Of a stretch of 64,000 nucleotides of DNA, positions 1 to 64,000 are shown in pieces. The stretch lies in NCBI GenBank assembly GCA_963718525.1, contig OY970355.1:2688001-2752000 (forward strand), written 5' to 3'. Source of the DNA: Candidatus Dormiibacterota bacterium (GTDB taxonomy: Bacteria; Chloroflexota; Dormibacteria; Aeolococcales; Aeolococcaceae). The notes beneath the pieces are model-generated. The model was given only the letters and a program-made list of their open reading frames with translations. It was not told the origin of the DNA and ran no database searches. The position numbers were made by a program, and so were the translations under genes. Numbering within the stretch: position 1 is the first letter of the stretch; each line of letters opens with the position of its first letter.

Positions 1-696
1 GAGCACGAACCGCGAGGAGGCAGCTGCCGGCGACAACCAGGGATCCGTGACGAGCACCACCGTGCTTCCCTTCGCCGCCGCGACCTTTGCGCTGTTGATG
101 GTGTCGCTCTGGTAGCGGCGGTAGTCGAACACGACCAGGACGTCTCGACGTCCGAGGTCGACCAGGTGATCCGCGGGGTTGGACCGCTCCGGGTCGATCA
201 GCTCCACGCCCGCCCGGATGAGGTGCAGCTGACTCGCAAGGTACCGGGCAACGAAGGCGCTCACCCGGCCGCCGAGCGCCAGGACACGCCGGCGCGGATC
301 CGCCAGCAGCTCGACGACCGCGTCGAAGTCGTGCTCCGAGACCATGTCCACGCTCGTCCGCAGGGTGTGCTCATAGGTCGAGAACGCTTCGTGGAGCATC
401 GATCCGGTCGAATCCGCGGGTCGGGTCAGCTCGTAGCGGGTCAGTGGCGAGCTCAAGCGCTCCTGCAATTCCTGGCGAAGGGAATCCTGGAACTCCGGGT
501 AGCCACGCAACCCCAGCTTGGTGATGAATCGCGTCACGGTTGCCGGGCTCACCCCGGCGCGTTCGGCGAATCGGGTCAGGCTCTCCAGCCCGGCAACCGG
601 GTAGAACGCAAGCAGGACCTGTCCGAGCCGACGCTCCGACGCACTCAGCGCGCCCATCCGTTGGCGGACCAGCTCGCCGACCAGGAACTCCGGCAT
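1..696 (-). CDS. MurR/RpiR family transcriptional regulator (3' end runs off the window)
   Basis: Manual translation from ATG at 696: MPEFLVGELVRQRMGALSASERRLGQVLL...SLTRFAERAGVSPATVTRFITKLGLRGYPEFQ is an RpiR HTH, followed by SIS-like sequence. Divergent from the amine operon; absent from the ORF track because it is truncated. Confidence 0.9.
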   Translation of the reverse strand, partial: MPEFLVGELVRQRMGALSASERRLGQVLLAFYPVAGLESLTRFAERAGVSPATVTRFITKLGLRGYPEFQDSLRQELQERLSSPLTRYELTRPADSTGSMLHEAFSTYEHTLRTSVDMVSEHDFDAVVELLADPRRRVLALGGRVSAFVARYLASQLHLIRAGVELIDPERSNPADHLVDLGRRDVLVVFDYRRYQSDTINSAKVAAAKGSTVVLVTDPWLSPAAASSRFVL

Positions 697-712
697 TGAA
701 AAGATTCTTACA
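697..712. promoter_or_regulatory. Putative RpiR operator TGAAAAGATTCTTACA
   Basis: AT-rich near-palindrome (TGAAA-N6-TTACA) directly upstream of the regulator start codon in the divergent intergenic region. Confidence 0.45.
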
Positions 713-746
713 GTTTGGACCGGCCGGCGTTTGTTCGATAAATCTG

Positions 747-776
747 TTGACGCTGGCACTGACCCGCTGCTACTGT
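747..776 (+). promoter_or_regulatory. Sigma70-type promoter of the amine catabolic operon
   Basis: TTGACG-18 nt-TACTGT, upstream of GGGAG RBS and ATG 814. Confidence 0.55.
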
Positions 777-813
777 GCGGCCACCACACCGGACCGCATG
801 GGGAGATGAGCCG

Positions 814-2361
814 ATGACCCAGGTTATTGACAGCGATACCGAGACGCTCCACAGGCTCGGGTACGCTCAGGAACTCCTCAGGAAGATGGGGGGCTTCTCC
901 AATTTCGCCGTCTCATTCACGATCATCTCGATCCTGTCCGGCTGTCTCACTGCCTACGGCACAGCGATGTTCAACGGCGGGCCGGTCGACATGAATATCG
1001 GCTGGCCGCTCGTCGGCATCATGGTGATCATCGTCGGTCTCGCGATGGCCGAGGTCTGCTCCAGCTACCCGACGGCCGGCGGTCTCTACTACTGGTCCGC
1101 GAAGCTCGGTGGCAAGAATGGACCCGCCTGGAGCTGGTTCACCGGGTGGTTCAACCTGCTCGGCCAGGTGGCGATCACTGCCGGTATCGACGGCGGCCTG
1201 GCGCTCTTCGCCTCAGCCTTCATGAACAACTGGTTCGGATATCCACTCGACGCCCCCCATATCCTCCTGATCTACGCAATCGCGCTCTTCCTCCACGGGC
1301 TGCTCAACACGTTCGGAGTGCGTCTGGTCGCGCTGCTCAATGACATCTCGGTCTGGTGGCACATCGTGGGAGTCGTCTTCATCGTCGCCGTGCTGCTCAT
1401 CGTGCCGAAGCACCATCAGTCCGTCTCATTCATCTTCACGAGCTTCCAGAATGGGAGCGGGGCATCGTTCCCAGGTTCGGTCGTCTATGTGTTCCTGATC
1501 GGTCTCCTCCTGGCGCAATACACGTTCACGGGCTATGACGCCTCAGCGCACATGACCGAAGAGACAAAAAATGCGGCGATCGCTGGCCCACGGGGCATCG
1601 TCCTGTCAATCGTCGTCTCGCTATTCGCCGGCTGGATATTGCTCATCGGTGTGACATCGGCGATTCAGAACTACGCGGTCGAGTCGTCGAACGCCGTGCC
1701 CGCGGCCAAGATATTCATCGACGCCGCAGGTGGTGGCCTCGGGCAGCTCCTACTCTTGATCGCCATCGGCGCCCAGTTCTACTGCGGCATGTCATCCGTG
1801 ACGGCCAACTCTCGGATGATCTACGCATTCTCGCGTGATGGCGCCGTGCCCGGCCACCAACTCTGGAGCAAGATCAACAAGCGGACGCGTACTCCAACCA
1901 ACTCGATCTGGCTTGCTGCTGTCCTGGCGTTCATCCTGTGGCTCCCTTACCTCTACAACCCCAATGCCTACTTCGCCGTAATCTCCATTGCGGTTATTGG
2001 TCTCTACATCGCGTACGGCATTCCGATCCTGCTCCGGTTGCGCGCGGGCAGCAACTTCCAGCCAGGCCCGTGGAACCTGGGCAAGTGGAGCCGCGTCATC
2101 GGCATCGTGGCTGTGGTGTGGATCGTCATCATCAGCATCCTGTTCGTGTTGCCGATCACCTTCCCGGTGACACTCGGCAACTTCAACTACACGATCGTTG
2201 CCGTCGGGGTTGTCGCGATCGGCACAACACTCTGGTGGCTGCTTTCCGCGAGGAAGTGGTTCAAGGGCCCGCAGATCATGGGCACGGCCGAGGAACTCGC
2301 ATTGATCGAGGCAGGGTTCACCCCCGCTGTTGCGCCGGTGCCGGCGGTTTCGGCAGGCTGA
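814..2361 (+). CDS. APC family amino acid/polyamine permease
   Basis: LHRLGYAQEL, FSNFAVSFTIIS, PTAGGLYYW, GYDASAHMTEET motifs; ~12 TM. Confidence 0.92.
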   Translation: MTQVIDSDTETLHRLGYAQELLRKMGGFSNFAVSFTIISILSGCLTAYGTAMFNGGPVDMNIGWPLVGIMVIIVGLAMAEVCSSYPTAGGLYYWSAKLGGKNGPAWSWFTGWFNLLGQVAITAGIDGGLALFASAFMNNWFGYPLDAPHILLIYAIALFLHGLLNTFGVRLVALLNDISVWWHIVGVVFIVAVLLIVPKHHQSVSFIFTSFQNGSGASFPGSVVYVFLIGLLLAQYTFTGYDASAHMTEETKNAAIAGPRGIVLSIVVSLFAGWILLIGVTSAIQNYAVESSNAVPAAKIFIDAAGGGLGQLLLLIAIGAQFYCGMSSVTANSRMIYAFSRDGAVPGHQLWSKINKRTRTPTNSIWLAAVLAFILWLPYLYNPNAYFAVISIAVIGLYIAYGIPILLRLRAGSNFQPGPWNLGKWSRVIGIVAVVWIVIISILFVLPITFPVTLGNFNYTIVAVGVVAIGTTLWWLLSARKWFKGPQIMGTAEELALIEAGFTPAVAPVPAVSAG

Positions 2362-2431
2362 TAGGCTCACAACTCAGTTCATCACGCGTGCTCGCGGCCA
2401 CGGCGCCGCGAGCACGCGAAGGATCCACAAC

Positions 2432-3166
2432 ATGCCCAAGCCCAGGATCGGTGTGACGTGCAGCCCACTGCGCGGACCCGCCTACTACGCGCCCTACCTT
2501 CGCGCGGTGGAGGCCGCCGGCGGTGAGCCGGTCACGCTCGACCCGAGACCGAACGGCCTTGCCTCGGGTGAGGCGACATCGATGCTCCACGGTATCGACG
2601 GCCTCCTCGTTCCCGGTGGCTGGGATGTCGATCCGCCCGCGTATGGCGAGGACCGGCAGGAGGAAACCCCCAATGTCGATACGCCGCTGGACCTCACGGA
2701 GATCGCCCTGGTGCGTGCAGCCGTCGATCAGCGGGTCCCGGTCTTCGGGATCTGCCGCGGCCAGCAGGTGATCAACGTGGCGCTCGGCGGGTCGCTCCTT
2801 CAGCATATCGACGGTCACGACCACCATGGCCATCCCCGAGACCTCCTCGTGCATGCCATCGACGTCGTGCCGGGTTCTCAGCTGTCGAAGGTCACCGCGG
2901 GCGAGCGACTGATGGTCAACAGCCTCCACCACCAGTCGGTGAAGGACGTTGCGCCCGGGCTCCACGTGACGGCGCACAGCCCGGATGGTGTCGTCGAGGG
3001 CATCGAGTCACCGGACGGGATGATCGTGGCCGTGCAGTGTCACCCAGAAGAGTTGCTCGGCCAGCAGGGATGGGCGATGTCGCTCTTCCGCAGCTTCGTC
3101 GACCGCGTCGCGGGGCACAACCATAACGGCACGGTTGCGACCGACATCTCCAAGGAGGGCAGCTAA
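2432..3166 (+). CDS. Gamma-glutamyl-gamma-aminobutyrate hydrolase (peptidase C26, PuuD-like)
   Basis: DGLLVPGGWDV, FGICRGQQ, VNSLHHQ, VQCHPE class I amidotransferase motifs. Confidence 0.9.
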   Translation: MPKPRIGVTCSPLRGPAYYAPYLRAVEAAGGEPVTLDPRPNGLASGEATSMLHGIDGLLVPGGWDVDPPAYGEDRQEETPNVDTPLDLTEIALVRAAVDQRVPVFGICRGQQVINVALGGSLLQHIDGHDHHGHPRDLLVHAIDVVPGSQLSKVTAGERLMVNSLHHQSVKDVAPGLHVTAHSPDGVVEGIESPDGMIVAVQCHPEELLGQQGWAMSLFRSFVDRVAGHNHNGTVATDISKEGS

Positions 3167-3169
3167 CCG

Positions 3170-4504
3170 ATGCTTTCGCTCGAGGACCTCACCAACTCCG
3201 TGGACGCCGGCGATGTCGACACGGTGATCGTCGCCTTCACCGATATGCAGGGTCGCCTGATGGGCAAGCGCATGGAGGCGCATTTCTTTCTCGAGGAGAT
3301 GGAGCACGACAACCCGATCGAGGGGTGCAACTACCTGCTCGCCCTGGAGATGGAGATGGATCCGGTTCCCGGCTATGAAATCGCGAGTTGGGAGCGCGGC
3401 TACGGGGATTTCTCGATGGTCCCCGACTTCTCGACGATGCGACGGATCCCCTGGTTGGAGGGGACTGCGCTGGTCCTGTGCGACGTCGCATGGAACGATG
3501 GGGCGCCTGTCCGACCCTCACCGCGCCAGGTGCTCAAGGCGCAGGTGGAGCGCGCGCGTGCCCTCGGATACACGGCGATGTTCGGCTCCGAGCTCGAGTT
3601 CTTCCTCATCAAGGAGACGTACGCGCAGGCGCATGAGCAGCATTACCGCGGACTCACGCCCTCGGTTCCCTACATCCTCGACTACCACATCCTTGCGACC
3701 AGCTACGACGAGCCGTTCATCCGCTCGGTGCGCAACAACATGCAGGCGGCCGGTATGCGCGTCGAAACGTCCAAGGGCGAGGCGTGGCCGGGCCAGCAGG
3801 AGCTGAATTTCCGGTACAGCGACGCCGTTACCATGGCCGACAACCACGTCATCTACAAGAACGGCATCAAGGAGATGGCGCAGCAGAGCGGACGGTCCGT
3901 CACTTTCATGGCGAAGCCCGACCACACGTGGATCGGCAGCTCGTGCCACATCCACTCGAGTCTCTGGGAGGGCGACAACGCGCTGTTCGCCGGGGAATCG
4001 TCGCTGTTCAAGCGGTACCTCGCGGGCATGGTCGCCGGCGCGGGCGAGTTCGCGGTCTTTCTCGCTCCGAATGTCAACTCGTACAAGCGATATGCGGCCG
4101 GAAGCTGGGCGCCAACCACGCTGGCGTGGGGGTACGACAACCGGACATGCGGTTTCCGGGTCGTCGGCCACGGGAAGTCACTGCGCGTCGAGTGCCGCAT
4201 TCCCGGCGCCGATGCCAATCCGTACCTCGCCTTTGCTGCGTTGCTCGCTGCTGGACTGCACGGCATCGAGCAGCAGCTCGAGCTGGCGCCCGCGTTCACG
4301 GGCAACGCCTATGAATCCGATGTCAAGCGATTTCCGCACACCCTCAATGAGGCGATCGGCGCGCTCGAGCACGGCACGATCGCGCGCTCGGCGTTCGGTG
4401 ACGACGTCATCGACCATTACCTGAACTACGCACGCACCGAGCAGCAGCTCTTTGACAAGGTGGTCACCTGCTACGAGCGCGAACGGTTCTTCGAGCGCGG
4501 ATGA
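3170..4504 (+). CDS. Glutamine synthetase-like gamma-glutamylamine ligase (PuuA-like)
   Basis: DMQGRLMGKR, ELEFF, GQQELN, TFMAKP, SSCHIHSS, NSYKRY, DNRT, RVECRIPGADANPY; next to a PuuD-like gene. Confidence 0.9.
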   Translation: MLSLEDLTNSVDAGDVDTVIVAFTDMQGRLMGKRMEAHFFLEEMEHDNPIEGCNYLLALEMEMDPVPGYEIASWERGYGDFSMVPDFSTMRRIPWLEGTALVLCDVAWNDGAPVRPSPRQVLKAQVERARALGYTAMFGSELEFFLIKETYAQAHEQHYRGLTPSVPYILDYHILATSYDEPFIRSVRNNMQAAGMRVETSKGEAWPGQQELNFRYSDAVTMADNHVIYKNGIKEMAQQSGRSVTFMAKPDHTWIGSSCHIHSSLWEGDNALFAGESSLFKRYLAGMVAGAGEFAVFLAPNVNSYKRYAAGSWAPTTLAWGYDNRTCGFRVVGHGKSLRVECRIPGADANPYLAFAALLAAGLHGIEQQLELAPAFTGNAYESDVKRFPHTLNEAIGALEHGTIARSAFGDDVIDHYLNYARTEQQLFDKVVTCYERERFFERG

Positions 4505-5853
4505 CACTTCGGGTCGTCAACCCGGCCACCGAAGAGCAGCTGGCCGAGCTGGAGCAGGCGGGGGTTCCCGACACAGACCGGGCAGTGGCTGCAGCGAAAG
4601 CGGCGTTCCCTGCGTGGCGAGCGGTCGCGCCATCTGATCGTGCGCGCCTGCTGCGCCGGCTCGCGGCGCTCGTCGAGGAACATCACGAGGAACTTGCGCT
4701 GCTCGAGACCAGGAACGTCGGCAAGCCGATCTCCGACTCGCGCGGCGAGGTCGGCATGGTCGCCGAGGTGTTCCACTACTATGCCGGCGCTGTCGACAAG
4801 CACTTCGGCCAGACCATCCCCGTTGCGGGCGGCATCGACGTGACCTTTCGCGAGCCGCTCGGTGTGGTGGGGCTGATCGTCCCCTGGAATTTCCCGCTCA
4901 ACATCGCAAGCTGGAAAGTCGGGCCTGCCCTGGCGTGCGGGAATACGGTTGTGCTCAAGCCTGCCGAGCTCACACCGATGACCGCGATCCGGCTGGCAGA
5001 ACTCGCCCTCGAAGCGGGCATCCCGGAGGGCGTGTTCGAGGTCGTGGTCGGACCCGGTCGGGTGGTCGGCGAGCGGTTGATTCACCATCCCGACGTTGCC
5101 AAGATCGGCTTCACCGGCTCCACCCAGGTTGGCATCGGCGTGATGCGAGGCGCGGCGGAAACCATCAAACGCGTCACCCTGGAGCTTGGCGGCAAGTCGG
5201 CGAATATCGTCTTCGCCGATGCGGACCTCGACCGCGCCGCAGCCGCAGCGCCGTATGCGGTGTTCGGCAACGCGGGACAGGACTGCTGCGCGCGATCGCG
5301 CATCATCGTTCAGCGCGAGGCGTATGACCGCTTTGTGTCCCTGCTCATCACAGCCACGGGTGCGCTTCGGGTCGGCGATCCCGAGGATGCGGCAACCGAG
5401 ATGGGCCCTCTCGTCTCGGCGGGTCACCGCGCGACGGTCGCGTCGTTTGTCGAGTCCGAGCCGCTGTTCAAGGGATCGACACCCGAAGGTCCGGGGTTCT
5501 GGTTTCCGTGCACGCTCATTGAGGCAACCAACAACGATCGTGTCGCGCGCGATGAGGTCTTCGGACCGGTCGCCGCGATCATTCCCTTCACGGACGAGGA
5601 CGACGCGGTTCGGATCGCCAACGACACGCCGTATGGATTGTCCGGTTCGATCTGGACAACCAACGGCGCCCGCGCCGTGCGTGTTGCCAGGGCGCTCGAA
5701 ACCGGCGTGATCTCGATCAACAGCAATTCCTCGGTGCGAGTGTCGACTCCGTTTGGAGGCTTCAAGCAGTCGGGTTTCGGGCGCGAGCTCGGCATGAACG
5801 CGCTCGATGGCTATTCCGAGGTGAAGAACGTGTTCATGTCAACGGAGGGCTGA
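4501..5853 (+). CDS. Aldehyde dehydrogenase (gamma-glutamyl-aminoaldehyde type)
   Basis: PWNFP, FTGST, LELGGKS, NAGQDCCA, EVFGP, PFGGFKQSG. Confidence 0.92.
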   Translation: MTLRVVNPATEEQLAELEQAGVPDTDRAVAAAKAAFPAWRAVAPSDRARLLRRLAALVEEHHEELALLETRNVGKPISDSRGEVGMVAEVFHYYAGAVDKHFGQTIPVAGGIDVTFREPLGVVGLIVPWNFPLNIASWKVGPALACGNTVVLKPAELTPMTAIRLAELALEAGIPEGVFEVVVGPGRVVGERLIHHPDVAKIGFTGSTQVGIGVMRGAAETIKRVTLELGGKSANIVFADADLDRAAAAAPYAVFGNAGQDCCARSRIIVQREAYDRFVSLLITATGALRVGDPEDAATEMGPLVSAGHRATVASFVESEPLFKGSTPEGPGFWFPCTLIEATNNDRVARDEVFGPVAAIIPFTDEDDAVRIANDTPYGLSGSIWTTNGARAVRVARALETGVISINSNSSVRVSTPFGGFKQSGFGRELGMNALDGYSEVKNVFMSTEG

Positions 5854-5858
5854 CGCTG

Positions 5859-6626
5859 ATGGGACGCCTCGACGGCAAGGTTGCGGTGATCACAGGCGCG
5901 GCAGGTGGCATCGGCCGCGAGGCGGCCCTGCGATTCTCAGACGAGGGAGCCGCCGTGGTGGTCGCCGACATCGGAACGTCCAACGGGGCACAGACCGCTG
6001 CGGAGTGCACCCGCGCGATGTTCGTCGAGGTCGACGTGAGCAATGCCGCGAGTGTCGCGGCAATGTATGCGACGGCCGTCGTGGCGTACGGCGGTGTGGA
6101 CATCCTCTACAACAACGCCGGCATCATGCCCGCCGATGACAACTCGATCCTCGTCACCGAACCCGACGCGTGGGACCGGGTTCAGGCCGTCAACGCGAAG
6201 GGCGTCTACCTCTGCTGCAAACACGGGATCCCGCATCTCCTTGAGCGCGGCGGCGGTTCGGTCATCAACGTCGCCTCGTTCGTGGCGCTGGTCGGGGCGG
6301 CAACCTCACAGATCGCGTACACGGCGTCCAAAGGTGCGGTCCTTTCGATGAGCCGCGAGCTCGCGGTTCAGTTCGCGCGACAGGGCGTTCGTGTCAACGC
6401 GTTGTGCCCGGGACCCGTGGAGACGCCACTGCTGATGCGCCTCTTCGCCGACAACCCCGACGCATATGAGCGGCGGCGCATCCACCTGCCGATGGGTCGC
6501 CTCGCCACGGCGCGAGAGATCGCCAATGCCGCGCTGTTCCTCGCCAGCGACGAATCCTCGTATGTCAACGGAGCGACGTTCCTTGTTGATGGAGGCCTCA
6601 CCGCCGCGTATGTGACGCCGGAATAG
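5859..6626 (+). CDS. Short-chain dehydrogenase/reductase
   Basis: TGAAGGIG, NNAG, YTASKG. Confidence 0.9.
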   Translation: MGRLDGKVAVITGAAGGIGREAALRFSDEGAAVVVADIGTSNGAQTAAECTRAMFVEVDVSNAASVAAMYATAVVAYGGVDILYNNAGIMPADDNSILVTEPDAWDRVQAVNAKGVYLCCKHGIPHLLERGGGSVINVASFVALVGAATSQIAYTASKGAVLSMSRELAVQFARQGVRVNALCPGPVETPLLMRLFADNPDAYERRRIHLPMGRLATAREIANAALFLASDESSYVNGATFLVDGGLTAAYVTPE

Positions 6627-6730
6627 GCGCGCCTGGGCCGTCGTGTAACCCATCGCCATACTCTCCCGCATCAGGTACTCATCCGGAGCGGCCGCTGCCG
6701 ATCAGACTGCCGGTGTCATGATCCCCACGC

Positions 6731-7831
6731 ATGGTTGTTCAGGCGGCGATCCGCTCGGCGTCGCTGCCCGATCGCCGCTCCCCATGGCCGGTGCCGGCAC
6801 CGGTCGCTGTCAGGGGACTCGGCACCGCGGTGCCGCCGTATCGCGTCGGCGGCGATGAGCTGCTCCGTCTGATCCCCCAGCTCTGGCCGCGGATGGAGCG
6901 TCGGGTCAGCCTCTTCGCCAACGAGCTTTCGCAGACGCAGCGCTATCTCGTGCGCCCGATCGACGAGGCGCTCATCCAGCTGAGTCCCGGCGAGCAGGCG
7001 GTCCGATATGCCGCTGAAGCCACCCCGCTGGCCCTCGCCGCTGCCCACCGAGGCATCGCTGACGCAGCGGTCGAGATCGCCGACATTGGGCTCATCGTGG
7101 TGTCATCGTGTACCGGGTTCGTGCTTCCCGGCGTGGATGTGCAGCTGATCAATCAGCTCGGCCTCCGGCGCGATATCCGGCGCATGCCGTTCATGAATTT
7201 CGGGTGCGCAGGCGGCGCGGCGGCGCTGAGCTGGGCGTCCGACTGGGCGCGGGCTCATCCCGACGAGACCGCACTTGTCGTCGCGGTGGAGGTGCCGTCG
7301 CTCACGTTCCGGCCGGCCGACACGTCTGCCGACAACCTGTTGAGCGTGCTCGTCTTCGGTGACGGTGCGGGGGCCGCCGTGCTCCATGCCGGAGCAGCCC
7401 CCGGACGCATTGGGATCGGCAGGACAGGCCATCAGCTGGTGGCCGCGAGCACCGATTCGCTCGGCTTCGAGCGGGCCGACGACGGATTCCGTGTTGTCGT
7501 CTCGCGTCACCTGCCGAGGCTGCTCGAGACTCACCTCCCAGCGATCGTTTCGAGCTTCATCGGGCGGGCAGCCGATCTTGATGCGGTCGCTCTTCACCCC
7601 GGCGGCCACGCGATCATCGACTCCGTGGCTCGCTGCCTTCGCCTGGGCGATGCGCAGGTCGCCGCCTCGCGACGAGTCATGAGCGCAGTCGGGAACACGT
7701 CGTCCGCGGCAATCCTCTTCGTCCTCGAGGATCTCGGGAGGCACCTGACCTCCCCCTCCGGCCGCGGTCTGGCCGCCGCGTTCGGCCCGGGGCTCATGAT
7801 CGAGCTCCTCGAGTTGCTCTGGGCGTCTTGA
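6731..7831 (+). CDS. Type III polyketide synthase (SrsA/BpsA-like)
   Basis: Catalytic Cys (FGCAGG), His (ALHPGG) and Asn (GNTSS); FGDGAGA; AFGPG. Confidence 0.9.
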   Translation: MVVQAAIRSASLPDRRSPWPVPAPVAVRGLGTAVPPYRVGGDELLRLIPQLWPRMERRVSLFANELSQTQRYLVRPIDEALIQLSPGEQAVRYAAEATPLALAAAHRGIADAAVEIADIGLIVVSSCTGFVLPGVDVQLINQLGLRRDIRRMPFMNFGCAGGAAALSWASDWARAHPDETALVVAVEVPSLTFRPADTSADNLLSVLVFGDGAGAAVLHAGAAPGRIGIGRTGHQLVAASTDSLGFERADDGFRVVVSRHLPRLLETHLPAIVSSFIGRAADLDAVALHPGGHAIIDSVARCLRLGDAQVAASRRVMSAVGNTSSAAILFVLEDLGRHLTSPSGRGLAAAFGPGLMIELLELLWAS

Positions 7832-8445
7832 ACCGGCGTGCGCGCACCGCCCTGGTGCTTGCCACCGGTGCGCAACGGCTGGTCGAGTTGCGCATCTCGG
7901 CACGCAATCGCGCTCGTCAGGGGCGCGCGGAGCAGGCGTCGCCTTCCACGTACCCGCTCATGGTGGCCGCACACGTGGCCCTATTCGCCATCAGCGCATG
8001 GCCGCGGGCGGGGCGCAGAGTCCCTCGATCGATTGAGGTCGTTGCTCTCGGCGGGCTCGCCGCATCAACGGCTCTCCGTCTCTGGGCCATCCGCTCGCTG
8101 GGGTCCGGCTGGAACGTCACGGCGCACGTCGCGCCTGGGGGGCACATTCAGACCGGTGGTCCGTATCGTTACGTGCGCCATCCCAACTACGTCGCCGTGG
8201 CGATGGAATTCGCGTTCCTTCCCATGGCCGTGGGCGCCTTCCCGGAGGCGGTGGCGCTCTCCGTCGCCAACGCTGCTGTTCTCATCCCTCGCATTCGCGC
8301 CGAGGAACGCCTGCTCGACGCGCTCCCCGGATATCCCGAGGCCTTTGACGGCGTGCCTCGGTTCGTGCCACGCCGGAGCCGGCGGAGCCGTCAGATCCCT
8401 GCCAGCAGCAGCCAGTCTCGGGGTGTCACGTCCCTGAATCGCTGA
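7828..8445 (+). CDS. Isoprenylcysteine carboxyl methyltransferase family (SrsB/BpsB-like)
   Basis: QRLVELRIS, LRLWAIRSLG, GPYRYVRHPNY, RIRAEE; overlaps the PKS stop codon. Confidence 0.88.
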   Translation: MNRRARTALVLATGAQRLVELRISARNRARQGRAEQASPSTYPLMVAAHVALFAISAWPRAGRRVPRSIEVVALGGLAASTALRLWAIRSLGSGWNVTAHVAPGGHIQTGGPYRYVRHPNYVAVAMEFAFLPMAVGAFPEAVALSVANAAVLIPRIRAEERLLDALPGYPEAFDGVPRFVPRRSRRSRQIPASSSQSRGVTSLNR

Positions 8446-9623
8446 TACCCGCAGTTGATCGCGACCAGCTTGGACAGGGCCCGCGGGTCGGTGGTCGCTC
8501 GAACGATTGCGCGGCGGCTGAGCGCCGGCGATCGGGCCAGGAAGAGCGCGAGTTGTGTCAGGCGGCGCCGTTCACGCACCAGATCGGCGTGGTCGGCCGC
8601 ATAACGGGCTGCGGCGGCTTCGGGGGAGCTGCGACCCGTGAGGAGCTCGCCGGCGTGTTCGGCAAGGCGCTCGGCGAGGAGCATCCCGATCGCGATGCCG
8701 TCGCCAGTCGTCGGATCGTCGTATCCCGAGGCGTCGCCGATGAGGAAGACGCGGCCGTCCGCAACTGATCGCACACGCTGGTGGAAGTGCGCAGCACCGA
8801 GTGGGCCTGACACCAACTCGGCGCTCCGAAGAGCCGGGATGCTTCGCCGAGCTGCGGCCGCATACGTTCGGGGGGTCATCGCCGGTCGTCTGCGATGCGT
8901 GAGGATCGACACGAGGAGCAGCGCCGGTCCCACCGGTGCTTCGTACCACTCGTGGCCGCCTGCGAGGGTCACCGTGACCGCGTCGATGTCCCGGGTATCG
9001 ACTCTCCAGTGCCCGGCGAGCCCGTAGCGCACGCGCGTGGTTGCCGGCATGTTCAGCCCCACCCAGGAGCGCATCTGCGAGTGCAGCCCGTCGGCGGCGA
9101 TCACGACTCGAGCCTTTATCTGATCCGTCGTCGTGGTCACGCCCACGACCCGATTCGACCGATCGCGCAGCAGACCCGTGACCCGTTGGGCCTCGTACAC
9201 GCTGGCACTGCGTTCCTGTCGCACAGCGTCGACCAGGATCTCGTCGAAGCTGGTGCGTCGAACCCCGAGCCCTTCAGGTGGAGCGCCGTCCGGCGGCTCC
9301 GAAAACGGCACGTGCACCCGAGGGTACCCTCCCCGGTGCTGGTACGTCACGCCGCGCAGGGGCCGTGCGCCGCTGGCAACCACGCTCTCGTACAGGCCCA
9401 GTCTGCGCAGCGTCGCCACGCCGGGCGGCATGACGCCTTCACCACACGCCTTGTCGCGCGGGAAGCGGGCGCGATCCACTAGCACCACCTCGTGCCCGCG
9501 CCTCGCGAGGAGCAGCGCGGCCGTTGCACCGCTGGGGCCGGCTCCAACGACGACGGCCTCGGTCTCGATCACGGCGGCACTGTCGCAGATAGGCTCGACG
9601 CGGAGGCGGCGCGGGGTGACCAC
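8391..9623 (-). CDS. FAD-dependent oxidoreductase/monooxygenase (SrsC/geranylgeranyl reductase-like)
   Basis: VVGAGPSG, FPRDKACGEG, AADGLHS, LIGDASGYDDPTTGDGI; start uncertain. Confidence 0.85.
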   Translation of the reverse strand: MVTPRRLRVEPICDSAAVIETEAVVVGAGPSGATAALLLARRGHEVVLVDRARFPRDKACGEGVMPPGVATLRRLGLYESVVASGARPLRGVTYQHRGGYPRVHVPFSEPPDGAPPEGLGVRRTSFDEILVDAVRQERSASVYEAQRVTGLLRDRSNRVVGVTTTTDQIKARVVIAADGLHSQMRSWVGLNMPATTRVRYGLAGHWRVDTRDIDAVTVTLAGGHEWYEAPVGPALLLVSILTHRRRPAMTPRTYAAAARRSIPALRSAELVSGPLGAAHFHQRVRSVADGRVFLIGDASGYDDPTTGDGIAIGMLLAERLAEHAGELLTGRSSPEAAAARYAADHADLVRERRRLTQLALFLARSPALSRRAIVRATTDPRALSKLVAINCGYQRFRDVTPRDWLLLAGI

Positions 9624-9637
9624 GCCAAGGATCCGCG

Positions 9638-10888
9638 GTGGATGATGGGTCGGTGAACTTCCTGTCGGGGTTGCACGGGGCTGTCGCGTTGGCGCTGCTG
9701 CCCGCGCTCCTCTTCGCCGAGGAGGCGGGAGTTCCCCTGCCCTTCGCTCCTGGCGAGCTGACCCTGCTCGTATCAGGCCTGCTCATCGCCTCGGGAGGGC
9801 TCAATCCGTTTGCATTCATTCCTCTCGCGCTGATTGCGTGTATCGCGGGATCACTGGTGGGGTACAGCTGGGCGCACGCCGTCGGCAGCCGCGCGCTCAT
9901 GGGGCTCGCGAAGCGCCTCCGCCAGCAGCGCAACCTCGAGCGCGTCGAGGGACGGCTCCGCACCGCGAGCTGGCAGAGGATCGCCATCAGCCGGTTGATC
10001 CCCGGGCTGCGCATCTACACCACGCTGGTGTCGGGGGCTGTCGGCGCTCCGCGGCGCTCCTTCATCCTCGCGATGGTCACATCCACGCTGGTCTGGGTCG
10101 GCGTCTACGTGGCACTCGGCATCCTGATCGGCGTGCCGGTCGAGCACTTCCTGGACCAGATCCAGAAACTCGCCGTTCAGGGAGCGATCCTCATCGTGAT
10201 GGGTGTCGGCTGCTACCTCGCCGTCCGCAAGACTCCCTCGTCGTCCGGCGCAGGGCTCGTTCGGGTGCCGCGCTGGGTTCGTGTGGTGCTCGCCGCTCTG
10301 GTCGACATCGGCGTCGTCGCGAGCATCGTGACCGGGCTTCTGGCGCTCGGCCGCCTCACCGGCGTCGGGTTCGGAAGCGGATGGGTGGACGCGGTGGTCG
10401 TCGTGCTGGTGGTTGCCGCCTTCTACGTCATCGTCGCCAGGCGCAGCGCGGGCGCGACGGCCGGCGAGGTCCTGCTCCAGACCAGCTATGTCAGCGGCCA
10501 CGGCCTGCCCCTCAAGCCACGTGCGGCTCTTGATGCCGTGCGCTCGCTGGTCAGCCGGTCGAACGACGAGCTCACCGCCACCAGTGACCTCCTCCACGCG
10601 CTCGGCGATCCCGACCGGCTGCGGATCGTGACGCAGCTGCTGGATCGTCCTCAAACGCTCGACGAGCTGGCGGCGAGAACCAAGCTCTCGGCGTTCGAGA
10701 TCCGGCACCAGCTGGATCGTTTCCAGTCAACCGGCGTGCTCGTGGTGAGCGGCCAGGAGCCCGACATGACCTACGCGATCCGACCGGACCTCCGCCACGT
10801 GCTCGCACAATTGCTGACGATCATCGAGTCGATGTCGGCCGGCGCGGCGCCGCGCGGGGCAGCGGCGGAAACCGCCGCCCAGGCCTGA
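9638..10888 (+). CDS. DedA + RDD-like + ArsR-type HTH fusion protein
   Basis: N-terminal EEAGVPLPFAPGE...SRLIPGLR (DedA); middle RVVLAALVD...GATAGEVLL (RDD-like); C-terminal ALGDPDRLRIV..L..EL..IRHQL (ArsR wHTH). Confidence 0.75.
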   Translation: MDDGSVNFLSGLHGAVALALLPALLFAEEAGVPLPFAPGELTLLVSGLLIASGGLNPFAFIPLALIACIAGSLVGYSWAHAVGSRALMGLAKRLRQQRNLERVEGRLRTASWQRIAISRLIPGLRIYTTLVSGAVGAPRRSFILAMVTSTLVWVGVYVALGILIGVPVEHFLDQIQKLAVQGAILIVMGVGCYLAVRKTPSSSGAGLVRVPRWVRVVLAALVDIGVVASIVTGLLALGRLTGVGFGSGWVDAVVVVLVVAAFYVIVARRSAGATAGEVLLQTSYVSGHGLPLKPRAALDAVRSLVSRSNDELTATSDLLHALGDPDRLRIVTQLLDRPQTLDELAARTKLSAFEIRHQLDRFQSTGVLVVSGQEPDMTYAIRPDLRHVLAQLLTIIESMSAGAAPRGAAAETAAQA

Positions 10889-10942
10889 CCCCGAGCTGGT
10901 CGTTTCGCGCAGCACGCACCTGAGGCATCCGCAGGGACGCGC

Positions 10943-11963
10943 TTACAGAGCCCCGACGACCAGCGCACACAGGGCGGCCATGGCTGCAGTTGCAGGGATG
11001 GTGAGCACCCAGGCGACAAGAATGTTCCGCGCGACGCCCCACCGCACCGCCCCGAGCCGGCGCGTCGCCCCCGCTCCCATCACGGCGCCCGAGACGACGT
11101 GTGTCGTGCTGACTGGGAGTGCCAGCTGGGTGGCGCCTTGAATCACCACCGCGGCCATGGTCTGGGCGCAGAAGCCATCGACCGGTTCGAGCCGGATAAC
11201 CTTCATGCCGAGCGTCCTGATGATCCGCCAGCCGCCGGCGTACGTCCCGAAGCCAATCGCCGACGCGGCCAGGAGCACCACCCAGAGTGGCGGTGACGGA
11301 AACAATTTGCCTCCCGCGGAGAGCACGCCCGCGCTGACCAGCGCGAGGGTGATCACTCCCATCGTCTTCTGGGCGTCGTTGGCCCCGTGCGAGAACGACA
11401 CGAATGCACCCGAAAGGATCTGCGCAACACGGAATCGGCGGTTCATCGGACTGGGGTGCGCGTGACGGAACAGGTTGAGGGTGAGCACCGTGAACAGATA
11501 CGCCAGGACAAGCCCGATGGCGGGCGATGCCACCAGCGCGATGACAACCGGAATGACCGATCCCCACTTCACCGATCCGACCCCGTAGGCGATCACCCCC
11601 ATCCCGATCAGGGCGCCGATCAGCGCGTGCGACGAGCTCGACGGCAACCCCAGCCGCCACGTGATGAGGTTCCAGGCGATCGCGCCGACCAGCGCGGCGA
11701 TGATCATGCCGAGTGCGACGCCGTGTTTCGGAGCGACCAGAACTCCCGATTGTGTTGGCGACATGCGTGTGCAAGATCTCGATGGCGAGCAGGGCACCAA
11801 GAAGGTTGAAGACAGCCGACATCGCGACGGCCACGCGCGGGCCGAGCGCACGCGTGCTGATCGACGTCGCCACTGCATTCGCGGTGTCGTGAAACCCGTT
11901 CGTGAAATCGAAGCCGAGCGCGATGACCACGGTCGCGATCAGGAGTACGTCGATGCCCGTCAC
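10943..11963 (-). pseudogene. PiT family inorganic phosphate transporter with a single-base frameshift near 11741
   Basis: N-terminal signature GFDFTNGFHDTANAVAT in one frame and GLPSSSSHALIG/HGANDAQK/PVSTTH in another; junction ATC GGG AGT T CTG GTC has one extra T. May be a sequencing error. Confidence 0.8.
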
Positions 11964-12580
11964 GCGTTCTTGATGATGATGCCTTCGATTACGTTGGCCA
12001 CGTCCTCGCAGCGATCGAGCGAGTCCTCCAGAAGTGCGTAGAAGTCCTTGAGCTTGATGATCGCCACCGCATCGTGGCCACCGCCGAACAGTTCGCCAAT
12101 CGCTCGTCGCGACTCGGAATCACCGATGTTCTCGATGCGATGGACCTCGATGCCGTGCTCGCTGATGCCGGCCTTCGAGTCGAGCTTCGAGACGGCGGCC
12201 TGGATCTGCACCGCGGCTTCAACGATCAGTGCCGCCATGGATTGTGCCGCCGGCGGGATCTCGGTGATGCCGTAGAGCAGGATCGTCTCCGCGATCTCAT
12301 CGATGTAATCAAGCACGTCGTCGAGACCCGAGCTCAGCGCGTAGATATCTTCACGGTCGAACGGCGTGATGAAGGTCCGGTGTAGCGTCTGGATGATCTC
12401 GTGCGTCAGCTCATCGCCGGCGTGCTCCAGATCCTTGATCGCGGCCTGGTGTGCGGGCATTCCCTCGATCCGATCCGCAAACGCCTCGGTCAACAGTCGA
12501 GCTGCCGCCACGACGTTGCCGGCCTGGCGATCGAAGAGTTCGTAGAACCTGCGTTCACGGCGCAGCAGACTGATCGGCAT
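11960..12580 (-). CDS. DUF47 family phosphate transport regulator
   Basis: EHAGDE, TFITPFDREDI, DRCEDVAN; overlaps the pit start. Confidence 0.9.
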   Translation of the reverse strand: MPISLLRRERRFYELFDRQAGNVVAAARLLTEAFADRIEGMPAHQAAIKDLEHAGDELTHEIIQTLHRTFITPFDREDIYALSSGLDDVLDYIDEIAETILLYGITEIPPAAQSMAALIVEAAVQIQAAVSKLDSKAGISEHGIEVHRIENIGDSESRRAIGELFGGGHDAVAIIKLKDFYALLEDSLDRCEDVANVIEGIIIKNA

Positions 12581-12693
12581 GGACGGGCAGATCCTACCCG
12601 AAGCACTATCGAGCTCTCGCCTCGAGGCGAAGGCCCGATGGCTGCGACGGGCATGTCACCCGCGCGGCACAGAACGCCGAATCTCACGCCCGG

Positions 12694-14529
12694 TTGCGCT
12701 GGAAGCAGCGAATCTACCGTCGAGGCTCCGCCCCGAGCCAGTGGTCATGTCATTGCGGGGAGGGGATCCCGCGGGGGGTCGGTCACATCGCCAGCGAAAC
12801 CCGGACGCCCACACCGGACGAACCTCCGGCCGGCCACCAGTGGCAGCGTCGACCGGTACTGAGCCTGCTCGTCCGCGCGGCGGTTGTTGTCGTTCCTGCC
12901 GTTGGCGGGATCGCAGCTGGAACCCTCATCACACGCGTGCTGCCGCGGCCCGACGGCTTTGGATCCGCAGCCCTGTCGTTCGCCACCGTGAGCCTCGTGA
13001 TGCTGGTGACGATCATCGCGATGGAGCGCGCGGGGCGGCGTCTCCTGCCCCTTGCGGCGTTGCTCAACCTGTCGCTGCTCTTCCCCGATCGCGCACCGAA
13101 GCGCTTCGCGGTGGCTCGTCGGGTCGGCAAGCCGCGCGATCTCCAGCGCCAGCTGCATGAAGCGCACGCCAGGGGCAACACCGGCGGAGAGGTCGCGCAC
13201 ATGCAGACCGTGCTGGAACTCGTTGCGGCGCTCAGCGTGCACGATCGCCAGACCCGCGGACATTCGGAACGAGTCCGCGTGTTTGCGGACCTGATCGCCG
13301 ACGAGATGAAGCTTGCGCCTGCTGATCGAGCGCGCCTGCGGTGGGCGTCGCTGTTGCACGACATCGGCAAGCTCATGGTGCCGGCGAAGATCCTTTCCAA
13401 GCCGGCAAAGCTGAACGAGTCCGAGATGGACACGATTCGACGCCATCCCGATGAGGGCGCTCGTCTCATCGGCCCTCCCCTGATTGCGTGGCTCGGGGAG
13501 TGGGCGGGCGCCGTCCCGCATCACCACGAGCGTTTCGACGGTCGGGGGTATCCACGCGGGCTCGCGGGGAATGAGATCTCGCTGGCCGGCCGCATCGTCG
13601 CGGTGGCTGACTCCTATGAGGTCATGACCGCGGTTCGTCCGTACCGCAAGCCGATCGGCGTTTCAGCTGCTCGTCAGGAACTCGTCAAGTGCTCGGGGGC
13701 GCAGTTCGATCCGCTTGTCGTGCGTGCCTTCCTCAACATCTCCATGGGACGGCTCTGGCGTGTTGTCGGGCTCGGGTCGTGGATTGCCCAGCTGCCGGTG
13801 ATCGGCTGGATCGACAGGCTTGGATGGAACTGGGGTGCAGCGGTCATGTCCGGGACGACGGCGATCGGCCTGACCGTGCCCGCGGCGCTCCCCAGGATGA
13901 CGCCGTTTGCCCTGCCCACGTCGGGCATTTCGACCGTCTCGACCGGCGCTCCCCCCGGTCACAGTCACATCGGATCAGATCCCGCCGTGCCGGCGGCATC
14001 GATCGGCGCCGCGCCGTCAGGACCGTCCAAGACCAGCGGATCTCCCTCGGGATCCACCGGGCCAACCGGCTCGACGGGGCCGACCGGCAGCATACCGAGC
14101 TCCAACCCCGTCCCCACCCCTGGGACGCAACCCTCTCCGTCGCGCAGTCCGGGGTCGACGCCGAGCGGCAGTCCCTCGTCGCCGACGCCGGCACCGACCG
14201 GCGGTCCCACGCCGACGCCCGCCCCCACCCCGACGCCGCAACCGGATCAACCGCCCGTGGTGACCATCAATGCCGGCGGGCTCGCCGTGCTCGGTGGCTT
14301 CAGCGGCTCAGGCAGTTTCACGGACCCCGACCCGGGCGCTGACTCCTTCACTGCGACGGTGAGTTATGACATTGGCGGCCCAACAGTGCCGCTCGCCATC
14401 ACCAATCAGACGTTCACGCTCTCACACAGGTACGGTGGGCTCCTCGGGAACCACACCGTCACGGTCACCGTGACCGACAGCGAAGGGATGTCCGGTAGCG
14501 CCACGGTAACCGTCAACGTGCTTCTCTGA
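12694..14529 (+). CDS. Membrane HD-GYP phosphodiesterase with Pro/Thr/Ser-rich stalk and C-terminal PKD/Ig-like domain
   Basis: TRGHSERV, LLHDIGK, HHERFDGRGYP, AVADSYEVMT; flanking TM helices; PTPAPTPTP linker; start uncertain (see findings). Confidence 0.85.
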   Translation: MRWKQRIYRRGSAPSQWSCHCGEGIPRGVGHIASETRTPTPDEPPAGHQWQRRPVLSLLVRAAVVVVPAVGGIAAGTLITRVLPRPDGFGSAALSFATVSLVMLVTIIAMERAGRRLLPLAALLNLSLLFPDRAPKRFAVARRVGKPRDLQRQLHEAHARGNTGGEVAHMQTVLELVAALSVHDRQTRGHSERVRVFADLIADEMKLAPADRARLRWASLLHDIGKLMVPAKILSKPAKLNESEMDTIRRHPDEGARLIGPPLIAWLGEWAGAVPHHHERFDGRGYPRGLAGNEISLAGRIVAVADSYEVMTAVRPYRKPIGVSAARQELVKCSGAQFDPLVVRAFLNISMGRLWRVVGLGSWIAQLPVIGWIDRLGWNWGAAVMSGTTAIGLTVPAALPRMTPFALPTSGISTVSTGAPPGHSHIGSDPAVPAASIGAAPSGPSKTSGSPSGSTGPTGSTGPTGSIPSSNPVPTPGTQPSPSRSPGSTPSGSPSSPTPAPTGGPTPTPAPTPTPQPDQPPVVTINAGGLAVLGGFSGSGSFTDPDPGADSFTATVSYDIGGPTVPLAITNQTFTLSHRYGGLLGNHTVTVTVTDSEGMSGSATVTVNVLL

Positions 14530-14633
14530 CCCTCCCACACCGCCTGTATAATCGGGCCGAGCCAGAGCCAATTGCGGTCGCTCCCTTGCACTGTGGCGAT
14601 GCGAGGATCCTGACAGGCCAGTGAGGAGAAAGT

Positions 14634-15788
14634 GTGCTGCAAGCAACTCGCGCCGACCGCTTTTCGTTCGGTCTCTGGACGGTAGGCTGGCAGGGCGTCG
14701 ACGTTTTCGGCACGGCCGTGCGTCCTCCACTGGATCCCGAGGTGGCCGTCGGTCGACTCGCGGAGCTGGGTGCATACGGGGTGAGCTTTCACGACAACGA
14801 TGTCTTTCCCTTCGGCGCGACGGTCGCGGAGAAGGGTCTGGCAATCACGCGGCTGCGCAAGGCCGTTGACCACACCGGCCTGGTGGTGCCGATGGTGACC
14901 ACCAATCTGTTCTCACATCCGGTATTCCGCGATGGCGCGTTTACCAACAACGATCGGGACGTGCGTCGCTTCGCACTCCGAAAGGTGGCCGACAATCTCG
15001 ATCTCGCCGCCGAGTTGGGTGCGGGCATCGTGGTGTTCTGGGGCGGCCGTGAGGGCGCGGAGTTGGGTGCTGCCAAGGATGTTCGCGCCGCGCTCGATCG
15101 CTACAAGGAAGCCTTTGACATCCTCACCGGCTACGTGATCGAACACTGCTACACGATGCGTTTCGCCATCGAGCCCAAGCCGAACGAGCCTCGCGGCGAC
15201 ATCTTTCTGCCGACCATCGGACACGCACTCGCCTTCATCAATGAGTTGGAACATTCGGACATGGTCGGCCTCAACCCGGAGGTCGGCCACGAGGAGATGG
15301 CCAGCCTCAACTTCGCGCACGGACTTGCTCAGGCGCTCTGGCACGGCAAGCTGTTTCACGTCGATCTCAACGGTCAAAACGGCCCCCGCTACGACCAGGA
15401 TCTCCGCTTTGGCGCGGGCAATGCGCGTGGCGCCTTCTGGACCGTGGACATCCTCGAATCGGGAGGCTACGAGGGACCGCGCCATTTCGACTTCAAGCCA
15501 CCGCGAACCGAGGACATGGACGGGGTGTGGGACAGCGCTGCGGCGTGCATGCACAACTACCTGGTGCTCCGGGATCGGACGCGCGCGTTCCGATCCGACC
15601 CCGAGGTACGCGCCGCGCTGGTCGCCGCGCGGCTCGACGAGCTGGCGCAGACCACACTTGCTCCCGGAGAGACGCTCAGCTCGATGCGCTCCGAGACGTT
15701 CGATATCGACGCAGCCGCAGCACGGGGCATGGCATTCGAACGGCTGGACCAGCTGGCGCTTGACTTTCTCTACGGCATCCGTACCTAG
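14634..15788 (+). CDS. xylA: Xylose isomerase (Streptomyces-type)
   Basis: [47 protein letters not shown]. Confidence 0.96.
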
Positions 15789-15851
15789 CGTCGTGTCGCT
15801 GCAGTCCCGGCGGCGCCAAGGCGGTGCGTCGCGCTCGGAGCCTGCATCTCG

Positions 15852-17312
15852 ATGACGGCGTCCGCACTGGTCGGCATCGACATCGGAACCTCGTCTGCCA
15901 AAGGCATCGCCGTCGACCCCGAGTCCGGGACCGTGCTGGCCGTGGCGGAGCATGAGTACCCGGTCAGCTCACCGCGCGTGGGATGGATGGAGCAGCAGCC
16001 GGAGTTGTGGCTCACGGCGACGCACAACGTCCTCGACGGCCTGAGGAGTGCTGTGCCGGAGATTCTCGGCATCGGCTTCTCGGGTCAGATGCACGGACTG
16101 GTTTGCCTGGACGCTGACGATGCGGTGATCCGCCCCGCGATCCTCTGGAACGACCAGCGCTCCGCGCCCCAGTGCGTTGCGCTGGAGGCCGGGGCAGGGC
16201 TCGCCCGTCTGCTGCGGCTGACCGGCAACCGTGCCCTGCCCGGGTTCACCGCCCCAAAGCTGCTCTGGATGCGCGAGAACGAGCCCGAGGCGTACTCGCG
16301 GATTCGCAGCATCTGCCTGCCCAAGGACTACGTGCGCGATCAACTGGTGGGCGGGCGCCGTATGGACGTCGCGGATGCCTCGGGGACGCTGCTGCTCGAG
16401 GTCGGCAGGCGCCGCTGGAGCACCGAGTTGCTCACCGATCTGGACATTCCCGCGTCGTGGCTGCCCGAGCTGGCCGAGAGTCCCGATGCGGTCGGCGAGC
16501 TCGACGGCGTGCCGGTCGCGGCCGGGGCGGGCGATCAGGCTGCGGCCGCTGTCGGCGCCGGGATCACGAGCCCCGGACCGCTGTCGGTTGTCCTCGGCAC
16601 CTCGGGTGTCGTGCTGGCCGCGACCGATCACTTCCTTGCCGATATCGAGGGACGGGTCCACGCCTTCTGCCATGCGAGCCCCGATCGCTGGCTGGTTATG
16701 GGAGTGATGCTCTCCGCCGCCGGCTCACTCGCCTGGTACCACGACACGATGTTGCCCGGGGTCGACTACGACGCGATGCTCGGCGAGGCCGAGCATGCGC
16801 CGGCGGGTTCGAACGGGCTCGTCTTTCTTCCCTATCTCGCGGGCGAACGGACGCCCTACGCCGACCCGGATGCGCGCGGCGCGTTCTGCGGCCTTTCGAT
16901 CACGCACGAGCGTGGGACGCTCACTCGCGCCGTGCTGGAGGGTGTGGCGTTTGCCCTGCGCGACTGTCTCGACGTGGTGCATGACGTCGGCGCGATCGCC
17001 ACGCGAGGCCGGGTTTCCGGTGGCGGTTCGAGGAGCCGCCTCTGGCTGCGGATCGTCGCCAGTGCGCTCGGGATCCCGCTGGACATCATGGCGACGGATC
17101 AGGGATCGGCGTTTGGCGCGGCACTGCTCGGCGGCGTTGCGGCGGGGGTGTACCGCGACCTCGAGGAGGCGGCCACCGCGTGCGTTCGCGTGATCGAGGT
17201 CGTCGATCCGGTCGCCGAGTGGATCGAGCCCTACGAGGAGGCACGCCGCCGCTTTCGCGACTACTATCCGGCGCTTCGCTCCGTCACGTCGCCCGGCCGC
17301 TCGTCAGGCTGA
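15852..17312 (+). CDS. xylB: Xylulokinase
   Basis: GIDIGTSS, SGQMHG, ILWNDQR, AGDQAA, PYLAGERTP; follows xylA. Confidence 0.93.
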   Translation: MTASALVGIDIGTSSAKGIAVDPESGTVLAVAEHEYPVSSPRVGWMEQQPELWLTATHNVLDGLRSAVPEILGIGFSGQMHGLVCLDADDAVIRPAILWNDQRSAPQCVALEAGAGLARLLRLTGNRALPGFTAPKLLWMRENEPEAYSRIRSICLPKDYVRDQLVGGRRMDVADASGTLLLEVGRRRWSTELLTDLDIPASWLPELAESPDAVGELDGVPVAAGAGDQAAAAVGAGITSPGPLSVVLGTSGVVLAATDHFLADIEGRVHAFCHASPDRWLVMGVMLSAAGSLAWYHDTMLPGVDYDAMLGEAEHAPAGSNGLVFLPYLAGERTPYADPDARGAFCGLSITHERGTLTRAVLEGVAFALRDCLDVVHDVGAIATRGRVSGGGSRSRLWLRIVASALGIPLDIMATDQGSAFGAALLGGVAAGVYRDLEEAATACVRVIEVVDPVAEWIEPYEEARRRFRDYYPALRSVTSPGRSSG

Positions 17313-18521
17313 TCGCCGCTCGGCGGTCCGGGGCGGCACCAGGGTCGGCTCGTCGAGAACCCGCGTCAGGGCCAGCTCCGCCGCACCCAGCAACGGACCG
17401 TCCTCGCCAAGCTGCGTCGGCCTGATCAGGTCGTCGACGCCGAGCACCGGCGCCATGACTCGTGCGCGCAGCTCCGCGTGGACGATGTCCTCGACCAGCG
17501 GCCACATCGTCGCCAGGAAACCGCCGAGCACCACACGCTGTGGGTTGAAGACGTTGACCAGGCCGGCCAGTCCGGTCCCGAGCCAGCGGCCGACGTCCTC
17601 GACGGCTTCGACGGCAACCGGGTCGCCCCACGATGCGTCACGGAGCAGGCGGGTGACCGCCTCGGGCTTGTAGTTCCTCTCCGCAATCCCGATGCGGCGC
17701 AGCATGGCTGGACCGCCGATCTCAGTCTCCCAGCAGCCGATCGCGCCGCACCGGCAGTGGACCCCGTTCGGGTTGACCTGGACGTGCCCCACCTCTCCGG
17801 CGCAGCCCGCCGCGCCGACCAGTGGCCGCCCGTCGATGACCAGGCCACCGCCGACCCCGACCTCACTGGTGACGTAGATGAGGTGGCGCACGCCAACCCC
17901 CGCGCCCCAGGTGTGCTCCGCCAGGGCCCCGAGATCCGCCTCGTTGGCAATGACGACCGGCAGCCCGGAGCCCAGCCGGTCAGAGACCAGACGTCCGAGC
18001 GGGACATCTCGCCATCCGAGGTTCGGCGCGAAGTGCACCAGGCCGTCCGCCCGGCTGACCACTCCCGCGACGGCGATGCCGAGACCTGCGACCCAGCAGC
18101 CGGCGGGAATCGAGGCAAGGGCGGTCTGAATGAGCTTGCCGACGTCCTCGATGGTCTGGTCGACCGCCAGCCGGCGTGGCTGATGGGGCGCTCGGGCGCG
18201 GTGCAGAATCCGCCCGCCCAGGCCGACGACCGCCGCGGAGAGCGAGTTGACGGCGATCTCGGCGGTGATGACCGCTGCGCCTTGGGGATTGGGCCGTGCC
18301 ACGAGGGATGGCCGTCCGGGCGACCCCAGGCGCGCGGGGTCTCCTTCCTCGACGAGGCCGCGGGCTCGAAGGTCCGCGACGAGCTCGCCGATCGTGCTCC
18401 GTGTCATCCCGAGCGCGCCGCCGATCTCTGACCGGGAGAGAGCACCGGACTGGTGGAGATGACGGAGCAGCAGGCTCAGGTTGTGGCGCCGGACGGACTC
18501 GGGAGAGGCCATCGGGCTCAT
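17304..18521 (-). CDS. xylR: ROK family repressor (XylR-like)
   Basis: VRRHNL..SRSEI..HTH, GRP, NEADLGALAE, AGEVGH, CRCGAIGCWE; start trimmed to MSPMASPES. Confidence 0.85.
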   Translation of the reverse strand: MSPMASPESVRRHNLSLLLRHLHQSGALSRSEIGGALGMTRSTIGELVADLRARGLVEEGDPARLGSPGRPSLVARPNPQGAAVITAEIAVNSLSAAVVGLGGRILHRARAPHQPRRLAVDQTIEDVGKLIQTALASIPAGCWVAGLGIAVAGVVSRADGLVHFAPNLGWRDVPLGRLVSDRLGSGLPVVIANEADLGALAEHTWGAGVGVRHLIYVTSEVGVGGGLVIDGRPLVGAAGCAGEVGHVQVNPNGVHCRCGAIGCWETEIGGPAMLRRIGIAERNYKPEAVTRLLRDASWGDPVAVEAVEDVGRWLGTGLAGLVNVFNPQRVVLGGFLATMWPLVEDIVHAELRARVMAPVLGVDDLIRPTQLGEDGPLLGAAELALTRVLDEPTLVPPRTAERRSA

Positions 18522-18550
18522 CGGACGCTCATCCCACCCACCTTCTGATG

Positions 18551-19909
18551 TCAGCCCCGGAGCTGCGCGCCGCGGCGGGAGAGGACATCGATCAGGCCGG
18601 CGGCCAGCAGCACGAGTGCGACCACGATGGCGATCCACTCGGAGGTGACTCCGAGCAGGTACAGCCCGTTGTAGATGCCGCCGATGATCAGGCCGCCGAG
18701 CACGCCGTGCAGGGTCTTGCCCTTGCCGCCGAACAGGCTCGTACCGCCGATGACCGCGGCGGCCACCGCGAGGAGCACGTAGCTGTTGGCATCCTTGATG
18801 ACGTTGGTCGTGATCGAGACCTGCCAGGACGCGAAGAACACACCCGCGATGCCGGCGGTCAGCGAGGCGAGGACGAAGCCCCAGGTGCGGATGGTGGGCA
18901 GGTTGATACCGGCTCGGCGGGCGGCCTCCGAGTTGCCGCCGATCGCATAGACATAGCGACCGAAGCGAGTGCGCTGGAGGAGGATCGTCCATCCGACCAG
19001 GACGACGAGCACCAGCGGAATGATGTAGGGCAGGCCCACGATGGTCCCGAAGTGCGCGCGGTTCACGTTGCACAATGCGACGACCACGACCCCGGCGGCG
19101 GCGCCGAGCAGGATCTTCATGGCGGTGAGGCTGGCGGGCGGCGCCACGAGACCCGAGCGGCGGCGGCGGGCATCAGCGAACCACACGACACCGCCGCCGA
19201 GCAGGCCGGCGACAGCCAGCAGGATCCAGCTGATCGTGGGGTCGAACCTCCCGTAGAAGATGTCGTAGATGACCACCTCGTTGGTGAACCGGGAGTTGCC
19301 GATGCCGACGAGGCTACCGCCGAGCACGATGATCGCCACCCCCTCGAGCACGAGAAGACCGCCCAACGTGACGATGAACGACGGCATCTTGACGCGGGCA
19401 ACCAGGGTTCCCTGAATCAGACCCACGGCCGAGCAGATCAGCAACGCGACGATGATCGCGAGCCACCATGGCCAGTTCAGGCCGGCGGGCTGCACCTCCT
19501 CGGCGACGAGGACCGCGCCCAGTCCCATGACCAGACCCACGGAGAGGTCGATCTCGCCGAGGAGCAGCGCGAAGATCTCCGCCATGGCGAGCAGCATGTA
19601 GATGGTGCTTTGCTCGAAGAGGTTGACCAGGTTCTGCGGCGACAGGAACTTGCCGTTGGCAATCTGAAAGGCGACGGCGACGACGATGATGCCGAGGAGG
19701 ACGGGAAGGACGCCGCTGTCGCCGCTGCGGACGCGCTGCCACCAGGCGCGCAGATATTGCCCGAGGGACTGGGCGAGGATCTCCGGGGGCACCTCGGCGA
19801 CGGCCGCACCCGAGGCCGCCGCGGTGAGGTCGACGATCGGCTCGGCGGGGGCCGGCTCGGCGGCGGCGATCGGCGGGTCGTTCTCTCTCCCAGCCATGGC
19901 TTCAGACAC
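18551..19909 (-). CDS. Sugar ABC transporter permease (XylH-like), copy A
   Basis: LLGEIDLSVG, PSFIVTLGG, GRYVYAIGGN.EAARRAGI, AAAVIGGTSLFGG. Confidence 0.9.
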   Translation of the reverse strand: MSEAMAGRENDPPIAAAEPAPAEPIVDLTAAASGAAVAEVPPEILAQSLGQYLRAWWQRVRSGDSGVLPVLLGIIVVAVAFQIANGKFLSPQNLVNLFEQSTIYMLLAMAEIFALLLGEIDLSVGLVMGLGAVLVAEEVQPAGLNWPWWLAIIVALLICSAVGLIQGTLVARVKMPSFIVTLGGLLVLEGVAIIVLGGSLVGIGNSRFTNEVVIYDIFYGRFDPTISWILLAVAGLLGGGVVWFADARRRRSGLVAPPASLTAMKILLGAAAGVVVVALCNVNRAHFGTIVGLPYIIPLVLVVLVGWTILLQRTRFGRYVYAIGGNSEAARRAGINLPTIRTWGFVLASLTAGIAGVFFASWQVSITTNVIKDANSYVLLAVAAAVIGGTSLFGGKGKTLHGVLGGLIIGGIYNGLYLLGVTSEWIAIVVALVLLAAGLIDVLSRRGAQLRG

Positions 19910-20744
19910 TCCCTCTGGCGACGGCGGCTCCGAGCGTCGCCTGGGGCCGGCCGTTCGAGCCCCCGGTGGTCATGTACTCGATGACGCTCTGGCGGTCGAA
20001 GCCGGCCGCCGGCCCCTCGGCCACCATCCTGCCGAGGTGGAGCACGGCGATCCGGTCGGCGACCTCGAAGACGTCGTTGAGGTTGTGGGAGATCACCATC
20101 ACGGCCAGGCCATGGTCGCGGAGGCGGCGCACCAGGTCGAGGACCATCCGGGTCTGGACCACGCCCAGGGCCGCGGTGGGCTCGTCGAGGAGGACGACCT
20201 TGGAGTTCCACATCACCGCCTTGGCGACCGCCACCGACTGGCGCTGGCCGCCGGAGAGCGAGGCCACCGGCTGGCGGATGGACCGCACCGTGGTCACCCG
20301 CAGGCTGCTCAGCGTCTCCGCCGCCGCCCGCTCCATGGAATCCTCGTCGAGCAGGCCGCGGCGCACCCGCTCGCGCCCCAGGAACATGTTCTGGACGATG
20401 TCCAGGTTGTCGGCGAGGGCCAGGTCCTGGTACACGGTCTCGATCCCCAGACCGGCGGCGTCCCGGGTGGTGCGGATGTGCACCGGCCGGCCCTCGAAGA
20501 AGATCTGCCCATGGTCGATCTGGTGGACCCCGGCGATGCATCGGGTGAGCACCGACTTGCCCGCCCCGTTGTCGCCGCAGAGCCCGGTCACCTGCCCGGC
20601 GGGGAGATCGAGGTTGACCTGGTAGAGCGCCTGCACCGGCCCGAAGTGCTTGTCGACCCCGCGCAGCTTCAAGATCGGCTCGGCCACCGCCCCCCCGACG
20701 CTCGCCACCACCGTGGCATCCTGATTCATCTCTGTCGCCTCAGA
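19668..20744. repeat. 1077-bp direct repeat, copy 1 (matches 21884-22960)
   Basis: Constant offset of 2216 at both ends and identical translations; no differences seen by eye. Confidence 0.92.
19902..20729 (-). CDS. Sugar ABC transporter ATP-binding protein, duplicated copy
   Basis: GDNGAGKS, LSGGQRQ, LLDEPT; same translation as 22118-22945. Confidence 0.9.
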   Translation of the reverse strand: MNQDATVVASVGGAVAEPILKLRGVDKHFGPVQALYQVNLDLPAGQVTGLCGDNGAGKSVLTRCIAGVHQIDHGQIFFEGRPVHIRTTRDAAGLGIETVYQDLALADNLDIVQNMFLGRERVRRGLLDEDSMERAAAETLSSLRVTTVRSIRQPVASLSGGQRQSVAVAKAVMWNSKVVLLDEPTAALGVVQTRMVLDLVRRLRDHGLAVMVISHNLNDVFEVADRIAVLHLGRMVAEGPAAGFDRQSVIEYMTTGGSNGRPQATLGAAVARGSV

Positions 20745-20748
20745 CCCT

Positions 20749-22125
20749 TCAGACACGGGCCACGCTCCCGGTCCTGGCTCCTCGACGGGAGAGGACATCG
20801 ACCATCACCGCGATGAGCAGCACGGCGCCGGGAAGGATGTATTCCAAGGGCGTGGACAGCGCGCCCAGAGGCAGCAGCGACACGCCGTAGGCGATGCCAC
20901 CTATCAGCAGCCCACCCAGGAGTCCGTGGATTGGCTTGCCGCGGCCCCCGAACAGGCTGGTCCCACCGATGACGGCTGCCGCCACCGAGTAGAGGATGAG
21001 CTGACCGGGATCGGCCTCATTGGTGCTGTACTGCCCGAAGAAGAATGAGCCCAGGAGGATCCCGCCGAACCCGGCGGTCGCCGAGCAGAGCGCGAAGGCG
21101 GCGGTCCGGATCAGCGGGAGGTTGACGCCGGCGCGACGGGCGGCCTCCGGGTTGCCGCCGATCGCGTAGACGTAGCGTCCGTACCGGGTGCGCTGGAGGA
21201 GCAGCGTCCAGATGCCGACGATGGCAAGGACGATCGGAATCACCTCCGGGACGCCCGAGGGCAGGTTGAGCCCGCAGATGGCGACAACCGCCGCTCCCAT
21301 GGCCGCCATGAAGAGGATGCGGATCGCGATGAGCACGGCGGGTGGCGCCACCAGGCCGCTCTTCCGCCGCGATGCGGCGCGCAACCAGATCGCCGAGCCT
21401 GCGATCACCACCAGTACCGCCAGAGCGATCCAGCCGGCCAGGGGATCGATCACCCCCTGCACCAGGTTGAAGATCACGTTCTGATTCGGCACCTGCCCAT
21501 TGACCGTGAGGGTGCCATCTGCACCACCCAGGATCAGGATGATGACGCCCTGGAAGAACAGGAACCCCCCGAGCGTGACAATGAAGGAAGGGATTCTGAC
21601 GCGGGACACGAGGGTCCCCTGGATCGTGCCGATGACCGCACAGCACACCAGCGTGGTCAGGATCGCCGCCCACCATGGCCAGTTGGGTCCCGGATTCTGC
21701 TGCACCAGCTTGAACGTGATGGTGCCGCCGAGCAGCGCCACCGAGCCGATCGAGAGGTCGATCTCGCCGAGGAGCAGCACCACGATCTCGGCCGTGGCGA
21801 GCACGACATAGACCGTGCTCAACCCGAAGATGTAGACGAGGTTGCTGGGCCGGAGGTACGAATTCTCCGGGGTGATGATCTCGAAGGCGACGGCGACGAC
21901 GATGATGCCGAGGAGGACGGGAAGGACGCCGCTGTCGCCGCTGCGGACGCGCTGCCACCAGGCGCGCAGATATTGCCCGAGGGACTGGGCGAGGATCTCC
22001 GGGGGCACCTCGGCGACGGCCGCACCCGAGGCCGCCGCGGTGAGGTCGACGATCGGCTCGGCGGGGGCCGGCTCGGCGGCGGCGATCGGCGGGTCGTTCT
22101 CTCTCCCAGCCATGGCTTCAGACAC
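20749..22125 (-). CDS. Sugar ABC transporter permease (XylH-like), copy B
   Basis: Same permease motifs; first ~80 aa identical to copy A, remainder diverged. Confidence 0.9.
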   Translation of the reverse strand: MSEAMAGRENDPPIAAAEPAPAEPIVDLTAAASGAAVAEVPPEILAQSLGQYLRAWWQRVRSGDSGVLPVLLGIIVVAVAFEIITPENSYLRPSNLVYIFGLSTVYVVLATAEIVVLLLGEIDLSIGSVALLGGTITFKLVQQNPGPNWPWWAAILTTLVCCAVIGTIQGTLVSRVRIPSFIVTLGGFLFFQGVIILILGGADGTLTVNGQVPNQNVIFNLVQGVIDPLAGWIALAVLVVIAGSAIWLRAASRRKSGLVAPPAVLIAIRILFMAAMGAAVVAICGLNLPSGVPEVIPIVLAIVGIWTLLLQRTRYGRYVYAIGGNPEAARRAGVNLPLIRTAAFALCSATAGFGGILLGSFFFGQYSTNEADPGQLILYSVAAAVIGGTSLFGGRGKPIHGLLGGLLIGGIAYGVSLLPLGALSTPLEYILPGAVLLIAVMVDVLSRRGARTGSVARV

Positions 22126-22960
22126 TCCCTCTGGCGACGGCGGCTCCGAGCGTCGCCTGGGGCCGGCCGTTCGAGCCCCCGGTGGTCATGTACTCGATGA
22201 CGCTCTGGCGGTCGAAGCCGGCCGCCGGCCCCTCGGCCACCATCCTGCCGAGGTGGAGCACGGCGATCCGGTCGGCGACCTCGAAGACGTCGTTGAGGTT
22301 GTGGGAGATCACCATCACGGCCAGGCCATGGTCGCGGAGGCGGCGCACCAGGTCGAGGACCATCCGGGTCTGGACCACGCCCAGGGCCGCGGTGGGCTCG
22401 TCGAGGAGGACGACCTTGGAGTTCCACATCACCGCCTTGGCGACCGCCACCGACTGGCGCTGGCCGCCGGAGAGCGAGGCCACCGGCTGGCGGATGGACC
22501 GCACCGTGGTCACCCGCAGGCTGCTCAGCGTCTCCGCCGCCGCCCGCTCCATGGAATCCTCGTCGAGCAGGCCGCGGCGCACCCGCTCGCGCCCCAGGAA
22601 CATGTTCTGGACGATGTCCAGGTTGTCGGCGAGGGCCAGGTCCTGGTACACGGTCTCGATCCCCAGACCGGCGGCGTCCCGGGTGGTGCGGATGTGCACC
22701 GGCCGGCCCTCGAAGAAGATCTGCCCATGGTCGATCTGGTGGACCCCGGCGATGCATCGGGTGAGCACCGACTTGCCCGCCCCGTTGTCGCCGCAGAGCC
22801 CGGTCACCTGCCCGGCGGGGAGATCGAGGTTGACCTGGTAGAGCGCCTGCACCGGCCCGAAGTGCTTGTCGACCCCGCGCAGCTTCAAGATCGGCTCGGC
22901 CACCGCCCCCCCGACGCTCGCCACCACCGTGGCATCCTGATTCATCTCTGTCGCCTCAGA
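21884..22960. repeat. 1077-bp direct repeat, copy 2
   Basis: Matches 19668-20744. Confidence 0.92.
22118..22945 (-). CDS. Sugar ABC transporter ATP-binding protein
   Basis: Walker A GDNGAGKS, signature LSGGQ, Walker B LLDEP. Confidence 0.92.
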   Translation of the reverse strand: MNQDATVVASVGGAVAEPILKLRGVDKHFGPVQALYQVNLDLPAGQVTGLCGDNGAGKSVLTRCIAGVHQIDHGQIFFEGRPVHIRTTRDAAGLGIETVYQDLALADNLDIVQNMFLGRERVRRGLLDEDSMERAAAETLSSLRVTTVRSIRQPVASLSGGQRQSVAVAKAVMWNSKVVLLDEPTAALGVVQTRMVLDLVRRLRDHGLAVMVISHNLNDVFEVADRIAVLHLGRMVAEGPAAGFDRQSVIEYMTTGGSNGRPQATLGAAVARGSV

Positions 22961-22992
22961 TCAAAGAGTCGTCGATGGCTCACATGCGGGCA

Positions 22993-23058
22993 AGCCGGGC
23001 CGCCCCGGAGGGCGACCCGGCTGCTCCACCGAGGGGCGTCCGTACGAGACGCTCCCTC
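22993..23058 (-). terminator. Twin stem-loops downstream of the binding-protein gene (stabiliser/attenuator)
   Basis: AGCCGGGTCGCCC-TCCG-GGGCGGCCCGGCT (13-bp stem with one G-U pair on the minus strand) plus a second hairpin at 23031-23058; no U-tract. Confidence 0.55.
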
Positions 23059-23064
23059 AGACGA

Positions 23065-24357
23065 TTACGAGATTCCGGCCGAGGTGCAGAGCGATGCACC
23101 AGCGATGGCGCAGATGGCCGACGCAGGATCGAATCCATCCTTGACCACCGTGGATTCCATGTTGGCCGCGTTGACCCACGTCGCGGTCAGGAGCGACGCA
23201 GGCTCCGTGACGCTGGAGTTGGTCGGATCCGTGGTGGTGCCGTTCAGCAGCGCTGTTGGCACGGTGTTACCGGAGAGGAGGATGTCAGCCATGGCGACCG
23301 CATCCTGGGCCTCCTTGTAGACCGGCTTGTACACGGAGCCGCACTGGTAGCCCTCGAGGACCCACGCCATGCCCTGGGCGGTTGCGTCCTGCCCAGTGGT
23401 CGGGATCTTCTTGGCAGGCGTGCCGCCGGCCTTGAGGTCGGTGATCACCGCGTTGGCGAGGCCGTCATTGGCCTCGATCGTCGCGTTGATGTTCGAGTGG
23501 GCGGTGAACTCCTGCGAGAAGATCGTCCCGCCTTGGGTGTTCGACCACCCCGGCGCGAAGTTCTCCCCCACCAGCTTCATCCCCTGACTGTTCGTCGCCC
23601 CGGCGGCGACCGTCTTGGCAGCCTGGCTCCAGACGATCTTGTTGTACCCGGTCGCGAACGAGATGGCGTTCGGGTCAGTGTCCTCACCACCGTTGAGCAC
23701 GAAGACCTGCGGGTTCGAAACGCCCCACGAGCTGACGCAGGTCAGGAAGCCGTTGCCGATGAGCTCACCGACAGCCTCGTTGTTGAAGCTGACGTAGTAC
23801 GTCTTGGAGCCCTGGAACGTGGCCCGGTCGTAGCTGATCATGGTGACGCCCTTGGACGCGGCCAGCTGTGCGATGGCCTTGCCGGTCGGCCCGTCGAGCG
23901 GGCACATGATCAGGACCTTGGCGCCCAGGTTGATATCAGCGGTCGCATCGTCCAGCTCGGTTGAGTCACTGCCCTGAGCGTTGTCGATGCGGAACTGATT
24001 CTGGTTGAAGCCTGCGTCCGCCAGCGCGGAGGTCAGGTACGGCTGATCGAAGTCCACCCAGCGGGTTGACGACGTTGTGTCGGGGAGGATGACCCCGATC
24101 AGCAGCGTGTTGGCGCCGTGCGTCGCATATTGCGTCAGCGGCTTGAGCAGGGACATGGTCGAGTTGATGTCCGGCGTGAAGGCGGTCACGCTGATGCCCG
24201 ATGGGACACCAGGGTTCGAGGCAGCTGGACTCGACGACCCCGTCGTGGTGCTGCCGCAGGCCGCGGCAATGAGCGCGCCCGCACCGACCAGGGTGAGCTT
24301 GCTCATTTTCGAGAGACGCTGGGACCCCCGGCCCCTGATTCCATCTTGCAAATGCAT
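23065..24357 (-). CDS. Sugar ABC transporter substrate-binding lipoprotein (XylF-like)
   Basis: Lipobox AAAC, ILPDTTSSTRW..FD, ISYDR, ANDGLA, TGQDA, VYKP. Confidence 0.9.
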   Translation of the reverse strand: MHLQDGIRGRGSQRLSKMSKLTLVGAGALIAAACGSTTTGSSSPAASNPGVPSGISVTAFTPDINSTMSLLKPLTQYATHGANTLLIGVILPDTTSSTRWVDFDQPYLTSALADAGFNQNQFRIDNAQGSDSTELDDATADINLGAKVLIMCPLDGPTGKAIAQLAASKGVTMISYDRATFQGSKTYYVSFNNEAVGELIGNGFLTCVSSWGVSNPQVFVLNGGEDTDPNAISFATGYNKIVWSQAAKTVAAGATNSQGMKLVGENFAPGWSNTQGGTIFSQEFTAHSNINATIEANDGLANAVITDLKAGGTPAKKIPTTGQDATAQGMAWVLEGYQCGSVYKPVYKEAQDAVAMADILLSGNTVPTALLNGTTTDPTNSSVTEPASLLTATWVNAANMESTVVKDGFDPASAICAIAGASLCTSAGIS

Positions 24358-24477
24358 CAGACCTTTGCCCTCCAGCAACCGGACCCACCGTCTGCGACGC
24401 ACTCGCCTCCGGCAGCGAACCGCGTCGCTACCAAACCTCTGTGAGGCAGCGTCCGGATGGTTGGATAAGCGACAAGG

Positions 24478-24500
24478 GTTTGTCAACTCCTCGAACGAAA
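24478..24500 (-). promoter_or_regulatory. -35 box TTGACA overlapped by a putative ROK operator
   Basis: Quasi-palindrome TTTGT-N11-ACGAA covering the minus-strand TTGACA (24481-24486) upstream of the xylF-like gene. Confidence 0.45.
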
Positions 24501-24584
24501 AATCACCCTATCGGGGGATTTTTCGTGCTCGCCGCCCACTGACAGCGCTTCGAACCGCGCTACGGCGCCATCTCGCACGCGCCC

Positions 24585-25355
24585 CTACTCCTGGTTGGTC
24601 GGGCGGATGAGCACCTCGTTGACCCCGACGTGGCGAGGCCGCGAGACGATGTAGCTGATCGCATCAGCGATGTCCTCGGCCGCGAGCCGCTCGATTCGCG
24701 CGAAGCGCTGCTGCATCTCCGCCAGGATCACCGGCCGGTTGTGCGACCCGAGCTCGGTGGCCACGACGCCGGGTTCCACGACCGAGACTCGAACGTGGCG
24801 GGTCGTGATCTCCTTGCGCAACGCTTCGCTGAAGGCGCCGACGCCGTGTTTGGTGAGGTTGTAGACCGCGCTCCCATTTCGGGTCTCGCGCCCGGCGACG
24901 GAGCTGATATTCACGAGGTCGGCCACCCCGCGTGGGCCGTCCTCGGCGGCGCGGAGCAGGTGCGGCAGCGCCGCGTGGGTGCAGTAGAGCAGTCCAAGCA
25001 GGTTGATCCGCACCATCCGGTCCCACTCCTCGACCGGGGCTTCGAGCACCGGCCCGAGCAGCATCACGCCCGCGTTGTTCACCAGCGTGTCGAGACGGCC
25101 CAGCTCGTTCGCGGTCTGCTCCACCGCGCTGCCGGCCTGCGCCTGATCGGTGATATCGGCGGTGATCGCCACGGCGGTTGCCCCGTCCGCTCTGAGGCGA
25201 TCCGCGAGCGCATTCAGCCGGTCTGTACGACGCGCAACCAACGCGACGGCGGCGCCCAACCCCGCGAGCGAAACGGCAGTCGCCTCACCGATGCCGCTTG
25301 AAGCGCCGGTGACGAGCGCGACCGTGCCCTCGAGAGGTCGAGCCGGTGTCGCCAT
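24585..25355 (-). CDS. SDR oxidoreductase
   Basis: TGASSGIG, NNAG, YNLTKHG. Confidence 0.9.
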   Translation of the reverse strand: MATPARPLEGTVALVTGASSGIGEATAVSLAGLGAAVALVARRTDRLNALADRLRADGATAVAITADITDQAQAGSAVEQTANELGRLDTLVNNAGVMLLGPVLEAPVEEWDRMVRINLLGLLYCTHAALPHLLRAAEDGPRGVADLVNISSVAGRETRNGSAVYNLTKHGVGAFSEALRKEITTRHVRVSVVEPGVVATELGSHNRPVILAEMQQRFARIERLAAEDIADAISYIVSRPRHVGVNEVLIRPTNQE

Positions 25356-25424
25356 CAGCTCAGTAGATTGCCACAGCCGTCCCCATGCCACCGGCGTAGG
25401 ATCCGCCCGTGTCAGAGTACGGAC

Positions 25425-25859
25425 ATGGATAGCGACGGCTACGGCTACTCACCGGACGACCGGGGCATTGCACGCCTCATCGAGGATCTGCGCACCGTTT
25501 CACCGCTGGCGATCGAACGCATGGCGCAAGGTTGGGAGCAGCACGCGCTTCCCCACCTCGACAGGCATCACGCGGCGGAGAAGGCAGCCCTCGACGCGAT
25601 CGAACGCGCTCACCTCACCACGGAATGGGAGGAATGGCAGCGCACGATTCTCGATCTGACCGAAGGACGCACATCGCTGGTGTCCTGGAAGGTCGAGCAC
25701 GGCCGGACCGGCCACCACGCCGAGGCCGCCACGCTGAGTGCCGGGCTCGCGCTGCTCGCCGCGGACCACCTCGACCGTGCTCAGGCCGAGCTGCTCGTGC
25801 GACCAGCCGCAGAGGCGCTGCCGTGGCTGCTCACCGTGCCGCGCGGAGCGCCGAGCTAA
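25425..25859 (+). CDS. Hypothetical protein
   Basis: CAGAGT-6 nt-ATG leaderless-type start; fills the gap between flanking genes. Confidence 0.65.
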   Translation: MDSDGYGYSPDDRGIARLIEDLRTVSPLAIERMAQGWEQHALPHLDRHHAAEKAALDAIERAHLTTEWEEWQRTILDLTEGRTSLVSWKVEHGRTGHHAEAATLSAGLALLAADHLDRAQAELLVRPAAEALPWLLTVPRGAPS

Positions 25860-25881
25860 GAGCGTCGAGCTCGCGCCGGGG

Positions 25882-28227
25882 TTACTCGCTGACCAGCTCG
25901 TAGTCCGGGTTGAGCACCGCAAGCCGGCGTTTCCAGGAGCCGACCATCCCCTCAACGATGAGGCGCGCGCCCGGCTCGATGCCGGGAATCTTCGGGCGCC
26001 CCTGGAACACCAGCAGCAGGATGCCGGTGTCGTCGGTGATCTCGCACTCGAGATTCGCTGTCCCCTTGGCCGTCTGCACTCGCAGTGATCGGATCCGACC
26101 GGCGACGCGTACGCGCGTGCGCCACGTGACCTCGCTGATCGGGATCGTTCCGGTCGCGCGACGAGCAAGCTCTCTATCGACGCCGGCCTCGCGCATCGGC
26201 TTGCGACGCACGACGTCTGGGCGAACCGTGTGGGACCGGAATCTCCGTCGCTGGGCGGCCTCGAGGTTGAAGGGAACGATCGTCGCAGCGACATGCGCGA
26301 CACCCCCGACCGCGTCGGCGATCCGATCCGCCGTGCGGTCGTGCAGCACCCGCGCGAGTCGTGAGTGAAACGCTCGGCGCGGCAGCAGCACCGTGCACTC
26401 GGTGGTGCCATCGGCGACGATATCGGCCACATACTCGAGTGCTGCGCGTTCCAGGCGGCGATCACGGCATTCCAGGATGTCGAGTGGCAGGTGCGCCAGA
26501 CCCAGCCTGCTCCATTCCTCCTTGAGCTGCTCGGTGGCCGCCGCGTCGATGTCGAAATGCACTGCGTGCAGCTCATCCGGCCGCAACGTCCTCGCGTATT
26601 GCAGCGCGCGCGCCGTCGCCATGTCGAGCTGTCCCACGAACACCAGGACGACGTGACGCTGCAGCACCGGCGCCTCCGCCGCTTCAACGGCACCGGTCTC
26701 GAGCTGTTTCTCCTCGGCGACGTACTGCCGGTGGAGCCGGATCAGCCCGTAGTACATCGGCGGGCCGACGACAGCGACGATCCACGCTCCTTCGAAGAAC
26801 TTGGTCACCAGCAGGATGCCGACCACCGCGACCGAGAGCGTCCCCGCAAAGCCGTTGACCATCGCCCCGAGCTGCCATCGTCTGCCGCGCAACGTGAGGT
26901 GATGTTTGAGCATTCCGAACCCGGCGAACGAGAAGCCGGTGAAGACGCCGATCGCGTAGAGACCGACCAGCGAGTTGAGGTTCGCCTTGAAGACGATGAT
27001 GAGCAGGATCGCGACGGCGGCAAGCACAAAGATCCCGTTCGAGAAGGCGAGCCGGTGACCCCGCTTGGTCAGTTGTCGCGGGAGGAATGAATCACCGGCG
27101 ACAAAGCTCGCAAGGTACGGGAAGCCGTTGAAGCTGGTGTTGCCGCCGGTGAAGAGGATCATCACCGTCGCTGCCTGCACCAGGTAGAAGAGACCGGTTC
27201 CGACCCAACTGTTGCCCAGGACGTAGCTCACCTCCTGGGAGACGACGGTCGGGCTCCCCGTCGCGTACGGCACCGCGTGGGTCCAGTGCGCCAGCAACGA
27301 TGTTCCCAGGACGAGGAATCCCAGGATGCCGCACATGATCAGCAGCGCGATGCGGCCGTTTCGCGCCTCGGGCTTGCGGAAGCTCGAGATGCCGTTCGAC
27401 ACCGCCTCGAGCCCGGTCAGTGAGGACCCGCCGTTGGCGAATGCGCGCAGACAGTAGAAGATTCCCAGCCCCATGAGAAAACCGCGCTGATGACCGATCG
27501 GGTAACCGAGCGCCGCGGCGCTGGGGAGTGCGTGGGCATGGAGGCCGCCGAGCGCTGCCTTGACCAGCCCGGTGATCACGACGAGCGACAGCGACACGAC
27601 GTAGAAGTAGGTCGGGATCGCGAAGATGGAGCCGGCCTCGCGGATCCCACGCAGGTTGCCGAACAGCATGATCAGCGTGACCCCGACCGTGATCGCGATC
27701 GTGTAGGGCACCAGTGTTGGAAATGCGGATGTGAGCGCTGCCGTTCCCGCCGACGTCTGGACAGCGACGGTCACCGTGTAATCGATGAGCAATGCGACAG
27801 CCGCAACCTGCGCGATGTTCGGACCGAAATTGTCGCGTGCAACCACGTATGAGCCACCGCTCTTCGTGTAGACACCGATGACCTGGATGTACGAGATCAT
27901 CACGAAGACCATCACGGCGAGGATCGCCAGCGTGATCGGAATGACCATGTTGAATGCGGCGAGTCCGATGATCGGCACCATGACGACCAGCATCTCCTCG
28001 GTGCCGTACGCGGACGACGAGATCATGTCCGGGGCGAGCACCCCGATCGCCACCGGCGTCGAGAGCCGTTCCTGTGTGAGCTGCTCGGAGACCATGGGCG
28101 GACCGAGGATCCGGTTCTTCAACCGGTACGCCCAGGACTCAGGGTAGGTCCCCGCGCCCGACGCTCCCGGCGCTTCCGGTGCTAGCGGGCGTGAGGATGC
28201 AACCGGAACTGTCTGGGGCTCTTCCAC
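25882..28227 (-). CDS. KimA/YdaO-like APC transporter fused to a C-terminal RecG-wedge-like OB fold
   Basis: DMISSSAYGTEE, GGSY, LLIDY, LTGLEAVSNG, RLAFSNG; C-terminal RVRVAGRIRS...DDTG.LLLVFQGR..IPGIEPG...NPDYEL; CATACT-6 nt-GTG start. Confidence 0.85.
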   Translation of the reverse strand: MEEPQTVPVASSRPLAPEAPGASGAGTYPESWAYRLKNRILGPPMVSEQLTQERLSTPVAIGVLAPDMISSSAYGTEEMLVVMVPIIGLAAFNMVIPITLAILAVMVFVMISYIQVIGVYTKSGGSYVVARDNFGPNIAQVAAVALLIDYTVTVAVQTSAGTAALTSAFPTLVPYTIAITVGVTLIMLFGNLRGIREAGSIFAIPTYFYVVSLSLVVITGLVKAALGGLHAHALPSAAALGYPIGHQRGFLMGLGIFYCLRAFANGGSSLTGLEAVSNGISSFRKPEARNGRIALLIMCGILGFLVLGTSLLAHWTHAVPYATGSPTVVSQEVSYVLGNSWVGTGLFYLVQAATVMILFTGGNTSFNGFPYLASFVAGDSFLPRQLTKRGHRLAFSNGIFVLAAVAILLIIVFKANLNSLVGLYAIGVFTGFSFAGFGMLKHHLTLRGRRWQLGAMVNGFAGTLSVAVVGILLVTKFFEGAWIVAVVGPPMYYGLIRLHRQYVAEEKQLETGAVEAAEAPVLQRHVVLVFVGQLDMATARALQYARTLRPDELHAVHFDIDAAATEQLKEEWSRLGLAHLPLDILECRDRRLERAALEYVADIVADGTTECTVLLPRRAFHSRLARVLHDRTADRIADAVGGVAHVAATIVPFNLEAAQRRRFRSHTVRPDVVRRKPMREAGVDRELARRATGTIPISEVTWRTRVRVAGRIRSLRVQTAKGTANLECEITDDTGILLLVFQGRPKIPGIEPGARLIVEGMVGSWKRRLAVLNPDYELVSE

Positions 28228-28300
28228 GGCCGCAGTATGCCCCAAGCCGAACTCGGCAGCCACATCGCCCGAGGCCGGAGCGACCTGCTTGAATGGAGCG

Positions 28301-28987
28301 ATGCACATCGTCATCGTCGGCTGCGGAAGAGTCGGCTCCGGCCTGGCTCGCTCCCTGGAAGCCGAGGGTCACTCGGTCGCGATCATCGATCGAAACCGCA
28401 AGGCATTTCGGCGTTTGCCGTCGGATTTCAAGGGAATTGTGGTTGAAGGATCCGGCTTCGACCGCAATGTGCTGCACGACGCGAAGATCGAGGAAGCTGA
28501 TGCGGTCGCCGCAGTCACGTCCGGAGACAACTCCAACATTCTCAGCGCGCGAATTGCCCGCGAGACCTTCGGAGTCGACCGCGTGGTGGCGCGCATCTAC
28601 GACCCGCAGCGCGCGCAGGTGTATCAGCGCCTGGGCATTCCAACGGTCGCCACGGTCACCTGGACCGTCGACCAGGTGCGCAGCTGGCTCCTGCCCGAAG
28701 AGTTCACCCCGCACTGGCGAGACGCGACGGGCACCCTGCTGCTCATGGATCGGGTGCTCCCCGAGCATCTCGCCGGCCAGAAGCTCTCGTCCCTCGAAGC
28801 CGACGGCAAGGTCCGCCTCGTGGCGGTGACCCGGGCCGGCGTCCCTCGGCTGGATATCGGCGGCTTGGTCGGCCAGGACGGCGATCTGCTCCACCTCGTG
28901 GTCATGAAGGACGACCTGCCGGCGCTGGAGGCACTGCTCGCCATCCCCTCCCCCGTCTCCGTGGCCGTCGCCACCAAGGCGCGCTGA
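28301..28987 (+). CDS. trkA: TrkA family K+ uptake regulatory (RCK) protein, CeoB-like
   Basis: VIVGCGRVG, GDNSNI, ARIYDP..A.VY.RLGIPTV. Confidence 0.88.
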   Translation: MHIVIVGCGRVGSGLARSLEAEGHSVAIIDRNRKAFRRLPSDFKGIVVEGSGFDRNVLHDAKIEEADAVAAVTSGDNSNILSARIARETFGVDRVVARIYDPQRAQVYQRLGIPTVATVTWTVDQVRSWLLPEEFTPHWRDATGTLLLMDRVLPEHLAGQKLSSLEADGKVRLVAVTRAGVPRLDIGGLVGQDGDLLHLVVMKDDLPALEALLAIPSPVSVAVATKAR

Positions 28988-29682
28988 TGAAAGTCGCGGT
29001 CGCGGGCGGTGGCAGCGTCGGCATGGCCGTCGCCGCAGACCTGAAGGTGCACGGCCACGACGTGTTCATCCTGGAAGTAGACCCGGAGCAGGTCGCTCGC
29101 TTCCAGCCCCACGTCGACGTCCGGTGGTTGGTCGCCGACGCCTGTGAGGTGTCGTCGTTGAAGGCCGCGGGCATGGCCGAGGTCGACGTGATGGTGGCGG
29201 CCACCGGGGACGATGAGGACAACCTGGTCATCTCGCTGCTTTCCAAGCAGGAGTTCGCCGTGCCGCGCGTGATCGCGCGGGTGAACAACGCGAGCAACCA
29301 GTGGCTCTTCACTGAAAGCTGGGGGGTCGACGTCCCGGTCTCGACGCCGCAGCTGTACACGGCGCTTGTCGAGGAGGCGGTGTCGATCGGTTCGCTCGTG
29401 CATTTGATGAGCTTCGAAGGAGCATCCGCGCACCTGCTCGAGGTGACCCTCGCCGAGGACTCGCCGGCTTGCGGACAGCCCATCGCCGAGCTCGGACTGC
29501 CACGGGAGTCGGCGATCGTCGCCATCGTCCGCCGGGAGCACATGATCATCCCCGACCCGGAGACGGTCCTCTGCGCGGGGGACGAGGTCATCGTCCTCGC
29601 CATGGTCGAGAGCGAGCGTGCGATCCAGACCATCCTGGTCGGCGACGCGCCCCCAGGCGGCCCGCCTCCGACGCCGCAGTAG
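28987..29682 (+). CDS. trkA: TrkA family K+ uptake regulatory (RCK) protein, CeoC-like
   Basis: VAGGGSVG, ATGDDEDNLV, NQWLFTESWGVD; C-terminal RCK_C domain. Confidence 0.88.
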   Translation: MKVAVAGGGSVGMAVAADLKVHGHDVFILEVDPEQVARFQPHVDVRWLVADACEVSSLKAAGMAEVDVMVAATGDDEDNLVISLLSKQEFAVPRVIARVNNASNQWLFTESWGVDVPVSTPQLYTALVEEAVSIGSLVHLMSFEGASAHLLEVTLAEDSPACGQPIAELGLPRESAIVAIVRREHMIIPDPETVLCAGDEVIVLAMVESERAIQTILVGDAPPGGPPPTPQ

Positions 29683-29817
29683 CCCCACCGGCATCTGCAA
29701 CGCCGGACACGGTGACGCTTCGGTGGCGGACATCTCACGGATCGCCTGCTTCCGTGCGGCGCGCGCGCACCGCTCGTAGGGTCAGCGCAGAGGAGTCGGC
29801 GTCGAACGAGGCAAGGC

Positions 29818-30579
29818 GTGGACAGACGGAAGGCTGTGGTTGCGACCGGGTTGGCGAGCCTGAGCATCAGCCTTGTCGCGCTGGCCGCCGGCCCCGTGGT
29901 CGCCGAGGCAGCGTTCCAAACCCTCACGTGCTCATCGGCGCCAGCCGCCGGAGGCGGCTCACCGCACGTGTGTCACATCTCGACCGCGGCATACCTGAAT
30001 GCTCCGACCCTCCACCAGGAGATGCCGCTCGACTGCGAATCTGCAGCGCTTGCGGTGGCGTTGCAAACTCGGGGCTTTGCTCTGACCCAGAACTGGGTGT
30101 TCGCTCAGCTTCCGAAGCAGCCGCAACGCGCGGTTGTTTCCCGCGGGCGTCCGGTGACCTGGGGAGATCCGTTTGCGGCGTTCGTCGGCAATGTCGACGG
30201 ATCGGAGACCAACTACACGGGCTATGGGGTGTACTACCCGCCGATCGCGGCGGCCGCTGCGCGTGCCGGGGCCACGACGGACGCTCGTACCGGCTGGACC
30301 ACGAGCACGATCGAGCTGCAGATACAGCTCGGCCACCCCGTTGTCGTGTGGACGAACTTCAATTTCGCCTACTCAGGGACCAACACCTGGACCGCCTGGG
30401 ATGGCCGCGTCGTGCACTACACGACAGCTGAGCACGCCGTGACGGTGATCGGATTCGACTCCCGTGCCGGCACGGTCACGGTGATCGACGTGGGTGTCGG
30501 TCTGCGCAGGACCATCTCCACCGCCGAATTTTCGTCGGCCATCGCGACATTCGGGGGCATGGGCGTCGCCGTCTGGTGA
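29818..30579 (+). CDS. Secreted C39-like cysteine peptidase
   Basis: Signal peptide; QEMPLDCESAAL, GDPFAAFVG, EHAVTVIGFD. Confidence 0.8.
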   Translation: MDRRKAVVATGLASLSISLVALAAGPVVAEAAFQTLTCSSAPAAGGGSPHVCHISTAAYLNAPTLHQEMPLDCESAALAVALQTRGFALTQNWVFAQLPKQPQRAVVSRGRPVTWGDPFAAFVGNVDGSETNYTGYGVYYPPIAAAAARAGATTDARTGWTTSTIELQIQLGHPVVVWTNFNFAYSGTNTWTAWDGRVVHYTTAEHAVTVIGFDSRAGTVTVIDVGVGLRRTISTAEFSSAIATFGGMGVAVW

Positions 30580-30612
30580 TCTCTGGCGACCGTAGACTCC
30601 GGGGCGCAGTCC

Positions 30613-31341
30613 ATGTACGTCGATGATCATGCGGGCCGCGATCCCGCAACTGTGTGGCTCCACCACGGTGTCGGCTCGACGCGCGCCTGGGATAGGTTGC
30701 TTCCGGATGCGGGTGGGGATCGCAGGACCATCGCCTTTGACCGTCGTGGATTCGGGCGCTCAAATCACGAGCGACAGTTCACCACCTCATTGTTCGACGA
30801 CGACACCGACGACCTCCGGTCGATGCTCGAGGAGCGAGTCACCGCGCCCGTCCACCTGATTGGCCATAGCGACGGAGGCACGGTTGCGCTGCTCCTCGCC
30901 GCCCGGGCTCCTGACATGGTTCGGAGCGTCGCCGTGGTTGCGGTTCACGTTCGCGGTGACGACCTGACCGTGGCTACACTCCGGCGCATGGGTCCGCCTG
31001 ACCAGTGGCCTGAGCCGTTGCGCCGCAGCCTTCGGCGCGCCCACGGCGAGGACTGGGCGGCGGTCGCCGGCGGGTGGCACGCACTCTGGACCTCACCGGA
31101 GTGGGAGCGCTGGAGCATCGTCGACGAGCTCACCGCCATCCGGTGCCCGGTCTACGTGATGCACGGTCTCCGCGACGAGCTCTCGCCCCGTCTGCACGCC
31201 GATGCGATTGCCGAGGCCGTGCCCGCGGCGCGGATCAGCTGGGTTGACACGGCGACCCACGACCCACACCGCGTCCAGCCGCAACGTTTCCTCACCGAGC
31301 TGCAGTCGTTCTGGGTTGACGCCGAGGCGGGCGGTGCCTGA
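30613..31341 (+). CDS. Alpha/beta hydrolase
   Basis: HHGVG, DRRGFGRS, GHSDGG. Confidence 0.85.
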   Translation: MYVDDHAGRDPATVWLHHGVGSTRAWDRLLPDAGGDRRTIAFDRRGFGRSNHERQFTTSLFDDDTDDLRSMLEERVTAPVHLIGHSDGGTVALLLAARAPDMVRSVAVVAVHVRGDDLTVATLRRMGPPDQWPEPLRRSLRRAHGEDWAAVAGGWHALWTSPEWERWSIVDELTAIRCPVYVMHGLRDELSPRLHADAIAEAVPAARISWVDTATHDPHRVQPQRFLTELQSFWVDAEAGGA

Positions 31342-32890
31342 CCGCTTCAACGCCTGTGAATGGCTGGTTGATCGCCACGTCGAGGCCGGAGACGGCGCTC
31401 GAATCGCGCTGCTCGAGGGCGACACGACGATCAGCTATGCGGAGTTGCTCGACTCGATCACTGCGGCAGCGGGCGGTCTCCGCCGCCTCGGCGTCAGGCC
31501 CGAGGAGCGGGTCCTGATGATCCTGCGGGACGGGCCGGAGCTCGCGGTCGCGATCCTCGCGACGATGCGCATCGGAGCGGTCGCGCTGCCCGTCAATCCG
31601 CTCCTGCCACCTCGCGACCTGGTCGCCATCGCGCGTGACGCTCGCGCGCGCTGTGTCGTCGTCGCCGGCGATGCGAAAGCCCTGATCATCGCGCTGAGCG
31701 ATGAGGCACCTGACGTCACCGACCTGGTTCGAGTGGGACCCGACGCCGACGGCAACGCAACCGGACCACTTTGGTCGGACATTCTCGCGAGTGGTGGCGA
31801 TGGTGCCTGCGACGGGACGTCTGCGGAATCCCCATCGTTCTGGCTGTGCACCTCGGGCACCACCGGGCGTCCAAAGCTGGCCATGCACCGCCACGCTGAC
31901 ATCCGGACGACGTGCGCAGGGTATGCGCGTGAGGTGCTGGCGGTGCAGCTGGGTGATCGGCATCTCTCGGTCGCCCCGATGTTCCACGCATACGGGTTCG
32001 GGAACTCACTGACGTTCCCCCTTGCGGCCGGCGCGGAAGCCGTGCTCGAACCGACCCGTCCGCCGACGCCGGCACTTGTGGCGGCGTTGATGGAGCGGCA
32101 CCGGCCGACCCTCTTCTTTGCCGTCCCGACGTTCTATGCGGCGCTCGTGACCGCAGCGATCCCGGACACGACGTTCACATCACTCCGCCATGCGGTGTCC
32201 GCGGGTGAGGCGCTTCCAGCCGAGCTCTTTCACCGCTTTCACGAGCGTTTCGGCGTCGAGATACTCGACGGGATCGGCTCGACTGAACTGACCCACATCT
32301 TCATCTCGAACCGCCCTGGGCAGGCGGTGCCGGGGGCATCCGGCACGCCGGTGGGCGGCCATATGGTCCGACTGCTCGACGACGAGGGAGGCCCGGTGGC
32401 AGTCGAAGCCCCCGGCCAGCTGTGGGTCTCGGGTGATGCCGCGGCGACCGGCTACTGGTGTCGGAGTGAGGAGACGCGGCGCACGTTTGTCGGGGATTGG
32501 GTGGCCACCGGGGATCTCTATGCGGTTGACGCCGCCGGTGTGTATCGCCATCTCGGACGCCGTGACGACATGCTCAAGGTCGGCGGCGAATGGGTGTCGC
32601 CGGCTGAGGTGGAGAACGTGCTCCTCGGCCACGAGAGTGTCGCCGAGGCGGCGGTGGTCGGTGCGCGATCGGGCGATCGATTGATGCGGGCCGTTGCTTT
32701 CGTGGTGCCTCGACCCGGCGCGCACCTCGACCCCGAGGACGTACTCGCGCGATGCCGCGCCGAGCTTGCCGGTTACAAGCGTCCGCGCCGCCTCATCGTC
32801 GTCGCCACCCTCCCGAAGACCGCGACCGGCAAGGTGATTCGGGCCGACCTCCGCCGCGAAGCCGAAGCGATGCTCAGCGAGCCGGCGTGA
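31334..32890 (+). CDS. Benzoate-CoA ligase family protein
   Basis: FNACEWLVDRHV, TSGTTGRPK, FHAYGFGN, SAGEALP, DGIGSTE, LPKTATGK; convergent with boxB. Confidence 0.9.
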   Translation: MPDRFNACEWLVDRHVEAGDGARIALLEGDTTISYAELLDSITAAAGGLRRLGVRPEERVLMILRDGPELAVAILATMRIGAVALPVNPLLPPRDLVAIARDARARCVVVAGDAKALIIALSDEAPDVTDLVRVGPDADGNATGPLWSDILASGGDGACDGTSAESPSFWLCTSGTTGRPKLAMHRHADIRTTCAGYAREVLAVQLGDRHLSVAPMFHAYGFGNSLTFPLAAGAEAVLEPTRPPTPALVAALMERHRPTLFFAVPTFYAALVTAAIPDTTFTSLRHAVSAGEALPAELFHRFHERFGVEILDGIGSTELTHIFISNRPGQAVPGASGTPVGGHMVRLLDDEGGPVAVEAPGQLWVSGDAAATGYWCRSEETRRTFVGDWVATGDLYAVDAAGVYRHLGRRDDMLKVGGEWVSPAEVENVLLGHESVAEAAVVGARSGDRLMRAVAFVVPRPGAHLDPEDVLARCRAELAGYKRPRRLIVVATLPKTATGKVIRADLRREAEAMLSEPA

Positions 32891-32896
32891 GCCCGC

Positions 32897-34315
32897 CTAC
32901 GTCAGGTGGACGTACACGTAGTCGATGGGCTGGCCGTTGATCCCGGTCGCAGGCGGTGCGATCCAGGCCGCCATCTTGCCCGGTTCGAACACCGGCTTCA
33001 TGAGCGATTGGACGTAATCGAAATCAGCTGCGGTCGGCAGCCATTCGGGTTCACCGCGCGCCCAGGCGTCCGCGTCGACGAGCGATCCATCAGGCGTCAC
33101 CCAAGAGGCCGCAAACGCGCCGACACGACGGTTGAACCCGTGATGGGGCAAGGCCAGTGTCCTGTCGACGCCGGCCTGTTGGAGAATTCGATTCCAGCGT
33201 CGAACACCGTTGTTGCAGTCGGTGAAATACTCCGACCGCAGGTCCTGGTTCAGCGCGGTGAGCGCCGGGATACTGGCCTGTTCAACGCGCCCGTCGATGA
33301 CGATATCGACGGCGGCCATGAGCTCGGTGAGCTGATGGTCGTCGGCTCTGCGCTCCTCCTGCCAGCGTCCCTTCAGGCCGGCGGTGAAGTAGTTGGCAAC
33401 GTTGGTGGAGCGCTCTCCGCCGAAGAGATCGAGGGAGACGCTGTAGTGAAAATTCAAATATCGCTGCAGGACGTCAAGGGGGATGCCGCCGTATTTCTTG
33501 ACGTCATCGGTGTCGTGGTCGCGCATGAGTTCGGCGGTTCGCCGCACCACCCTGTCGATGCCGGTGGTCCCGACCATCATGTGGTGCGCCTCTTCGCGGA
33601 GCATGAAGCGGCACGTGCGCGACAGCGGGTCGAAACCGCTCTCGGCGAGGGTGCCCAGCTGGAATTTGCCGTCGCGGTCGGTGAAGTAGGTGAACATGAA
33701 GAAGGCGAGCCAGTCTCGGGTCGGTTCGTTGAAAGCGCCAAGGATGCGCGGTGCATCCACGCTGCCCGAGTGGCGCATCAGCAGCTCCTCGGCCTGCTCA
33801 CGTCCCTCGCGACCGAAGAATGCGTGGAGCAGGTAGACCATCGCCCAAAGGTGGCGCCCTTCCTCGACATTGACCTGGAAAAGATTGCGAAGGTCATACA
33901 GGCTCGGTGCCGTGAATCCGAGCAGCCGCTGCTGCTCCACTGACGCCGGCTCCGTGTCTCCCTGAACGACGAGCAGACGCTGCAGGTCGGCGCGATACTC
34001 GCCTGGTACCTGCTGCCATGCCGCCGTGCCCATGTGCTCACCAAAAGCAATGCGGCGGTCCGGTTCGCGATCGGCGAGGAAGATCCCCCATCGGTACTCC
34101 TCGAGCGGAATGTGTCCGAAGTGCGCCCATCCATCACGGTCCGCGCTGATCGCGGTGCGCAGGTAGACGTCGCGCGCGATGAGGTCCGGGCCGAGGTCGC
34201 GCCACCACTGCATGAAGCGCGGTTGCCACGCTTCGAGCGCGCGTTGCAGGCGCCGGTCGCCACGGAGATCCACGTTGTTGGGGATCCGGTCTGTGTAATC
34301 GGCGCTGAGGCTCAT
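32897..34315 (-). CDS. boxB: Benzoyl-CoA 2,3-epoxidase oxygenase subunit
   Basis: IPNNVDL, QGDTEPASVEQQ, VEEGRHLWAM, FTDRDGKFQL, EEAHHM diiron motifs. Confidence 0.95.
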   Translation of the reverse strand: MSLSADYTDRIPNNVDLRGDRRLQRALEAWQPRFMQWWRDLGPDLIARDVYLRTAISADRDGWAHFGHIPLEEYRWGIFLADREPDRRIAFGEHMGTAAWQQVPGEYRADLQRLLVVQGDTEPASVEQQRLLGFTAPSLYDLRNLFQVNVEEGRHLWAMVYLLHAFFGREGREQAEELLMRHSGSVDAPRILGAFNEPTRDWLAFFMFTYFTDRDGKFQLGTLAESGFDPLSRTCRFMLREEAHHMMVGTTGIDRVVRRTAELMRDHDTDDVKKYGGIPLDVLQRYLNFHYSVSLDLFGGERSTNVANYFTAGLKGRWQEERRADDHQLTELMAAVDIVIDGRVEQASIPALTALNQDLRSEYFTDCNNGVRRWNRILQQAGVDRTLALPHHGFNRRVGAFAASWVTPDGSLVDADAWARGEPEWLPTAADFDYVQSLMKPVFEPGKMAAWIAPPATGINGQPIDYVYVHLT

Positions 34316-34316
34316 G

Positions 34317-36020
34317 TCACACCCGCTCCCTGTCAAGCGACGCGCGCTGACCGCTCCCGTATCGCCGGAGCGCGCCGGCCGGGCCGATCGCGTTGGGGCG
34401 GCTGAACACCCAATTCTGCCAGGCGGTGAGCCGTCCGAAGATCTTGGTTTCCATGGTTTCCGGTCCGACGAATCGCATGTTCGCCTCCATGGCGGTGAGG
34501 GCATCGGGGCTGAATGCGGCGCGCTGTTCCAGCGCGATGCGGACCTCGTCGTCCCAGTCGATGGCGTCCGGGGCGAAGGTCACGAGTCCCAGCTCCGATG
34601 CTGCGGCAGCATCGATGGGGGCGCCCATCGCCGCTCTGGCGGCGTCGAGCTCGGAGGTGCGTCCGAAGAATCGCGACTCGAGCCGTGTCAGCGCATTGCC
34701 CATCGGGTACATACCCAGATTCGAGTTGGTCACCACGATGACGGCCGGTGCGTCCTGCTCCTCGATCGTACCGTCGAGCATGAACTGCTCGTCGCAGGCC
34801 AGCGCGAGCTCCAGCAGGAGTCCGCCAAAACAACTGCCAGGCTCGATCGCCGCAAGCAGGCTGCGGCTGGTCACATCAAGACGCTTGAAGACGCGTTTCA
34901 GGAGGAGCACCACCTCGTTGACGAACCAATCTGCGCCGGAACGCTCGAGCAGGAATCGGTCGTGCGCGAGGACGCGGTCCATGTCACCCACCGTCTTGAA
35001 TATCCACGTCCCAAGGGTGACCTCGTTGGTGCGCAGGCGGAGGATCACGTCGTCGAGCTCGCGTGCCAATGCGAGTGGCCAGTACCGGCTGCCTTGGTCG
35101 CGGGCGCCGGCGGCATCACCCGGAGCCGGCTGTTCGGGCCCTCGGATGGTGATCGTGACAATTCCAGCGGCCCGGTCCAGGTGTACGCTCACGTGCCGGT
35201 AATCGCCGCTGGTGTCATCCCACGCTGCGTCAAGTGGTTCGAGCGAGATCCCGCGTGCCGGTTTCGTGCGCGATCTGCGTGCCGCCGCGACTGCCAGCGC
35301 ACGGGTGCGCACCGACTCGTCGAACTGACCGCGAGGAACAGCCGCATCGACCAAACCCCATGTCACGGCAGTGTGCGCTTTCACTCCCTCGCTCTTGGTC
35401 ACGAAGACGTCGGCCAGATCCCGGCGCACGTGCCGCTTCTCGCCAAGACGCGTGAGACCACCGGTTGCCGGCAACACGGCGAGCAACGGGAGTTCGGGAA
35501 GCGATACCGCCGACGACCCGTCGTCGATGAGCAGGATCTCATCGCACGCAAGCGCCAGTTCGTACCCGCCGCCGGCGGCGGCGCCATTGACCGCCGCCAG
35601 ATAGGTTTGGCCCGAGTTGGCGCTGGCGTCCTCCATCTCGAGCCGCGTCTCGTTGGTGAACTTGCAGAAATTGACCTTCCAGGGGTGTGTTGCTTGAGCG
35701 AGCATCCCGATGTTCGCGCCGGCGGAAAAGCAGCGGTCCTTCGCGGAGGTGATCACGACGCATCCGACCTCTGGATGCTCGAAGCGAAGGCGCTGAACTG
35801 CGTCGTGGAGTTCGATGTCCACACCGAGGTCGTACGAGTTCAACTTCATGGCGTATCCCGGACGCAGCCCACGTTCCTCGTCAACATCCATGGCGAGCGT
35901 CGCGACAGCGCCGTCGATGCTCAGGTGCCAATGCCGGTAGCGGGAGGGGTCGGTTGCGAACGAGACGGCCGGGGCACGTTCATCGGTCGCGGCGACCTTC
36001 GCGGCGGCTTCGAGCGCCAA
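34317..36020 (-). CDS. boxC: 2,3-epoxybenzoyl-CoA dihydrolase
   Basis: YRHW, KLNSYDLGVDIEL, WKVNFCKFTNETR, ETMETKIFGRLTAWQNW; GGAGG upstream of TTG. Confidence 0.95.
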   Translation of the reverse strand: MALEAAAKVAATDERAPAVSFATDPSRYRHWHLSIDGAVATLAMDVDEERGLRPGYAMKLNSYDLGVDIELHDAVQRLRFEHPEVGCVVITSAKDRCFSAGANIGMLAQATHPWKVNFCKFTNETRLEMEDASANSGQTYLAAVNGAAAGGGYELALACDEILLIDDGSSAVSLPELPLLAVLPATGGLTRLGEKRHVRRDLADVFVTKSEGVKAHTAVTWGLVDAAVPRGQFDESVRTRALAVAAARRSRTKPARGISLEPLDAAWDDTSGDYRHVSVHLDRAAGIVTITIRGPEQPAPGDAAGARDQGSRYWPLALARELDDVILRLRTNEVTLGTWIFKTVGDMDRVLAHDRFLLERSGADWFVNEVVLLLKRVFKRLDVTSRSLLAAIEPGSCFGGLLLELALACDEQFMLDGTIEEQDAPAVIVVTNSNLGMYPMGNALTRLESRFFGRTSELDAARAAMGAPIDAAAASELGLVTFAPDAIDWDDEVRIALEQRAAFSPDALTAMEANMRFVGPETMETKIFGRLTAWQNWVFSRPNAIGPAGALRRYGSGQRASLDRERV

Positions 36021-36146
36021 TTCGTCCAGACCTCCGCAGCACGGGCGATTCCTTATCCATTATGGACGCCGGCTCCGCTTCCCCCATAGCGGCGGAAGCC
36101 TCTGCCCGGGACGATGAATCAGGTAGCTGGTTGCTCCAGGCATGAA

Positions 36147-36166
36147 TCTCTGACTAGAGTCAGAGA
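36147..36166. promoter_or_regulatory. Perfect inverted repeat over the -10 box (probable MarR autoregulatory operator)
   Basis: TCTCTGACT-AG-AGTCAGAGA spans TAGAGT (36155-36160), 6 nt before ATG 36167. Confidence 0.7.
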
Positions 36167-37069
36167 ATGGACCAAGCGCTGATCGCGCAGCTCCGCCGCT
36201 TCAACCGGGTGGTCACCCAGCACGTCGGCGCCCTCAACGAGCGATTCCTGGACCGAGCTCACTCCCTCGGGGAGGCCAGGGTGATGTGGGAGATCGGCGC
36301 GCAAGGCTGCGACGTGCGTGCGCTGCGCCAGCGGCTGGGGCTGGACTCCGGATACCTCAGCCGGCTGCTTGGTCGTCTCGTCGTCGGCGGGCTCGTGAGC
36401 ATCGGTCAGAACGAATCGGATCGACGGATTCGAACGGCGCGGCTCACGGCATCCGGTTTGCGGGAGTGGTCGGTGCTCGATGCGCGCAGCAATGCGCTCG
36501 CCGAGTCACTCCTCGCTCCGCTGGCGCCGGGGCAGCGAGATCGTCTGTGTGCTGCCATGGCTGACGTCCAGCGACTCCTCACGGTCGCGAGCGTCGAGAT
36601 CGCAATCATCGATCCAGCTCGCCCGGAGGCTCGCCAGTGCATCAACTCGTATTTCGCCGAACTCGACCGGCGGTTCGACACTGGCTTTGACCCGTCGAAG
36701 ACGATCAGCGCAGACGACGTTGAGCTGCGATTACCCGCCGGGCTGCTCGTGGTCGTGTGGCTGCAGGGACGCCCGGTCGGATGCGGTGGGCTCAAATTTC
36801 ACGGGGACCAGCCCGCGGAGCTCAAGCGAATGTGGGTCGCCGACACCGCGCGCGGACTCGGCATCGGTCGCCGCCTGCTCACCGATCTGGAACGGCTCGC
36901 CGTGAAGCACGGTGCGCGGACGGTGCGACTCGAGACGAACGGAACGCTCACAGAGGCGATCAGCCTGTACCGATCGGCCGGCTATATCGAGGTTCCGGCC
37001 TTCAACGACGAGCAGTACGCGCACCACTGGTTCGAGAAGCGTCTGGCGGAACACTCGCACTCGACGTAG
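36167..37069 (+). CDS. MarR-HTH/GNAT acetyltransferase bifunctional regulator
   Basis: LRRFNR, LGLDSGYLSRLL, DRR; C-terminal ELKRMWV...RGLGIGRRLL...LETN...LYRSAGY. Confidence 0.9.
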   Translation: MDQALIAQLRRFNRVVTQHVGALNERFLDRAHSLGEARVMWEIGAQGCDVRALRQRLGLDSGYLSRLLGRLVVGGLVSIGQNESDRRIRTARLTASGLREWSVLDARSNALAESLLAPLAPGQRDRLCAAMADVQRLLTVASVEIAIIDPARPEARQCINSYFAELDRRFDTGFDPSKTISADDVELRLPAGLLVVVWLQGRPVGCGGLKFHGDQPAELKRMWVADTARGLGIGRRLLTDLERLAVKHGARTVRLETNGTLTEAISLYRSAGYIEVPAFNDEQYAHHWFEKRLAEHSHST

Positions 37070-37129
37070 CCGGACCGCGCGTCGGTGTGACGCTGTTGGC
37101 GACGGCCGGCGAAACCGTAGTGTTGCGGA

Positions 37130-37609
37130 ATGCCTGGAGCACCGGAGGTGGACTTGCCACCGGGCAACGCCGACGATCGCGAACTGCTGCTCAGCTGGCT
37201 TGCCTGGCTGCGCGCTGCGGTGCTCCGGAAGATCGAAGGTCTCAACGATGCAGACGCCCGCTGGACGCCGGAGGGTGCGCTCATCTCGCTGCTGGGCATC
37301 GTCAACCATCTCACGCACGTGGAGTGGCGATGGATTGATGGAGCCATGCGTGGTGGCGCGACAAGCCGCCTCGAGGCGGAGTTCCGACCCGGCGCTGAGC
37401 TGAGCGTGGCCTCTGCGGTTGCTGCGTATCGTGACCGGGCTGCCGCGACGGAGGACTACGTTCGTTCGACGCCACTCGACCGCCCGACGCGAAAGGGAGA
37501 TGGGACGGATCTGCGCTGGGTGCTGCTCCACCTCATCAACGAGACCGCACGCCACGCCGGCCATGCGGACGCTACGCGCGAGCTGTTGGATGGACTGACC
37601 GGCGAGTGA
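37130..37609 (+). CDS. DinB/DUF664 family protein
   Basis: LLGIVNHLTHVEWRW, LRWVLLHLINETARHAGHAD. Confidence 0.88.
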   Translation: MPGAPEVDLPPGNADDRELLLSWLAWLRAAVLRKIEGLNDADARWTPEGALISLLGIVNHLTHVEWRWIDGAMRGGATSRLEAEFRPGAELSVASAVAAYRDRAAATEDYVRSTPLDRPTRKGDGTDLRWVLLHLINETARHAGHADATRELLDGLTGE

Positions 37610-37613
37610 CGGA

Positions 37614-38450
37614 TCAGCGGGCGATCGGTGGACCGCTGCTGACAACGCGCTCGACCAATTCGGGCGATGCGCCGGGCGGAAAGCTCTCGAGTATCCAGGT
37701 CACACCGGCCTGGTCGAGGGCCGCGACCGTTTTCGGCACGCGCTCCGGCTCCTCGAGCGCGAGCTTGCAGCGCACCGCGATGTCGATGTCCGGCGATCCG
37801 AGATCCGTCAACGCATCTCGGATCGCCTGCACATCCGTGGGATCGGGAGACTGCTGCGTGCTGTCGGTTGGAAAGATCGGAAAACAGCCCTGCAGCTTGG
37901 CGATCCGCCTGAGCGGCTTGCGATTCGGCCACCGGATTGCTCCCCACATCGGCAACGGCGTCTGCCGTGGCGTAGGCAGGAGCGCAGGGGAATTCACGAC
38001 GTAGTGCCGCCCACGGAATGTGACGGGCTGTCCGGTGAGAAAACGCTGAACAAGTTCCAGCGCCTCGTCGAGCATCTGTCCTCGAACGACGGCATCAGCC
38101 TCATCTCCAAACGAGCTGAACTCGGACCATCCATCGTCCCCGAGCCCGATACCGCCGATGAGTTGGCCGTCGCAGAGACGATCGAGCGTCGCCATCTGCC
38201 GGCTGAGCACCCATGGCCGCCGTCGCGGCAGCGGTGTCACCAGCGCTCCCAGTCGCAGTCGCGTTGTGGCAACCGCCACCGCGGCCATCGTGATCCATGG
38301 ATCCGCAACCGCCATCCCGGGAGCGGCGAGCATGTGATCCCAGAGGAAGAGCCCATCCCAGCCGGCATCCTCTGACCGCTTCGACAGCGCCATCACACGC
38401 CGCGGTTCTGCGAACTCCGCAAACGGCGGGAGGAAGACTCCGAAATGCAC
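37614..38450 (-). CDS. LLM class flavin-dependent oxidoreductase
   Basis: AGWDGLFLWDH, DPW, LGALVTPLPRRRP. Confidence 0.88.
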   Translation of the reverse strand: MHFGVFLPPFAEFAEPRRVMALSKRSEDAGWDGLFLWDHMLAAPGMAVADPWITMAAVAVATTRLRLGALVTPLPRRRPWVLSRQMATLDRLCDGQLIGGIGLGDDGWSEFSSFGDEADAVVRGQMLDEALELVQRFLTGQPVTFRGRHYVVNSPALLPTPRQTPLPMWGAIRWPNRKPLRRIAKLQGCFPIFPTDSTQQSPDPTDVQAIRDALTDLGSPDIDIAVRCKLALEEPERVPKTVAALDQAGVTWILESFPPGASPELVERVVSSGPPIAR

Positions 38451-38466
38451 TCCGAGGGAGGCTGCG

Positions 38467-38640
38467 TCAGATGGCGATGGCGATCTTCACGCCGAGAAGT
38501 ATCAACGGCCAGACGATCACTGCAAGGATCGCTGACAGGATCGCCCCGATGGTGCCGACATGGTCAAAGAAATGGTGGGTCGCCGCCACGACGATGCCGA
38601 TCACGATCCAAAGGATTGGCAGCAGGGACATGCCTCGCAT
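38467..38640 (-). CDS. Small two-helix membrane protein (57 aa)
   Basis: MRGMSLLPILWIVIGIVVAATHHFFDHVGTIGAILSAILAVIVWPLILLGVKIAIAI; AAGGAGG RBS; below the ORF-track cutoff. Confidence 0.75.
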   Translation of the reverse strand: MRGMSLLPILWIVIGIVVAATHHFFDHVGTIGAILSAILAVIVWPLILLGVKIAIAI

Positions 38641-38675
38641 GCTCGACCTCCTTGGGTGGTGCTGACGCTGAGCGG

Positions 38676-38867
38676 TCAGCGACCGTCGGCGGTGTCTTTG
38701 AGGGCCTCCCCAGCGCCTTTCAACTTGTCGCCGGCATCGCCGACGGCGTGCTCGACCTTCCCCACTCCCTGCTGGGTCTTGCCTTCTGACTCGCGTTCGG
38801 CATCCCCGGTCACCTTGCCCTGGACTTCCTTCGCCTTGCCGACGACCTGATCAGCTTCTCCAGACAT
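38676..38867 (-). CDS. CsbD family stress protein
   Basis: MSGEADQVVGKAKEVQGKVTGD....EGKTQQ..GK; GGAGG RBS. Confidence 0.85.
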   Translation of the reverse strand: MSGEADQVVGKAKEVQGKVTGDAERESEGKTQQGVGKVEHAVGDAGDKLKGAGEALKDTADGR

Positions 38868-39007
38868 TTGCCCGACCTCCAACTGCGAGACCGGAGCCAT
38901 GTAGGCTACCGGCCTGTCGCTTTGATGTGATAGTCGCAGTATCACACAATGCACCATCGCATGTTGGGCGCATGCGGGGCTGCGGAAGAGAAGGCGGCCC
39001 CGCCGGC

Positions 39008-39880
39008 CTACCAGTGCGCGAGGAGCCAGTCATGCACCTCGCCGAGACGACGCGCCGGCAGGGTCAGATGTCCGTCGTCCTCGCTGAGCCGAGCTTCAAC
39101 TCCCGGGATGTGGGTGGCCAGCCAGGCGCCATGACCGTAAGGCACAAAACGGTCCTGCCGGCCGTGGAGGAGCAGCGTGGGAATGGCGATGTCGTCCAGC
39201 GCGAAGCCCCATGGCTCTATATCCGCTACGCCGTCCTCCCACCACCCCTCGCAACCTGGACCAAGCCCCTGAACCGCGCTGTCCACGAAATACTGCGCGA
39301 GTTCGGGCGTGAAGACGGCTGCGTCGGCCTCGGAGACCAGCGTCATGATCAAGTCGCCAACCTGCTCGGCGGTAGCACCGAGCATCTCCAGGCGATCGTT
39401 CTCGAGCTTGACCCTCGCCGCATCCCTGTCGCGTAGCAGGAGTTTGTAGTCGTCCACATTCAAATCGCCCATACCGGCGAACCATTCGAGGCCTTCGGCT
39501 CCCCACGGCGCCGGTGAGGCGAGGGAAGCGGCAGCCGGGATGAGATCGGGCAGGAGCGCGGCACACGCGAGAACGTGCGGCCCGCCGCCGGAGATGCCCC
39601 ATGTCAGCACTCGGTCGAGACGCAGGGAGGAGCAGATGGCACGGACATCGTCGGCGCAGTCAGCAACAGACCGTCCTGGCCGCGGGCTGGATCCTCCATA
39701 CCCGGGGCGGTCATACGTGATGAAGCGCATGCCCCGCTCCGCGGCGCTGGCGACGTCGGGGGCGTACTGCAGCCGGGAATTAGGCGTGCCGTAATGGACG
39801 AGCACCGGGATGCCATCGGGCACGCCGCCTTCGGAGACCGCCAGCCTCCGGCCATCAGCGGTATCGATGATGCGTTCCAC
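39008..39880 (-). CDS. Alpha/beta hydrolase
   Basis: DGRRLA, GTPNSR, DRPGYGGS, GISGGG, PWGF, HGRQD. Confidence 0.88.
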   Translation of the reverse strand: MERIIDTADGRRLAVSEGGVPDGIPVLVHYGTPNSRLQYAPDVASAAERGMRFITYDRPGYGGSSPRPGRSVADCADDVRAICSSLRLDRVLTWGISGGGPHVLACAALLPDLIPAAASLASPAPWGAEGLEWFAGMGDLNVDDYKLLLRDRDAARVKLENDRLEMLGATAEQVGDLIMTLVSEADAAVFTPELAQYFVDSAVQGLGPGCEGWWEDGVADIEPWGFALDDIAIPTLLLHGRQDRFVPYGHGAWLATHIPGVEARLSEDDGHLTLPARRLGEVHDWLLAHW

Positions 39881-39992
39881 AGCTGCCCACCTCGTGTGAT
39901 GCGCCCACGGCCAAGAGCAACCGATTATCCACGGGAGCGGCATGGTCCACGGCGCTGCGGAGACGGCCCATTTGTCGATGTATGCTCCGGCG

Positions 39993-40706
39993 ATGGCGAA
40001 TGCCCGTGAGGAACACGTCCGCGCAGCTGACAACCATGAATTCACCGGCTACCTGACCCTCCCTGCATCCGGCTCGGGCCCCGGCATGGTGGTGGTGCAG
40101 GAGATCTTCGGCGTGACCGACTACATCAAGGACGTCTGCGCGCAACTCAGCGACCTTGGCTACGTTGCGCTCGCCCCGGACCTGTATTCCCGGATCGATG
40201 GCAACTCGGTGATCGACGAGCGTTCAGAGAACGCGCTGCCTCGTGCCTTCGGATCCATGCAGCAGCTGGATTTTCCCCAGGCGACACGCGATGCCGCTGA
40301 CGCACTCGAGCACCTGCGCACTTTGCCCGAGGTGCCCGGTCGGCGCGCAGGCATCATCGGCTTCTGCCTCGGCGGGGGCATCGCCTTCTTCGTGGCCGCG
40401 GATGCGGAACCGGACGTGGCGATCTGCTACTACGGCTCGGCGATCCCCGGCAATCTCGACCGGGCACCCAACGTGCACTGCCCCGTGCTCTTTCAGTTCG
40501 GCGACGCTGACGAGTACATCACCGCAGAGCAGCGTGCTGCAGTCGAGCAGGCATTCGCGGGACGCCCGCACACGGAATTCCACCTCCATCACGGCCCCAA
40601 CCACGCCTTCGACAACCACAACGCCGCGATGTTCCACGACCCCGAGGCCGCCGCCGCGGCATGGAGGCAGACAGCCGCGTTCCTGGAGCGCGAGTTTCCG
40701 GCATAA
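39993..40706 (+). CDS. Dienelactone hydrolase family protein
   Basis: QEIFGV, APDLY, GFCLGG, YYG, HAF. Confidence 0.9.
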   Translation: MANAREEHVRAADNHEFTGYLTLPASGSGPGMVVVQEIFGVTDYIKDVCAQLSDLGYVALAPDLYSRIDGNSVIDERSENALPRAFGSMQQLDFPQATRDAADALEHLRTLPEVPGRRAGIIGFCLGGGIAFFVAADAEPDVAICYYGSAIPGNLDRAPNVHCPVLFQFGDADEYITAEQRAAVEQAFAGRPHTEFHLHHGPNHAFDNHNAAMFHDPEAAAAAWRQTAAFLEREFPA

Positions 40707-40718
40707 CTGGCCTGAACG

Positions 40719-41705
40719 TCAGCGGACCTCAATCACATTCGGCCCTCTGGGCACCAACTCGCCGATGATCGGCGACCCCGGCACCTGCCCGGCCACGAGC
40801 AGACCGCCGCTGGTCTGCGCGTCGGCGAGCAGCAGGCGCTCGGCTTGGTCGCCGGCCGTGCGGCCACCCCAGCCGACGTGTGGCGCCACCCACTCGAGGT
40901 TGCGGCGCGTCCCACCGCTGACGTACCCCGCGTCGAGAGCGTCGCGTGCACCGTCGAGATACGGGACCGCGTCGGCATCGATGACGGCGGTGACGTTGCT
41001 CGCCCGAGCCAGCTTGTAGAGGTGACCCAGGAGACCGAACCCGGTGATATCGGTGGCGCAGCGCGCGCCGCTCTCGAGCGCCGCTTCAGACGCCGCCCTG
41101 TTCAGCATGACCATGGCCGCCACCGCATGCGGGAAGACGTCGCCGGTCTGTTTGTGACGGCTGTTGAGCACGCCGATGCCCAGCGGCTTGCTCAGTGACA
41201 GCGGCTGACCGGCCACGCCGGCATCGGTGCGCAGCAGCCGATCGGAGGGCGCAACACCCGTGACCGCCATCCCGTACTTGGGCTCGGGGTCGTCGACGCT
41301 GTGCCCACCGGCGACGGGACAACCGGCCTCGGTGGCGACCGCAAGGCCACCGCGAAGGACCTCGGCTGCGAGGGTCATCGGCAGCAGTTCGCGAGGCCAG
41401 CACAAAAGGTTCACGGCGAGGATGGGGCGGCCTCCCATCGCGTAGATGTCGGAGAACGCGTTGGCCGCCGCGATCCGACCCCAGTCGTAGGCGTCGTCGA
41501 CGACCGGGGTGAAGAAGTCGACCGTGCTGAGCAGCGCGGTGCCGTTGTTGTCGATCCGGACCGCGGCCGCGTCATCACCATGGTCGAGCCCGACGATCAG
41601 CGTCTCGCTGGGCACGCCGATCAAGCCCGCGACCATCTCCTCCAACTCCCCAGGCGGGATCTTGCAGGCGCAGCCACCGCCGTGCGCGTAGCCGGTGAGT
41701 CGCAT
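40719..41705 (-). CDS. selD: Selenide, water dikinase (Cys form)
   Basis: GGGCACK, DDAA, VDFFTPVVDD, AANAFSDIYAMGG, TDITGFGLLGH, DAQTSGGLL. Confidence 0.96.
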   Translation of the reverse strand: MRLTGYAHGGGCACKIPPGELEEMVAGLIGVPSETLIVGLDHGDDAAAVRIDNNGTALLSTVDFFTPVVDDAYDWGRIAAANAFSDIYAMGGRPILAVNLLCWPRELLPMTLAAEVLRGGLAVATEAGCPVAGGHSVDDPEPKYGMAVTGVAPSDRLLRTDAGVAGQPLSLSKPLGIGVLNSRHKQTGDVFPHAVAAMVMLNRAASEAALESGARCATDITGFGLLGHLYKLARASNVTAVIDADAVPYLDGARDALDAGYVSGGTRRNLEWVAPHVGWGGRTAGDQAERLLLADAQTSGGLLVAGQVPGSPIIGELVPRGPNVIEVR

Positions 41706-41773
41706 CCCGCGATGTTGGCAGGTTGGGCGCAGACGCTCACAGCTGCTGTGAGCGGTGGCCTACGCTTGCCCTC

Positions 41774-41866
41774 GGAGGCGTCTGGGCACCTGGTGGGCCT
41801 CCTGATCTTCAAAATCAGTGTGACCGAGTATCCCGGTCAGGCGGGTTCGATTCCCGTCCGCCTCCG
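41774..41866 (+). tRNA. selC: tRNA-Sec (UCA)
   Basis: GGAGGCG/CGCCTCC acceptor stem, anticodon arm CTGAT-CTTCAAA-ATCAG, long variable arm TGACCG..CGGTCA, T-arm GCGGG-TTCGATT-CCCGT; between selD and selA; followed by CCG, so CCA is not encoded. Confidence 0.93.
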
Positions 41867-41890
41867 CCGGTACACGTGGGGTCATCGCGC

Positions 41891-43174
41891 ATGCACATGG
41901 ATCCGCGCCGGAGCATCCCGCAGACGGACTCGCTGCTCGCCGACTCGCGACTGGTCGATGCGCAGCATCGTCTGGGCCGGCCTCGCGTTCGGGACGCCGT
42001 GCACGTCTCCCAGGAACGGGTTCGCGACGGCTCGCTGCCGCCGGAGCAGCTCATCGATGACGTGCTCCGAGGCCTTCCTGCCGGCGCCACGAGCCTCCGG
42101 CCTGTCATCAACGCGACCGGGACGGTGCTGCACACCAACCTCGGGCGGGCTCCTCTCTCGCAGGCTGCCCGACGCGCGTTGCATAGCGCTGCGGGCTACG
42201 TCGATGTCGAGTACGACCTCCTCGAGGGAGTTCGTGCTCCGCGAGGAAGGGGCACCCTGAGGGCACTCCGAGCGGCGCTGCCTGACGCGGGCGACGTCAT
42301 GGTCGTCAACAACGGCGCCGCGGCGCTGCTGCTCGCGATTACGGTGCTCGCGTCCGGACGCGAGGTCGTGTGGAGCCGCGGCGAGCTGGTCGAGATCGGC
42401 GATGGTTTTCGCCTTCCCGACCTCGCCACCTCCACCGGCGCAACCGTGCGTGAGGTGGGCACCACCAACCGCACGACCAAGGCCGATTACGTCGCTGCAA
42501 TCGGAGCCCGAACCGGATGCCTGCTCAAGGTCCACACCTCGAACTTCCGCATGACCGGGTTCACATCGTCGGTCGCGATTGGCGAACTTGTGGGTCTGGG
42601 TCCACCGCTGGTGGTGGACGTCGGGTCGGGCTTGCTGGCGCCCGACCGTCTCCTCCCTGACGAGCCTGACATCGCGGGTGCGCTGCGGTCCGGGGCCGAC
42701 GTGGTCACCGCAAGCGCCGACAAGCTGCTCGGCGGCCCGCAGGCCGGGATCATCGCCGGCAGGGCTGCCCTCATTGCCAGGTTTCGACGTCATCCCCTGG
42801 CGCGAGCGCTCAGGGTTGACAAGCTCACGCTCGCGGCCCTCGAGGCCACCCTGTCCGGCCCCGAGTCCCCAACATCCGTGGCCCTCCATGCAGACCCCGA
42901 AGCTCTGCGCCTCCGCGCCGTGGCGATCGCGAGACGTCTCGGCGACGAGGCCGGCGTCGTGCCGAGCGACGGCGCCGTCGGTGGCGGCAGCGGGCCCGGG
43001 GTGACCCTGCCGGGCTGGGCGGTGAGCCTGCCGGAGCGCTACGCCTCGCAACTGCGCCGCGGCGATCCCGCGGTGATCGCCCGGCTCGAGGGCGGTCGAT
43101 GCCTGCTCGATGTCAGATGCGTCCCCGCTGCTTCCGACGATCAGATGGTGGAGGCGGTGCTCGCGTGCAGGTGA
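41891..43174 (+). CDS. selA: L-seryl-tRNA(Sec) selenium transferase
   Basis: VINATGTVLHTNLGRAP, VNNGAAA, SRGELVEIG, VGTTNRT, SADKLLGGPQAG. Confidence 0.95.
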   Translation: MHMDPRRSIPQTDSLLADSRLVDAQHRLGRPRVRDAVHVSQERVRDGSLPPEQLIDDVLRGLPAGATSLRPVINATGTVLHTNLGRAPLSQAARRALHSAAGYVDVEYDLLEGVRAPRGRGTLRALRAALPDAGDVMVVNNGAAALLLAITVLASGREVVWSRGELVEIGDGFRLPDLATSTGATVREVGTTNRTTKADYVAAIGARTGCLLKVHTSNFRMTGFTSSVAIGELVGLGPPLVVDVGSGLLAPDRLLPDEPDIAGALRSGADVVTASADKLLGGPQAGIIAGRAALIARFRRHPLARALRVDKLTLAALEATLSGPESPTSVALHADPEALRLRAVAIARRLGDEAGVVPSDGAVGGGSGPGVTLPGWAVSLPERYASQLRRGDPAVIARLEGGRCLLDVRCVPAASDDQMVEAVLACR

Positions 43175-44994
43175 TCGCGACGGCTGGTCACGTCGACCAC
43201 GGCAAGTCGACACTCGTGCGGGCGCTCACGGGGATGGAGCCGGATCGGTGGGCGGAGGAGCGGCGCAGGGGCATGACGATCGATCTCGGATACGCGTGGA
43301 CGGCGCTGCCCTCCGGGGAAGAGATCGCATTCGTCGATGTGCCGGGGCACGAGCGGTTCACGACCAACATGCTCGCGGGCGCCGGTCCGGTCCCTGCGGT
43401 CCTCCTCGTGATCGCGGCCGATGAGGGCTGGGCAGCGCAGACCGGCGAGCACGTCAGAGCCCTCGACGCCCTCGGAGTTCGCCATGGCGTCGTGGCCGTG
43501 ACTCGCATCGACCTCGCCGATCCCTCAGCGGCGATCGCACAGGCACAAGAGGGCCTCGCACGCACCTCCCTCGCCGGCATACCCGCGGTCGGCGTGTCGG
43601 GTCAGACTGGCGCCGGGCTGGACAGGCTTCGCATCGCGCTCGACGACCTGGTGCGCGGGCTCCCGGCGGCGGATCCTGAAGCGCGAGTCCGTCTCTGGGT
43701 GGACCGCTCGTTCACGGTCCGGGGCAGCGGCACTGTGGTCACCGGGACGCTTTCGGCAGGAACGCTCCGCCGGGGCGACGTCCTGGAGCTCGGCAACTCG
43801 ACCGTGACGGTCCGGGCTCTGCAGCGCCTGGGACAGCCTGCCGAAGTCGTCATCGCCCCGGCCAGGGTTGCCGTCAACCTCCGCGCCATCTCCGCCGGCG
43901 ATGTCCGACGCGGCGACGCGCTGCTGACTCCCGGCGCATGGTTGCGCACTGCGGTGGTGGATGCCCGTGTCGACGGCAGGGATTGGCCGGCGCACGGCGT
44001 CCTCCACGTCGGTGCGGCGGCGGTGCCTGCGAGGATCCGCCGGCTGGACACGGGCGGATCACCGGGCACGTCGTGGGATGCGTCGTCGCCCTCATCCAAC
44101 TCCTGCGTGGTACGGCTCATCCTCGACACTTCGCTACCGCTGCAGGTTGGCGACCGAGTGCTGCTCCGGGATCCGGGCCGCCGCCAGGTGGTCGGCGGGG
44201 CAACCATCCTCGACCCGCTCCCGCCGCCGCTCCACCGCCGAGGTGCGGCTCGGGCTCGCGCCGCGGCGCTGCGCGGCGATCGCGGGACGCCCGAGGTCGC
44301 CGTCGAGCTGGCGCGGCGCGGCGCGGCGAGTCGAGCGCTCCTGCAGCAGATCGGGGTTCCGGTGGGCGATCCTCTTCCGCACGGCGTGGTCGCGGCCGGG
44401 TCCTGGCTCGTCACCACGGCGCGCTGGGAGGAGTGGCAGCGGAACCTTCGCGCCGTCATCGAGCGTCAGCCGGCAGCCATCCTCGATGCGGGTGCGACCC
44501 ACGCCGATCTCGTGCGAGCCCTCAGGTTGGACGACCCGACGCTGTTGTCAGCCCTGGTGCGCGCGTGTCCGGAGCTGGTGGACGCCGGGGGCCGCGTCCG
44601 CAAGCGGGGGAGCGCGCCATCATTGCGGCCGGACATCGAGCAGGCGATCTCTCGTCTCGTCGCGGGACTCAACGCCGAGCCGTTCGCTGCACCCGAACAG
44701 CCGGGGCTTGTCGCCCTGGGGCTCGGTCATCGGGAACTCGGGGCGGCGGCCGCTGCGCGGTCGATCCTCCTCCTCCCCGGGGACATCGCCCTACTGCCAT
44801 CAGCGCCCATGCTCGCTGCCGCGCGCCTCCGCGGACTGGCGCAGCCATTCACACTGTCCGAGGCGCGCCAGGCGCTGGGGACGACCCGCCGCGTCGCCGT
44901 ACCACTCCTCGAGCACCTTGACCGCATCGGGGCGACTGAACGGGTGGACGGGGAGCGACGGAGGGTGCGGGCCATCGCTGCGGTTGGGGCTTAG
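43165..44994 (+). CDS. selB: Selenocysteine-specific elongation factor
   Basis: TAGHVDHGKS, RGMTIDLG, DVPGHERF; C-terminal winged helix ARQALGTTRRVAVPLLEHLD. Confidence 0.95.
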   Translation: MQVIATAGHVDHGKSTLVRALTGMEPDRWAEERRRGMTIDLGYAWTALPSGEEIAFVDVPGHERFTTNMLAGAGPVPAVLLVIAADEGWAAQTGEHVRALDALGVRHGVVAVTRIDLADPSAAIAQAQEGLARTSLAGIPAVGVSGQTGAGLDRLRIALDDLVRGLPAADPEARVRLWVDRSFTVRGSGTVVTGTLSAGTLRRGDVLELGNSTVTVRALQRLGQPAEVVIAPARVAVNLRAISAGDVRRGDALLTPGAWLRTAVVDARVDGRDWPAHGVLHVGAAAVPARIRRLDTGGSPGTSWDASSPSSNSCVVRLILDTSLPLQVGDRVLLRDPGRRQVVGGATILDPLPPPLHRRGAARARAAALRGDRGTPEVAVELARRGAASRALLQQIGVPVGDPLPHGVVAAGSWLVTTARWEEWQRNLRAVIERQPAAILDAGATHADLVRALRLDDPTLLSALVRACPELVDAGGRVRKRGSAPSLRPDIEQAISRLVAGLNAEPFAAPEQPGLVALGLGHRELGAAAAARSILLLPGDIALLPSAPMLAAARLRGLAQPFTLSEARQALGTTRRVAVPLLEHLDRIGATERVDGERRRVRAIAAVGA

Positions 44995-46025
44995 GGCCGA
45001 CCGGCCCCGAGCGAGGAGTTCGCCTCAATGCGCCGCCGTTGCGGGACCACCGTGTATCGGGGATCGCGAGCGGATTCCTGCCCGGCCTCGAAGATCGCGA
45101 AACGAGCGCAGACGGATCCGGCGACGAGCGCGGCACCCGCAAGCGGCGCCACTACCCGGTGGCGGCCGAGGGCGAGCGTGCCCACGGCGCCGGCCGCGGT
45201 GAGGGCGCGGCTCGCGTCCATGAGCTGTTTCGCTCTTCCGAAGCGAAACGTTGCAGCGCTGAGTCCCATGCTCTGCGTCATGCGGACCTCCGTACCAAGG
45301 GCGAACGCCGCTCCCCCCACGGCCATCCGGCGTGCAGGCCCGGCCTGCGCGACGCTGGTGCCGAGCATCGCGAGCCCCCCGGCAGCTGCGGCGGCCGAGC
45401 CCACGAACACGAACGGAAGCTCGCGGCGGGCCTCATGCCATGCCGGGGTCGCCGTGTCGGACAGGAGGACTCCCGTGTACGACGCGAGAGCCGGAGCCAG
45501 CGCAGCGGCGAGCAACCCTGCGGGGCGGGCGGCGAGATCGAGCAGCCGCCCGACCACCGGGAGCGGGCGTGGCAGCATGCCGGCGAGTTCAGCGGTGCCG
45601 GCGAGCGCCGCCATCGGTCCGTACGCCGTCAGGATCCACGTCCCCACCGACATCGGCGACGTGGGTTTCGCGACCCGCAGCATGTTCACGAAACGCTCGG
45701 GTTTACCGAGATCGTGGACCAGCGCGGCGGCTCCGGCGGTCACGCTGAGCAGTGCGCCGAAGCGCGCGACCCGTCGCAGCTCCGGCAGGTCCTTGAGGTC
45801 GGCGCCCGCAGCGAGGAGCGAGGAGCCGGCCGCCATCCCACCCAGGAAGAGATATGCGGGAATGTTGCTTTGCCATGGAGACGGCTTGACGACCGGGCGC
45901 CCGTAGTACGAGGTGAAGCTGACGTCGGGAACCATGGGGCGTTCGCCGTCGCGTCCGCCACCTCCGCGGCGCCTGCGTCGTGGTGCGCCCGCAGTAGTTG
46001 CGGTGCCGGACGGTGCAGCGGTCAC
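44991..46025 (-). CDS. NrfD/PsrC family membrane anchor of formate dehydrogenase
   Basis: SYYGRPVVK, YLFLGG, HDLGKPERF.NM, SPMSVG, YTGVLL..TA.P.W. Confidence 0.88.
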   Translation of the reverse strand: MTAAPSGTATTAGAPRRRRRGGGGRDGERPMVPDVSFTSYYGRPVVKPSPWQSNIPAYLFLGGMAAGSSLLAAGADLKDLPELRRVARFGALLSVTAGAAALVHDLGKPERFVNMLRVAKPTSPMSVGTWILTAYGPMAALAGTAELAGMLPRPLPVVGRLLDLAARPAGLLAAALAPALASYTGVLLSDTATPAWHEARRELPFVFVGSAAAAAGGLAMLGTSVAQAGPARRMAVGGAAFALGTEVRMTQSMGLSAATFRFGRAKQLMDASRALTAAGAVGTLALGRHRVVAPLAGAALVAGSVCARFAIFEAGQESARDPRYTVVPQRRRIEANSSLGAGRP

Positions 46026-46945
46026 GCGCGCGCCCGCACAAACGCCACCACTGCGCCGGCGAGCAGGGTTGCGCCCGCCATCGCGGCCGTTCGCCACATC
46101 GCCGGAAGGTCCCGGGTTGTCACCACCGGATCCGGAGGGAGGCCGTAGACCTCGGGTTCGTCGAGGAGCAGGAAGAAAGCCCCGGCTCCGCCGATACCGT
46201 CACTGGTGTCCTCCAGGTACAGCCTCGCGTCGGTGACACCCGCGGCGTGCAGCTCCTCGATACGGTGACCCGCGCGAACGCGCAGCTCATCGAGGTCGCC
46301 GTACTGGATCGACTGCGTCGGGCAGGCCTGTGCGCACGCCGGGGTCATGCCCTCGCCGAGGCGGTCGTAGCAGAGGGTGCATTTCTGCGCGATGCCGACG
46401 TTCCGCGTGCCTGCCGGCCCCTCGCGACGGTCGATGACGCCGAACGGACAGGCGGGAACACAGTATCCGCAGCCGTTGCAGATATCGTCCTGCACCACTA
46501 CGGCCCCGAACTCCGTTCGCGTCAGTGCACCGGTCGGGCAGACATCGAGACAGGCGGCGTAGGTGCAATGCTTGCAGACGTCCGACGACATCAGCCAGCG
46601 AATCCCAGTCGCTGCCATGGCAGCCATGTTCTGGCCAGATGTGGGGGCAACCATCGGGAGCGGCACGAATCCCGTCGTCCCCGTCGTGGCGATGGATCGT
46701 CGTGGCTGCTCGATGAATGCGACGTGACGCCACGTGCTGGCGCCGAGCCCCCCGGTATTGTCATAGGACATCCCCAGCATCTCGAGTCCATCCTCGGGGA
46801 CGCCGTTCCATTCCTTGCATGCGACCTCGCACGCCTTGCAGCCGATGCATATCGAGCTGTCGGTGAAGAATCCCTTGCGTGGAGGATGTTGCGTCCAGCC
46901 GGTATCGGATGCGGGGTCGAGCGCCGTGGACCAGCGCTGCATCAT
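46022..46945 (-). CDS. fdnH: Formate dehydrogenase Fe-S (beta) subunit
   Basis: Four [4Fe-4S] Cys clusters: CIGCKACEVAC, CKHC...C...CP, CNGCGYC...CP, KCTLC...PACAQACP. Confidence 0.88.
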   Translation of the reverse strand: MMQRWSTALDPASDTGWTQHPPRKGFFTDSSICIGCKACEVACKEWNGVPEDGLEMLGMSYDNTGGLGASTWRHVAFIEQPRRSIATTGTTGFVPLPMVAPTSGQNMAAMAATGIRWLMSSDVCKHCTYAACLDVCPTGALTRTEFGAVVVQDDICNGCGYCVPACPFGVIDRREGPAGTRNVGIAQKCTLCYDRLGEGMTPACAQACPTQSIQYGDLDELRVRAGHRIEELHAAGVTDARLYLEDTSDGIGGAGAFFLLLDEPEVYGLPPDPVVTTRDLPAMWRTAAMAGATLLAGAVVAFVRARA

Positions 46946-49900
46946 GCCGGCTCTTCAGGTGGCGTCAGTCGCGTGGTGCCTGTCTCGACGCGGATCCCGG
47001 CGCGCCGCCGGTACTCCTCGACGTAGCGGGGCAGCGCTGGACCGGTCGGCCGCCGGCCCGGTTGGATGTCGCACGACGCGGCTTTCAACTCCTGGATATG
47101 CACATTCGGATCCAGCGCCACTCCCATGACGTCGTTCGCCGAGTCGCCACTGACGATCGCTCCCCCACCGCCAACCCCCCAGTGATATGGAAGCCCCACC
47201 TGGTGGATCGTCCGTCCACCGACGACGAGGGGCGTGACACGGTCGGTCACCAGGACCCTCGCCTCGATGGCGGTCCGCGCTGTGACGATGGTGGCCCAGC
47301 CCAGATGCTCGAGCCTGCGCTCAGCAGCGAGTTCCGGCGAGACCTCGCAGAAGAATTCAGGCTGCAATTCGGCGAGGTACGGGGACCAGCGGCTCATCCC
47401 ACCCGCGGTGTGATGTTCGGTCAGCCTGTACGTCGTGACCACGTAGGGATAGACGCCGGAACCCGGCTCGGGTGGCGACGGGCTCGTGAGGTTCTCGTTG
47501 CGCGGGAACATCTCACGCGTCGGGTTCGCCTGCTGCGAGTGCATGGGGTTGCGAACCGGCGATTCGACCGGCTCGTAGTGCACGGGGAGCGGCCCATCGA
47601 GGAGTCCGCTCGGCGCATACAGCCAGCCCTTCCCATCCGCCTGCATGATGAATGGATCATCGCCGGCGAGCCCCTCAGGGCCGCCGACCCCCGGCTCCGG
47701 CCGGAACGACGGCGCTTTGTTGACGGGGAAATCGGGCACGTCGTGGCCCGTCCACCTTCCCGCGGTCGCATCCCACCACACATAGGCCTTGCGCTCGCTC
47801 CACGGATTGCCCTCGGGGTCGGCCGACGCGCGGTTGTAAAGGATGCGCCGGTTCGCCGGCCAGGCCCACGCCCACTCGGGCGCGACCCACGACTGTTGCG
47901 AGCCGGGCTTACGCCGCGCCGACTGATTGACTCCGTCGGCGTACACACCGGTGTAAATCCAGCATCCCCCTGACGTGGAACCGTCCGCCTGCATCTCGAC
48001 GAAGCTGCTGAGCATCTGCCCGGCTCTGTCGCCGCTGAGGTGGCGACCGTTGATCTCCTGCAGCACGGACTCGGCGTCGGGCTCATCGCCCTCCACCAGT
48101 GGGTAATCCCACGCAAGCCGCTGCACCGGAAGGTCGCGCTCGAGCCGTGACGTCGCGAGGCGTTCACGGAGCAGCCTGCCGAGGTGATAGAAGAAGTGCA
48201 GGTCGCTGCGGCACGCGCCGGGCGGCTCGACCGCCTTGTGATGCCACTGGAGCAGACGCTGCGTCTGCGTGAAGGTCCCATCCTTCTCCGTGTGCGCCGC
48301 GGCCGGCATGAAGAAGACCTCCGTGCCGATGTCTTCGGTGCGCATCTCGCCGGTGGCGATCTCCGGACCGTCCCTCCAGAATGTCGACGACTCGATGAGC
48401 GTGAGGTCCTTGACGACCAGCCATTTCAGGCGTGACATGGCAAGCCGCTGCATCTTGCCGTTCGATGATCCGACTGCGGGGTTCTGCCCGAGCAGAAAAT
48501 AGCCTTCAACCTTGCCCTCGAGCATGTCGACGATGGTCTGGTAGTTGCTGTGATCGTCGCTGATGCGGGGGAGCCAGCCGAAGCCGAAATCGTTGTCCGC
48601 CGTGGCGGCATCACCCCACCACGCTTTCAACAGGCTGACGGTGTACGTGTCCGCCGCCGTCCAGAAACCCTTCTGGCCGTCACTCTTGATGGACGCGAGG
48701 TACGCCTTCAGATCCCCATGCACGGCCGCCTTAGGCATCGGCAGATAGCCGGGCAGCAGGTCGAAGAGCGTGGGAATGTCGGTCGATCCCTGGATGCTCG
48801 CGTGACCGCGCAGCGCCAGGATGCCGCCTCCCGGACGGCCCATGTTGCCGAGCAGCAGCTGGATGATCGCCGCACCGCGGATGTACTGCACCCCGACTGA
48901 ATGCTGGGTCCAGCCGACCGAGTACACCCACGACGTCGTGCGCTCGCGACCGCTGTTCGCGGTGACCGCCTCGCACACCTTGGCGAACAGAGCGGGGGGG
49001 ACCCCGCAGATCCGCTCGACCATCTCGGGGGTGTAGCGCGCGTAATGACGCTTGAGGATCTGGAACACGCAGAACGGGTCCTGGAGCGTCTCGTCACGCC
49101 GGACCTCGCCATGGGGCAGCGCGGCGCCCCGTCCGCCGAACTCCTGGCCGCCGCCGCCCGCGTGCGCCGGTGGTTGCCGCCCGGGCACCGCGCGCGAGCC
49201 GGCCGCAGCAGCGGTCTCCATGCCTTCATAGGCCCAGCTGGTCGTGTCGTAGGTTCCCGTTGCAGGGTCGAACCCGGAGAAGACTCCGCCGAGCTCATCG
49301 GCGTCCTGGAAATCCTCGCTGATGATGGTGGCCGCATTGGTGTAGCTCAGCACGTACTCGCGGAAGTACAGCTCGTTGCTGAGGATGTAGTTGATGATTC
49401 CGCCAAGGAAGGCGATATCGCTGCCGGCGCGCACGGGTACGAACAGGTCCGCCACAGCCGACGTTCGGGTGAACCGGGGGTCGATGTGGATGATCGTTGC
49501 GCCGCGTGACTTGGCTTCCATGACCCACTGGAACCCGACCGGGTGACACTCGGCCATGTTCGAGCCCTGGATGACGATGCAGTCAGCGTTCTGCAGGTCC
49601 TGCTGGAAGGTCGTGGCTCCGCCACGTCCGAACGATGTCCCCAGACCGGGGACTGTGGAACTGTGTCAAATACGGGCCTGATTTTCGACCTGCACGACCC
49701 CCAACGACGAGAAGAGTTTCTTGATCAGGTAGTTCTCCTCGTTGTCCAGGGTGGCGCCGCCGAGGCTGGCGATTCCCAGCGTGCGGTGCAACGCGTTCCC
49801 GTCGCTGTCGACGTCCTCCCAGGTGCGTGCACGGGTGTCGAGGACGCGGTCGGCGATCATCTCCATCGCACGTTCCAGCGGCAGCTCTTCCCAGTCGGTG

Positions 49901-50235
49901 CCGTAGGGGCGCCGATACTTGACAGTTGTCACTCGGCCCGGATTGTTGACGAGCTGCTCGCTCGCCGACCCCTTCGGGCACAGGCGGCCGCGCGAGATCG
50001 GCGAGTCGGGATCCCCCTCGATCTGCACCACACGGTCGCCCTTGACGTAAACGCGCTGCCCGCAGCCGACAGCACAGTACGGGCAGACGCTCTTGACCAT
50101 GCGGTCGGCAGTTTTCGTCCGTGGCGTGAGCTCGTCAGTGCGGGCTGAGCGAACCGCGGTTCCGCGGCCGAGCCGGTCGGAAGTGGTGAGTTGACGCACG
50201 ACCGGCCATGAACTGAGTCGACTGCGGATGCTCAC
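46942..50235 (-). CDS. fdnG: Selenocysteine-containing formate dehydrogenase alpha subunit (in-frame UGA at 49666-49668)
   Basis: The two track ORFs are in frame and joined by ENQARI-UGA-HSSTVPGLGTSFGRGGAT; N-terminal CPYCAVGC...LCPKG; adjacent sel genes. Confidence 0.95.
49637..49653 (-). promoter_or_regulatory. Bacterial SECIS hairpin
   Basis: GTCCCC-GGTCT-GGGGAC begins 12 nt after the UGA, with G-rich apical loop. Confidence 0.8.
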
Positions 50236-50273
50236 CGGAATACCTCCAAGCGTGCTATGACCGGCGAATCAGG

Positions 50274-51671
50274 ATGCCAAAAATGATAGTCGCCCTGACC
50301 GTCGCCGTCGCCGGCGCGGGACTTGCCGGGTTCGTCATCTCGCGTCCCCAGGCAACTCCGCGCGCAACGACACCGATTGGCAGCCCGGCCCTGGCTGCGG
50401 ACACGCTCGCCTCGACAATCGGCTACACGGCGGCCGCGAATCCCGGCAGCAAACAGGTGGTGGTATTCGGCGGCGACCTGACCCTCGCGCAGACGTGGCT
50501 GTGGAGCGGGAGCCGCTGGAAGCTTGCCCATCCGCGGACGAGCCCATCAGGACGCGAAGAGGCTGCGGCCGCGTACGACCCCGAACTCCACATGGTGCTG
50601 CTGTTCGGCGGCATCCAGCCTCCGGAGACCTTCCTGGGCGACACCTGGGGCTGGGACGGTTCCACGTGGCACCTCCTGGACTCAGGGTCGATCGGTCCGC
50701 CCCCCGGGCAGGCGTCGATGGCATGGGACCCGGCGCTGGACACGATGGTGCTGATGCCGGCATCGAGCTCCGGGGCCGATACCTGGACGTGGTCGAGGAC
50801 CCACTGGGTCGACCACCGCCAGCCGGACCCCTACCTGCCGCCGGGAGTGCTCGATCTTGCCTTCAACCCGGCGACGCAGGTGCTGATGGGCGTCGGCTTT
50901 GGATCAGTCGTCAGCGGTGGGTACGGGGCACCCACTGAGACGTGGACGTGGAACGGTGCCTCCTGGAGCCAGCTCTCGACACGCGTCGTGCCCTCAGCGT
51001 ATGGGATTCTCGGACTGGGATGGGATCCGATCAGCGCGAGACTACTGCTCTTCGGCGAAGGGCCGGCGACCCTGGTTCCGCTGCTGCGGTGGGAATGGAA
51101 TGGCACCGATTGGGTGCAGCTCCCCTCCCTCTCGAGCCCAAGCGTCATCGAGGGCCACGTCACCGGCGGTGAGACGTCGGCCCTGCTGCTCGTTGGGGAG
51201 TTGAGCGAGGCGACTGCCGCCACCCCAATTCGGGTGTGGTCGTGGGATGGGACGGCCTGGGGGCCAACGACCTCCACAACGGTGCCCCCGGTTGCCAGCG
51301 CGAGTCCACAGGCCACAGCCGGCCCCTGCGGGTACGTCGATTGTTCGACGCCACAGCGCGAAGGCGCTCCAGCGTCATGCGATGCATCCGCGTTCCACGC
51401 GCTCGTGACGAACGACATCGATGGATCGATCGAGATCGGCGGCAGCGCATGCGATGGCAACTACCTCGTCCTGAACCTGGGACACCGCATCTGCGCAACC
51501 ACGCTCGGCGCCCCGTGCCTCAATTCGCTCGGGCTGGCGTTCTTTGTCGCGCAGAGCGGTAGGTGGTCGCTGATCTCCTACGGCCGAACGCTCACGTGTG
51601 CCTCCGTCGCAGCAATGATGGAGCAACCGAAGCTCCCTGCGTCGCTCTGCACCCAAGCGTTGCAAGGCTGA
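50274..51671 (+). CDS. Secreted/anchored WxWxG-repeat (Kelch-like propeller) protein with Cys-rich C-terminal domain
   Basis: N-terminal hydrophobic helix; six repeats TWLWSGSRW, TWGWDGSTW, TWTWSRTHW, TWTWNGASW, RWEWNGTDW, VWSWDGTAW; 8 Cys in the tail. Confidence 0.75.
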   Translation: MPKMIVALTVAVAGAGLAGFVISRPQATPRATTPIGSPALAADTLASTIGYTAAANPGSKQVVVFGGDLTLAQTWLWSGSRWKLAHPRTSPSGREEAAAAYDPELHMVLLFGGIQPPETFLGDTWGWDGSTWHLLDSGSIGPPPGQASMAWDPALDTMVLMPASSSGADTWTWSRTHWVDHRQPDPYLPPGVLDLAFNPATQVLMGVGFGSVVSGGYGAPTETWTWNGASWSQLSTRVVPSAYGILGLGWDPISARLLLFGEGPATLVPLLRWEWNGTDWVQLPSLSSPSVIEGHVTGGETSALLLVGELSEATAATPIRVWSWDGTAWGPTTSTTVPPVASASPQATAGPCGYVDCSTPQREGAPASCDASAFHALVTNDIDGSIEIGGSACDGNYLVLNLGHRICATTLGAPCLNSLGLAFFVAQSGRWSLISYGRTLTCASVAAMMEQPKLPASLCTQALQG

Positions 51672-51710
51672 GCTAGGATCGCTGGCTCAATCACCATGGA
51701 GGGAAGCACG

Positions 51711-51962
51711 ATGCCGCTGTACATGGACCATCACCACAAGGTCGACGGTCTCACCGCCGAGGCGGTGGCGGGTGCTCATCAACGGGACCTGGAGGTGCAG
51801 GGAAAACATGGCGTTGAATACTTGAAGTACTGGTTCGACGAAGGCTCGGGCGCTGTGTTCTGCCTGGTCAACGCACCCAGCAAAGAGGCGGCGACGGCGG
51901 TGCATCGCGAAGCTCACGGGCTCGTCGCCGACGACCTCACCGAGGTCCAGGAAGGCACTTGA
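51711..51962 (+). CDS. DUF4242 (SCO4226-like nickel-binding) protein
   Basis: MPLYMDHH, AHQRDLEVQ, YWFDE, FCL.NAP, VHREAHG. Confidence 0.85.
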   Translation: MPLYMDHHHKVDGLTAEAVAGAHQRDLEVQGKHGVEYLKYWFDEGSGAVFCLVNAPSKEAATAVHREAHGLVADDLTEVQEGT

Positions 51963-51979
51963 TCCCACCCGGCTGAACG

Positions 51980-54253
51980 ATGACGGGGCAAGCGACCGTT
52001 CCGGCAGCGAGGGAGGTCGCGCCGTCTTCGCCGCGCGGATCACCAGACGCGCGATCGGACGTTCGCCGCGTCGCCCTGCATCGCGCAGTGCGCGCAGCGG
52101 TGGTCAACCCGTTGGTATTCGCGGTGACCCTGCTCGTCTTTCGCGACCTGCAGATTGCGACGTTCGCCGTCTTCGGTTGCTTCGGATTACTGGTCATGGC
52201 GGATTTCGGCGGCCCGCGGCGCCCGCGTGCCGCTGCGTACGCTGGAGCGGCGCTCGCAGGTGCGGTGCTCGTAGCGCTCGGAACGGCTGTCTCGCTCATT
52301 CCCGCTGCGGCTGCCGCGGTCATGCTCGTTGTCGGCTTCGTTATCTCATTCGCCAGCGTCTTCGGCGGATATGTCGCGGCCGCGCAGACAGCGCTGCTCC
52401 TTGCGTTCGTACTCGCGGCGTCCGTTGCTGCACCGGCCTCGACGATTCCAACCCGTCTTGCGGGATGGGCGCTCGCCGCAGCGGTCTCGACCGTCGCGGG
52501 CGTGTTCTTCTGGCCCTGGTTTGAGCACGCCGCGATGCGCAGGCGGGCCGCGGACGCGTGCCTTGCCCTGGCAGACCTGGTTGCGGCGGTGCGACACAGT
52601 GCTCCCGACCTCCAGGTTGAGGCATTCAAAGCGAGGGCGCGCGCCGAGGTGTCGGCAGTCCGCCAGGCATACGCGCACACCGGCATGCGGCCAGCCGGAC
52701 CGACCCGCCGGGACCGTGCCTTCGTCGAGCTCGTCACCCAGCTCGACCAGGTGGTCACGCTCACGGAGCGGCCGCTTCACCAGCAGCGTCGGTCGCAGCG
52801 CCCCTGCATCAAGGAGGGAGACCGTCTGGCATCGGTGGTGGTCGTTACGTTGCGGGCGGATGCTGCCGTGCTCACGGGTGGCCCTCCCCCGTCAGTACGC
52901 GACCTCGAGGACGCACGCCGCGCGCATCGTTTGGCGCTCGACCGCTGGGCTGCCGCCGAGCTGAACGCTGGGCGATCACCGGAGGAGGTGCTCGAGGGCA
53001 TCGACGTTGACCACACCCTTCGCGTCATCGCGTATCTCACCATCGCCTTGAGCACCAATGCCGTGATCGCCGCGGGTGGCCGGCCCGATGAAGGATTGAC
53101 GCTGCCGGCCGGAACGCCGCGCCTCGAAGGAACCCGTGGCATCGCCGTCCGCACCCTGGGAACGCTGCGCACGCACCTCGCGCCGAGCTCGACCGTCCTG
53201 CACAGCAGCGCGCGTGTCGCCGTCGGACTGGCGGTGTCCGTGCTCCTGGCGCGAGTCCTCGGGGTTGAGCATGCGTTCTGGGTGGTGCTGGGCGCCCTCT
53301 CCGTCCTCCGCTCGAATGCGCTCGCAACCGGACGGACCACCGTACAGGCCCTGATGGGCAGTGTCGTCGGGTTCGTGGTCGGCGGCCTGTTCGCGAGCGT
53401 CGCCGGAAACAATCCGGTCCTGATGTGGCTCGCGATGCCGATCGCGATCTTCGTTGCCTCGTACGCGGCGAGTGCCATCGGATTCATGGCCGGCCAGGCG
53501 GGGTTCACCGTCATGGTGATCATCGTCTTCAACCTCATCTCCCCCGCCGGGTGGCGGGTGGGACTTGTTCGGATCGAGGATGTGGCGCTCGGCACGGGGA
53601 TCAGCCTCGTCGCCGGCCTGCTGCTCTGGCCGCGAGGAGCGCGTCGCGACCTTGCGCGCGCAACCGCCGGGGAGTATCGAGCTGTCCGCGTCTACCTCGA
53701 CCAGGCGTTTCAGCTCGTGCTTGGGCGCGATGCGTCGGACGACGTCACCGGGATTCGAGCCGCCGCAGTTCGGGCTCGTGATCGCGCAGGCGAAGCCTTC
53801 GACGCGTTTCTCAGTGAACGGGGCGCCAAGCCGCTCGATGCCGACGCCGCCGCCCGTCTCGTGTCTGCTGGAGGCCAGGCGTTGCTGGCGGGCGACCTGC
53901 TCGTGGTGGTGGCAACCGACCTCGGCTATCGAGCGGATGCGTGTCCCGAGAGTGTCGCCACGGTCGAGGCGCAGGTGCATTCGCTGCTGACCAGTGTCAA
54001 CCTTCTCGCTAATCAGCTCGCTGGTGAGCGCGACGACGACGATCGCCGCATTCCACATCCGTCATCGGAGCTCTTGCGTGCTGCAGCACTGGACTGCATG
54101 CGCCGTTCGGGGAGCGATCAACGGGCGACGCGCGGTGCGATGGCGGTGGTGATTGCGTCGGAGTGGGTCGAGAATCTCGCGCGCACGGAGGCGGATCTTC
54201 ATGGTCCTGTTGAAGCGGCAGCTGCGGCTGCTCGGATTCGTTGGTGGCGATGA
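51980..54253 (+). CDS. FUSC family membrane protein
   Basis: ATFAVFGCF, HAFWVVLGALSVLRSN, GLVRIEDVALG, LLWPRG. Confidence 0.85.
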   Translation: MTGQATVPAAREVAPSSPRGSPDARSDVRRVALHRAVRAAVVNPLVFAVTLLVFRDLQIATFAVFGCFGLLVMADFGGPRRPRAAAYAGAALAGAVLVALGTAVSLIPAAAAAVMLVVGFVISFASVFGGYVAAAQTALLLAFVLAASVAAPASTIPTRLAGWALAAAVSTVAGVFFWPWFEHAAMRRRAADACLALADLVAAVRHSAPDLQVEAFKARARAEVSAVRQAYAHTGMRPAGPTRRDRAFVELVTQLDQVVTLTERPLHQQRRSQRPCIKEGDRLASVVVVTLRADAAVLTGGPPPSVRDLEDARRAHRLALDRWAAAELNAGRSPEEVLEGIDVDHTLRVIAYLTIALSTNAVIAAGGRPDEGLTLPAGTPRLEGTRGIAVRTLGTLRTHLAPSSTVLHSSARVAVGLAVSVLLARVLGVEHAFWVVLGALSVLRSNALATGRTTVQALMGSVVGFVVGGLFASVAGNNPVLMWLAMPIAIFVASYAASAIGFMAGQAGFTVMVIIVFNLISPAGWRVGLVRIEDVALGTGISLVAGLLLWPRGARRDLARATAGEYRAVRVYLDQAFQLVLGRDASDDVTGIRAAAVRARDRAGEAFDAFLSERGAKPLDADAAARLVSAGGQALLAGDLLVVVATDLGYRADACPESVATVEAQVHSLLTSVNLLANQLAGERDDDDRRIPHPSSELLRAAALDCMRRSGSDQRATRGAMAVVIASEWVENLARTEADLHGPVEAAAAAARIRWWR

Positions 54254-54281
54254 CGGTGCAAACCATTCCGGAGGTGGATGA

Positions 54282-55121
54282 ATGACGACCTCGGTTGCGA
54301 TCCTGGGTACGGGCAAGATGGGCGGCGCGATGGCGCGCCGGCTCGCGTCCTCGGGGTTTGACATGATCCTGTGGAATCGCACGGCTGCAAGGGCACAGGA
54401 GCTCGGCATCGGTCGCGTCGTCGCCACACCGGCCGACGCGGCCCGCGATGCCGACGTGGTGATCAGCAGCCTGACCAACGAGTTGGCTGTCCGCGAGGTC
54501 TACCTCAGCGGCGACGGCGTCTTGCGGAACGGCTCTGGAAAACTCCTCATCGAGGCGAGCACCGCGGGCCCCCGAATCGCCGAAGAGCTCGGTCCCGATG
54601 CACGGGCCGCCGGAGCGCGCTTCCTCGAAGCGCCGGTGGTCGGCAGCGTTCCCGCGGTGGAGAGCGGGAAGCTGCTGATTCTCGCGGCAGGCGATCCGGC
54701 GGACGTTGAAGACGCTCGGCCGGTGCTCGAGCACCTCGGTGACATCGTTTACGCCGGGCCGTGGGGCAATGGCCAGCGGTTGAAGCTGATCGCCAACAGC
54801 ATGCTGGGCATCGTCAGCGCCGCAGCCGCGGAGTTGCTTGCCGCCGGAACGGCCGCGGGTCTCGAGCGTGCCCAGGTCTTTTCGGTGCTCGCGCGCTTTG
54901 CGCCGGGGCTCTCGGCGCGCGAACGCGGATTCCTCCAGGACCAGCACACCCCCACGATGTTCGCGGTGCGCGACCTGGTCAAGGACCTGGATCTCGCACT
55001 GGAAACCTTCGGCGGCGCGATGCCGCTCGCACACCAGGCGCGCGAAGCGTTCGCGGAAACCAGGCAGCGCTCGCCGGATCTCGATATCTCAGCCGTCGTG
55101 ACCCTGTATGAGCAACGGTGA
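54282..55121 (+). CDS. NAD(P)-dependent beta-hydroxyacid dehydrogenase family protein
   Basis: LGTGKMG, WNRT, EAPVVGS, LKLIAN, KDL. Confidence 0.88.
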   Translation: MTTSVAILGTGKMGGAMARRLASSGFDMILWNRTAARAQELGIGRVVATPADAARDADVVISSLTNELAVREVYLSGDGVLRNGSGKLLIEASTAGPRIAEELGPDARAAGARFLEAPVVGSVPAVESGKLLILAAGDPADVEDARPVLEHLGDIVYAGPWGNGQRLKLIANSMLGIVSAAAAELLAAGTAAGLERAQVFSVLARFAPGLSARERGFLQDQHTPTMFAVRDLVKDLDLALETFGGAMPLAHQAREAFAETRQRSPDLDISAVVTLYEQR

Positions 55122-56454
55122 CCTGAGGGATTGGCGGTTCGGGAGACACGCCGCGTGAGCCAAGGGCGAACAGCAGCATGAATGCGACGACGTAATAGAA
55201 GTTGAACCGCGCATACGAGGCGAACGCGGTTGACACAAGGAACAGGAACGCCGAAGCAACGCAGAGATCGGCGACGTCCCGAGGCCGCAGCAGCAGCACT
55301 GCGAGGCTGGCTGCGCCGACCGCGGCTGGAAAGATCCATCCCGGCAGTGGCGCTCCGCCGCTGTTGTGAACGATCGCCCCCACAGTGAGGCCGTCGTAGT
55401 AGGCGGGTTCCCAGAAGTGACGCACCAACGTCGCGAACGCAACCGCCGGGATGCCGACTCCGATGCTGCAGATCAGCATGATGGTCAGAGCCAGGGCGCT
55501 GCCCGCGACGATCCGCACGCGCCAGGAGGGCGACCAGACGAAGAACGGCAGGAAGAGCACCAGCGCGGTGGGTTTGACCAGCAGGCACGCTGCGATGGCA
55601 ACCACGGTCCAGACGGCATGGCGCTTGTGGAGCGCGAGGCCGATGCCGAACGTCACCACCATCAATGTCTCGGGCCACGCGGTGACCACCATCGACGGCG
55701 CAAGCGGCAACGCGACAGCAAGCACCAGCAGGAATCGCCTGCTGAGCGGCGAGAGCTTTCCCTGCCGCGCAACGATGAACACGACGACGACGGCGGCGAT
55801 TCCCCACAGCACCGACGCAACTCGGATGTCCCCCACCAATGCTCCGGGAAGTGACGCGACGGCCACCACCGGTCCGTAGGGCAGATGCTCGGGACCGATC
55901 ACGACGACGCTGGGCGCGATGGGAACGCGGTCGTAGATCGTCGCGCTGTACGGATTGCCGCCGTGCAGCAGACTGAGTGCGCCGGCTGTCTCGATGTAGA
56001 AGACATCGAAGAGCCCGTGTCCCCAGTGCCATGGCACCACCGATGCGGCCACCGACGCAGCGGCTGCCAGAGCGATGCCAGTGCGAAAGCGCCATCGCAA
56101 TGCAATCACGACGCCGATCACGACCGCGGCGGCGAAGATGACCTGGGGTCCGCCGAAGAGATCCGCGTTGAAAAAGAATGCGAGGGCACAGCAGGCGATT
56201 GCCGCGACCCAGGTGGGTTTCGATGGCTCGGCGGCCACCATCGATCGAGCGGTGAGGAGCAGCGCGCCGGCGATCGCCAGCAGCAGCAGCGCCGCAGGAT
56301 TTGCTGACCCCGCGCTGATCATCAACGCAACGACGATCGCGACCGTTCCCAGCAGGGTGGCATCGCCGGAGCCGAACGACAGGCGTGTGGCGCTGCGCGT
56401 CCCTCTCAGCGTCGCAGCCCAGCGTGTCGAGGATGGCGTGGTAACTCTCGACAC
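54979..56454 (-). CDS. Polytopic GT-C-like (GT87-like) membrane glycosyltransferase
   Basis: FDVF...LLHGGNPY, LPYGP, GDIR, WPE, LVKP, NFYY motifs among many TM helices; TAGGGT upstream of GTG; 3' end overlaps the convergent gene. Confidence 0.6.
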   Translation of the reverse strand: MSRVTTPSSTRWAATLRGTRSATRLSFGSGDATLLGTVAIVVALMISAGSANPAALLLLAIAGALLLTARSMVAAEPSKPTWVAAIACCALAFFFNADLFGGPQVIFAAAVVIGVVIALRWRFRTGIALAAAASVAASVVPWHWGHGLFDVFYIETAGALSLLHGGNPYSATIYDRVPIAPSVVVIGPEHLPYGPVVAVASLPGALVGDIRVASVLWGIAAVVVVFIVARQGKLSPLSRRFLLVLAVALPLAPSMVVTAWPETLMVVTFGIGLALHKRHAVWTVVAIAACLLVKPTALVLFLPFFVWSPSWRVRIVAGSALALTIMLICSIGVGIPAVAFATLVRHFWEPAYYDGLTVGAIVHNSGGAPLPGWIFPAAVGAASLAVLLLRPRDVADLCVASAFLFLVSTAFASYARFNFYYVVAFMLLFALGSRGVSPEPPIPQVTVAHTGSRRLRYRDPASAAWFPRTLRAPGVRAASRRRRFPVRDPGP

Positions 56455-56475
56455 TCGCCCCACCCTAGAGGGGAG

Positions 56476-56655
56476 TCGAGTCGCAATCCGGCCCGTTACG
56501 GAGCCGAGTCGCTTCCCGCTCCCTCCTTGGGCGGTGGCCTTCGGAGGCGTAGACGCTGCGAATCCGGCAGACCCATCGGTCAGCGAGGTTCTGCACTCCC
56601 GTTGAGCGACCCAACTCTCTCTTTGGCGATCGGCTCCGGCGGGACGATCACTCGG
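56476..56655 (+). ncRNA. Candidate 6S-like rod-shaped ncRNA
   Basis: Nested pairings TCGAGT/ACTCGG, CCCGT/GCGGG, CGGAGCCGA-TCGC/GCGA-TCGGCTCCG, a pyrimidine-rich internal bubble, TTGGG/CCCAA, GGAG..GTAGA/TCTGC.CTCC, CGCTG/CAGCG; ~180 nt, intergenic; G-U pairs favour the + strand. Confidence 0.45.
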
Positions 56656-56660
56656 CGTCC

Positions 56661-57446
56661 ATGGATGACGACACGTCGACACCAGACAGCCGCCCGATTG
56701 ACGTGCGATGGCGCCTTGACGGGCGGGTCGCGCTGGTGACCGGCGCCTCGGCCGGCCTCGGAGCGCGCTTCGTGCGCGTGCTGCACACGGCTGGAGCGAC
56801 CGTGCTCGTGACCGCCCGCCGGGGCGAGCGCCTCGACGAGCTCGCCTCGGAGTGCGGCGAGCGTGTCGAGACGATGGCCGGAGACATCACCGACGCTCGC
56901 CACCGCGAGGCGCTCGCGGGGCGTCTCCAGTCTTATGGCCGGCTCGATGTTTTGGTCAACAACGCCGGTATCTGTGATGACGGCCCCATCGAGGAACAGT
57001 CGCTCGACGATCTGCGCCAGGTCATCGAGGTGAATCTCATCAGCGTCATGGATCTCTGCCGGGTGATGGCCCCCTTGCTGCTGGCCTCCCCGGTGGCGAG
57101 CGTGGTGAACATCGCATCCATGTACGGCGTTGTCGCATCTCGCGGGCCGATGGCGGCTTACAACGCCACAAAGGGTGCCGTCGTTAACCTCACGCGGTCG
57201 CTGGCGGCTCAGTGGGGCGGTCGCGGAGTGAGAGTCAATGCCCTGGCGCCGGGCTACTTCCCTTCGGAGATGACTGGCTTCCTGGCCGATGAAGACTTTG
57301 CGCAATCCATCCGCGATCGCACCCTCCTTGGGCGAACGCCGGCTCTGGAGGAGATCGACGGCCCGCTACTGTTTCTTGCCTCCGACGCGTCGAGCTACAT
57401 GACCGGGCATGTGCTTCTCGTTGACGGCGGTTGGACTGCGGTCTGA
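56661..57446 (+). CDS. SDR oxidoreductase
   Basis: TGASAGLG, NNAG, YNATKG, NALAPGYFPS. Confidence 0.9.
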   Translation: MDDDTSTPDSRPIDVRWRLDGRVALVTGASAGLGARFVRVLHTAGATVLVTARRGERLDELASECGERVETMAGDITDARHREALAGRLQSYGRLDVLVNNAGICDDGPIEEQSLDDLRQVIEVNLISVMDLCRVMAPLLLASPVASVVNIASMYGVVASRGPMAAYNATKGAVVNLTRSLAAQWGGRGVRVNALAPGYFPSEMTGFLADEDFAQSIRDRTLLGRTPALEEIDGPLLFLASDASSYMTGHVLLVDGGWTAV

Positions 57447-57499
57447 CGTTCCGGCATCAGCTGCCCGGGATTACCCTGAACGGGAATGCTCACAAGAAG

Positions 57500-57946
57500 A
57501 TGCCGATGAGACGGCGGTCGACCGTGGTCGGCGTCACAGGACTCGCTCTCGCCGCCGCGGCAATCCTCGCCGCACATGCGCTCGGAGCCGGTAGCGGACC
57601 CGTCTGCCCCAGGTCAACCGACGCCAATTGGAATCCCTATGACGGGACCGTGGCCCAGGCACGAGCGTGCGGCCTGACCGTATATCCGCTGACCGCGACC
57701 ACAGTGCTCCCCGATCGTGGCACGCGCTACGTATACCAAGGACCCGGCCACACCACCATCACCCGAAATGCTCCGCCACCAGGATTCAACCCGCTCAGCG
57801 CTAGCGCGGCCGAACTGGCGTTATATAGCCTCCCACCCGAACCGCCCGTGACCAATCCGATAGCGCGCACACACTGGCTCACCGAGGTGAAGAGCATCAA
57901 GACGTGGGTTCCGCCGACCTCCTTCCTGTATACGTCGGCCGGCTGA
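57500..57946 (+). CDS. Hypothetical exported protein
   Basis: MPMRRRS plus hydrophobic signal; PPPGFNPLSASAAELALYSLPPEP motif; 2 Cys. Confidence 0.6.
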   Translation: MPMRRRSTVVGVTGLALAAAAILAAHALGAGSGPVCPRSTDANWNPYDGTVAQARACGLTVYPLTATTVLPDRGTRYVYQGPGHTTITRNAPPPGFNPLSASAAELALYSLPPEPPVTNPIARTHWLTEVKSIKTWVPPTSFLYTSAG

Positions 57947-57966
57947 ATATTTCCTGTTCGGTCGGA

Positions 57967-58317
57967 TCAATAGGCGTCGACGAAGTCACGGAGCCGCTGC
58001 CATTCGGCTATGCCTGAAGGAAGGTCTGCCTTGACACACTCCGGAGTATCGCTGTCGAGCAACTCTCGATACCTGCCAAGCGTGTGGTCGGCAGCCTTCC
58101 GCACCGATTCGAGTGACACCGCCGGCGGCGTCATTCGGTCAGTGGCCGCCGCTACGCCCGACGCGAGGAATTGCAGGGCGGCACTCCAACACTGAATCTC
58201 CGCCATCACCTCATCGATGTGTTCACGCGTGGGGCTGTTTTCCTTGGTCCATGTCAGCATGTCCTGCGCACCCTCCAGACAATCCTCGAGCCACGACTCT
58301 GGCCCGACATCAGTCAC
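57967..58317 (-). CDS. Hypothetical protein
   Basis: 116-aa acidic helical ORF filling the gap; no recognised motif. Confidence 0.5.
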   Translation of the reverse strand: MTDVGPESWLEDCLEGAQDMLTWTKENSPTREHIDEVMAEIQCWSAALQFLASGVAAATDRMTPPAVSLESVRKAADHTLGRYRELLDSDTPECVKADLPSGIAEWQRLRDFVDAY

Positions 58318-58440
58318 TGCGCGCTCGCCACACGACCAGGAGATCGCGAGCCTGAAGGTGCGTCAGCGGCCCGAACTCTCCCGTGACCGGATCACGCCGG
58401 CTCGACAGGAAGGAGTTCACCTGAACTGGAAAGATCGGGC

Positions 58441-58488
58441 TGGAGCGGGAGACGAGGCTCGAACTCGCGACCCCTACCTTGGCAAGGT
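58441..58488 (-). other. 3' half of tRNA-Gly(GCC), an attachment site (attR-type) of an integrative element
   Basis: Reverse complement ACCTTGCCAAGGTAGGGGTCGCGAGTTCGAGCCTCGTCTCCCGCTCCA covers the anticodon loop through CCA; 5' acceptor strand and D arm are absent. Confidence 0.9.
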
Positions 58489-58640
58489 CCGGATCCAAAT
58501 CCGAATACGCGAGGGCCAGAAAATGGCCTTGCGGCGCCTACTTCCCGCTGGATCGATGCTTTTCGACGCGGAGCTACGGCGGTTGACGTCAAGCGACGAC
58601 GACCTGACAGTGATCGAGTGAGGGCACACTCGCGTGGTCG
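58469..58640. repeat. att core + arm repeat, copy A
   Basis: GACCCCT-A-CCTTGGCAAGGT...CCGAATACG.GAGGGC.AGAAAA.GG..T.GCGGCGCCTACTTCCC...TTCGACGCGGAG...GTTGACGTCAAGC...GTGATC.AGTGAG.GCAC.CTCG shared with 63123-63299. Confidence 0.88.
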
Positions 58641-58870
58641 AGGGGAACCTCACCTGGTGGCCTCTACACAACCCGGCCCGTCGATGCGTAAGTCCGCTGC
58701 CCCGATTGATACCAGGGAACCATCTCGAGGGTGGACGGTCCCACTCGGGCACGAGGAGAGCTGATATCCCAGTCTCGAGAGCCAGCGATCGATCGTCAGA
58801 TCCACGCTGCCTTGGGCGATCATTTCACTGACACTCCCATGCGAGACGACATCTACGCGATTCGCTCGAC

Positions 58871-59494
58871 GTGATCATCGATCACGTCATTTTCGTTGTC
58901 CGCGATCCGGTCAAGGCTGCCCAGGACTTGTACGACCGGCATGGCTTGGGGTCCGAGCGTGGCGATTACCACACGTTCTCAGGAACCCGAAATTGGAGCG
59001 TGCCGCTGGCGCCGCCTACATATCTCGAACTCCTGTCAATCGAGGATCGCACGGTCGCGGCAGGTTCGAAGGCTGGACAAGAGGTCATGGCATTTGAGGC
59101 GGCCGGAGGAGGCTTGATGACATGGGCGGTCCTGGTGGCGGACGTTACGGTCGTATCCAGGCGGCTGGGGATCGACATCTTCGACTACACCATTACCGAC
59201 GACAGTGGGACGCTTCGCGGGTGGAGGGCAGTCACCGGACCACGGCATCTGCCGTTCTTCATCGATTGGCCGAATAGCGAGGGGCGCCTGCGCCGCTGGG
59301 AACAGAAATACCAGCGGGTCGGGCACACCTCGGCTCCGATTGCGTTCTCCGGTCTCACCATCAGCGGATCAGCGAGTGAGATGTGGGAGTGGCTGGGCCC
59401 CCACGACCTGCCGTTGCGTTTCGTCGACGGCACTGACGGTCTCATTGAGGCTCGCATCGCCACCGCCGCTGGCGGCGAGATTGTGATTGCCTAG
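58871..59494 (+). CDS. VOC/glyoxalase-like family protein
   Basis: IDHVIFVV, G.H...GTRN...L...YLELL, LPFFIDW. Confidence 0.82.
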   Translation: MIIDHVIFVVRDPVKAAQDLYDRHGLGSERGDYHTFSGTRNWSVPLAPPTYLELLSIEDRTVAAGSKAGQEVMAFEAAGGGLMTWAVLVADVTVVSRRLGIDIFDYTITDDSGTLRGWRAVTGPRHLPFFIDWPNSEGRLRRWEQKYQRVGHTSAPIAFSGLTISGSASEMWEWLGPHDLPLRFVDGTDGLIEARIATAAGGEIVIA

Positions 59495-59509
59495 CTCGGG
59501 AGCCCGTCG

Positions 59510-59537
59510 TCTGGCGACATTCACCGATGCTGGCCTG
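59510..59537. repeat. 28-bp inter-cassette site 1: TCTGGCGACAT-TCACCG-ATGCTGGCCTG
   Basis: One of five direct-orientation copies; 15 nt after the VOC stop. Confidence 0.75.
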
Positions 59538-59565
59538 CGCGCGACTGCTCTACCCTGGGGTGATC

Positions 59566-59937
59566 GTGAGCGTTGACGGACGGATGGACATTGACCCCGA
59601 TAACCACGTGCCTTTAGCGCCATTACCGCTCGGAGAGAGGCAACCTCCGGGTCGAAACCCGCCAGCACCGCCCGGTACGGGCGAGGGGGGGCAGCCGGGC
59701 AACCCCGGACGCAACCGCAGCCCTCTCGAGGAGCTCATATACACCGCGAAGATGCGCGGCTATCTGTACAAGTCAGAACTCGCGGCATTCCTTGAAGTCG
59801 TGGACGAGCAAGCTGCGGTGTTGCCGCATCTGGGCCTTTGGCAAGACTTGACAGGTGCCCCGGTGCGCCGAAAAGAAGCAATTAAGTCCATGGCTCGCTG
59901 GCTACGCGAATTGGGGATAAAGGTCAGGCGCGGCTGA
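59566..59937 (+). CDS. Hypothetical protein with stand-alone sigma70 region 1.1-like domain
   Basis: Pro/Gly-rich N-terminus, then LEELIYTAKMRGYLYKSEL...AIKSMARWLRELGIKV, resembling the LI...K..GYLT..E...L...GI.V pattern. Confidence 0.55.
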   Translation: MSVDGRMDIDPDNHVPLAPLPLGERQPPGRNPPAPPGTGEGGQPGNPGRNRSPLEELIYTAKMRGYLYKSELAAFLEVVDEQAAVLPHLGLWQDLTGAPVRRKEAIKSMARWLRELGIKVRRG

Positions 59938-59989
59938 GCTGCCTACCACTAGAAGAAAACTCCCCGCTCGGTGTATACGCGGGTCAACT

Positions 59990-60017
59990 CGAGTAGATAT
60001 TGGCGGATGCTGGCCCG
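59990..60017. repeat. 28-bp inter-cassette site 2: CGAGTAGATAT-TGGCGG-ATGCTGGCCCG
   Basis: Same 11-6-11 motif, intergenic. Confidence 0.7.
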
Positions 60018-60072
60018 GTCGAGGTTATTAGCCGTTGAATGGGATCGGCCGTCTCGGGTGGCGCCAACCCCC

Positions 60073-60111
60073 CGAACATATGTGCTGGAGGCGGCGCAAG
60101 AGCGCTAGAAT
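60073..60111 (+). promoter_or_regulatory. Possible LexA (Cheo-type) box next to a TAGAAT -10 promoter
   Basis: CGAAC-ATAT-GTGC (one mismatch to GAAC-N4-GTTC) overlaps the expected -35 position; TAGAAT at 60106-60111. Confidence 0.4.
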
Positions 60112-60208
60112 GCCCCAGCACCTCCGACTGCTGAGGACCTCATGTGCAGCCGGCCTGCGATCAAACGCCACTGCCCGCGAACGGTCCTTGCGGTAGCGGA
60201 GAGACTCG

Positions 60209-60688
60209 ATGACGGACGCCGAAGAGATCGTATCGATCCTCATTGATGAGGCCCGAGCACAGATTGCATTGCAGTCGTCAAATGCTGACAGCCACGACAC
60301 CAAGGCGCTCGCGCTACTCGGAGCGGACATCGCGGCAGGACTGGCGGTCATCAGCCTTCACGCCGTCCAAACTGCCAGCGTTCCGCCCAGCATATTCGAC
60401 CGCTATTGGTGGGTTCCGGTCGTTGGAGCCGCGTTCTCTGCAATAGCCTTCTCGTTCACGCTGTGGAACCGCGACTTCAGAATCGGTCCCGCCCCGGATA
60501 CCTTTTATGCGAACCACATTTTCCAGACGAGCTTCGCCGCCAAGTACGCCCTCCTCACTGATCTCAGCATCGCGATAACCTGGAACAACGGACGCGTCAG
60601 ATCTAAGGGTGGGGGATGGATTGTCGGAGCCTGTGGAATGGTCGCGACGGCTCTAGGTTGGCTCGTTATCTGGGCAGTGGTAAAGTGA
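60209..60688 (+). CDS. Three-TM membrane protein resembling Pycsar effector (DUF5706-like) architecture
   Basis: DTKA-LALLG then TM1 and TM2, GP motif, L..DL...I..N...+.K then TM3; GGAGAG RBS. Confidence 0.55.
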   Translation: MTDAEEIVSILIDEARAQIALQSSNADSHDTKALALLGADIAAGLAVISLHAVQTASVPPSIFDRYWWVPVVGAAFSAIAFSFTLWNRDFRIGPAPDTFYANHIFQTSFAAKYALLTDLSIAITWNNGRVRSKGGGWIVGACGMVATALGWLVIWAVVK

Positions 60689-60692
60689 CCGA

Positions 60693-60860
60693 GTGACCGA
60701 TCACGCTGATGAGCAAGAGCAGGTTTCGGCGCCCGCCGATGCCCAACAGGAGGCTCCGACGAGCCCTCCGCTGCAGCTCGGGACGGAGACCATCGACCCC
60801 TTCACCATCGCAAAAAGGGGCGATGTTGCGGGAGGAAGGGAGGTACGCGCCAGTGACTGA
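60693..60860 (+). CDS. 55-aa microprotein, paralog 1
   Basis: MTDHADEQEQVSAPADAQQEAPTSPPLQLGTETIDPFTIAKRGDVAGGREVRASD; 29/55 identical, ungapped, to paralog 2. Confidence 0.75.
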   Translation: MTDHADEQEQVSAPADAQQEAPTSPPLQLGTETIDPFTIAKRGDVAGGREVRASD

Positions 60861-61020
60861 CCACCCCGAGCAGCAACCGCGACCGTCAGCCCCGATGGAA
60901 CCGAAGCAAGAGACTCCGCCGAGCCCCCCGCCACGCCTCGGGACCGTGACCACTGATCCTTTCACCATCGTCAAGAAGGGTGCTGGACCAGATGGTGCGG
61001 AGAAGCGCCCCCGCGACTGA
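60853..61020 (+). CDS. 55-aa microprotein, paralog 2
   Basis: MTDHPEQQPRPSAPMEPKQETPPSPPPRLGTVTTDPFTIVKKGAGPDGAEKRPRD; GGAGG RBS; start overlaps the paralog 1 stop (GTGACTGA). Confidence 0.78.
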   Translation: MTDHPEQQPRPSAPMEPKQETPPSPPPRLGTVTTDPFTIVKKGAGPDGAEKRPRD

Positions 61021-61098
61021 CTCTCCGGATGTTGTGGGACACGATTCATCCAAGCCACCATTAGGAATTGATGCGCTGGAAGCCCGCCCGGCAGTCTG

Positions 61099-61126
61099 TC
61101 GAGGTACATTCCCAGATGCTCGCCTG
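61099..61126. repeat. 28-bp inter-cassette site 3: TCGAGGTACAT-TCCCAG-ATGCTCGCCTG
   Basis: Same motif, between convergent genes. Confidence 0.75.
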
Positions 61127-61196
61127 CTGAACCATCGTGACGCTTGAGGCTGGAGAGCAAACAGCGGAGCACAAGGGTTCCCGCTCGAGCCGGCCA

Positions 61197-61460
61197 TCAT
61201 CCGACGCTGTGCGTTCGTGTCGATGGAAGCCGTGTGATCGCAAAAGAAAGGAGAAGCACCACCGTCGCTGCGCCCGCACCGAATAAGGCACATTGCCAGG
61301 TCGCGAAGGTCGGCTCCGGGGCAATGCCGCTATTACACATCGATGCCCCGTCCGGACACACGCTGCCCGGCAGCGACAAAAGGACGGCGGTCCAAAGACC
61401 AATCCCGATCCCCACGGGCGCCGAGCCCAATTGAAGGATCGTCATGGCGATGCGCCTCAT
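61197..61460 (-). CDS. Small two-TM membrane protein with Cys-containing loop
   Basis: TAGCAT-6 nt-ATG leaderless-type start; two hydrophobic helices flanking CPDGASMC. Confidence 0.65.
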   Translation of the reverse strand: MRRIAMTILQLGSAPVGIGIGLWTAVLLSLPGSVCPDGASMCNSGIAPEPTFATWQCALFGAGAATVVLLLSFAITRLPSTRTHSVG

Positions 61461-61590
61461 GAACCGATGCTACTTTTTGACCTTCCCGGCGGCCCGGCAC
61501 GTCACCACCTGGTGACATCGGCAGACGTGGCCTCGGCTGTCATCACGCCCGGTCATTTGCTGAGCGCTTTGATGCTACTGCCGCCGCCCC

Positions 61591-61618
61591 TCGAGGGACA
61601 TTTGCGGATACTGGCCTG
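61591..61618. repeat. 28-bp inter-cassette site 4: TCGAGGGACAT-TTGCGG-ATACTGGCCTG
   Basis: Same motif, between divergent genes. Confidence 0.75.
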
Positions 61619-61695
61619 AGCGTCGTGCGTTACGCGTGAGCATCAGCCCACCGCGAGCTCCTGCGTTCGCCGGGACTCACCCCTAATGTGTCCTC

Positions 61696-62040
61696 ATGTC
61701 AAACGGCAAGGCGCCCATCCCTGGCTGGAACCCCGCGATCCCTCCTCGCTCGTCACATAAGCCGGCGTGGTGGGCCGCAGGCATCGTTTGCTGCTCACTC
61801 GCCGCCATCGTGTCGGAGGCGACCGCAGGCGGGATAGGTGAGGTGGCTCAGCCGGATCAAGCCGCTTGGGTTGCGATCTTCAAACTCCTTCCGATCCTGC
61901 CACCTGCGCTTGTCGTGATCGTGACTGGCGTCCGCTCGGCGCTTCGTGGACGAAGCACGTGGTCAACCGCTGGCGTCCCCAAGTTGCTGTTCTGGAGTAG
62001 CCTCGCCCTCCTTTGCGTCGCGATCCCAAAACCAGCCTGA
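61696..62040 (+). CDS. Small three-TM membrane protein
   Basis: TAATGT-6 nt-ATG start; three hydrophobic segments. Confidence 0.65.
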   Translation: MSNGKAPIPGWNPAIPPRSSHKPAWWAAGIVCCSLAAIVSEATAGGIGEVAQPDQAAWVAIFKLLPILPPALVVIVTGVRSALRGRSTWSTAGVPKLLFWSSLALLCVAIPKPA

Positions 62041-62054
62041 TCTCCTGAGGACTG

Positions 62055-62082
62055 CCTGGGTACATTCCCGGATGCTGGCATG
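62055..62082. repeat. 28-bp inter-cassette site 5: CCTGGGTACAT-TCCCGG-ATGCTGGCATG
   Basis: Same motif, 14 nt after a stop codon, between convergent genes. Confidence 0.75.
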
Positions 62083-62279
62083 CGCAGGTGAAACGTCACT
62101 TGGTGGTGTGCCTGGTCGTGAACTAGACCGCTCAGCGCGGACTTCCGGACGTCGAGCGTGCCTGGCACTGCACACCGTCGCCAGCGTGCTCGTGCGGCGC
62201 GTCCTCGGTTGAGCTGACCGCATCCAGGGCTTGCAGAGGTAACGATCCCGGACTGTCTAACTGAACGCGCTTGGAAAGG

Positions 62280-63089
62280 CTAGGTGCTCGGGCGTGCTAC
62301 AGCCCAGAGGAGATCGATAATCTCCGTCGCCGCGTTTCGGAGGAGCGGGAACGCTTCACGAACTGTCTGTCCCTTGAGACCCCGCGGCTCGCCCAGCGCT
62401 ACGTCAAAAAGGAAACTCGGCTGGTCGTCCGGTTCAAGATGCGAGCCAACGGAAGCGCTATAGAGTTGGCTGCCATCTTTGAGGGGCGCACGGTCGGCGG
62501 GTCTGATGTAGACGAGCTGGTTGGGAAGCACCGCGGCCGGCTTGGGGCTGGCGATCTTTTTCAGCTCAGCCCAAGGGCTTAACGCGACGCGTTTTGGCCG
62601 GAGCGCCAAGACAACCAGGAAACGATGTTCGTCGACGACGTCGAGCTTGTCCAAGGCCCAGAGAAGAGTGTTCTTCCCTCCCTCGTACGGCTCCAGCCCC
62701 TTGAACGCTTGCACGACCGGCTCCGCGGCTCTACCTACCTTGGTCTCCACCGTGGCTTCGTACGCTTTCCGGTCGAACTTGGGACTGCGCCAGATCGGGA
62801 AGTCGGTCTCGAACGAAGGCTGCTTGCCGTTGTCCCGAACGATGGCGTTGGCGAAGTCGTCGAGCGCGGATCGGAGATTGTGGATCGCGTCACCCAGGGT
62901 CAGAGTGATTGGGTCGGGGATGCTCGCGTCGGTGAGAATCCAACGGCTGAAGCCAGGGCGATTCGGATCGTTCTCGCGGATGACGGCTTTGGCCTTCGCT
63001 ATTCGGAACCCCGCGAGTTCATGCCCGAGATCGACGATGTGCTTGTCGACCCATTCGAGCTTCCGCTCGACGCTGTAGAGGGGATTCAC
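62280..63089 (-). CDS. Hypothetical protein (GDAIHNLRSALD / L..LD..DEHR family, possibly HEPN-like)
   Basis: KL.W...H...L, GDAIHNLRSALD, FPI, EPY, LWALDKLDVVDEHR motifs. Confidence 0.65.
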   Translation of the reverse strand: MNPLYSVERKLEWVDKHIVDLGHELAGFRIAKAKAVIRENDPNRPGFSRWILTDASIPDPITLTLGDAIHNLRSALDDFANAIVRDNGKQPSFETDFPIWRSPKFDRKAYEATVETKVGRAAEPVVQAFKGLEPYEGGKNTLLWALDKLDVVDEHRFLVVLALRPKRVALSPWAELKKIASPKPAAVLPNQLVYIRPADRAPLKDGSQLYSASVGSHLEPDDQPSFLFDVALGEPRGLKGQTVREAFPLLRNAATEIIDLLWAVARPST

Positions 63090-63112
63090 GGCTCGGCGCT
63101 ATTCTGATCCCA

Positions 63113-63299
63113 TCGAATACCAGACCCCTTGCCTTGGCAAGGTACGGCGGGAATGCCGAATACGAGAGGGCGAGAAAACGGTCTCGCGGCGCCTACTTCC
63201 CAGCTGCATCGACGCTATTCGACGCGGAGTCGACGGCCGTTGACGTCAAGCCACGCCGACCCGTGGGTGATCCAGTGAGAGCACCCTCGGGTCGGCCGA
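63113..63299. repeat. att core + arm repeat, copy B, with eroded tRNA-Gly 3' remnant
   Basis: TCGAA-N5-GACCCCT-TG-CCTTGGCAAGGT mirrors tRNA TCGAA-N5-GACCCCT-A-CCTTGGCAAGGT; arm homologous to copy A. Confidence 0.85.
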
Positions 63300-63386
63300 C
63301 CGTTTTCTTATTCGATTGTTGCCAACTCGCGCATCTCGGGCGAATGGGCGCACGAACCTCCTCTGGTGAAGCGCGCCCGCAGACCG

Positions 63387-64000
63387 TTATGCGACGACGT
63401 CGCCGCGCGACGCCACGCCTTCTGTAAGCACACGGCTCGGATGGTGTACGTCCCCGAAGAAGGTGCCCTTGCGGAGCACTCGATCCAACCACGCTCCCGC
63501 TATCATCGAGGTGACGATCGCCAGAAGTACGAGGTCGACATAGAACTTCTGGGAAATGATGTGTGCGTCGAAGGCCACCGAGGCCATGACAATCGCTGGA
63601 CCGCCTCGTGCATTCAGCGCCATCGCCAGATTGATCGCACTCTCGCGACCCTCGCCCGCCACGCGCGCGCCGGCGTATACGCTGAACCCCTTGACGACGC
63701 ATGCATAGACAAGGAATGCCGCAAAGAACGGGATGTCGAACTGGTGGATGAGGTCGAGCTTTAGGCCCACGATCGCGAAGTAGATCGGGATGAAGAAAGC
63801 GAATGAGAAGCTCTGAATACTTGCCTGAGCGCGGACTGCATCGATCGAGACCCTTCCACGCTCTTCCGCGCTGGTCGAGAGCGTCCCGGCCAGAATCCCA
63901 GCGACAAACGCCCCGAAGATGGGTGAGATACCAAAGAACAGCGCGATGCTCGTCATCACCAGCATGAAGACGATCTGGAAGGCCAAAGCATTGCCGCGTC
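63387..64000 (-). CDS. Cation:proton antiporter (CPA2/Na_H_Exchanger), 5' part outside the window
   Basis: GISPIFGAFVAG, FFIPIYFAIVGLKLDL, MALNARGG motifs. Confidence 0.85.
   Translation of the reverse strand, partial: RGNALAFQIVFMLVMTSIALFFGISPIFGAFVAGILAGTLSTSAEERGRVSIDAVRAQASIQSFSFAFFIPIYFAIVGLKLDLIHQFDIPFFAAFLVYACVVKGFSVYAGARVAGEGRESAINLAMALNARGGPAIVMASVAFDAHIISQKFYVDLVLLAIVTSMIAGAWLDRVLRKGTFFGDVHHPSRVLTEGVASRGDVVA

What the first reader, a model, noticed from the sequence alone, without database searches (positions are those of the whole stretch)
59510..62082. Candidate new gene-cassette system: five direct 28-bp 11-6-11 sites separating small unrelated genes
Seen: TCTGGCGACAT-TCACCG-ATGCTGGCCTG (59510), CGAGTAGATAT-TGGCGG-ATGCTGGCCCG (59990), TCGAGGTACAT-TCCCAG-ATGCTCGCCTG (61099), TCGAGGGACAT-TTGCGG-ATACTGGCCTG (61591), CCTGGGTACAT-TCCCGG-ATGCTGGCATG (62055). 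All are in the same orientation, with one strong copy in each gap between cargo units. They occur between tandem, divergent and convergent genes alike, which argues against transcription-factor operators. Each has an inverted CAT/ATG-type core around a 6-bp TnnCnG spacer, a conserved right arm and a variable left arm. Units are 0.46-1.1 kb, several with their own leaderless promoter. Established: 11-6-11 is the geometry of Xer/dif-type tyrosine recombinase sites, but these lack the dif TAA/TTA core and the integron GTTRRRY/attC signature. Inference: an integron-like array that accretes or shuffles single-gene cassettes via an unrecognised site and a trans-acting recombinase. Alternative: on the minus strand each reads CAGCAT-like-N6-ATG (ATA in site 2), matching this genome's leaderless promoters, so they could be antisense promoters or duplicated 5' stubs of a target gene; the ORFs that follow are very short or antisense to cargo.
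Basis: partly seen in the sequence, partly recalled or inferred. Interest (0 to 1): 0.9.

Follow-up and report, generated by a model that had tools for sequence, protein, structure and literature searches.

The report
Gene-cassette arrays with a new recombination site
The five repeats are real and mark the boundaries of small mobile gene cassettes that soil bacteria of the candidate phylum Dormibacterota swap between arrays and species, much as integrons do but with a different kind of site and no integron enzyme.

Summary
They belong to a much larger family. This genome holds 36 copies in two arrays: 5 here and 31 in a 34-kb array at genome 134.5-168.3 kb. It also holds two solo copies, and nothing else scores close. 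The motif occurs in 24 of 28 genomes of the genus searched and in 0 of 205 genomes of three other families of the class.

Among 357 unique sites, 41 pairs share only the left flank, 37 share only the right flank, and none share both. Site positions 1-20 travel with the upstream unit and positions 29 onward with the downstream unit. Two of the window's own units recur in other species between sites with different neighbours.

The full site is about 49 bp: a strong 28-bp block plus a weak right arm. It forms no hairpin. The genome has no integron integrase, and no recombinase lies consistently beside the arrays.

My reading is an integron-like cassette system with a double-stranded site and an unidentified recombinase acting in trans.

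The parts
59510..59558 (+). Site 1: 28-bp conserved block (59510-59537) plus weak right arm
   Evidence: 37.8 bits; extent to position 49 from the logo of 231 sites
59990..60038 (+). Site 2: block 59990-60017, with the weakest left arm of the five
   Evidence: 30.2 bits
61099..61147 (+). Site 3: block 61099-61126
   Evidence: In metagenome run X5 a 1362-nt contig follows the window up to 61126, and its remaining letters do not lie on the stretch (record 20)
61591..61639 (+). Site 4: block 61591-61618
   Evidence: Its right flank is 93% identical over 30 nt to that of a site in G004:C1 that has a different left flank
62055..62103 (+). Site 5: block 62055-62082
   Evidence: Its right flank is 97% identical to that of a site in G021:C94 that has a different left flank
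59538..59989 (+). Cassette 1: ORF 59527-59937 (136 aa at most; the true start is probably further in), no Pfam family
60018..61098 (+). Cassette 2: 159-aa membrane-like ORF 60209-60688 plus two short related ORFs up to 61020, no Pfam family
   Evidence: Present at about 97.5% identity in contigs of run X5 (records 19 and 20)
61127..61590 (-). Cassette 3: 87-aa small membrane protein (61197-61460, minus strand) from a family that recurs in arrays on either strand relative to the sites
   Evidence: (9 members in 5 stretches)
61619..62054 (+). Cassette 4: 114-aa ORF 61696-62040
   Evidence: Window 61595-62085 is 85% identical over 491 bp to G004:C1, where it lies between two sites (L049 15331 and 14871) with other neighbours
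62083..63122 (-). Terminal unit: 269-aa ORF 62280-63089 (minus strand), no Pfam family; not followed by a site here
   Evidence: Window 62069-63284 is 93.6% identical over 1217 bp to G021:C94, where it lies between sites at L061 1518 and 3094
58871..59494 (+). Proximal unit: glyoxalase-like (VOC) gene ending 16 bp before site 1
   Evidence: PF13468, E 7e-22
58440..58488 (.). Island boundary: exact 49-bp copy of the 3' part of tRNA-Gly(GCC)
   Evidence: 100% over 49 nt to genome 2753429-2753477; the tRNA gene is at c[2753430-2753504], 1.4 kb beyond the window end, and a 73-aa integrase C-terminal fragment lies beside it
63123..63292 (.). Second, older island junction: 82% identical over 170 bp to 58469-58635
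   Evidence: It splits the tRNA-Gly island into two tandem parts, and the array lies in the distal one

Best explanation
The 28-bp motifs are the strongly conserved part of a roughly 49-bp double-stranded recombination site that bounds mobile gene cassettes. Each cassette (median spacing 700 bp, usually one gene on either strand) starts with the weak right arm (site positions 29-49) and ends with the strong 28-bp block. Recombination between two sites joins the block of one cassette to the right arm of another, so cassettes are cut out, inserted and reshuffled within and between arrays. Shown: the family of sites, the arrays, their restriction to one lineage, the exchange of units between arrays and species, and the placing of the junctions between site positions 20 and 29. 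Inferred: that a site-specific recombinase does this, most likely a tyrosine recombinase, and that it is encoded elsewhere in the genome. The only tyrosine recombinase conserved in all seven genomes compared is a 349-aa Xer-like protein (genome 2395519-2396568), which makes it the leading candidate and no more. The window's array sits inside a decayed tRNA-Gly island, so arrays also travel as island cargo.
For: The family is sharply defined. A matrix built from 29 sites gives 40 hits of 12 bits or more in the 3.34-Mb genome, 38 of them on the + strand and 36 in two arrays. Two solo sites score 28 and 40 bits and everything else scores 12.5 or less. The family is restricted to one lineage: 24 of 28 genomes of the genus and 32 of 84 of the family, against 0 of 39, 0 of 43 and 0 of 123 in three other families and 1 of 11 in a fourth, with a reversed-pattern control near 0. 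Viral contigs give 0 hits. Arrays reach 34 sites in 33 kb (G016:C12) and 26 sites (G004:C3). Units are exchanged: of 357 unique sites, 41 pairs share only the left flank (at least 80% over 30 nt), 37 share only the right flank and 0 share both, and 77 of these 78 pairs lie in different stretches. The junction is mapped with 27 left-sharing and 24 right-sharing independent families. Variable positions 3-20 agree in 78-96% of left-sharing families and at background level in right-sharing ones. Positions 29-50 agree in 83-100% of right-sharing families and at background level in left-sharing ones. In 3 of 7 recent right-sharing pairs position 26 still differs. The site has two arms: outer TCnrG (1-5) mirrors CynGA (45-49), centred on position 25. 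The window's own units recur elsewhere between sites and in an independent metagenome. An IS110-family element sits between site positions 9 and 10 in 3 of 3 copies, as specialised IS do at attC and pdif sites. Cargo resembles that of chromosomal integrons: glyoxalase, GNAT, DinB/MST, HAD, RibD_C, ECF sigma factors and many unknowns.
Against: No recombinase is tied to the arrays. The 332-aa recombinase 1.1 kb from a solo site has 87-89% orthologues in 7 other genomes with no site within 1.5 kb, or within 6-8 kb in the 3 examined further. The 313-aa family is patchy and also present in genera without sites. No tyrosine recombinase clade tracks the arrays in 4 site-poor against 3 site-rich genomes. 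The junction lies at the edge of the strong block rather than between two equally conserved arms, and the right arm is weak (0.3-0.9 bit per position), which is unusual for a tyrosine recombinase core site. No excision product, circle or strain-level rearrangement was seen: contigs of runs X3 and X4 show the window's arrangement across sites 1, 2, 3 and 5. The flank comparisons use species-level genomes, mostly metagenome-assembled, so rates and recency are unknown. Gene calls are my own ORF scoring, not an annotation.
Confidence: 0.75

Rival explanations
1. The block is the end, or the insertion target, of a family of non-autonomous elements moved by a one-sided mechanism. Examples are rolling-circle or single-strand transposition, or insertion precisely downstream of an existing block by an RNA-guided or target-specific transposase. 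On this reading it is not a two-armed recombination site.
For: The junction sits at the 3' edge of the strongly conserved block, and sequence to its right is only weakly conserved. No dedicated recombinase lies beside the arrays. IS110-family elements recognise the block precisely.
Against: The IS110 elements insert between positions 9 and 10, not where cassettes join. The site forms no hairpin of the kind single-strand transposases use: 9 of 10 folds are worse than the mean of shuffles, and the arms show no covariation. A weak right arm mirroring the left outer arm does exist. No transposase recurs among the families found near sites apart from IS110.
Confidence: 0.13
2. The motif is a regulatory or architectural protein-binding site (promoter, operator or insulator) kept for expression control, and units are shuffled only because the repeats offer short homology for general recombination.
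For: kACATT fits a minimal -10 pattern with a fixed A 6 nt downstream (my reading). The motif is strictly intergenic. The conserved blocks separated by free positions look like a protein contact pattern.
Against: Site orientation does not follow gene orientation (74 same strand, 79 opposite, 25 unclear), and one protein family occurs in both orientations. The consensus scan places no promoter or terminator on any of the five sites. Breakpoints are confined to positions 21-29 and are not spread over the conserved 8-28. The longest uninterrupted fixed run is 5 bp, far below what general recombination is known to need (recalled knowledge). Sites are clustered in arrays in islands rather than scattered before genes.
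Confidence: 0.08
3. The sites are dif-like sites used by the host chromosome-dimer resolvase, and the arrays are piles of elements that exploit Xer, as in Acinetobacter dif modules. This is a special case of the main explanation and names the enzyme.
For: The 349-aa Xer-like protein is the only tyrosine recombinase with 89-93% orthologues in all 7 genomes compared. No recombinase is linked to the arrays. One arm is strong and the other weak, as in many Xer-exploiting sites (recalled). A specialised IS targets the site, as IS1202-family elements target pdif (abstract in the listing).
Against: The motif is not 11-6-11, and the junction is not in the proposed spacer. Sites are direct rather than alternating. 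Four genomes of the genus, one of them closed, have none or one degenerate copy, so the motif cannot be their dif. The arrays are not at the GC-skew turning points. No dif could be found for comparison.
Confidence: 0.3

Closest known systems
Integrons, including sedentary chromosomal integrons and attC clusters without an integrase (CALINs)
   Same: Long arrays of short, mostly single-gene cassettes separated by directly repeated recombination sites. The site belongs almost wholly to the upstream cassette, with the junction at its far edge. Cassettes are shared between arrays and species. Cargo is small enzymes (GNAT, glyoxalase, DinB) and unknowns. A specialised IS family targets the site.
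   Different: There is no integron integrase (best 40 bits against a cut-off of 265). The site is about 49 bp of conserved sequence with no hairpin and no covariation, whereas attC is a structured, sequence-poor single-strand site. Cargo shows no strand bias. No platform gene or common promoter is found at an array end. The arrays sit in tRNA-linked islands.
Acinetobacter dif modules (pdif sites with host XerC/XerD)
   Same: Small modules are bounded by short conserved sites. No recombinase gene lies in or beside the modules, and a housekeeping Xer is thought to act in trans. An IS family inserts at a fixed distance in the sites (listing and abstracts).
   Different: pdif sites are 28-bp 11-6-11 dif look-alikes in alternating orientation on plasmids. 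Here the sites are direct, chromosomal, about 49 bp and not dif-like, and the junction is not in a 6-bp spacer.
Recombinase-associated arrays of immunity genes in Bacteroidales
   Same: Arrays of small unrelated genes with conserved repeats between them, compared by their authors with integrons.
   Different: Those arrays start with a linked tyrosine recombinase gene and hold immunity genes. Here no recombinase is linked and the cargo is mixed.
Tandem islands at tRNA genes, such as tycheposon arrays of Prochlorococcus
   Same: Cargo units pile up next to tRNA genes and are separated by direct repeats. The window's array lies in such a tRNA-Gly island.
   Different: There the repeat is a piece of the tRNA and each unit is an integrase-borne element or its satellite. 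Here the 28-bp block is unrelated to the tRNA repeat, and units are about 0.7 kb.

Membership tests
Integron | An IntI-type integrase gene at one end of the array | tested here: not met
   The TIGR02249 search of the whole genome gives a best 40.2 bits against a cut-off of 265. Pfam and NCBIfam name no recombinase next to either array.
Integron | attC sites: imperfect palindromes that fold as single strands, with paired outer and inner boxes | tested here: not met
   Ten folds of the five 53-nt sites, both strands, give z +0.66 to +1.95 and one at -0.10 against shuffles. No covariation appears between mirrored positions in 232 sites or 187 cassettes.
Integron | Cassette genes co-oriented and read from a common promoter | tested here: not met
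   The best ORF lies on the site strand in 74 cassettes, on the opposite strand in 79 and is unclear in 25, of 178 cassettes. These are my own ORF scores.
Integron | Cassettes bounded by direct sites and exchanged at the site | tested here: met
   41 left-only, 37 right-only and 0 both-flank pairs among 357 sites. Junctions lie between positions 20 and 29.
Xer/dif modules | A 28-bp site of two 11-bp arms around a 6-bp centre, similar to the host dif | tested here: not met
   The conservation pattern and junction position do not fit. The dif-type inner palindrome searched does not occur in the genome. The motif is missing from a closed genome of the genus.
Xer/dif modules | Neighbouring sites in alternating orientation | tested here: not met
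   27 of 30 stretches hold sites of one orientation only; 3 (G016:C7, G004:C4, G015:C125) hold both.
Xer/dif modules | Recombination by the host Xer recombinase | not testable with these tools
   A 349-aa Xer-like protein is conserved at 89-93% in 7 of 7 genomes compared. It scores 174.8 bits against the XerC cut-off of 335. Its activity is unknown.
Sigma-70-type or leaderless promoter | Fixed orientation and distance to the downstream gene start | tested here: not met
   The 'ATG' at positions 18-20 is replaced by ACC, ACA or ATA in many copies.
tRNA-fragment att repeats of tandem islands | The repeat is a copy of part of the target tRNA | tested here: not met
   The island's own 49-bp repeat is a tRNA-Gly fragment, and the 28-bp block is not part of it.
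REP / MITE / CRISPR repeats | Palindromic hairpin units, terminal inverted repeats or short uniform spacers | tested here: not met
   There is no hairpin. Spacings are 160 bp to over 2 kb and hold genes. Rfam finds nothing at the sites at gathering score.

The most novel reading that the evidence does not exclude
This is an independent invention of the gene-cassette platform, a third kind beside integrons and Xer/dif modules. It is confined to one family of the uncultured phylum Dormibacterota. Cassettes carry a two-part 49-bp double-stranded site with a strong arm at the cassette end and a weak arm at its start. They keep their own promoters on either strand and are moved by a recombinase that is not encoded with the arrays, either a recruited housekeeping Xer-like enzyme or a protein of a class not yet linked to cassette capture.
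Probability: 0.5. Interest if true: 0.9.

Novelty: new variant of a known kind. Interest (0 to 1): 0.82.

Why it matters
Integrons are the textbook way for bacteria to stockpile and reshuffle single genes, and by my recollection (not read here) surveys find them confined to certain phyla. A second sequence-defined system that does the same job with a plain double-stranded site would show that cassette platforms arose more than once. It would make a large pool of mobile genes in an abundant, uncultured soil lineage easy to find by scanning for a 28-bp motif. It would also open a concrete search for the enzyme. The site is short, asymmetric and precisely bounded, so the question is directly testable with two sites on a plasmid and a handful of candidate recombinases. 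If it works, it could yield a new recombination tool.

Tried and rejected
Chance is rejected.

Start codon or coding repeat is rejected. Positions 19-20 vary, and the frames after the 'ATG' differ or stop at once.

Hairpin or attC-like site is rejected.

Promoter or terminator: the consensus scans place none on a site.

Known RNA family: none at the sites.

The motif as chromosomal dif is rejected. The arrays are not at the skew turning points, and the motif is missing from a closed genome of the genus. My search for the real dif failed: the dif-type pattern gave no hit, and a 23-mer shared by two site-poor genomes is absent from this genome.

The search for a linked recombinase led nowhere.
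- The 332-aa recombinase next to the solo site at genome 2204306 looked like a platform. Its orthologues in 7 genomes have no site within 1.5 kb, nor within 6-8 kb in the 3 examined.
- The 313-aa XerA-like family is multi-copy and patchy, and it occurs in genera without sites.
- The 385-aa recombinase 7 kb past the big array lies on the far side of a tRNA-Gly(CCC) gene, and no tRNA repeat bounds that array.
- No tyrosine recombinase clade separates 4 site-poor from 3 site-rich genomes.
- Serine recombinases (3 in the genome) were not followed up.
- Clustering of all ORFs of 150 aa or more near sites (111 stretches, 1.1 Mb) gave cargo families and IS110, and no other enzyme.

Reads were all Logan contigs. 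The joint 61618 to 62056 in X4 has only 21 letters on its shorter side, and the joint 59598 to 59916 in X8 lies inside a cassette. I do not trust either. Loose ends at 59510/59541 and 61598 are other copies of the site from the same genome cross-aligning (compare). The contig flanking site 3 at 61090/61126 has flanks I did not place. X3 and X4 show the window's arrangement, so no strain-level rearrangement was seen. Parts without cover are not interpreted.

Literature: four searches and passages of one paper (PMC13323075, find mode only) gave nothing on cassette arrays in Dormibacterota. Supplements are closed and may hold relevant tables. For the papers I saw listings and abstract starts only.

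Taxonomy beyond the class: 67 of the 80 listed stretches (111 found) carry Dormibacterota titles and 13 carry other titles. Some of those 13 hold real arrays (7 sites in L097, 3 in L120), and their genomes hold 5 to 11 hits. Titles are depositors' labels, and at least one disagrees with the grouping the genome tool gives. I therefore make no claim of spread to other phyla.

Structure, complex and atlas tools were not used.

Unpublished genomes were flagged by the tools: G027 (one chance-level hit), G101 (its 6 hits are most of the evidence for the motif in genus g13), and G086 and G234 (only). No main claim rests on them.


Full report
THE OBSERVATION

The five strings are present at 59510, 59990, 61099, 61591 and 62055, all on the + strand. 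A degenerate 18-nt pattern with up to two mismatches finds exactly these five in the 64-kb window. Shuffles expect 0.37, and none of 100 shuffles reaches five. The spacings are 480, 1109, 492 and 464 bp. The open reading frames between the sites lie on both strands.

THE FAMILY IN THIS GENOME

The window is genome 2688001-2752000 of a 3,336,189-bp single contig with 66.3% G+C.

A weight matrix made from the five sites already picked out a second cluster. A matrix rebuilt from 29 copies gives 40 hits of 12 bits or more, 38 of them on the + strand.
- 31 lie in one array at genome 134550-168312.
- 5 lie in the window.
- 2 are strong solo copies, at 1876871 on the + strand (28 bits) and at 2204306 on the - strand (40 bits).
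- 2 are weak hits of about 12 bits. Nothing else exceeds 12.5 bits.

The conserved block is sharply bounded, and the flanks of different copies are unrelated.

It is therefore not a start codon.

DISTRIBUTION

With up to one mismatch, a 23-nt pattern occurs in 24 of 28 genomes of the genus and 32 of 84 genomes of the family. It occurs in 0 of 39, 0 of 43 and 0 of 123 genomes of three other families of the class, and in 1 of 11 of a fourth. The reversed pattern gives 0 or 1 hit per genome.

A few other genera of the family have several copies. For one of them the evidence rests mostly on an unpublished genome, G101.

An exact 28-nt pattern finds 111 stretches among one genome per species of all prokaryotes. 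Of the 80 listed, 67 carry Candidatus Dormibacterota titles. The same pattern finds nothing in viral contigs.

Some stretches with other titles hold real arrays. Titles are depositors' labels, and one disagrees with the tool's own grouping, so I claim no spread beyond the phylum.

ARRAYS

In 30 fetched stretches I count 254 sites of 14 bits or more.
- The largest arrays hold 34 sites in 33 kb (G016:C12) and 26 sites (G004:C3).
- 27 of the 30 stretches hold one orientation only, and three hold both.
- Of 197 intervals between neighbouring co-oriented sites, the median is 700 bp (quartiles 504 and 1076).
- In 178 intervals of 250-2500 bp, the best-scoring ORF lies on the site strand in 74, on the other strand in 79, and is unclear in 25. 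The scoring is my own codon-usage model.
- One small membrane protein family, to which the window's 87-aa ORF belongs, occurs in both orientations relative to the sites.

Cargo with a Pfam name includes glyoxalase, GNAT acetyltransferase, DinB/mycothiol transferase, HAD hydrolase, RibD_C reductase, ECF sigma factors and Kelch-like secreted proteins. Most cargo has no family.

THE UNITS MOVE, AND THEY BREAK AT THE SITE

I compared the 30 nt on each side of every site with those of every other site.
- Among 231 sites, 21 pairs share the left flank only, 15 share the right flank only and none share both (alignments).
- With the stretches added and identical copies removed, 357 sites give 41, 37 and 0 such pairs. 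77 of the 78 pairs lie in different stretches.

Homology therefore runs up to a site and stops, and no two neighbouring units stay together between genomes.

I then reduced the pairs to independent families, 27 left-sharing and 24 right-sharing.
- The variable site positions 3, 4, 6, 7, 13, 14, 17, 19 and 20 agree in 78-96% of left-sharing families. In right-sharing families they agree at background level.
- Positions 29-50 agree in 83-100% of right-sharing families and at background level in left-sharing ones.
- Positions 23 and 26 agree in 78% of left-sharing families. In right-sharing families they agree in 62% and 67%, against backgrounds of 52% and 56%. That excess is not significant.
- In 3 of 7 right-sharing pairs with at least 97% flank identity, position 26 still differs.

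The exchange therefore lies right of position 20 and left of position 29, and in several events right of position 26.

General recombination would be expected to spread breakpoints over the whole conserved stretch, and it has only 5-bp fixed runs to work with. That last point rests on recalled knowledge of minimal homology lengths.

THE WINDOW'S OWN UNITS

- Window 61595-62085, which is cassette 4 with its two sites, is 85% identical over 491 bp to G004:C1. There it lies between two sites of a 12-site array with other neighbours.
- Window 62069-63284, which is the unit after site 5, is 93.6% identical over 1217 bp to G021:C94. There it lies between two sites.
- In run X5, from another study, contigs carry cassette 2 at about 97.5% identity. 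One 1362-nt contig follows the window to 61126, the last base of site 3, and its remaining letters do not lie on the stretch.

ANATOMY OF THE SITE

A logo of 231 sites shows three things.
- Strong blocks: T1 C2, G5, A8-T12, C15-A18, C21 T22, G24 C25, T27 G28.
- A weaker stretch that no one had seen: G30, C31, R33, Y40, T42, C45, Y46, G48, R49.
- Background composition beyond position 49 and before position 0.

The outer five positions mirror each other (TCnrG and CynGA) about position 25. The site is thus about 49 bp, with a strong left part and a weak right arm, and the junctions lie just right of its centre.

Mirrored positions do not co-vary, either within a site or between the two ends of one cassette. 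The five window sites fold no better than shuffled sequence on either strand. This points to a double-stranded site read by protein, not to a folded single strand.

One small contig (G015:C77) holds five copies of a variant with the same left arm and an altered right block. This is what separate compatibility groups would look like, but that reading is an inference.

WHAT DOES THE WORK

The genome has no integron integrase. It has seven full-length tyrosine recombinases, plus an eighth frame with only weak hits and some fragments, and three serine recombinases. All those I tested look Xer-like but fall below the curated cut-offs.

None is tied to the arrays.
- The 332-aa gene beside the solo site has close orthologues elsewhere with no site nearby.
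- The 313-aa family is patchy and is present where sites are not.
- In a comparison of four site-poor and three site-rich genomes, only the 349-aa Xer-like protein is conserved throughout, at 89-93% identity.

That makes it the leading candidate by elimination, as in Acinetobacter dif modules. The motif itself cannot be the chromosomal dif, because a closed genome of the genus lacks it. I could not find the lineage's dif.

The junction lies at the edge of the strong block. That would fit a tyrosine recombinase that exchanges one pair of strands at one end of a central overlap. It also leaves room for a one-sided mechanism, which I keep as a rival.

SETTING

The window's array lies in a low-G+C stretch that is a tRNA-Gly(GCC) island.
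- An exact 49-bp copy of the tRNA's 3' part is at 58440-58488.
- The tRNA gene lies 1.4 kb beyond the window's end.
- A 73-aa integrase remnant lies beside the tRNA gene.
- An older junction at 63123-63292 splits the island in two.

A tRNA gene was within the fetched stretch in six stretches, and the window's own array has one just beyond the window, making seven cases. In all seven the gene lies at the same end of the array and on the strand opposite to the sites. The genes cover five different tRNA identities. This is suggestive only.

Arrays thus ride in islands with different integrases, while the cassette sites are the same throughout. This again argues for a shared enzyme acting in trans.

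A PARASITE OF THE SITE

A 1.3-kb IS110-family element (Pfam PF01548 and PF02371) is inserted between site positions 9 and 10, in one orientation, in all three copies seen in two genomes. Specialised IS that home to attC and to pdif sites are known. The first is recalled. The second comes from the abstract in the listing.

VERDICT

The system works like an integron or a set of dif modules but fails the defining tests of both. I file it as a new variant of the cassette-platform kind. There is an even chance that it is an independent invention with an enzyme not yet linked to such systems.

I found nothing in print on it in four searches of the held library.

Noticed in passing
window 58440-58488 and 63123-63292; genome 2753136-2753504 (beyond the window end): The array sits in a composite tRNA-Gly(GCC) island. 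It has an exact 49-bp tRNA fragment repeat, a second older junction 82% identical over 170 bp, and a 73-aa integrase remnant next to the tRNA gene.
   Followed up: partly
L010:4353-5668 and L010:6768-8084 (G010:C13); G016:C7:84470-85782: A 1.3-kb IS110-family insertion sequence is inserted between positions 9 and 10 of the cassette site, in the same orientation, in all three copies seen. It looks like an IS specialised on this site.
   Followed up: partly
L178 (G015:C77) 48, 923, 1527, 2544, 4268: An array of five variant sites has the usual left arm and a different right block (position 25 is G instead of C, and positions 15-18 are altered). It may be a separate compatibility group.
   Followed up: no
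genome 134550-168312 (L001-L003): This is the main array of the genome, with 31 sites in 34 kb. Two 6-kb gaps hold an ABC transporter, an ECF sigma factor with a likely anti-sigma partner, a 635-aa secreted protein and an excisionase-like HTH gene. A site remnant with a 5-bp deletion lies at about 134313.
   Followed up: partly
genome 2204306-2206408: A solo full-strength site lies 1.1 kb upstream of a 332-aa Xer-like recombinase gene and is divergent from it. The pairing is not conserved in 7 other genomes that carry 87-89% orthologues of the gene.
   Followed up: yes
window 60693-61020: Cassette 2 carries two short ORFs in tandem that share a proline-rich stretch and a DPFTI.KKG motif, which suggests an internal duplication.
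   Followed up: no
window 41774-41868: A selenocysteine tRNA gene (ARAGORN and Rfam RF01852, 68.8 bits).
   Followed up: no
whole genome: GC skew is weak, and its turning points near 1.2 Mb and 2.45 Mb divide the contig unequally. No dif-type inner palindrome was found anywhere, and only one clear Xer-like gene (349 aa) is conserved across the genus.
   Followed up: partly
L120, L097 (genomes G333, G334): Two 4.5-Mb genomes whose record titles name another phylum hold arrays of the site, with 11 and 5 hits and their own subtype. This is either mislabelling or spread beyond Dormibacterota.
   Followed up: partly
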